24,499 nt of DNA from Armatimonadota bacterium (GTDB taxonomy: Bacteria; Vulcanimicrobiota; JACPDS01; JBDRKI01). The notes under the pieces were generated by a model. That model made no database searches. It saw only the letters and a program-made list of their open reading frames with translations, and was not told the DNA's origin. Shown one piece after another: positions 1-24,499 of the stretch (positions are counted from its first letter, which is position 1; every line of letters starts with the position of its first letter). The DNA lies in NCBI GenBank assembly GCA_043814095.1, contig JBDRKI010000064.1, positions 1 through 24,499 of the forward strand. Reading direction: 5' to 3'. The position numbers and the translations under genes were made by a program.

Positions 1-20
1 AATAAATAAATAAATAAATA
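1..20. repeat. Short (TAAA)n simple repeat at the window edge
   Basis: aataaataaataaataaata at 1-20; may extend beyond the window. Confidence 0.6.
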
Positions 21-35
21 GAAAATATAATTGTA

Positions 36-71
36 TAAAAAAAACAGCTCCATTCAGAGCTGTTTTTTTTA
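36..71. terminator. Bidirectional rho-independent terminator
   Basis: Perfect inverted repeat TAAAAAAAACAGCTC-cattca-GAGCTGTTTTTTTTA with A/T tracts on both sides, ~30 bp downstream of the stop of the minus-strand gene at 100. Confidence 0.85.
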
Positions 72-99
72 CTTTTATCTTTGTATTCTATATTTATTT

Positions 100-1614
100 C
101 TAATATAAAGGAGTAATCTCTGTTTTAAATCCTTCTAAAATAATATAGTTGGGATCTTCCTGCATCTCAAGACATTCCGCTCTGGGGGTCTGGAAGGTTG
201 TTGAAAAAATAGGGGTTGTTCTTTCCAGGGGGGATAGGGAGATATCAACATCGCTTTGAATTACCATTCTGTAAGGATCCATCCCGCCGAAATAATATTC
301 CCGGGCTTTCTTTTTCTCCGCGGGGGTAAGAGAGTCTGAAGCAAGCAGTGCGTCTACAATAGTTGTATCAACCGGTATCCATCCGTAGCTCGGCACGTAA
401 AACTCGGCCCAGAAGTGTGTTGAGGGCTTGCCCGGTGTAAGCAGCATCCCTCCGGTTGCCCTTGCGGGTATCCCAAGGGAGCGGCAGAGCGCGGCGAAAT
501 ACATGGACTGCGCCCCGCAGTCACCGAAATTGTTTTTAAGCACGAAAGCCGTTTCCGAGATATTAAGCTGGTCAAGGTATACATGGGGGGTATAGCTGTA
601 GGATACATTGTCAATAATATAGTCATATATTTTCTTGGCGCGCAGGTAGGGATTTTTTTCATCGCCTACAATCTTAAGAGCCTTATCTTTTACTTCCTGG
701 CCCGGGCATATATTTTTGGTGTAGCCGGTATAGGTTCCGTATAATTGGGTTTTAGAGTTATATAGTCCTAAATTATTAGGATCCAGCCTGAAATACTGTT
801 CGTAATGGTCAAATGAATAAGTAAGCTCTATATCTATGTCTTTAGTTAATTCTTCAAGAGGTATTTCAAAGTAGGCTATCCCGATATCTTCGTCTGTATG
901 AGGCGCTGATTTTAAGTATTCCTGAGGAGTTATCGCGGTCGTCTTTACATTCTGCTGGCATGCGGTTTGAATCGGCGCCGGGACCCATATTTTTAATGTG
1001 CCTTTCTTTGGGAATTTTTTATGAGGAATATTTATGCTGAATTTTGCAAGGTAGCTTAACGGGCTAACAAAGGAGTTCCACTTCTGCAGTTCATAAACAG
1101 AAGGGAGTTGATTAAGAAAATAACTTTTATACATGTCCGAAAATTCTCTCATTTTCTTAATATTTTCGGGAAAATATTTACGCAGCTCAGGATACCTGTA
1201 ATATATATTATCTAAGAATCCGTGGAAATAATATGATTTCCCGCCTATAACCAGATGATCAAGCTTTACATCCGCAAGGATTTCATTTATCTGCTCCTGC
1301 GAGAAACCCTTAAAGACTTCCTTTAACATTTTATCGGCTTCTTGCCGGGTAAAGGGGTATTCAAGGACAATTCTTTTCATCTGGATTATCTTTAAATGCG
1401 CGAAATCGGCTTTTCTTTCTTCTTTGTTTTTAATAAACCAGTCCATTGCTTCTTTGTATGCCTTGCCTGCTTCTATATACGAGCCCTGTTTTTCAAGGCT
1501 GGCGCCTTTGAAATAAAGCTGGTTGCCTTTGCTCTGTTCCTTGGCAGATACAGCCATAGTTACAAAAGCAAAAAGCAGGCATAAGATAATTAAAATTCCT
1601 AAAGTTTTTTTCAT
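100..1614 (-). CDS. Exported transglutaminase-like (Cys-His-Asp) domain protein
   Basis: N-terminal signal peptide (MKK + hydrophobic core + VSA). Transglutaminase-like core motifs GDCG...FAALCRSLGIPAR, HFWAEFY and GWIPVDTT. RBS AGGAGG on the minus strand at 1625-1630. Confidence 0.85.
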   Translation of the reverse strand: MKKTLGILIILCLLFAFVTMAVSAKEQSKGNQLYFKGASLEKQGSYIEAGKAYKEAMDWFIKNKEERKADFAHLKIIQMKRIVLEYPFTRQEADKMLKEVFKGFSQEQINEILADVKLDHLVIGGKSYYFHGFLDNIYYRYPELRKYFPENIKKMREFSDMYKSYFLNQLPSVYELQKWNSFVSPLSYLAKFSINIPHKKFPKKGTLKIWVPAPIQTACQQNVKTTAITPQEYLKSAPHTDEDIGIAYFEIPLEELTKDIDIELTYSFDHYEQYFRLDPNNLGLYNSKTQLYGTYTGYTKNICPGQEVKDKALKIVGDEKNPYLRAKKIYDYIIDNVSYSYTPHVYLDQLNISETAFVLKNNFGDCGAQSMYFAALCRSLGIPARATGGMLLTPGKPSTHFWAEFYVPSYGWIPVDTTIVDALLASDSLTPAEKKKAREYYFGGMDPYRMVIQSDVDISLSPLERTTPIFSTTFQTPRAECLEMQEDPNYIILEGFKTEITPLY

Positions 1615-1617
1615 AAT

Positions 1618-3237
1618 TTATTTACCTCCTGATTTTAGTATGATTCCGCTGTAGGGATCTAGTTTTAAAGTAAGGACTTGATTCTTAATATTTACTTTTT
1701 CGCCCGATACTAAATCTATAATTTCACCGTTAAGCAATTTATCCTGCAAGGGTATATTAACTTCTGCCGCATCGGGAGAGTAATTAATTGCAATTATATT
1801 TTTATCATCTTCTGTTTCCCTCATATATGAATAAACTTTATTACCGTCATCACATAGAAGAGTTGCAAATGTCCCTGTTCTTAATGCAGGATTCTCCTTC
1901 CTTATGGAAGCAAGCTTTTTTATCCATTCTAAAAGTTCCGTGTTCTGTGAAGCTTTATCCCATATAAAGGGTTTCCTGCAGTGAGGGTCGGTGCCCCCGT
2001 ACATCCCGATTTCGCCCCCGTAATATATTACGGGGTTTCCCACATAGGTAAACTGGAAAAGATAGACCGGTTTTAACTTCTTATAAGCTTCTTTGTCCAC
2101 TGCCCCATTATAATAATCTGCGCTGTTTTTTGCCTGATCAACATGATCTTTATTATAGACAGAGGAGGAGATTCTTGCCGTGTCATGGCTTTCCATAATA
2201 TTAAGCATGGCATAATTTGCTTTATGATCATAAAGATTTCTTCTTGCTTTAAGTATTTTATCAAATTCCGATACGCTGATTCTCTCCGAGCAGAAAAATT
2301 TTAAGACAGGCGCGCGGAAACCGTAATAATTCATAACGGTATCAAACTTATTGCCTTCATTTAACCAGGGGGATGCGTCTCCCCATATTTCTCCGACTAT
2401 TAAGGCGTCGGGATTGCATTTTTTAACAAGCGCACACCACTTTATCCAGAACTCGTCATCATTTATCTCATCCGCGACATCAAGGCGCCAGCCGTCAATC
2501 CCGAGATCCATCCATTTTTTTGTAATATCATAAATATATTCTTTTACTTCGGGACATTTAAAATTTATTTTAGGCAGTCCTCCTAATCCCCACCAGCATT
2601 CATAGTTAGGAGGGAAATCTTCAGACTGCTCCCAGATTTTTATCACAGGATAACTTTTTACATTATACCAGTCCTTATATTTTGAAGCCTCCCCGTTTTT
2701 AATAATATCCTGGAATGCCCAGAATTCATATCCGGTATGGTTAAATACCCCGTCTAATATTATTTTTATGCCATTTTCATGAAGCTTGTTTATGAGTTCT
2801 TTAAATTCTTCTTCTGTGCCCAAAAGGGGATCTATTTTGGCGTAATCTGATGTGTTGTATCTATGGCTTGAAGTGGAAGCAAATACCGGGTTGAGCCATA
2901 CGGCATTTATGCCTAAGCTTTTAAGGTAAGGTATCTTTTCCATAATTCCTTTAAAGTTGCCGCCGTATTTACTGTTTAATGTCGGCTTATCATTATCCCA
3001 TGAGGTTAACTCAATATATACAGGATCTCCGTCAACATCATATATGTCGGTAATGACTTTATCTTCACCTGTATCAATCCTGTAAAATCTGTCGGGAAAA
3101 ATCTGGTACCAGACGGCATTCTCATACCATAAGTTTTCATCCGTATCAGCTTGCACTACCCCTATAGATAGCGGAAAAAACATTAAAAATAATGATAATA
3201 TAGGGCTTAAATATATATATTTATTATTCATTTTCAT
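1618..3237 (-). CDS. Glycoside hydrolase family 13 (neopullulanase/cyclomaltodextrinase-like) with signal peptide
   Basis: WYQIFPDRF, GGNFKGI, DGVFNH, LPKIN, GWRLDVADE (nucleophile Asp), GEIW (acid/base Glu), ESHD. Hydrophobic N-terminus ending VQA. RBS spacing (AGGAG at 3240-3244) favours the second ATG at 3231 as the start. Confidence 0.9.
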   Translation of the reverse strand: MKMNNKYIYLSPILSLFLMFFPLSIGVVQADTDENLWYENAVWYQIFPDRFYRIDTGEDKVITDIYDVDGDPVYIELTSWDNDKPTLNSKYGGNFKGIMEKIPYLKSLGINAVWLNPVFASTSSHRYNTSDYAKIDPLLGTEEEFKELINKLHENGIKIILDGVFNHTGYEFWAFQDIIKNGEASKYKDWYNVKSYPVIKIWEQSEDFPPNYECWWGLGGLPKINFKCPEVKEYIYDITKKWMDLGIDGWRLDVADEINDDEFWIKWCALVKKCNPDALIVGEIWGDASPWLNEGNKFDTVMNYYGFRAPVLKFFCSERISVSEFDKILKARRNLYDHKANYAMLNIMESHDTARISSSVYNKDHVDQAKNSADYYNGAVDKEAYKKLKPVYLFQFTYVGNPVIYYGGEIGMYGGTDPHCRKPFIWDKASQNTELLEWIKKLASIRKENPALRTGTFATLLCDDGNKVYSYMRETEDDKNIIAINYSPDAAEVNIPLQDKLLNGEIIDLVSGEKVNIKNQVLTLKLDPYSGIILKSGGK

Positions 3238-3308
3238 CTCTCCTGTTCAAATATCTTATCTTTTCTTCCATTATTATGCTTATTTCCCTTTTACATAGGG
3301 AAGGAAAA

Positions 3309-3326
3309 GTTAACAAATTGTTAATA
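3309..3326. promoter_or_regulatory. Putative transcription-factor site: direct repeat GTTAACA-N4-GTTAATA (11-bp period)
   Basis: Lies in the divergent intergenic region just upstream of the -35 box. A near-identical repeat is at 18257-18274. Confidence 0.4.
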
Positions 3327-3338
3327 TTAATTTTCCAT

Positions 3339-3368
3339 TTGACTCTTATATATATTTATTATTATAAT
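3339..3368 (+). promoter_or_regulatory. Sigma70/SigA-type promoter for the xseA operon
   Basis: TTGACT (3339-3344), 18 bp spacer, TATAAT (3363-3368), upstream of the xseA ATG at 3435. Confidence 0.65.
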
Positions 3369-3434
3369 AAGCTATATGAATTAAACTATATAAATAAAGG
3401 AATTGATATATTTTTAATAGAAATAAGCGGAACT

Positions 3435-4649
3435 ATGGAAGAAGTAATACAGGATAAAAAACAAAACATTTTAACGGTAACCCAGCTTACCTCATTTATA
3501 AAAAATCTTATTGATTATAATGATTTTTTAAGTTTTATATATTTAAGCGGAGAGGTATCCAACCTTAAAAAACATACCTCAGGTCATTATTACTTCAACT
3601 TAAAAGACCAGAAAAGCCAGATAAGCTGTGTGATGTTTGCAGGCAATGCCAAGAAGATAAAATTTGATTTAAAAGACGGGATGAAAGTAATCGCCACCGG
3701 CAGGGTAAGTGTTTATGAAAGATCAGGCAGCTACCAGCTTTATGTGGACAGCTTAAAGCCGGAGGGACTGGGAGAACTCTACCTTGCGTTCCTGCAGTTA
3801 AAAGAGAAACTTGAAAAAGAAGGTCTCTTTGACGAAAGCCGCAAAAAGCCCCTCCCTTATTTTCCCAGAGTATTAGGCGTTGTCTCATCAGAGACCGGCG
3901 CGGTAATCCATGATATATTAACAACGATAAAGAACAGGAATAATTCCGTTAAGGTGATTCTGGCTCCCTCAAAAGTGCAGGGGGAAGACGCGCCTCCTTC
4001 TATAGTTAAAGCAATAGAAAGGTTAAACAGGCTTTCTGAAGTTGAAATTATAATTGTCGCAAGGGGCGGGGGTTCCCTTGAGGACCTTATGGCTTTTAAC
4101 TCGGAAGAGGTTGCAAGAGCCATATTTTCTTCCGGTAAGCCTGTTGTAAGCGCGGTAGGGCATGAGACCGATTTTACGATAGCCGATTTTGTATCATCAA
4201 GAAGAGCGCCGACACCCACGGGCGCGGCTCAGGTCTGCGTGCCTGACAAGTTTGAGATGTTCAGGAACATTGAAAATTTAAAAAGCAAACTGAAGACTAA
4301 CTTATTAAAAAAGATTGATTATGACAGGAAACTGCTTGAAAGGCTTAGGAATTCATATATATTCAGAAACCCCTTCCAGAAGATTAATCTTATGTATCAG
4401 GATCTGGACAGGTTGACAGAGCAGTTATACGACAAGATAAAAGAATATTTCAGACAGCAAAGAGAAAAGATTAAGTTTTTAAAAACACATCTTAAAGTCC
4501 TTAACCCCTATAATATACTGGACAGGGGTTACGGAATAATAACCGATAAAAAAAGCAAGAAGGTTATAAAAAGCGTTAATGACGTAAAGAAAAATGATCT
4601 GGTACTTGTACAGGTATCAGACGGGGAATTTGAGAGCAAGGTATTATAG
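3435..4649 (+). CDS. xseA: Exodeoxyribonuclease VII large subunit
   Basis: LTVTQLT, GEVSN...SGHYYFNLKD, ARGGGSLEDL, SAVGHETDFTIADFV, RAPTPTGAA. Start moved from 3276 to the ATG at 3435 because the upstream 53 codons are AT-rich and overlap the promoter. Confidence 0.95.
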   Translation: MEEVIQDKKQNILTVTQLTSFIKNLIDYNDFLSFIYLSGEVSNLKKHTSGHYYFNLKDQKSQISCVMFAGNAKKIKFDLKDGMKVIATGRVSVYERSGSYQLYVDSLKPEGLGELYLAFLQLKEKLEKEGLFDESRKKPLPYFPRVLGVVSSETGAVIHDILTTIKNRNNSVKVILAPSKVQGEDAPPSIVKAIERLNRLSEVEIIIVARGGGSLEDLMAFNSEEVARAIFSSGKPVVSAVGHETDFTIADFVSSRRAPTPTGAAQVCVPDKFEMFRNIENLKSKLKTNLLKKIDYDRKLLERLRNSYIFRNPFQKINLMYQDLDRLTEQLYDKIKEYFRQQREKIKFLKTHLKVLNPYNILDRGYGIITDKKSKKVIKSVNDVKKNDLVLVQVSDGEFESKVL

Positions 4650-4660
4650 CAGGGGGTACT

Positions 4661-4918
4661 ATGAAAAAGACACTAAAAGATAAGAACTATGAACAGTGCC
4701 TTACATCTCTGGAAGAGATTGTGGAGCATCTTGAGAAAGGAGATCTTCCTCTTGAAGAATCCATAAAGAAATTCCAGGAAGGGACACTCCTTGCCAATAT
4801 GTGCACGGAGAAGCTGAAGGTCGCGGAAGAGAAGATTAAAAAGCTTATAGAAAAAGATGACGGGCAGATAGAACAGGTTGATTTTAATTTTGAAAATGAA
4901 GCCAAAAAGAAAAATTAA
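4661..4918 (+). CDS. xseB: Exodeoxyribonuclease VII small subunit
   Basis: LEEIVEHLEKGDLPLEESIKKFQEG motif, directly after xseA. Confidence 0.93.
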   Translation: MKKTLKDKNYEQCLTSLEEIVEHLEKGDLPLEESIKKFQEGTLLANMCTEKLKVAEEKIKKLIEKDDGQIEQVDFNFENEAKKKN

Positions 4919-4934
4919 TCGATAAAGGTGTATT

Positions 4935-5777
4935 ATGGGATTTAAAGGTGTTTTAAAGAAGAAGCAGGCCCTGGTTAATAACGCTTTAAAGAAGTATCTT
5001 TCGGTAAGAAACCTTAAACTGCCGGAAGTTTTATCAGATGCTTTAAGGTACAGCGTTTTCTCCGGAGGGAAAAGGTTCAGGCCTGTTCTGACTTTGCTTA
5101 CAGCTGAGGCTTTAGGGGTAAAACCGGATAAGGTTATGCCCGGTGCCTGCGCTATAGAGCTTATACATAATTTTTCACTTATACATGATGATATGCCCTG
5201 TATGGATAATGATGATTACAGGAGGGGGCGGCTTACCTGCCATAAGAAGTTTGACGAAGCGGTAGCGCTTCTTGCGGGGGATGCTTTGGTTGCTTACGCG
5301 TTTAAGCTCCTTGCGGATAACTGTAAAGGGGTAAGCGAGAAGGATTTTAAGAAGATAATAAGCGAGCTGTCCGACGCGACGGTCAAGATGATATCAGGGC
5401 AGGTTAAGGATATAACAATAAGGCCTTCCCAGATAGATGACGCGGTTTTAAATTACATTCATTCACATAAAACAGGAGCCCTTATAAGATGCGCGGTAAG
5501 GACTGGTGCTGTTTTATCGGGTGCAACGGGTAAACAGCTTGAGAATCTTACATTATACGGACAGCATATAGGGTTGATTTTTCAGATTACAGATGATATT
5601 TTAGATATGAACGAAGAATCGGGAAAAGTAAGTTTTCCTTTATTTTACGGTTTGTCGGAGTCCATGAAGCTTCTTGCCGAACTGGCAGGTTCCGCATTGG
5701 ATAATGTTAAAAGTTTCGGCACGCGCGGTGAGAATTTAAAAAATGTTGTTCATTATCTTTTAGCGAGAAAGAAATAG
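4935..5777 (+). CDS. ispA: Short-chain polyprenyl diphosphate synthase (geranyltranstransferase)
   Basis: GGKRFRP, FARM HDDMPCMDNDDYRRG, GQ..D, HKTGALI, SARM FQITDDILD. xseB-ispA-dxs synteny. Confidence 0.9.
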   Translation: MGFKGVLKKKQALVNNALKKYLSVRNLKLPEVLSDALRYSVFSGGKRFRPVLTLLTAEALGVKPDKVMPGACAIELIHNFSLIHDDMPCMDNDDYRRGRLTCHKKFDEAVALLAGDALVAYAFKLLADNCKGVSEKDFKKIISELSDATVKMISGQVKDITIRPSQIDDAVLNYIHSHKTGALIRCAVRTGAVLSGATGKQLENLTLYGQHIGLIFQITDDILDMNEESGKVSFPLFYGLSESMKLLAELAGSALDNVKSFGTRGENLKNVVHYLLARKK

Positions 5778-5796
5778 TAAAAATTGGGGTGTTATT

Positions 5797-7677
5797 ATGG
5801 AAAGTATATTAAGTAAAGTAAATCTACCCTCGGATTTAAAAAATTTATCCGTTGAGGAGTTAAAAACTTTATCAGATGAATTAAGGGAATTTATAATAGA
5901 ATCCGTCTCAAAAACAGGCGGTCACCTTGCTTCGAGTTTAGGCGTTGTAGAGCTTACCGTAGCACTGCATAAAGTTTTTGATACTCCGTATGACAAGATA
6001 GTATGGGATGTGGGACACCAGTCATACGCCCATAAGATTTTAACGGGCAGAAAAAACAGGTTCCATACTTTAAGGCAGTATGAAGGCATAAGCGGGTTTC
6101 CAAAAATAGCAGAGAGCGAGTATGACAGTTTCGGTACTGGGCATTCAAGCACATCCATCTCGGCCGCTCTGGGCCTTATTAAGGCAAGGGACCTAAAAGG
6201 CGGATCCAATAATGTTATAGCCGTTATAGGGGACGGGGCGTTAACAGGCGGGATGGCCTTAGAGGCTTTAAATCATGCAGGACATTTAAATTCTGACCTT
6301 CTTGTTATATTAAACGATAATGAGATGAGCATATCTAAGAATGTGGGCGCCATATCAACTTATTTAAGTAAGATAAGGATGCAGCCAAGTTTTGTTAAGA
6401 TGCGTCAGGACCTGCAGAAGCTTATTAAAAATATACCTAAGATAGGGGATAAGCTTTTCAATAAGGCAAGGGAGATAGAAAGCCACCTTACATACCTAAT
6501 GGTTCCCGGAGTCTTTTTTGAGTCTTTGGGATTTACTTATCTTGGTCCTTTTGACGGCCATAACATGGAAGACCTTCTTGCTATAATGGAGAATGTAAAA
6601 AACATGAAAGGGCCGAGAATTATCCATATAATCACTCAAAAAGGCAAAGGATATTATCCCGCCGAGAAGGATTCCACTAAGTTCCACGGCACGATACCTT
6701 TTAATATAGAGACGGGTGAATATGCGAAGGGTGAAGTAAAGATACCTTCATATACTTCTGTTTTCGGAAATACAATAACAAAACTGGCTGAAGAAGACAA
6801 TAAAGTCGTGGCTTTAACAGCGGCAATGACTGACGGTACGGGGCTGGTTGAGTTCTCGGAAAAATTTCCACACAGAACCTTTGATGTGGGGATAGCCGAA
6901 CAGCATATGGCAACTTTTGCTGCCGCGTTAGCATCTGAAGGATTTAAGCCGTTTGTATGCATTTATTCAAGTTTTTTGCAGAGGGCTTATGACCAGCTTA
7001 TACATGATGTCTGCCTGCAGAAGCTTCCGGTTAAATTTATGATTGACAGAAGCGGCATTGTGGGAGAAGACGGGGCGACGCACCAGGGTTCTTTTGACAT
7101 TTCTTATCTAAGACTTATCCCCAATCTTGTGATAATGGCCCCGAAAGACGAGAATGAACTCCAGCATATGATGAAAACTACTCTTGATTATAACGGGCCG
7201 GCGGCCATAAGGTACCCGCGCGGTAAAGGCGTGGGGGTGAAAATAGATACCGAGCCTGAGAATATCCAGATAGGCAAAGCAGAAATTTTAAAGCAGGGCA
7301 AAGATATGCTCTTTATCGCCATAGGCAATATGGTTTATCCCTGCCTTCTTGCAGCCGAAGAGCTCGCCGGGGTCGGGTTTGATATAGGTGTTATAAATGC
7401 CAGGTTTGTAAAGCCTCTAGATAAAGAACTTCTGTGCGATGAGATTAAGAAGTATAAAAATGTAATTGTTTTTGAAGAGAACGCGAAAGCCGGCGGGTTT
7501 GGGAGTGCTATTCTTGAACTTATAAGCGAGAATAACATTAAAAATGTTAATGTAAAATGCGTTGGCCTGCCGGATGAATTTATAGAGCACGCGCATCCAA
7601 GTATTTTAAGAATGAAGTATAATCTTTCACCCGATAAGATCAAAGAGATAGTTAAATACAGCATGGAGATGGTATAA
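5797..7677 (+). CDS. dxs: 1-deoxy-D-xylulose-5-phosphate synthase
   Basis: GGHLASSLG, WDVGHQSYAHK, GHSSTSISA, TPP motif GDGALTGG...NDN, DVGIAEQH, GEDGATHQG, IRYPRG. Confidence 0.97.
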   Translation: MESILSKVNLPSDLKNLSVEELKTLSDELREFIIESVSKTGGHLASSLGVVELTVALHKVFDTPYDKIVWDVGHQSYAHKILTGRKNRFHTLRQYEGISGFPKIAESEYDSFGTGHSSTSISAALGLIKARDLKGGSNNVIAVIGDGALTGGMALEALNHAGHLNSDLLVILNDNEMSISKNVGAISTYLSKIRMQPSFVKMRQDLQKLIKNIPKIGDKLFNKAREIESHLTYLMVPGVFFESLGFTYLGPFDGHNMEDLLAIMENVKNMKGPRIIHIITQKGKGYYPAEKDSTKFHGTIPFNIETGEYAKGEVKIPSYTSVFGNTITKLAEEDNKVVALTAAMTDGTGLVEFSEKFPHRTFDVGIAEQHMATFAAALASEGFKPFVCIYSSFLQRAYDQLIHDVCLQKLPVKFMIDRSGIVGEDGATHQGSFDISYLRLIPNLVIMAPKDENELQHMMKTTLDYNGPAAIRYPRGKGVGVKIDTEPENIQIGKAEILKQGKDMLFIAIGNMVYPCLLAAEELAGVGFDIGVINARFVKPLDKELLCDEIKKYKNVIVFEENAKAGGFGSAILELISENNIKNVNVKCVGLPDEFIEHAHPSILRMKYNLSPDKIKEIVKYSMEMV

Positions 7678-7692
7678 GAGCAAGAGGGACAG

Positions 7693-8481
7693 GTGAAAAA
7701 AAACAAAACAAGGCTTGATATATTGCTGCTGGATAAAAATCTGGTAGAATCCAGAACCGTCGCGCAGACGCTGATTATGGACGGCGCGGTTTATGTAAAC
7801 GGCGTAAAAACAATAAAGCCGAGTACTTTTGTAGGTGAGGATGTAGAGATAATATTAAAGGAAAAATTAAAGTATGTAAGCCGCGGGGGGCTTAAAATAG
7901 AAAAAGCATTTACGGAGTTCGGTTTGAATATAAAGGGGGGTATTGCCCTGGATATAGGGGCTTCAACCGGCGGTTTTACAGATTTTCTGCTGCAGAACGG
8001 GGCGGAAAAAGTTTACTGTGTTGATGTGGGATACGGACAGCTTGATTACAAGCTCAGGAACAGTGATAAGGTAGTTAATTTAGAAAGACTTAATGTAAGG
8101 AACTTAACAGAAGAACATGTTAAGGAGAAAGCAGACCTTGTTACAATAGATACCTCCTTTATATCGGTTACTAAGTTCCTGGAGAACTTAATCCGGTTTA
8201 TAAAAGAGGATGGCAGGGTTTTAATCCTGATTAAACCGCAGTTTGAAGCGGGAAGAAAATTTGTACACAAGGGCGGAGTTGTTAAAGATAAGCAGGTCCA
8301 CAGGGATATAATAAAAAATATAGCGCTTTTTGCCGGAAATATAGGGTTGTATATCTATGAATTAACCGTATCTCCCGTAAAAGGACCCGCAGGTAATACA
8401 GAATATCTAGCTCTTTTCGGTTTTGATAAAACAAAGAGAATTGCCGATATTGAAAAGAAAATAACTGAATTTGTTATATAG
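7693..8481 (+). CDS. tlyA: TlyA family rRNA (cytidine-2'-O)-methyltransferase
   Basis: S4 domain RLDILL, YVSRGGLK, DIGASTGGFTD, VDVGYGQL, LIKPQFEAG, SPVKGPAGNTEY. GTG start. Confidence 0.95.
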   Translation: MKKNKTRLDILLLDKNLVESRTVAQTLIMDGAVYVNGVKTIKPSTFVGEDVEIILKEKLKYVSRGGLKIEKAFTEFGLNIKGGIALDIGASTGGFTDFLLQNGAEKVYCVDVGYGQLDYKLRNSDKVVNLERLNVRNLTEEHVKEKADLVTIDTSFISVTKFLENLIRFIKEDGRVLILIKPQFEAGRKFVHKGGVVKDKQVHRDIIKNIALFAGNIGLYIYELTVSPVKGPAGNTEYLALFGFDKTKRIADIEKKITEFVI

Positions 8482-8491
8482 GGGTGTGTAA

Positions 8492-9415
8492 ATGAGTGAC
8501 AGAGCGTTTAAAATACTGATAGCCGATGAACAGGTTAAAAGCGTGGAGTTTTTAAAAGAACACCTGCAGGCTTACGGGTACCGGATTACAGGGGTGACTT
8601 CGGGGAAAGAACTCCAGGATATATGCAAAAAAGAAAAATTTGACCTTTTAATACTTAGCTTAACGTTAAAAGACGTAGATAGTCTTAATATATGCAGGGA
8701 GATTAAAAAATCTCCTCAGACTTCTGACCTGCCGGTTCTTTTTATCACATCTCACAGGGAAACGGAAGAAAAATTAAGAGCTCTTGAAAGCGGGGCCGAT
8801 GATTTTGTGACCAAACCCTTTAACCTTGAAGAGTTAAACGCAAGGATAAGATCTATATTAAGAAGCAAAATTTCAAAGGACGTATTAAAGCAGAGAACGC
8901 GGATCCTTGAAGACAGTGCTCTGCGTGACGAGCTGACCGGATTATACAACCGCCGTTACATAATAGAGAGAATGTATGAAGAGATATCACGCTCTAAAAG
9001 ATTCAGCCATATTGTTTCGTGTGTTATTTTTGATATTGATCAGTTTAAATCGTTAAATGATACTTACGGGGTTGAATGCGCCAATAATATTCTTACCCAG
9101 ACAGCTCTTGTGATTAAAGAAAACGTGAGGGCTGAGGATATAGTTGGCAGGTTCGGCGGTGAAGAGTTCGTTATAGTTCTTCCCCAGACCGATTTAGAAG
9201 GGGCGCTTACGGTTGCGGAAAAACTGCGTGAAACCATCGGGAATAAAAATATAGATATAAAGGGAGCTTCCTTAAATGTAACCGTTAGTATGGGAGTATC
9301 ATCCACTGAAGTGGGTGAAGATGAAGACCTGCTTTATTACGCGGACCTGGCTCTGGATAAAGCCAAAAAATCAGGCAGAAATAAGGTGATAGCTTGGAAA
9401 AAAGAAGAAGAATAA
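8492..9415 (+). CDS. Diguanylate cyclase with N-terminal atypical receiver domain (REC-GGDEF)
   Basis: REC fold (KILIADE...GADDFVTKPF), DELTGLYNRR, FDIDQFKSLNDTYG, I-site RAED, active site GGEEF, AKKSGRN. Confidence 0.92.
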   Translation: MSDRAFKILIADEQVKSVEFLKEHLQAYGYRITGVTSGKELQDICKKEKFDLLILSLTLKDVDSLNICREIKKSPQTSDLPVLFITSHRETEEKLRALESGADDFVTKPFNLEELNARIRSILRSKISKDVLKQRTRILEDSALRDELTGLYNRRYIIERMYEEISRSKRFSHIVSCVIFDIDQFKSLNDTYGVECANNILTQTALVIKENVRAEDIVGRFGGEEFVIVLPQTDLEGALTVAEKLRETIGNKNIDIKGASLNVTVSMGVSSTEVGEDEDLLYYADLALDKAKKSGRNKVIAWKKEEE

Positions 9416-10257
9416 AAAATGTTGTAATCTACCCCGGTAAACGGCCGGAGATCCTTGAATTTATAAACAAGGTGTCAGGCTGGTTAAAGGCAAGAAACAT
9501 AAGCGTGTATATGCCCGCCGACTGCGCTAAGTTTTTTAACCTTAAAGAACTTTCAGCTTCTGATAAAACAATATTTAAAAATGCGGATGTTGTTTTAAGT
9601 CTCGGAGGTGACGGTACTTTCCTCAGGGCCGCAAGGTACCTCTGCGGGCATGATATAGGAGTGCTCGGCATAAATCTTGGAAGGAAGGGCTTCTTAACGG
9701 AAATTTCCATTGAAGAAATTGATGAATATCTGAAACTCTTAATAGCCGGCAGGTATAAAGTTGAAAAAAGAATGATGCTTGACTGCGGCATTACCAGGGA
9801 TAAAAAGAAAGTATTCTCAGGGACAGCGTTAAATGATGTTGTAATGAGTAAGGGCTCTTTTGAGCATCTTTTGAAAATTAAGACATATGTTAACGGCTCT
9901 TACGCCGCTTCTTTTACTTCAGACGGACTTATAGTAAGTACCCCGACAGGTTCTACGGCTTACGCTGTTTCGGCGGGAGGCCCTATTGTCGCTCCGGGCA
10001 CGGGCTGTATTGTTATGGCAGCTATATGCCCTCACACATTATCTGCAAGGCCGTTAATTATTTCAAAAGACGATGTTGTGAATATTGAGGAAGAAAACGT
10101 GCAGAAAGTGGATATAATAATTGACGGGCAGATTAAATTCAGTTCATTAAGAAAAGACAAGATAACCGTTAAAAAGAGCAGTAAGAGCACGAAGATTATA
10201 AGGATTAAAAAAGGCTTCTATGAGATTATAAGGGACAAATTAAAATGGGTGGAATAA
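9394..10257 (+). CDS. nadK: NAD(+) kinase
   Basis: LGGDGTFL, GINLG.KGFL, ALNDVV, DGLIVSTPTGSTAY..SAGGP. The TTG start overlaps the end of the cyclase gene, so the exact start is uncertain. Confidence 0.93.
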   Translation: MEKRRRIKNVVIYPGKRPEILEFINKVSGWLKARNISVYMPADCAKFFNLKELSASDKTIFKNADVVLSLGGDGTFLRAARYLCGHDIGVLGINLGRKGFLTEISIEEIDEYLKLLIAGRYKVEKRMMLDCGITRDKKKVFSGTALNDVVMSKGSFEHLLKIKTYVNGSYAASFTSDGLIVSTPTGSTAYAVSAGGPIVAPGTGCIVMAAICPHTLSARPLIISKDDVVNIEEENVQKVDIIIDGQIKFSSLRKDKITVKKSSKSTKIIRIKKGFYEIIRDKLKWVE

Positions 10258-10276
10258 CTGGAAAGGACGGGTAAAT

Positions 10277-11500
10277 ATGTATAAAAAGACGGTTCTGGAC
10301 AACGGATTAAAGATTCTTACCGAATATATCCCGGGTTTCCGTTCGGTATCTCTGGGCATATGGATAAACATAGGGAGTAAATATGAGCCGAAAGACAAAA
10401 ACGGCTACTCTCATTTTATAGAACATTTGATGTTCAAGGGGACTAAGAGATATTCCGCAAGGGATATAGCTAAAATTATGGATACTTTGGGCGGGATGTT
10501 AAACGCTTTTACAGAGAAAGAGCAGACTTGCTATTACGCAAAGGTGTCAGACCAGCATTTAACCGAAGCGGTTGATCTTTTAAGCGAACTTCTTCTTAAT
10601 TCCGTTTATGACCCCCATGAGATTGAAAGGGAGAAAGATGTTGTTCTGGATGAGTTAAGGTTAAGCCAGGATTCTCCGGATGAATACGTGTTTGAACTTT
10701 TTTACAGGAACCTGTGGCCCCACCACGCGCTCGGTCGCTCTACATTGGGTACCGAAGGCATAATAAAAAATATTAAGCGCAAAAACGTCATAGAATTTAT
10801 AGATAAATATTATACTCCTTCCAACATTATAGTAGCGGCGGCGGGACAGCTTGAACATGATAAGCTGGTTGAGCAGATAAATAAAATTTTTGGCAAACTT
10901 AAAAAAGGCAGAAAACATAAAGAAGAGAAATTTATCCGCACTTCAAAACAGAGAACTGTGAATTATAAAGAAGGGGAGCAGGTTTATATATGCATGGGAG
11001 GCGAAGGCACATCCCAGAAAAATGACGATAAATACAAACTTATAGTTCTTGACAGCATACTTGGCGGCAGTATGAGCAGCCGTCTTTTCCAGGAAGTAAG
11101 GGAGAAAAGAGGGCTTGTTTACAATATAAGCACGTTCCAGCACTCTTTTTACAATGCCGGCGTTTTCGGCATATACGCGGGCACGCATGTCAGAAATTTG
11201 CAGAAACTCCAGGATATAACATATAACATTATAGACAAGATAAAAAAGAAAGGCCCGGGCAAAGAAGAAATACACAGGGCCAAAGAACATATAAAAGGCA
11301 ACCTTATATTAAATTACGAAAATACCGTAAGCAGGATGCTAAGACTGGCTAAATCCGAGTTTTACAACGGTAAACTGCTTGATTTTGATACAATATTAAA
11401 GAAAGTGGATAATGTTAATCTTGAAGATGTAATTTATATAGCCAATAAATATTTAAAGGAAGATAGATTTGCCGTTGCGGTTTTAGGGCCGGTGAAATAA
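10277..11500 (+). CDS. M16 family (pitrilysin/insulinase-like) zinc peptidase
   Basis: Inverted zinc motif HFIEH in GYSHFIEHLMFKGT, NAFTEKE, LGGSMSSRLFQEVREKRGLVY. Confidence 0.93.
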   Translation: MYKKTVLDNGLKILTEYIPGFRSVSLGIWINIGSKYEPKDKNGYSHFIEHLMFKGTKRYSARDIAKIMDTLGGMLNAFTEKEQTCYYAKVSDQHLTEAVDLLSELLLNSVYDPHEIEREKDVVLDELRLSQDSPDEYVFELFYRNLWPHHALGRSTLGTEGIIKNIKRKNVIEFIDKYYTPSNIIVAAAGQLEHDKLVEQINKIFGKLKKGRKHKEEKFIRTSKQRTVNYKEGEQVYICMGGEGTSQKNDDKYKLIVLDSILGGSMSSRLFQEVREKRGLVYNISTFQHSFYNAGVFGIYAGTHVRNLQKLQDITYNIIDKIKKKGPGKEEIHRAKEHIKGNLILNYENTVSRMLRLAKSEFYNGKLLDFDTILKKVDNVNLEDVIYIANKYLKEDRFAVAVLGPVK

Positions 11501-11502
11501 TT

Positions 11503-12069
11503 ATGGTTACCAGAGAAAAAGACATCATCCGGATTATAAATGATATAGCCGGATGCAGAAAGTGCTCCTTATGTTCGGGAAGAAAAAATGCCGTCCCGGG
11601 CGAGGGGTCGCTTAAAGCCGATATTGTTTTTGTGGGTGAAGGTCCGGGCGCAGATGAAGATATTCAAGGCCGTCCTTTTGTGGGCAGGGCAGGCAAACTT
11701 TTATCCGAGCTTCTTAAAGGAATAAACCTTGAAAGGGAAGATGTTTACATAACAAATATAATAAAATGCAGGCCGCCCGGCAACAGGAATCCTAAAGACG
11801 AAGAAATAGAAATCTGTATGCCTTACCTGAGGGATCAGATTAAACTTATAAAGCCCAAACTTATATGCGCCCTGGGCAGTTTTGCTTTAAAAACATTAAT
11901 ATCTAAGGACCTTGCGATAACCGCGTCAAGAGGCAGGGTCTTTAAAAAAGGCGGATTGTATTTTTTTGCCGTCTATCACCCCGCCGCCGCGTTATATAAT
12001 CCGGTACTTGTAAAAGATCTTAAATATGACTTTTTAAAACTTAAAAAATTTATAGAAGAAAAATTATAA
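11503..12069 (+). CDS. Uracil-DNA glycosylase family 4 (Fe-S type)
   Basis: CRKCSLC, VGEGPGADED, PFVGRAGKLL, TNIIKCRPPGNR.P, YHPAA. Confidence 0.93.
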   Translation: MVTREKDIIRIINDIAGCRKCSLCSGRKNAVPGEGSLKADIVFVGEGPGADEDIQGRPFVGRAGKLLSELLKGINLEREDVYITNIIKCRPPGNRNPKDEEIEICMPYLRDQIKLIKPKLICALGSFALKTLISKDLAITASRGRVFKKGGLYFFAVYHPAAALYNPVLVKDLKYDFLKLKKFIEEKL

Positions 12070-12078
12070 GGAGGAGAA

Positions 12079-12453
12079 ATGATTGTAAAAGAACTTCTTT
12101 ACACAAAGGAACATGAATGGGTTAAAACCGAAGGAGATGCCGCCCTAATAGGCATTACCGAATACGCTAAAGACCAGCTCGGGGATATAGTTTTTGTTGA
12201 GATGCCCGAGCCGGGTGCTAAAATAACGCAGTCAAACACATTCGGGGCTGTGGAATCGGTAAAAGCGGTATCAGATCTTTACGCTCCCGTTACGGGAGAG
12301 GTAATTGAGAATAATTCCGCTCTTTCGGATACCCCCGAGCTTATAAACGAAGATCCTTACGGGAAGGGCTGGATAATCAAGGCAAGGCTTGAGAATAAAG
12401 CTGAGCTTGAGGGTCTTTTAAAGCCTGAAGATTATGAAAAGATCATAAGTTAA
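12079..12453 (+). CDS. gcvH: Glycine cleavage system H protein (lipoyl carrier)
   Basis: YTKEHEW, GITEYA..QLGDIVFVE, lipoyl-Lys motif VESVKAVSDLYAPV, NEDPYGKGW. RBS AGGAGG. Confidence 0.96.
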   Translation: MIVKELLYTKEHEWVKTEGDAALIGITEYAKDQLGDIVFVEMPEPGAKITQSNTFGAVESVKAVSDLYAPVTGEVIENNSALSDTPELINEDPYGKGWIIKARLENKAELEGLLKPEDYEKIIS

Positions 12454-12520
12454 ACAGGTTGAGAAAATAACTAAGAAATATTTTTATATAAAACTTGAAG
12501 TATAAAACAAGAGGTGAGTT

Positions 12521-13867
12521 ATGAGCTATATTCCTCACACGGAAAAAGAAGTAAAAGATATGCTTTCGTTTCTGGATTTAAGGCATATTGAAGAACTGTT
12601 TAAGGATATTCCCGATAAGGTTAAATTGAAAAAGGATCTTACTCTTCCTAAAGGATTATCAGAACAGGAGCTCGCCGTTGAACTTAACCGTATCCAGTCG
12701 GAGAATTTTTCTGCTGCAGATAAAGGCGTATATCTCGGGGCCGGCGCCTATAACCATTACGTGCCCGCGGCAATTAATTCCATAATAAGCAGGACTGAGT
12801 TTCTTACCGCCTATACTCCTTACCAGGCGGAAGCAAGCCAGGGGACCCTTCAGGCCATATTCGAGTTCCAGAGTCTTATCTGCCGGATTACGGGAATGGA
12901 TGTCGCGAATGCTTCAATGTATGACGGCGCTTCAGCTCTTTCCGAAGCCGCGCTTATAGCATGCAGCGCAACAGGGAAAAGCAATCTACTTGTTTCTTCA
13001 ACACTGCACCCGGAATACATGGAAGTGCTTAATACATACCTTGCAACTGGAAATAAAGCACAGATAACACTCATACCTCATAAAGACGGCGTGCTTGATA
13101 CGGATTTTATTAAAGAGAATATAACCGATGAGACCGCCGGCGTGATTATCCAGAATCCGAACTTTTTAGGGATAATTGAGGACGGCCCTTCAATAAAAGA
13201 AATATTAAAAGATAAAAAAGCGTTATTCATAGTCTGTATTACGGAGCCTTTGTCTCTGGGAGTATTAAAATCTCCCGGGGAGTACGGCGCCGATATTGTC
13301 GCGGCTGAAGGTCAGAGCTTGGGGCTTCCGCTTTCATTCGGCGGCCCTTATTTAGGTGTTTTAGCCGTAAAAGATAATCTTAAAAGAAAGATCCCGGGGC
13401 GTCTTGCGGGACAAACAGTTGATAAAGAGGGAAAAACAGGTTATGTCCTTACAATGCAGGCAAGGGAACAGCATATAAGGAGAAATAAAGCAGTTTCCAA
13501 CATATGTTCTAATGAAGCGTTATGCGCGCTGGCATCGACAATTTATCTTTCATTGCTCGGCAAAGAAGGGTTTAAGCATCTGTCGGATATTAACCTGCAG
13601 AAAGCGCATTACCTTTTTGATAAGATTTTATCTATTCAGGGATATGAGCTTGTTTTTAAATCTCCTTTTTATAACGAGTTTGTCGTAAAGTGCCCGAAAA
13701 ATCCGTCAGAGATAAACGCTTATCTTGCAGACAGAAGAATTATAGGGGGGTATAACCTTGACGGTGTATTCCAGGGTATGGAGAACTGTATGCTTTTCTG
13801 TGTTACCGAATTAAATACTAAAGAGCAGATGGATAATCTTGTTAAACTGCTGGAAGAATGTAAATAA
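12521..13867 (+). CDS. gcvPA: Glycine dehydrogenase (decarboxylating) subunit 1
   Basis: [63 protein letters not shown]. Confidence 0.96.
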
Positions 13868-13882
13868 GCAGGTGGAGGAAAT

Positions 13883-15370
13883 ATGTACGATAAATCAATA
13901 TTTGAACTCAGTGTTAAAGGAAGAAAAGGCATACCTCTTCCTGATACAGATGTTTCCGTTAAGGATATAAAAGATATTATACCTTCATCAATGCAGGCGG
14001 AAGAATTAAAAGATCTGCCCGAAGTCTCACAACTTGATGTAGTAAGGCATTTTACCAGTTTATCAAGGAAGAATTTCAGCGTGGATACCCATTTTTATCC
14101 ATTAGGCTCATGCACAATGAAATATAATCCTAAAATAAATGAACAGGTAGCAAATCTTCCCGGCTTTACCGGTATTCACCCTTACCAGGATACAGGCCTT
14201 ACACAGGGCTCCCTTTTTATCATAAGCGAGCTTGAGAGATGCCTTTGCGAGATAACCGGTATGGACGCATTTACAATGCAGCCTGCCGCAGGCGCTCACG
14301 GGGAGCTTACAGCCCTTCTCATAATAAAGAAATATTTTGACAAAAAAGAAGAAGCCCGTACTAAAATTATAGTGCCTGATTCCGCGCACGGCACAAATCC
14401 CGCAAGCGCGGCAATGGCGGGTTTTGATGTTGTTCAGGTTAAGTCCGATTACCTGGGTAATATGGATATGGAAGATTTTATATCTAAGATAGACGAAACG
14501 GTAGCCGCTGTTATGCTTACTAACCCGAATACACTGGGTCTTTTTGAGACAAATATTCTGGAGATAGAAAAACTTGCACATGAAAAAGGTGCCCTTATTT
14601 ATTATGACGGGGCTAATGCAAATGCTATACTGGGCATAGCAAGGCCGGGGGACATGGGCTTTGATCTTATCCACCTTAATCTCCATAAGACATTTGCTAC
14701 TCCCCACGGGGGCGGCGGCCCCGGTTCCGGGCCCGTAGGGGTTAAAAGCTTTTTGGAAGAATTTCTGCCCGTACCGCGTGTTAAGCTTGATTCCGGTGCT
14801 TCAAAGTATTTTATGGATTATGATAACCCTTCTTCAATAGGGAGGGTAAGAGCTTTTTACGGCAACTTCCTTGTTCTTGTTAAGGCTTATGCCTATATAC
14901 TTTCATTAGGGGCTGAGGGCTTAAAAAAAGTAAGCCAGACAGCAGTTTTAAACGCTAATTATATAATGAAATCCCTGGCAAGCTGGTATCATCTGCCTTA
15001 CGGAAGGATATGTCAGCATGAGTTTGTTCTTTCGGCTAAGGAGCAGAAAGAACACGGCGTTAAGGCGCTTGATATAGCAAAAAGACTCTTAGATTACGGG
15101 ATACACGCTCCTACCGTATATTTCCCTTTAATCGTGGAAGAAGCGCTTATGATTGAACCTACAGAGACAGAGAGCAAACAGAAAATAGAAGAATTTATAG
15201 CTGTTATGAAAAAAATTGCAGAAGAAGCGGAAAAGACTCCTGAACTTTTAAAAGAAGCGCCCCATACTACTCCCGTAATGCGTCTTGATGAAACTATGGC
15301 CGCGAGGAACCCTATTTTAAAGTATACCGAAGAGAATTGCAGGAAAGAACCTATTAAGGCAGGTTTATGA
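13883..15370 (+). CDS. gcvPB: Glycine dehydrogenase (decarboxylating) subunit 2
   Basis: [34 protein letters not shown]-Lys motif [35 protein letters not shown]. Confidence 0.96.
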
Positions 15371-16179
15371 ACCGGAGAATAGAGTTTGTTTATCCCAATG
15401 ATACTTACCCTGTTTCTTTAACGGGGAGAGACTGTAGTTTGAACTGCAAACATTGCGGTAAATATTATCTTAGTTTTATGAAAACCATGGAAGATATATC
15501 TTCCATAAAAGATAAAAAAAGTTTTCTTATAAGCGGGGGGAGCGATAAAAAGGGAAGAGTCCCGATAAAGAAACATCTGGAGTTTTTAAGGGATTTAAAA
15601 AAACAGGGGTACCGGCTTAACCTTCATACCGGTTTGATTGATAAGTCCCTGCTTGATGATATAAAACCCATAGCCGACAGTGTATCTTTTGATTTTTTAA
15701 CGGATAAGGAAACGATAAACGAAGTTTACAGTCTGGATGTAAACCCCGCTAAGTATTATGAACTGCTGGAAAGCATGCTTTCAAAAGGGATAAACGCTGT
15801 GCCCCATGTGACAATAGGCATACACGGCGGAAAGATAAAAGGAGAATATGACGCCATAAGGGCGCTTAAGGATCTGCCCTGCCGGGAAGTCATCCTTATA
15901 ATATTCATGCCGACCAAGGGTACTTTTTATGAAGACAGGGCTCCTGTGCCGGTAATGGAGGTAAGCAAGCTTTTTTATTACGCGAGAAAAAGTTTGAGCA
16001 ATAAGCGAGTTACCTTAGGGTGTATGCGTCCCAGAGGCAATTACAGGTATTTAACCGATATATCCGCGATTAATAATTATTTTGATAAAGTGGTAATGCC
16101 CCATCCAAAGGCAAGGGAACACGCGAAAGAACGGAAGATGGATATTGTTGAGAAATACGAATGCTGTGCGATAGTTTAA
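15367..16179 (+). CDS. lipS1: Radical SAM protein, LipS1-like subunit of the non-LipA lipoyl synthase
   Basis: CxxxCxxC (CSLNCKHC), LISGG, GCMR motif (16018-16029) and C-terminal CC (16162-16167). These are the motifs described for Thermococcus kodakarensis LipS1. Start overlaps the gcvPB stop (ATGA). Confidence 0.75.
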
Positions 16180-16189
16180 GGATTATATT

Positions 16190-17176
16190 ATGACCGTAAA
16201 AGATAAAATAAAACAGAAGATAAGGATATCAGCCGGCACCGCATCCGTGCTGGGATTAAATAACATGGTACAGAAACATCCTTCCCGGACTGCTTATTTT
16301 ATGGTCGGTGAAAGATGCGAGAACAGCTGTCTTTTCTGCACACAGTCCACATCTTCATGCGCGGATACATCATTTTTATCAAGGATAAGCTGGCCGGAGA
16401 TGGATACTTTAAAAGTTTTTGAGAGGTTGAAAGAAAAAGCGGATCTTACTGAAACAGAAAGAGTATGCTTCCAGGTTGTAGCCGGTAAAGATTCCAATAG
16501 GGATCTTACATGGCTTATTAAAGAGATTAAAAGTAAAGATATTAATGTTAAAATAAGTGTTTCGGTAAATACCAGAGATGCAGAATTTATTGATGAACTT
16601 ATGCTGCTCGGGGCGGATAATATATCAATACCGCTGGATGCGGCAACACCAGAATTATTTAAAAAGCATAAAGGCTGTCAATGGGATAATATATGGGATG
16701 TTCTTGATTATACTGCTGTAAACTATCCCGGGAAGACTGCAACACACCTTATTCTAGGGCTCGGAGAGACTGAGAAAGAGATTATAGAACTGCTTTATAT
16801 CCTGCACCTTAAAGGTATAAATACGGGGCTTTTCGCTTTTACGCCCATTAAAGGAACACCCCTTTCGGATAAGATACCCCCTGAGCTTAGTTATTATAGA
16901 CGGATACAGTTAATATACTATCTAATCAAAAAAAACATATTAACGGAATTTGAATTTAAAGATGATAAATTTAAATTGCCGGATACTGTTAAGAAATTAC
17001 TGAAAGATGATATGAATAACAAAGAATTTAAATACAAAGAAGTTTTTAATACTTGCGGGTGCACTTTATGCACGCGCCCTTATTATAATGAAACTCCGGG
17101 ATCAATCCCTTATAATTACCCCGGAGACCTTACAGATGAAGAATATACAGAAGCCGTGACAGCGGCAATAAGCTAG
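16190..17176 (+). CDS. lipS2: Radical SAM protein, LipS2-like subunit of the non-LipA lipoyl synthase
   Basis: CxxxCxxC (CENSCLFC), LSRISWP, HLILGLGETE, LFAFTP. C-terminal TCGCTLCTRPYYNE resembles the LipS2 motif TxGCPxC(N/D)RP. Adjacent to the lipS1-like gene and gcvH/P. Confidence 0.75.
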   Translation: MTVKDKIKQKIRISAGTASVLGLNNMVQKHPSRTAYFMVGERCENSCLFCTQSTSSCADTSFLSRISWPEMDTLKVFERLKEKADLTETERVCFQVVAGKDSNRDLTWLIKEIKSKDINVKISVSVNTRDAEFIDELMLLGADNISIPLDAATPELFKKHKGCQWDNIWDVLDYTAVNYPGKTATHLILGLGETEKEIIELLYILHLKGINTGLFAFTPIKGTPLSDKIPPELSYYRRIQLIYYLIKKNILTEFEFKDDKFKLPDTVKKLLKDDMNNKEFKYKEVFNTCGCTLCTRPYYNETPGSIPYNYPGDLTDEEYTEAVTAAIS

Positions 17177-17191
17177 AAGACAGGTGATAAA

Positions 17192-18127
17192 ATGGATTCT
17201 TATAAAAGCTCTAAACTGATTTTAGAAACAGCCGGGCTTCTTGAGAAAAATAAGGAGCAGATCTCGCGCGATGCCTCGCGCGCAATATTTGAAAGCATAA
17301 ATACTTACAGGAAAGGCGTAATAACCCAGGAAGAATCGGCACGCACATGTGAAACCTCGTTAGGATACCTTATTTCCTACCTTAAGCATCAGATAGAAAT
17401 TACCCAGATTGACAAAGATAAACTTATAAATGATATTATTCAATTTGAAGAAGGGATAGCAGTAAAAAGGTTAAGATCCGATATAGACCTTAAGGATCTT
17501 TTAAGCGCTGTCTATATTTATAAAAATCAGGTATGGAAGTTCATAAAGGATTATTATATCTCCCATGAACATAATTTTACCTTTAAGGATTTCTTTGTCC
17601 TTGAAGACAGGATTAATACTTTCTATATGCTCCACATAATTGATATAACTGACAGTTATGTGAAAGTTCAGAAAGAGTTCATGCGTTCACAGGAAGCCGC
17701 GTTTAAAAAATGGGAAACAGTCGTGAAAAGCGCTCATAATATTGAGCTTAACATACCATGCCGGGAAGCTTATGCTGCTGTTGCCCGTATGCAGGCAGAA
17801 TCTCTGGCAAGGCGGTTAAGGTTTGACGAGGAAAAAGTGCAGGATATTAAGCTGGCGGTAGGCGAGGCCTGCGCGAACGCCATTGAGCACGGTTCATCAA
17901 GAAACGGTGTCGATGTTCACTACCATATAACACCGTCTAACCTTATTGTTGAGGTTAAGGATTACGGCAGGGGTTTTACTCCTCCGGAAGAAGGCATAGA
18001 TCTTCCTTTAGATCTTTTCTCAGAGCGTGGACGCGGCCTTTATATAATGAAGGCTCTTATGGACAAGGTGGATGTAAAAAGCCAGGTAGGCGAAGGGACC
18101 CTCCTTGTATTGAACAAAGAAAGATAA
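17192..18127 (+). CDS. RsbW/SpoIIAB-like Ser kinase/anti-sigma ATPase domain fused to an N-terminal helical (RsbRD_N-like) domain
   Basis: C-terminal DIKLAVGEACANAIEHG (N box), VKDYGRGF (G1), ERGRGLYIMKALMDKV (G2). The N-terminal ~175 aa are helical and their domain assignment is tentative. Confidence 0.75.
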   Translation: MDSYKSSKLILETAGLLEKNKEQISRDASRAIFESINTYRKGVITQEESARTCETSLGYLISYLKHQIEITQIDKDKLINDIIQFEEGIAVKRLRSDIDLKDLLSAVYIYKNQVWKFIKDYYISHEHNFTFKDFFVLEDRINTFYMLHIIDITDSYVKVQKEFMRSQEAAFKKWETVVKSAHNIELNIPCREAYAAVARMQAESLARRLRFDEEKVQDIKLAVGEACANAIEHGSSRNGVDVHYHITPSNLIVEVKDYGRGFTPPEEGIDLPLDLFSERGRGLYIMKALMDKVDVKSQVGEGTLLVLNKER

Positions 18128-18144
18128 AAACCATTATTTAAAGT

Positions 18145-18185
18145 AAAATTGGCGGTATGTTTATTAAAAATATACCGCCAATTTT
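18145..18185 (+). terminator. Rho-independent terminator closing the long xseA operon
   Basis: AAAATTGGCGGTAT-(13 nt)-ATACCGCCAATTTT perfect 14-bp stem, followed by gtttc, 17 bp after the stop at 18127. Confidence 0.85.
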
Positions 18186-18256
18186 GTTTCCTCCGCTCCA
18201 TTATATCCTATAATACAATGTTTTATGTCAGTAATATATCAATAAAAGGAAGAATT

Positions 18257-18274
18257 GTTAACAAAAATTTAACA
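18257..18274. promoter_or_regulatory. Putative transcription-factor site: direct repeat GTTAACA-N4-TTTAACA (11-bp period)
   Basis: Intergenic, ~85 bp upstream of the ORF at 18358. Matches the repeat at 3309-3326. Confidence 0.4.
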
Positions 18275-18357
18275 TTTTTTAGCATAAAAAGCCTTGTGAT
18301 TATCAAGGAATTATTATAACATAGTAATAGTCAATCATCTTCAAGGGGGATTTTTTT

Positions 18358-19263
18358 ATGAATTTAGTAAGCAGGATCGGCGCTTATTCTTTGACGGAGT
18401 TTTCCGGAGCAAAAAAATCCGGAGAAAAATCAATTAATATTAACAGAAGCATAAATTTTGCGAAGCTGAATATTAAGGTAAATGAAAGAATAAAATTTAT
18501 TGACGAGGCTTTAAGCAAACATACCTTTAGAGACGGAAAGCTTTGTGTAACCGTTAAAGTAATGCCCGGGCAGATAGATCCATGCACGGGGAGCACATAC
18601 GGCGGATCCAGTCCGGTTGTTAAGTATAAGGTTCTAAGCGATATTGAAAAGAATAGCTACAATAGCTTACTTAAAGAAAAAAAGGAGCTTATAGCGGTAC
18701 CTAAAAAGATATTAGAGCAGGTTAAGGCGGTAAGATGTGCTCCTTTTAGTTCAATATGCGGTACTTCCGATATAAAGACGGAAGTGTGTAAGTATAAAGC
18801 CACCCTGTGTTCTTATGAACTGTGTGCCGGTGGGATTGATAAGGAATTAAGCTTGATCCATAGCTCATACAGGAATGTAAGCGGCAGATGGTTTAAATTA
18901 GTATCTGAAACATATACTCCGGGACAGAGATATCCGGGCACAAATATAATACTTAGCAGTTCAAAGGCCAAAGAAAAATTAATACCTCTTAGTGCGGCAG
19001 AAGAAAAGAGGGTAGCGGATAGGTTTAATAGATTGCAAAAAGAGAAAGAAAGAATCCAGCAGAAAGCAGTAGCAGAATGCGGCTTTAAAAACAGAACCGA
19101 GTTTGCGGAAGCCTTAAGTAAAAAGATACGTGAATTTGAAAAACTTGAAAAATATTTGAAAAATGCGACTTCGGAGATTATTTTAAAGGGTGAGATCCAG
19201 TGGTGTATAAAAACCAGGGAAGAGCTTAAAAGTATGAAGGCGGTATGGGACACGGTAAATTAA
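18358..19263 (+). CDS. Hypothetical protein with two copies of an unrecognised ~65 aa repeat
   Basis: 301 aa ORF preceded by an AAGGGGG RBS. No family recognised. Internal similarity between aa ~48-111 and ~160-233. Confidence 0.75.
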   Translation: MNLVSRIGAYSLTEFSGAKKSGEKSININRSINFAKLNIKVNERIKFIDEALSKHTFRDGKLCVTVKVMPGQIDPCTGSTYGGSSPVVKYKVLSDIEKNSYNSLLKEKKELIAVPKKILEQVKAVRCAPFSSICGTSDIKTEVCKYKATLCSYELCAGGIDKELSLIHSSYRNVSGRWFKLVSETYTPGQRYPGTNIILSSSKAKEKLIPLSAAEEKRVADRFNRLQKEKERIQQKAVAECGFKNRTEFAEALSKKIREFEKLEKYLKNATSEIILKGEIQWCIKTREELKSMKAVWDTVN

Positions 19264-19276
19264 GGGGGATAATTAT

Positions 19277-20095
19277 ATGAAAGTAAACCCGAGTAGCTGT
19301 ATTTCATTGAATATAGCGCAGAAAAGCGACATAGACAATGAGCTTAAAGCTCTTAAAGAAAAAATAGATAATAAACTAAAAAAACTGGATGAGGAACTCT
19401 CGGTATACGGTATTGATGAACATGATAATGAACTTTGCAGGATTGAGATTGTTAACTTAGCTTTAGAGGGAGAAAAGCCTATTAAAGTTAAAGAGTATAG
19501 CCCATTATTCCAGGGAGAGAAAGCCAGAGCCGAACTATTATTTAAAGTAAGGGATAATTTAAATAAGTTAAAAACTGTAGCAGATTCATTAAGTACAATT
19601 GAGCTTACCGGTAATTATAATTCAGATTTAAATAAAATAGAAGATATTAAACTTTTTAACAGCATTAATAAAGAACTAAACCTTTATAATATTATTATAA
19701 GGGATGCTAAAGAGTTTCCGGGCGGTGTGCTTATGGTAAAAAAAGTTATTAAAACACCGGGTGAGCATAATATAGTAACCGGAAAGTCCGACTCTGTTGT
19801 TATGTATGAGTATAAGCCGGCAACACCCGATGAAAAGAAGCAGTATGAACTTGCAAAATTTAAAAAACCGGTACTGGAATTAAAAAGAAAAGTAATATTT
19901 AAAAAATATAATAATGCAATGCCGGAAGCCGATAAGGGTTTTCTGGCGGATTCGGTAAAAACAAATATACGCATAAAGAAGTTTTTTGCGGACAGCAAGA
20001 TGAAGGAAGAAGCCGATATAAGTGCAGGGGTTGACCGTATTTTAAGATATGTGATGAAGCTCTGGAGTGAAGCGGAACAGAAAACAAGGAATTAG
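19277..20095 (+). CDS. Hypothetical protein, probable distant paralog of 18358..19263
   Basis: 272 aa ORF preceded by an AAGGGGGA RBS, 13 bp after the previous stop. Similar repeat at aa ~37-95 and ~130-200. Confidence 0.75.
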   Translation: MKVNPSSCISLNIAQKSDIDNELKALKEKIDNKLKKLDEELSVYGIDEHDNELCRIEIVNLALEGEKPIKVKEYSPLFQGEKARAELLFKVRDNLNKLKTVADSLSTIELTGNYNSDLNKIEDIKLFNSINKELNLYNIIIRDAKEFPGGVLMVKKVIKTPGEHNIVTGKSDSVVMYEYKPATPDEKKQYELAKFKKPVLELKRKVIFKKYNNAMPEADKGFLADSVKTNIRIKKFFADSKMKEEADISAGVDRILRYVMKLWSEAEQKTRN

Positions 20096-20112
20096 GAAAA
20101 ATATTTAAAAAT

Positions 20113-20146
20113 AAGAGGTTGGATTTAAAATGTCCGGCCTCTTTTT
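20113..20146 (+). terminator. Rho-independent terminator after the two hypothetical genes
   Basis: AAGAGGTTGGA-(9 nt)-TCCGGCCTCTT stem with two G-U pairs, running into a T tract, 17 bp after the stop at 20095. Confidence 0.7.
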
Positions 20147-20181
20147 AATTTTATAGGAATTTTTACACTTTTAAAGAATAG

Positions 20182-21030
20182 GTGGATATGCAGAAAGCAA
20201 GATTAATAATAGAAAAAGACTTAAAAGCTTCTCATCATATGGCGTCAGATGAGGCGTTGCTTGAGTATGCCATTAACAACGAAAAAGATTTTATTCCCGC
20301 TTTAAGGCTTTATACATGGTCTCCGGCAGGTATCTCTTTAGGGTATTTCCAGAAAACGGAAAAGGAAATAAATATTGATAACTGCAGGAAGCACGGTGTT
20401 GATATTATAAGGAGGCCCACGGGGGGTAAATCAGTACTCCATGATGATGAGCTTACTTACTGCTTTATCTTCAAGATGGATGATCCGAACAGATGGACAA
20501 TTCTAGACGCTTTTAAGAAGATTAATGAAGCACTGCTTTACGCCATAAAAAGAATGGGTGTTAAAGCACAGCTTGTTTCCCTTAAGAAGCATTCCCCGAA
20601 AGAACATACTGCGGTCTGCTTCGCGGTGCCTTCTTCTTATGAAATAAAGGTGGATAATAAAAAGATAATAGGGTCAGCCCAGAAAAGAGCGGGTAATTTT
20701 GTGCTCCAGCACGGCTCCGTGCCTATAACCATAGACAGAAATAAGCTTTATGATTTATTTAACTTTAAAAGTGAAGAGGAAAGGAAAAAGCAAGCGGAAG
20801 AATCCGTAAATATAATGACGTCTTTAAAAGAAGCTGCGCCTTTTTCTGATATGAATTTTGATAATCTGGCGGAAGGCGTAAAGGAAGGTTTTGAGAAGGT
20901 CTGGGGAATCAGTTTATATAAAGATAAGTTAAATAAGGAAGAAGAAGGCATTAGGGATAAATTGATAGAAATAAAATACGGCACGGATGATTGGAATTAT
21001 AATAAATTAATAAAAAACAGGAGCATATAA
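20182..21030 (+). CDS. Lipoate-protein ligase/octanoyltransferase family protein (LipM-like, catalytic domain only)
   Basis: MASDEALL, LRLYTW, SLGYFQ, RRPTGGKSVLHDDELTY, CFAVPSSYEI, KKIIGSAQKR, LQHGS. At 282 aa there is no C-terminal LplA accessory domain. Start is either GTG 20182 or ATG 20188. Confidence 0.85.
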   Translation: MDMQKARLIIEKDLKASHHMASDEALLEYAINNEKDFIPALRLYTWSPAGISLGYFQKTEKEINIDNCRKHGVDIIRRPTGGKSVLHDDELTYCFIFKMDDPNRWTILDAFKKINEALLYAIKRMGVKAQLVSLKKHSPKEHTAVCFAVPSSYEIKVDNKKIIGSAQKRAGNFVLQHGSVPITIDRNKLYDLFNFKSEEERKKQAEESVNIMTSLKEAAPFSDMNFDNLAEGVKEGFEKVWGISLYKDKLNKEEEGIRDKLIEIKYGTDDWNYNKLIKNRSI

Positions 21031-21032
21031 TA

Positions 21033-21245
21033 ATGCCCATATATGAATTTATATGCAAAAAATGCAAGAATAAATTTGAAGATATCTGCAAGTCCGGCAC
21101 CTGCATTAAAATATGTCCGAAATGCGGGGGCAAGTCGGAAAAAGTTATGTCTGTCTGCGGTTTTTCATCTTCGGGGAAGTCTTCGGCATCCTTAGACGGC
21201 TGTTCGGGATGTTCTTCGGGAAACTGTTCAACTTGCGGGCATTGA
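21033..21245 (+). CDS. FmdB family zinc-ribbon protein
   Basis: MPIYEFICKKC..FE...CPKCG signature, Ser-rich linker and C-terminal CSGCSSGNCSTC. Confidence 0.85.
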   Translation: MPIYEFICKKCKNKFEDICKSGTCIKICPKCGGKSEKVMSVCGFSSSGKSSASLDGCSGCSSGNCSTCGH

Positions 21246-21275
21246 TTATATAAAAAGATACGAGGAGATTAGTTT

Positions 21276-22805
21276 ATGGAAAAGTTGTTTATAAACGGAG
21301 AAAACCTTACATTAAACAATATATATAAGATAGCTCACGGTGAATGTAAATTCCAGATTCCTTTGAATGTTAAAACCAAGATAAAGAAATCTAGGGACAT
21401 TATAGATAAAGTAATAAGTCATAATGAGACTGTTTACGGGGTAACTACGGGGTTCGGCAAGTTAAGCAGGGTTAAGATACCTTTAAGTAGTTTAAAAAAA
21501 CTTCAGAAAAACCTTATTTTAAGCCACAGCTGCGGTGTGGGGCCCTATTTATCAGAGGCACAGGTCAGGGCCGCCATGCTTTTAAGGGCTAATACTTTCG
21601 CCAAGGGTTATTCGGGAGTAAGGTTTGAGCTTTTTAAGATGCTGGTTGATATGGTTAACAAAGGAGTTATCCCTCTTGTTCCTTCACAGGGTTCCGTGGG
21701 CGCGAGCGGTGATCTTGCGCCTCTTGCCCATCTTTCACTTGTTTTAATCGGCAAAGGCAAAGCATCATATAAAGGTAAGGTATATAACGGGGCTAAGGCC
21801 CTTGAGAAGGCAGGGTTAAAACCGATAGATCTGTCGGCTAAAGAAGGTCTTGCCCTTATTAACGGCACATGTATCATGACAGCGATTCTCGCGCTTGCGC
21901 TTTATGAATCATTTATATTATTAAAAAACGCTAATATTATATCTGCCATGACATTAGAGGCTTTAGGCGGTACGGATGAGCATCTTGATGAATTTATACA
22001 GAAAGTAAGGATGCATCCAGGGCAGATAAATACAGCCAGCAACTTAAGGAAGATATTAAAAGGCAGCAAGCTTATAGTACACAAAAAAGCTTCTTCAAGA
22101 GTCCAGGAGCCGTACTGTTTAAGATGTGTTCCCCAGGTTCACGGCGCGGTAAATGATCAGCTTGATTACGCCATGGAGAAAGTAACCATAGAGTCAAATT
22201 CCGCGACTGACAACCCGCTTGTTAATCCCGCAGAAAGCCGAGTTTTAAGCGGGGGGAATTTCCACGGGGCCCCCATGGCTTTATGCGCGGATTCTCTGGC
22301 TGTAGCGCTTTCATACCTGGGAAGTATATCTGAAAGAAGAACAGATTGTCTTTTAAGCGCGAGCTTAAATGATCTTCCCATGTTTCTTGCGAAAAACAGC
22401 GGTATCAACTCAGGGTTTATGATAGCACAGTATACGGCTGCATCCCTTGTTTCAGAGAATAAAGTCCTTGCACATCCGGCAAGCGTTGATTCCATACCCA
22501 CATCAGGCGGTTTTGAAGACCATGTGAGTATGGGCACAACCGCGGCAAGAAAGTTTGTTAATATACTGGAGAATGTAAAAAATGTCCTGGCAATTGAGAT
22601 GCTCTGCGCGGTTCATGCTCTTGATCTGGGCAGGCCCGGCAGGTGTTCTCCCGCTACAAAAGCGGCGTATAAAAAATTCAGGGAGTATATAACATTTAAA
22701 GAAACCGATGAGATTATAAGTGACGATATTAAAAAAGCCAGGAATATCTTATCTAAAGGTATTATAATTGAAGCGGTGGAAAAAGAAACAGGAAAATTAA
22801 CGTAA
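21276..22805 (+). CDS. hutH: Histidine ammonia-lyase
   Basis: VYGVTTGFG, LILSHSCG (SH signature of HAL), MIO motif GSVGASGDLAPL, KEGLALINGT, NSATDNP, GGNFHG, EDHVSMG. Confidence 0.88.
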   Translation: MEKLFINGENLTLNNIYKIAHGECKFQIPLNVKTKIKKSRDIIDKVISHNETVYGVTTGFGKLSRVKIPLSSLKKLQKNLILSHSCGVGPYLSEAQVRAAMLLRANTFAKGYSGVRFELFKMLVDMVNKGVIPLVPSQGSVGASGDLAPLAHLSLVLIGKGKASYKGKVYNGAKALEKAGLKPIDLSAKEGLALINGTCIMTAILALALYESFILLKNANIISAMTLEALGGTDEHLDEFIQKVRMHPGQINTASNLRKILKGSKLIVHKKASSRVQEPYCLRCVPQVHGAVNDQLDYAMEKVTIESNSATDNPLVNPAESRVLSGGNFHGAPMALCADSLAVALSYLGSISERRTDCLLSASLNDLPMFLAKNSGINSGFMIAQYTAASLVSENKVLAHPASVDSIPTSGGFEDHVSMGTTAARKFVNILENVKNVLAIEMLCAVHALDLGRPGRCSPATKAAYKKFREYITFKETDEIISDDIKKARNILSKGIIIEAVEKETGKLT

Positions 22806-22819
22806 AACCGGAGGCGTAT

Positions 22820-24001
22820 ATGTCAGATGATAAAATAAACGGTCAGATACCGCTTGGATATTACAAGATTCCTGATGTTAAAGAGTCAAAAATCCCTTAT
22901 AATATAGAAAAACTTGCTAAACTCCTGCTTGATCACAGAGCTTCCGATCTTCATATAAAAAGCGGTGTTCCTCCAGCTTTAAGGGTAAGCGGTGATATTG
23001 TTCCCGTGGGTAAGGATATTTTAGATGAGGATGATGTAGCCGCTCTCCTTGTGCCCTGCCTTAATGATATGGCAAGAAAAAAACTTGAGATAAGCCATGA
23101 AGTTGATTTCGCGTATGAAGCTTCCGGGGTGAGGTTCAGGGTGAATATGTTTTTAAGCAAAGGCAAGCTCTGCGCCGCTTTCAGGCACCTAAGCTCCAGA
23201 ATACCCACAATAGACGAACTGGGGCTTCCCCAGATTTTAAAGGATGTGGCTTTAAAGCATAACGGGCTTGTCCTTATAACCGGCCCGGCGGGCAGCGGCA
23301 AAAGCACAACCCTTGCCGCGATGATAGATCATATAAATTCAAACAAAAGAGCCCATATTGTCACACTGGAAGAACCCATTGAATTTCTGCATAAGAATAA
23401 ATTCGGCTATGTTACCCAGAGAGAAGTGGGGGATGATACTTTCACTTTCTTTGAAGGGTTAAAGATGGCTCTCCGCCAGGATCCAAACGTTATTTTGATA
23501 GGTGAGATGAGGGATTCAGAGACTATTATGGCTGCGATTTTAGCCGCCGAAACAGGCCACCTTGTTTTAAGCACTCTCCATACACCTAACACAATCCAGG
23601 CTATAAGAAGGGTAGTGGACGCTCTGCCGGAGAACCAGCAGGCCCAGTTCAGGGCTCTTTTAAGCAATGTGCTTAGCTGTATAATTTCCCAGAGACTTAT
23701 TAATAAAGTGGATACCAAAGAAAGAGTGGCGGCAACGGAAGTTCTTATACCCACCTCAACCGTAAGGAGCCATATCGCCGACGGTAATCTCAGTGAGATT
23801 TACGAGCTTATGCGTGAAGGCAAGCACGCGAGCATGTATACTTTTACTCAGTCTCTTGTTGATTTATACGATAGGGGATTGATAAGCAAGGAAGACGCTC
23901 TTTATCATGCCGACCAGCCTACGGAATTTAAGATGGATGTGGAAGGGCATCAGACAGGCACAACTTTTAACAAGGAAGAAACTCTTATTGACTGGATGTA
24001 A
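22820..24001 (+). CDS. pilT: PilT/PilU family type IV pilus retraction ATPase
   Basis: ASDLHI, RFRVN, Walker A GPAGSGKSTT, Asp box TLEEPIEF, QREVG, ALRQDPNVILIGEMRD, His box AETGHLVLSTLHT. PilT versus PilU/PilT2 not resolved. Confidence 0.85.
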   Translation: MSDDKINGQIPLGYYKIPDVKESKIPYNIEKLAKLLLDHRASDLHIKSGVPPALRVSGDIVPVGKDILDEDDVAALLVPCLNDMARKKLEISHEVDFAYEASGVRFRVNMFLSKGKLCAAFRHLSSRIPTIDELGLPQILKDVALKHNGLVLITGPAGSGKSTTLAAMIDHINSNKRAHIVTLEEPIEFLHKNKFGYVTQREVGDDTFTFFEGLKMALRQDPNVILIGEMRDSETIMAAILAAETGHLVLSTLHTPNTIQAIRRVVDALPENQQAQFRALLSNVLSCIISQRLINKVDTKERVAATEVLIPTSTVRSHIADGNLSEIYELMREGKHASMYTFTQSLVDLYDRGLISKEDALYHADQPTEFKMDVEGHQTGTTFNKEETLIDWM

Positions 24002-24007
24002 GATACC

Positions 24008-24499
24008 ATGGCCGATATAAAGGAAAATATTGAAATAATACGCGCGAATATAGAGAAAACCTGTAATAAAGCGGGGAGAAACTCCGCAGATGTAACTATA
24101 CTGGCGGCCTCAAAAAAAGCTCCTCCTTCTAAAATAAAAGAAGCTTTTTTCTGCGGCATAACTGATTTCGGGGAGAGCTACTACCAGGAAGCAAGAGATA
24201 AGATGCCGAATATAGAGGAGAATATAACATGGCATTTTATAGGACACCTCCAGAAGAATAAAGTTAACCATGTTGTATCATCTTTTGAACTTATTCATTC
24301 AGTAGATTCCCTTGACCTTATAACCAAAATTGATAAAAGCGCGCAGAATATAGATAAAATACAGAAAATTCTTCTGGAAGTAAATATAGCAGGTGAGGAC
24401 ACGAAATTCGGTTTAAATGAAGAAAGATTATTTAAGCTTGTTAACAGCGCGCAAGAGTTAAAAAATATAAAAATATGCGGACTAATGACAATGCCCCCG
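24008..24499 (+). CDS. yggS: YggS/PLPBP family pyridoxal phosphate homeostasis protein (3' end beyond the window)
   Basis: Translated by hand from the ATG at 24008: MADIKENIEIIRANI...ILAASK...FGESYYQEA...WHFIGHLQKNKV...HSVDS...EVNIAGEDTKFG...GLMTMPP. Absent from the ORF track because it has no stop inside the window. Confidence 0.93.
   Translation, partial: MADIKENIEIIRANIEKTCNKAGRNSADVTILAASKKAPPSKIKEAFFCGITDFGESYYQEARDKMPNIEENITWHFIGHLQKNKVNHVVSSFELIHSVDSLDLITKIDKSAQNIDKIQKILLEVNIAGEDTKFGLNEERLFKLVNSAQELKNIKICGLMTMPP

Follow-up and report, generated by a model that had tools for sequence, protein, structure and literature searches.

A probable LipA-independent route to lipoyl-GcvH encoded in and beside a glycine cleavage operon

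How does an uncultured bacterium that encodes GcvH, GcvT, GcvPA/PB and Lpd, while LipA is missing from its genome (98.97% complete), obtain the lipoyl group of its H protein? The window, which is the whole 24,499-nucleotide stretch of Armatimonadota DNA that was analysed, holds a glycine cleavage operon with two radical-SAM genes and, further downstream, an LplA-family gene. We consider it very likely that this region encodes a self-contained, LipA-independent route to lipoyl-GcvH. The genes that carry the first part of this argument are as follows.

12079-12453, + strand: gcvH, glycine-cleavage H protein (TIGR00527 173.4 bits, cut-off 115.85; PF01597 159.9 bits)
12521-13867, + strand: gcvPA, glycine dehydrogenase subunit 1 (NF001696 613.9 bits, cut-off 364)
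13883-15370, + strand: gcvPB, glycine dehydrogenase subunit 2 (NF003346 753.6 bits, cut-off 441)
15367-16179, + strand: lipS1, radical-SAM protein (NF053742 276.1 bits, cut-off 230, model positions 1-268 of 268)
16190-17176, + strand: lipS2, radical-SAM protein (NF053743 319.7 bits, cut-off 270)

A radical-SAM pair in the glycine cleavage operon

GcvH carries the lipoyl-lysine motif VESVKAV and is the sole GCV_H match in a genome-wide profile search. The remaining Biotin_lipoyl matches in the genome are a biotin carrier (EAMKLM), a lysine-less domain and an efflux adaptor; no lipoyl E2 protein was found in the genome by profile search, and GcvH is the only lipoyl acceptor seen. The genes gcvT, lpd and that for ACP (120.7 bits) are present, each outside the contig of the window, and no glycine riboswitch was found within the window at Rfam gathering scores.

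The original prediction placed two radical-SAM genes right after gcvH-gcvPA-gcvPB, and this arrangement is borne out, with the start of lipS1 overlapping the gcvPB TGA as ATGA. Every LipS1/LipS2-type Cys motif that it quoted is also present in its place: LipS1 carries C219 and ends in ...YECCAIV, and LipS2 carries CENSCLFC and TCGCTLCTRP. In the proposed HMM comparison, both proteins pass the cut-offs of curated NCBIfam equivalog models, NF053742 for LipS1 (E-value 3e-82) and NF053743 for LipS2 (2e-95), while the runner-up radical-SAM ORFs of the genome reach only 40 and 32 bits, respectively; chance is no explanation for matches at this level. Across 23 homologues of LipS1, the residues C23/C27/C30, H147, C219 and C266 never vary and conservation of C267 is 90% or higher; for LipS2, all 14 sequences compared keep C43/C47/C50, C93, H186, C291 and C294. 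Judged by order, spacing and HMM matches, LipS1 repeats the pattern of Thermococcus kodakarensis TK2109 (Cx3Cx2C plus Cys, CysCys and His; ligands C27/31/34, H159, C230, C276, C277) and LipS2 that of TK2248 (Cx3Cx2C plus Cys, CxxC and His; ligands C39/43/46, C85, H178, C276, C279), with equal order and spacing in both cases, the Thermococcus ligands being those given by Neti 2022 (PMC9585515). The assignment of 15367-16179 and 16190-17176 as a LipS1/LipS2 lipoyl synthase pair is supported at the level of sequence. By likeness to TK2248, LipS2 is predicted to insert the sulfur at C8, and by likeness to TK2109, LipS1 that at C6, with octanoyl-GcvH as the putative substrate. The expectation that annotation pipelines would call both genes generic holds in part: the name 'radical SAM protein' persists for most homologues in the databases, but NF053742 and NF053743 exist, so pipelines are not forced to apply such a label. 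In a quick tree without outgroup, the LipS1 proteins of this phylum form a clade (35 rows, SH-aLRT 95) separate from those of Bacillota, Chloroflexi and Thermotogota.

Neither lipA nor lipB was seen in the window, as had been claimed, and the suggested genome-wide lipA search gave 0 matches to TIGR00510. Among 151 genomes of the phylum, LipA is encoded in 131, LipS2 in 14 and both in none; within the phylum, LipS1/LipS2 stands in for LipA. The nearest relative has gcvPB-kinase-ligase and LipA, and its slot for lipS1-lipS2 is empty, while the order gcvH-PA-PB-lipS1-lipS2-kinase-ligase is shared with three relatives from other families, which agrees with the predicted linkage of the pair to the glycine cleavage operon. 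The lipS1-lipS2 genes occupy the exact gcvPB/kinase junction of a conserved gcv-kinase-ligase cluster. Two named Bacillota loci show lipS1-lipS2-ligase.

Could the pair instead be BioB-like sulfur-insertion enzymes with another substrate, such as biotin, in an incidental gcv neighbourhood? Annotations long listed LipS proteins as biotin synthases (Neti 2022, PMC9585515), and a canonical BioB was not found in this genome (the best match is LipS2 itself, at 35 bits), yet a biotin carrier protein is present, so that no second biotin synthase speaks against such a role. However, LipS2 gives 36 bits with the BioB model (cut-off 225) and 20-24 bits with the LipA models, against 320 bits (cut-off 270) with its own, and these scores speak strongly for LipS2 over BioB. 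Both genes also lie inside the operon of the genome's only lipoyl protein, and LipA and LipS2 never occur together in the phylum sample. The nearest relative lacks both BioB and LipS1/LipS2 but has LipA, so in this sample LipS tracks the absence of LipA rather than that of BioB. We regard the biotin alternative as highly improbable.

A probable octanoyl-loading enzyme

For the loading of octanoyl onto GcvH, the window holds one candidate.

20182-21030, + strand: single-domain LplA/LipM-type enzyme, 282 aa (PF21948 127.5 bits)

The predicted single-domain, LipM-like ligase 3 kb downstream is indeed found here, its gene starting 3.0 kb beyond the end of lipS2; in the database, the gene is called from two codons further downstream (280 aa). 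It is the single match to PF21948 above cut-off, and no second LplA/LipB-family gene was found genome-wide with this model. Against NCBIfam, the enzyme scores 96 bits with LplA_large (cut-off 480), 88 with lipoyltrans (280) and 73 with LplAB (550), so that even the best match, LplA_large, falls far below its cut-off. All 18 single-domain homologues compared keep C146 and K161, and the conserved Cys stands 15 residues ahead of the conserved Lys, as in Bacillus subtilis LipM, where the pair is numbered C150/K165. A Cys in the place of C146 is reportedly the mark of LipM (Christensen & Cronan 2010, on the B. subtilis LipM/LipA pathway). On residue order, spacing and HMM matches, from which the equivalence to B. 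subtilis LipM is drawn, the product of 20182-21030 is probably an octanoyl-ACP:GcvH octanoyltransferase.

An alternative keeps LipS1/LipS2 as above but takes the 282-aa enzyme as an octanoate/lipoate ligase that needs ATP, like the bipartite LplA of archaea, and works by itself or together with an LplB-like helper; its substrate would be free octanoate or scavenged lipoate instead of octanoyl-ACP. Among solved structures, the LplA catalytic subunit of Thermoplasma acidophilum is nearest to it (2ars, E 3.8e-22), and LplA_large is its top NCBIfam match, but C146 aligns with a Ser in that true ligase, and the curated ligase cut-offs are missed by far. A possible helper is a 104-aa ORF elsewhere in the genome, which resembles Lip_prot_lig_C at 18 bits (cut-off 24) and T. 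acidophilum LplB (3r07_C) at E 0.3; this match is sub-threshold, however, the ORF is distant from the ligase gene and has lost the GDFF-like stretch, and as a query it was unmatched in 40 relatives, genomes with the same ligase among them. Tanabe 2023 (PMC10332631) nests LipM in the archaeal LplAB clade and infers several switches, which makes the sequence by itself a poor guide. On balance, we consider a ligase unlikely, though deserving of some weight.

With a LipM-type octanoyltransferase preferred, the route would begin with the single-domain enzyme loading octanoyl onto Lys62 of GcvH, the likeliest mechanism being that octanoyl-ACP donates it by way of an acyl-Cys146 intermediate. As the Thermococcus enzymes suggest, LipS2 would then provide the C8 sulfur and LipS1 the C6 sulfur, each with two [4Fe-4S] clusters, the radical-SAM one and an auxiliary one. 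The finished lipoyl-GcvH would serve GcvPA/PB from the same operon, along with GcvT and Lpd from other contigs.

A sensor-kinase gene and two orphan ORFs

The less expected part of the locus is a small sensor-kinase gene that is kept beside the gcv/lipoylation genes in relatives. In this genome, two further ORFs separate it from the ligase gene.

17192-18127, + strand: sensor kinase, 311 aa, globin-like N-terminal domain (RsbR-N/pXO2-61-like) and RsbW/SpoIIAB-type kinase or anti-sigma C-terminal domain
18358-19263, + strand: orphan ORF A (301 aa), the first of two ORFs that follow the kinase gene
19277-20095, + strand: orphan ORF B (272 aa), the second ORF between the kinase and ligase genes
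20113-20143, + strand: hairpin resembling a terminator, with 12 pairs and a T-rich tail, downstream of ORF B and upstream of the ligase gene, from a consensus scan only

Kinase residues 191-308 match PF13581 (91.8 bits), with the ATP-binding N, G1 and G2 boxes intact. In the predicted structure (pLDDT 79.3), residues 180-311 resemble SpoIIAB (1l0o, VIA-align Z 18.7) and RsbW (Z 17.7), and residues 2-161 the globin-like domains of 3pmc_B (Z 13.4), 3zta (12.3) and 2bnl (10.5); a precomputed match to PF14361 (RsbRD_N) exists for 4 of 17 kinase homologues. The N-terminal domain has no invariant His, so haem binding is unlikely. The family is small, with 17 full-length homologues and about 8 full-length representatives among 1.84 billion, and no description of it was found. 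The gene lies directly 3′ of gcvPB, gcvH or lipS2 in 19 of the 23 genomes examined, 12 of which have it immediately 5′ of the ligase gene, and this position spans families at 36-52% identity in the kinase protein.

Our guess is that the kinase is a regulator tied to the gcv/lipoylation operon, of the partner-switching or anti-sigma type. It might instead have the glycine-cleavage or lipoylation machinery as its direct target: GcvP, GcvH or the ligase, for instance, might be phosphorylated upon a ligand signal at the globin-like domain, which would make the protein the bacterial analogue of those mitochondrial kinases for which lipoyl domains are the docking site. The conserved gene position, the small, lineage-restricted family and the intact ATP-binding boxes favour such a role, but inheritance alone may explain gene order within one phylum, and in 4 of the 23 genomes the gene has unrelated surroundings. 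Foldseek lists PDK and BCKDK, with a TM of ~0.25 and an rmsd of ~23 Å that reflect merely the common ATPase fold, while the top structural matches, SpoIIAB and RsbW (Z 17-19), have STAS proteins and sigma factors as known targets. The genome encodes two STAS proteins and another HATPase_c_2 protein away from the locus, so that an ordinary partner-switching role is available. Direct action is distinctly doubtful.

Only in this genome do ORFs A and B part the kinase gene from the ligase gene. Neither has a match in Pfam, NCBIfam or PHROG, and tblastn against 24 other genomes (30 loci) and the rest of their own genome gave none either; an Atlas search with ORF A gave nothing usable, and the similarity between the two is not significant (E 0.10). 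The G+C content is 0.351 at 18001-20000, compared to 0.385-0.44 on the flanks. With these ORFs and the terminator-like hairpin (the scan gave 16 sites in the region, 9.8 being expected) setting the ligase gene apart, its co-expression with the operon is not assured.

Comparison with known systems

TK2109/TK2248 of Thermococcus kodakarensis, whose LipS1/LipS2 are reportedly the subject of Jin et al. 2020, are likewise an adjacent radical-SAM pair replacing LipA. Here, in contrast, the host is bacterial and the pair lies within a gcvH-PA-PB operon, and while the Thermococcus partner is a bipartite archaeal LplA-LplB ligase, the partner here is a single-domain LipM-like enzyme.

Sulfur oxidisers such as Hyphomicrobium denitrificans and Thioalkalivibrio also have a bacterial LipS1/LipS2 lipoyl synthase. 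Their ligase is the two-domain sLpl(AB), generally unable to modify GcvH, the protein to be lipoylated there is LbpA from the sHdr system, and LipA is usually alongside (Tanabe 2023, PMC10332631; Kumpel et al. 2026 preprint). In the present genome, neither a two-domain ligase (LplAB 73 bits, cut-off 550) nor LipA was found, and the score of the sole GCV_H-family protein lies above the GcvH equivalog cut-off, which makes GcvH the client.

The same three-enzyme logic, LipM with LipS1/LipS2 and no lipoate ligase, is known from Schekmanbacteria, Synergistota and Thermotogota (Tanabe 2023, PMC10332631); the present locus belongs to another phylum and has a sensor-kinase gene between lipS2 and the ligase gene. 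Since this bacterial combination was already described there and curated models exist, the LipS1/LipS2 reading is right but ordinary rather than new. What is added is the mutual exclusion of LipA and LipS2 over 151 phylum genomes and the conserved 311-aa kinase as a companion gene.

Bacillus subtilis LipM is likewise a single-domain, GcvH-specific LplA-family enzyme (Cao et al. 2018, PMC6067878). The B. subtilis pathway differs in that its sulfur inserter is LipA, whereas here it would be LipS1/LipS2, and the LipL amidotransferase is not needed here because GcvH is the sole client.

The kinase recalls two known groups, the RsbW/SpoIIAB anti-sigma serine kinases in its C-terminal domain, and the non-haem globin sensors (RsbR N-terminal 2bnl, stressosome 3zta and pXO2-61 3pmc; Z 10-13) in its N-terminal 160 residues. 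Unlike in either group, both domains are fused here within 311 aa, and the kinase gene lies within the gcv/lipoylation operon rather than next to a sigma factor or STAS gene.

The gene cluster and its radical-SAM pair

The features of the window considered here all lie on the forward strand and are listed below, with their coordinates, strand and description.

Features of the window
11503-12069, +, family-4 uracil-DNA glycosylase gene, upstream of gcvH
12079-12453, +, gcvH
12521-13867, +, gcvPA
13883-15370, +, gcvPB
15367-16179, +, radical-SAM gene 1, putative lipS1 (NF053742)
16190-17176, +, radical-SAM gene 2, putative lipS2 (NF053743)
17192-18127, +, gene of a 311-aa HATPase_c_2 protein (PF13581), here called the kinase
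18358-19263, +, orphan ORF A, 301 aa, no family match
19277-20095, +, orphan ORF B, 272 aa, no family match
20113-20143, +, strong terminator-like hairpin, between the kinase and ligase genes
20182-21030, +, single-domain LplA-family gene (PF21948, PF03099), here called the ligase gene
3′ of the ligase gene, +, hutH, pilT and yggS, in that order

The gene order, the overlap and the motifs on which the original prediction rested were all found, so that every element of that observation is present as described. Two radical-SAM genes follow gcvH-gcvPA-gcvPB, and the ATG of the first overlaps the gcvPB stop codon as ATGA. The first product carries GCMR and a C-terminal ECC and the second TCGCTLCTRP, while a single-domain LipM-like gene, encoding 282 amino acids with the catalytic domain alone, lies downstream. 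Within the cluster, 10 nt separate lipS1 from lipS2, and 9 nt lie between the end of the glycosylase gene and the start of gcvH. Searching the whole window against Rfam at gathering scores gave no match, and hence no glycine riboswitch was seen.

Curated equivalog models for LipS1 (NF053742) and LipS2 (NF053743), taken from NCBIfam release 20, place both proteins above their cut-offs, in agreement with the assignment originally proposed. LipS1 scores 276.1 bits (cut-off 230) and covers model positions 1-268 of 268, and LipS2 scores 319.7 bits (cut-off 270). On rival models LipS2 reaches 36 bits for BioB (cut-off 225) and 20-24 bits for the LipA models (cut-offs 203-210), and no other ORF in the genome exceeds 40 bits on either the LipS1 or the LipS2 model.

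The ligand residues of LipS1 comprise C23x3C27x2C30 (the radical-SAM motif), H147, C219 (within GCMR) and C266-C267 (within ECC), and are invariant across 23 homologues; the one exception is C267, with conservation of at least 90%. LipS2 contains the motifs CENSCLFC and TCGCTLCTRP, and all 14 sequences compared (the window protein, 11 same-phylum loci and 2 Bacillota) share its residues C43/47/50, C93, H186, C291 and C294 without exception. The available text of Neti et al. (2022; PMC9585515) gives the cluster ligands of Thermococcus LipS1 as C27/31/34 with C230, C276, C277 and probably H159, and those of LipS2 as C39/43/46 with C85, C276, C279 and probably H178. The ligands of the Thermococcus kodakarensis proteins (TK2109/TK2248) and of the window proteins agree in order and spacing, a match judged on these features and not by direct alignment. 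Among solved structures, neither LipS1 nor LipS2 has a sequence relative at E ≤ 0.01.

The two genes lie side by side in 12 of 13 same-phylum LipS1 loci, and likewise in two of the three named loci retrieved with the window LipS1 protein as the single query. The non-adjacent exceptions are loci L048 and L022, LipS2 there lying on another contig (G019:C9, from a sampled genome). The interpretation of the pair as LipS1 and LipS2 is thus supported at the level of sequence. By analogy with TK2109, LipS1 would add the C6 sulfur to 8-mercapto-octanoyl-lysine.

Lipoyl demand and octanoyl transfer in the genome

The genome is represented by a 2.50-Mb assembly of 129 contigs, 98.97% complete, in which the window is contig C64. 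The lack of lipA noted for the window extends to the whole of this genome, where the LipA model TIGR00510 has 0 matches at E ≤ 0.01; as a control, the same search matched 12 of 14 known genomes. The GCV_H model has one match in the whole genome, the window gcvH, and the Biotin_lipoyl model has three, namely a biotin carrier (EAMKLM), a domain lacking the lysine and an efflux adaptor. GcvH is the only lipoyl acceptor found, because the single GCV_H match is joined by three Biotin_lipoyl matches that are all otherwise accounted for. The remaining parts of the glycine cleavage system are encoded elsewhere, with gcvT on contig C97 and lipoamide dehydrogenase on C28 (465 bits, cut-off 408.8), and the acyl carrier protein (ACP) is also encoded on C97. 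With these parts and GcvH as a client present, the organism therefore needs lipoyl-GcvH, yet it has no LipA, and the LipS1/S2 genes share an operon with gcvH, their presumed client.

The carrier-like ORF without the modified lysine encodes 159 amino acids (G000:C105:3944-4420, +, in the window's own genome), scores 40 bits and has ETMSIM instead of the usual xMKM; by its sequence, this domain would be open to neither biotinylation nor lipoylation. A biotin carrier protein is encoded even though no canonical biotin synthase was found in this genome or in its nearest, same-order relative G001, where the best BioB-model matches are 35 and 33 bits, respectively (cut-off 225). This lineage may depend on imported biotin.

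The LplA/LipB catalytic-domain model has one match above cut-off in the whole genome, the product of the window's ligase gene. This enzyme of 282 amino acids (280 in the database gene call) has the domains PF21948 and PF03099 only, and a search spanning 155-494 aa found 109 homologues, every one of them between 198 and 325 aa in length. All 18 single-domain homologues compared keep Cys146 and Lys161. A cysteine at this position, upstream of the lysine and bearing the acyl-thioester, is the defining mark of LipM, and in Bacillus subtilis LipM the catalytic cysteine reportedly stands 15 residues before the lysine. The alternative of a two-domain sLpl(AB) or Lpl(AB) ligase was rejected, as the C-terminal domain is missing and the enzyme scores far under the curated lipoate-ligase cut-offs (73 bits against 550 for the LplAB model and 88 against 280 for lipoyltrans).

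No match above cut-off to a separate LplB partner (PF10437) was found in the whole genome. A 104-aa ORF on contig C120 (G000:C120:5243-5554, −; L052:1393-1707, −) has the lipoate-ligase C-terminal (LplB) domain as its only Pfam match, at 17.8-18 bits and under the cut-off of 24, and its second-best solved match is T. acidophilum LplB, at a weak E of 0.3. Used as a query, it turned up no counterpart in 40 relatives. It is flanked by genes for a HEAT-repeat protein and an unknown protein.

The closest solved relative of the ligase-like enzyme is the catalytic subunit of the bipartite Thermoplasma LplA (2ars), which has a serine at the C146 position. This relationship fits the tree of Tanabe et al., in which, as the available text describes it, LipM is derived from archaeal LplAB (Tanabe et al., 2023; PMC10332631). 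The enzyme is likely to be LipM-like, and it is predicted to catalyze ATP-independent octanoyl transfer from octanoyl-ACP, an ACP gene being present.

LipA and LipS1/LipS2 across the phylum

The phylum was sampled with 151 genomes, including the window's own and the unpublished G127, which enters the tallies only. LipA occurs in 131 of these and LipS2 in 14, counts in which kin are not independent. No genome has both (0 of 151), and the 14 genomes with LipS2 are the same 14 that have LipS1 among the 41 tested for it. Neither enzyme was matched in six genomes, three of which are 61-65% complete and three 94-97% complete (G051, G059 and G086). The G051 locus reads gcvT-gcvH-kinase, with no gcvP or ligase gene detected nearby.

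Gene order is retained with and without the lipS genes. Three LipS-bearing relatives from other families (L039, L047 and L051) have gcvH-PA-PB-lipS1-lipS2-kinase-ligase, and a fourth locus, L044, has the same order through the kinase gene but no ligase gene in reach. The same-order relative G001 (75% complete) has LipA and reads gcvPB-kinase-ligase-hutH with no lipS genes in between, its contig ending within gcvPB (70% identical). Nine further LipS-less genomes share gcvT-gcvH-(gcvPA-gcvPB)-kinase, with the ligase gene directly next in seven and hutH and pilT further on in eight. The lipS1-lipS2 pair therefore fills one defined slot of an otherwise conserved cluster.

In a quick LipS1 tree (135 rows, SH-aLRT support only, no outgroup, long branches flagged), the window protein and 12 of the 13 same-phylum loci fall in one 35-row clade with a support of 95, which excludes the rows that carry the labels Bacillota, Chloroflexi and Thermotogota. 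One sampled genome, G034 (7.4 Mb), encodes two LipS1/LipS2 pairs, at L047 (C3) and L049 (C33:56800-76600). The L049 pair is divergent, being 29-30% identical to that of the window, and groups with another LipS1 clade; a distant homologue of the ligase lies 2 kb away.

The stretch between the kinase and ligase genes of the window (18358-20143), consisting of the two orphan ORFs and the hairpin, looks like a recent insertion, which may have cut the ligase gene off from the operon. Neither ORF has a match in Pfam, NCBIfam or PHROG, at the loci taken from 24 other genomes, or in the rest of its own genome; ORF A also has no usable Atlas hit, and the two are not significantly alike. The G+C content of positions 18001-20000 is 0.351, lower than that of the surroundings. 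Three groundwater-metagenome runs cover shares of the window of only 0.06-0.12, as short contigs, and most of the window is without cover in the RNA run. Short contigs in one groundwater metatranscriptome library are identical to 13867-14146 (the gcvPA/gcvPB junction) and 19698-19999 (within orphan ORF B). As DNA may be present in that library, these contigs are no proof of transcription.

Taken together, non-orthologous displacement can be followed in this phylum as a clean natural experiment, with LipA and LipS1/S2 mutually exclusive in 151 genomes and exchanged at a single operon position, even among genomes of one order. The function of LipS1/S2 on a genuine GcvH is thus directly testable, whereas published bacterial work has centered on LbpA clients.

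The kinase gene and relation to known systems

The C-terminal domain of the kinase scores 91.8 bits against PF13581 (cut-off 27.4), with intact N, G1 and G2 boxes and conserved EACANAIEHG, DYGRGF and ERGRG motifs, and its model superposes on SpoIIAB (1l0o) with a Z of 18.7 (rmsd 2.4, 129 residues). For the N-terminal 160 residues the model shows a helical, globin-like domain. Over 127-136 residues this domain matches the pXO2-61 sensor (3pmc_B; Z 13.4), a stressosome sensor (3zta; Z 12.3) and the RsbR N-domain (2bnl; Z 10.5), although Z below about 13 in helical domains may mean a common arrangement only. PF14361 is precomputed in 4 of 17 homologues but not in the window protein, and the N-terminal domain has no invariant histidine. 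Full-length relatives are few, with 17 in a word-indexed search and about 8 representatives among 1.84 billion entries. The PDK and BCKDK rows in Foldseek (TM about 0.25, rmsd about 23 Å) were discarded as a sign of specific kinship. A complex prediction for the ligase and the kinase, made without controls, scored 0.00 against a mark of 0.32, which speaks neither for nor against binding.

Full-length matches to the kinase occur in 34 of the 151 genomes, namely all 14 LipS genomes and 20 others, and the neighborhood was inspected in 23 of these. The kinase gene lies directly 3′ of gcvPB, gcvH or lipS2 in 19 of the 23, and directly 5′ of the ligase gene in 12. It holds this place behind gcvPB, gcvH or lipS2 at L039, L041, L042, L044, L045, L047, L050, L051, L055 and L060-L068, usually with the ligase gene next, in LipS1/S2 and LipA genomes alike. 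The other four genomes have it in different surroundings: PAS histidine kinase and T2SS-F genes, an MTHFR gene, a gene of the HTH-S24 type, or unknown genes. At one such locus (L057; G019:C1:59000-78000) the downstream neighbor is a methylenetetrahydrofolate reductase fusion gene, also of one-carbon metabolism, which may be coincidence.

A role for the kinase as an accessory of LipS1/S2 was dropped, since 10 of the genomes examined lack LipS and have the gene in that position all the same. Being equally placed with or without LipS, the gene accompanies gcv and the ligase gene rather than LipS1/S2. Two STAS proteins and another HATPase_c_2 protein are encoded elsewhere in the genome, which makes ordinary partner switching the default role. 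It seems improbable, by our own estimate, that the kinase instead serves specifically to control glycine cleavage or the lipoylation of GcvH. In that reading its non-haem globin-like domain would respond to a redox signal or a small hydrophobic ligand, and the protein would act on a component of the system by phosphorylation or sequestration. Mitochondrial kinases that control lipoate-dependent dehydrogenases would then have a bacterial analogue in it. The literature searched holds no account of such a globin-like and RsbW-type protein, and the main text of Tanabe et al. (2023) mentions no kinase, anti-sigma factor, ATPase, globin or RsbW. A small, undescribed sensor-kinase family kept in the gcv/lipoylation cluster across divergent families hints at an unstudied control of glycine cleavage or cofactor attachment.

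The main text of Tanabe et al. (2023) also makes no mention of gcvP; this lineage, or the link to gcv, may be listed in its supplementary tables. The system in the window is not new, the LipS1/S2 pathway being already published and covered by curated models, and its function in bacteria is demonstrated in that study (Tanabe et al., 2023; PMC10332631). The LipS1/S2 assignment here adds one further lineage to it. The named Bacillota loci L023 and L024 carry lipS1-lipS2-ligase. Of modest added interest are the clean mutual exclusion of LipA and LipS1-S2, seen at one fixed position of the operon, and the undescribed sensor kinase in the cluster.
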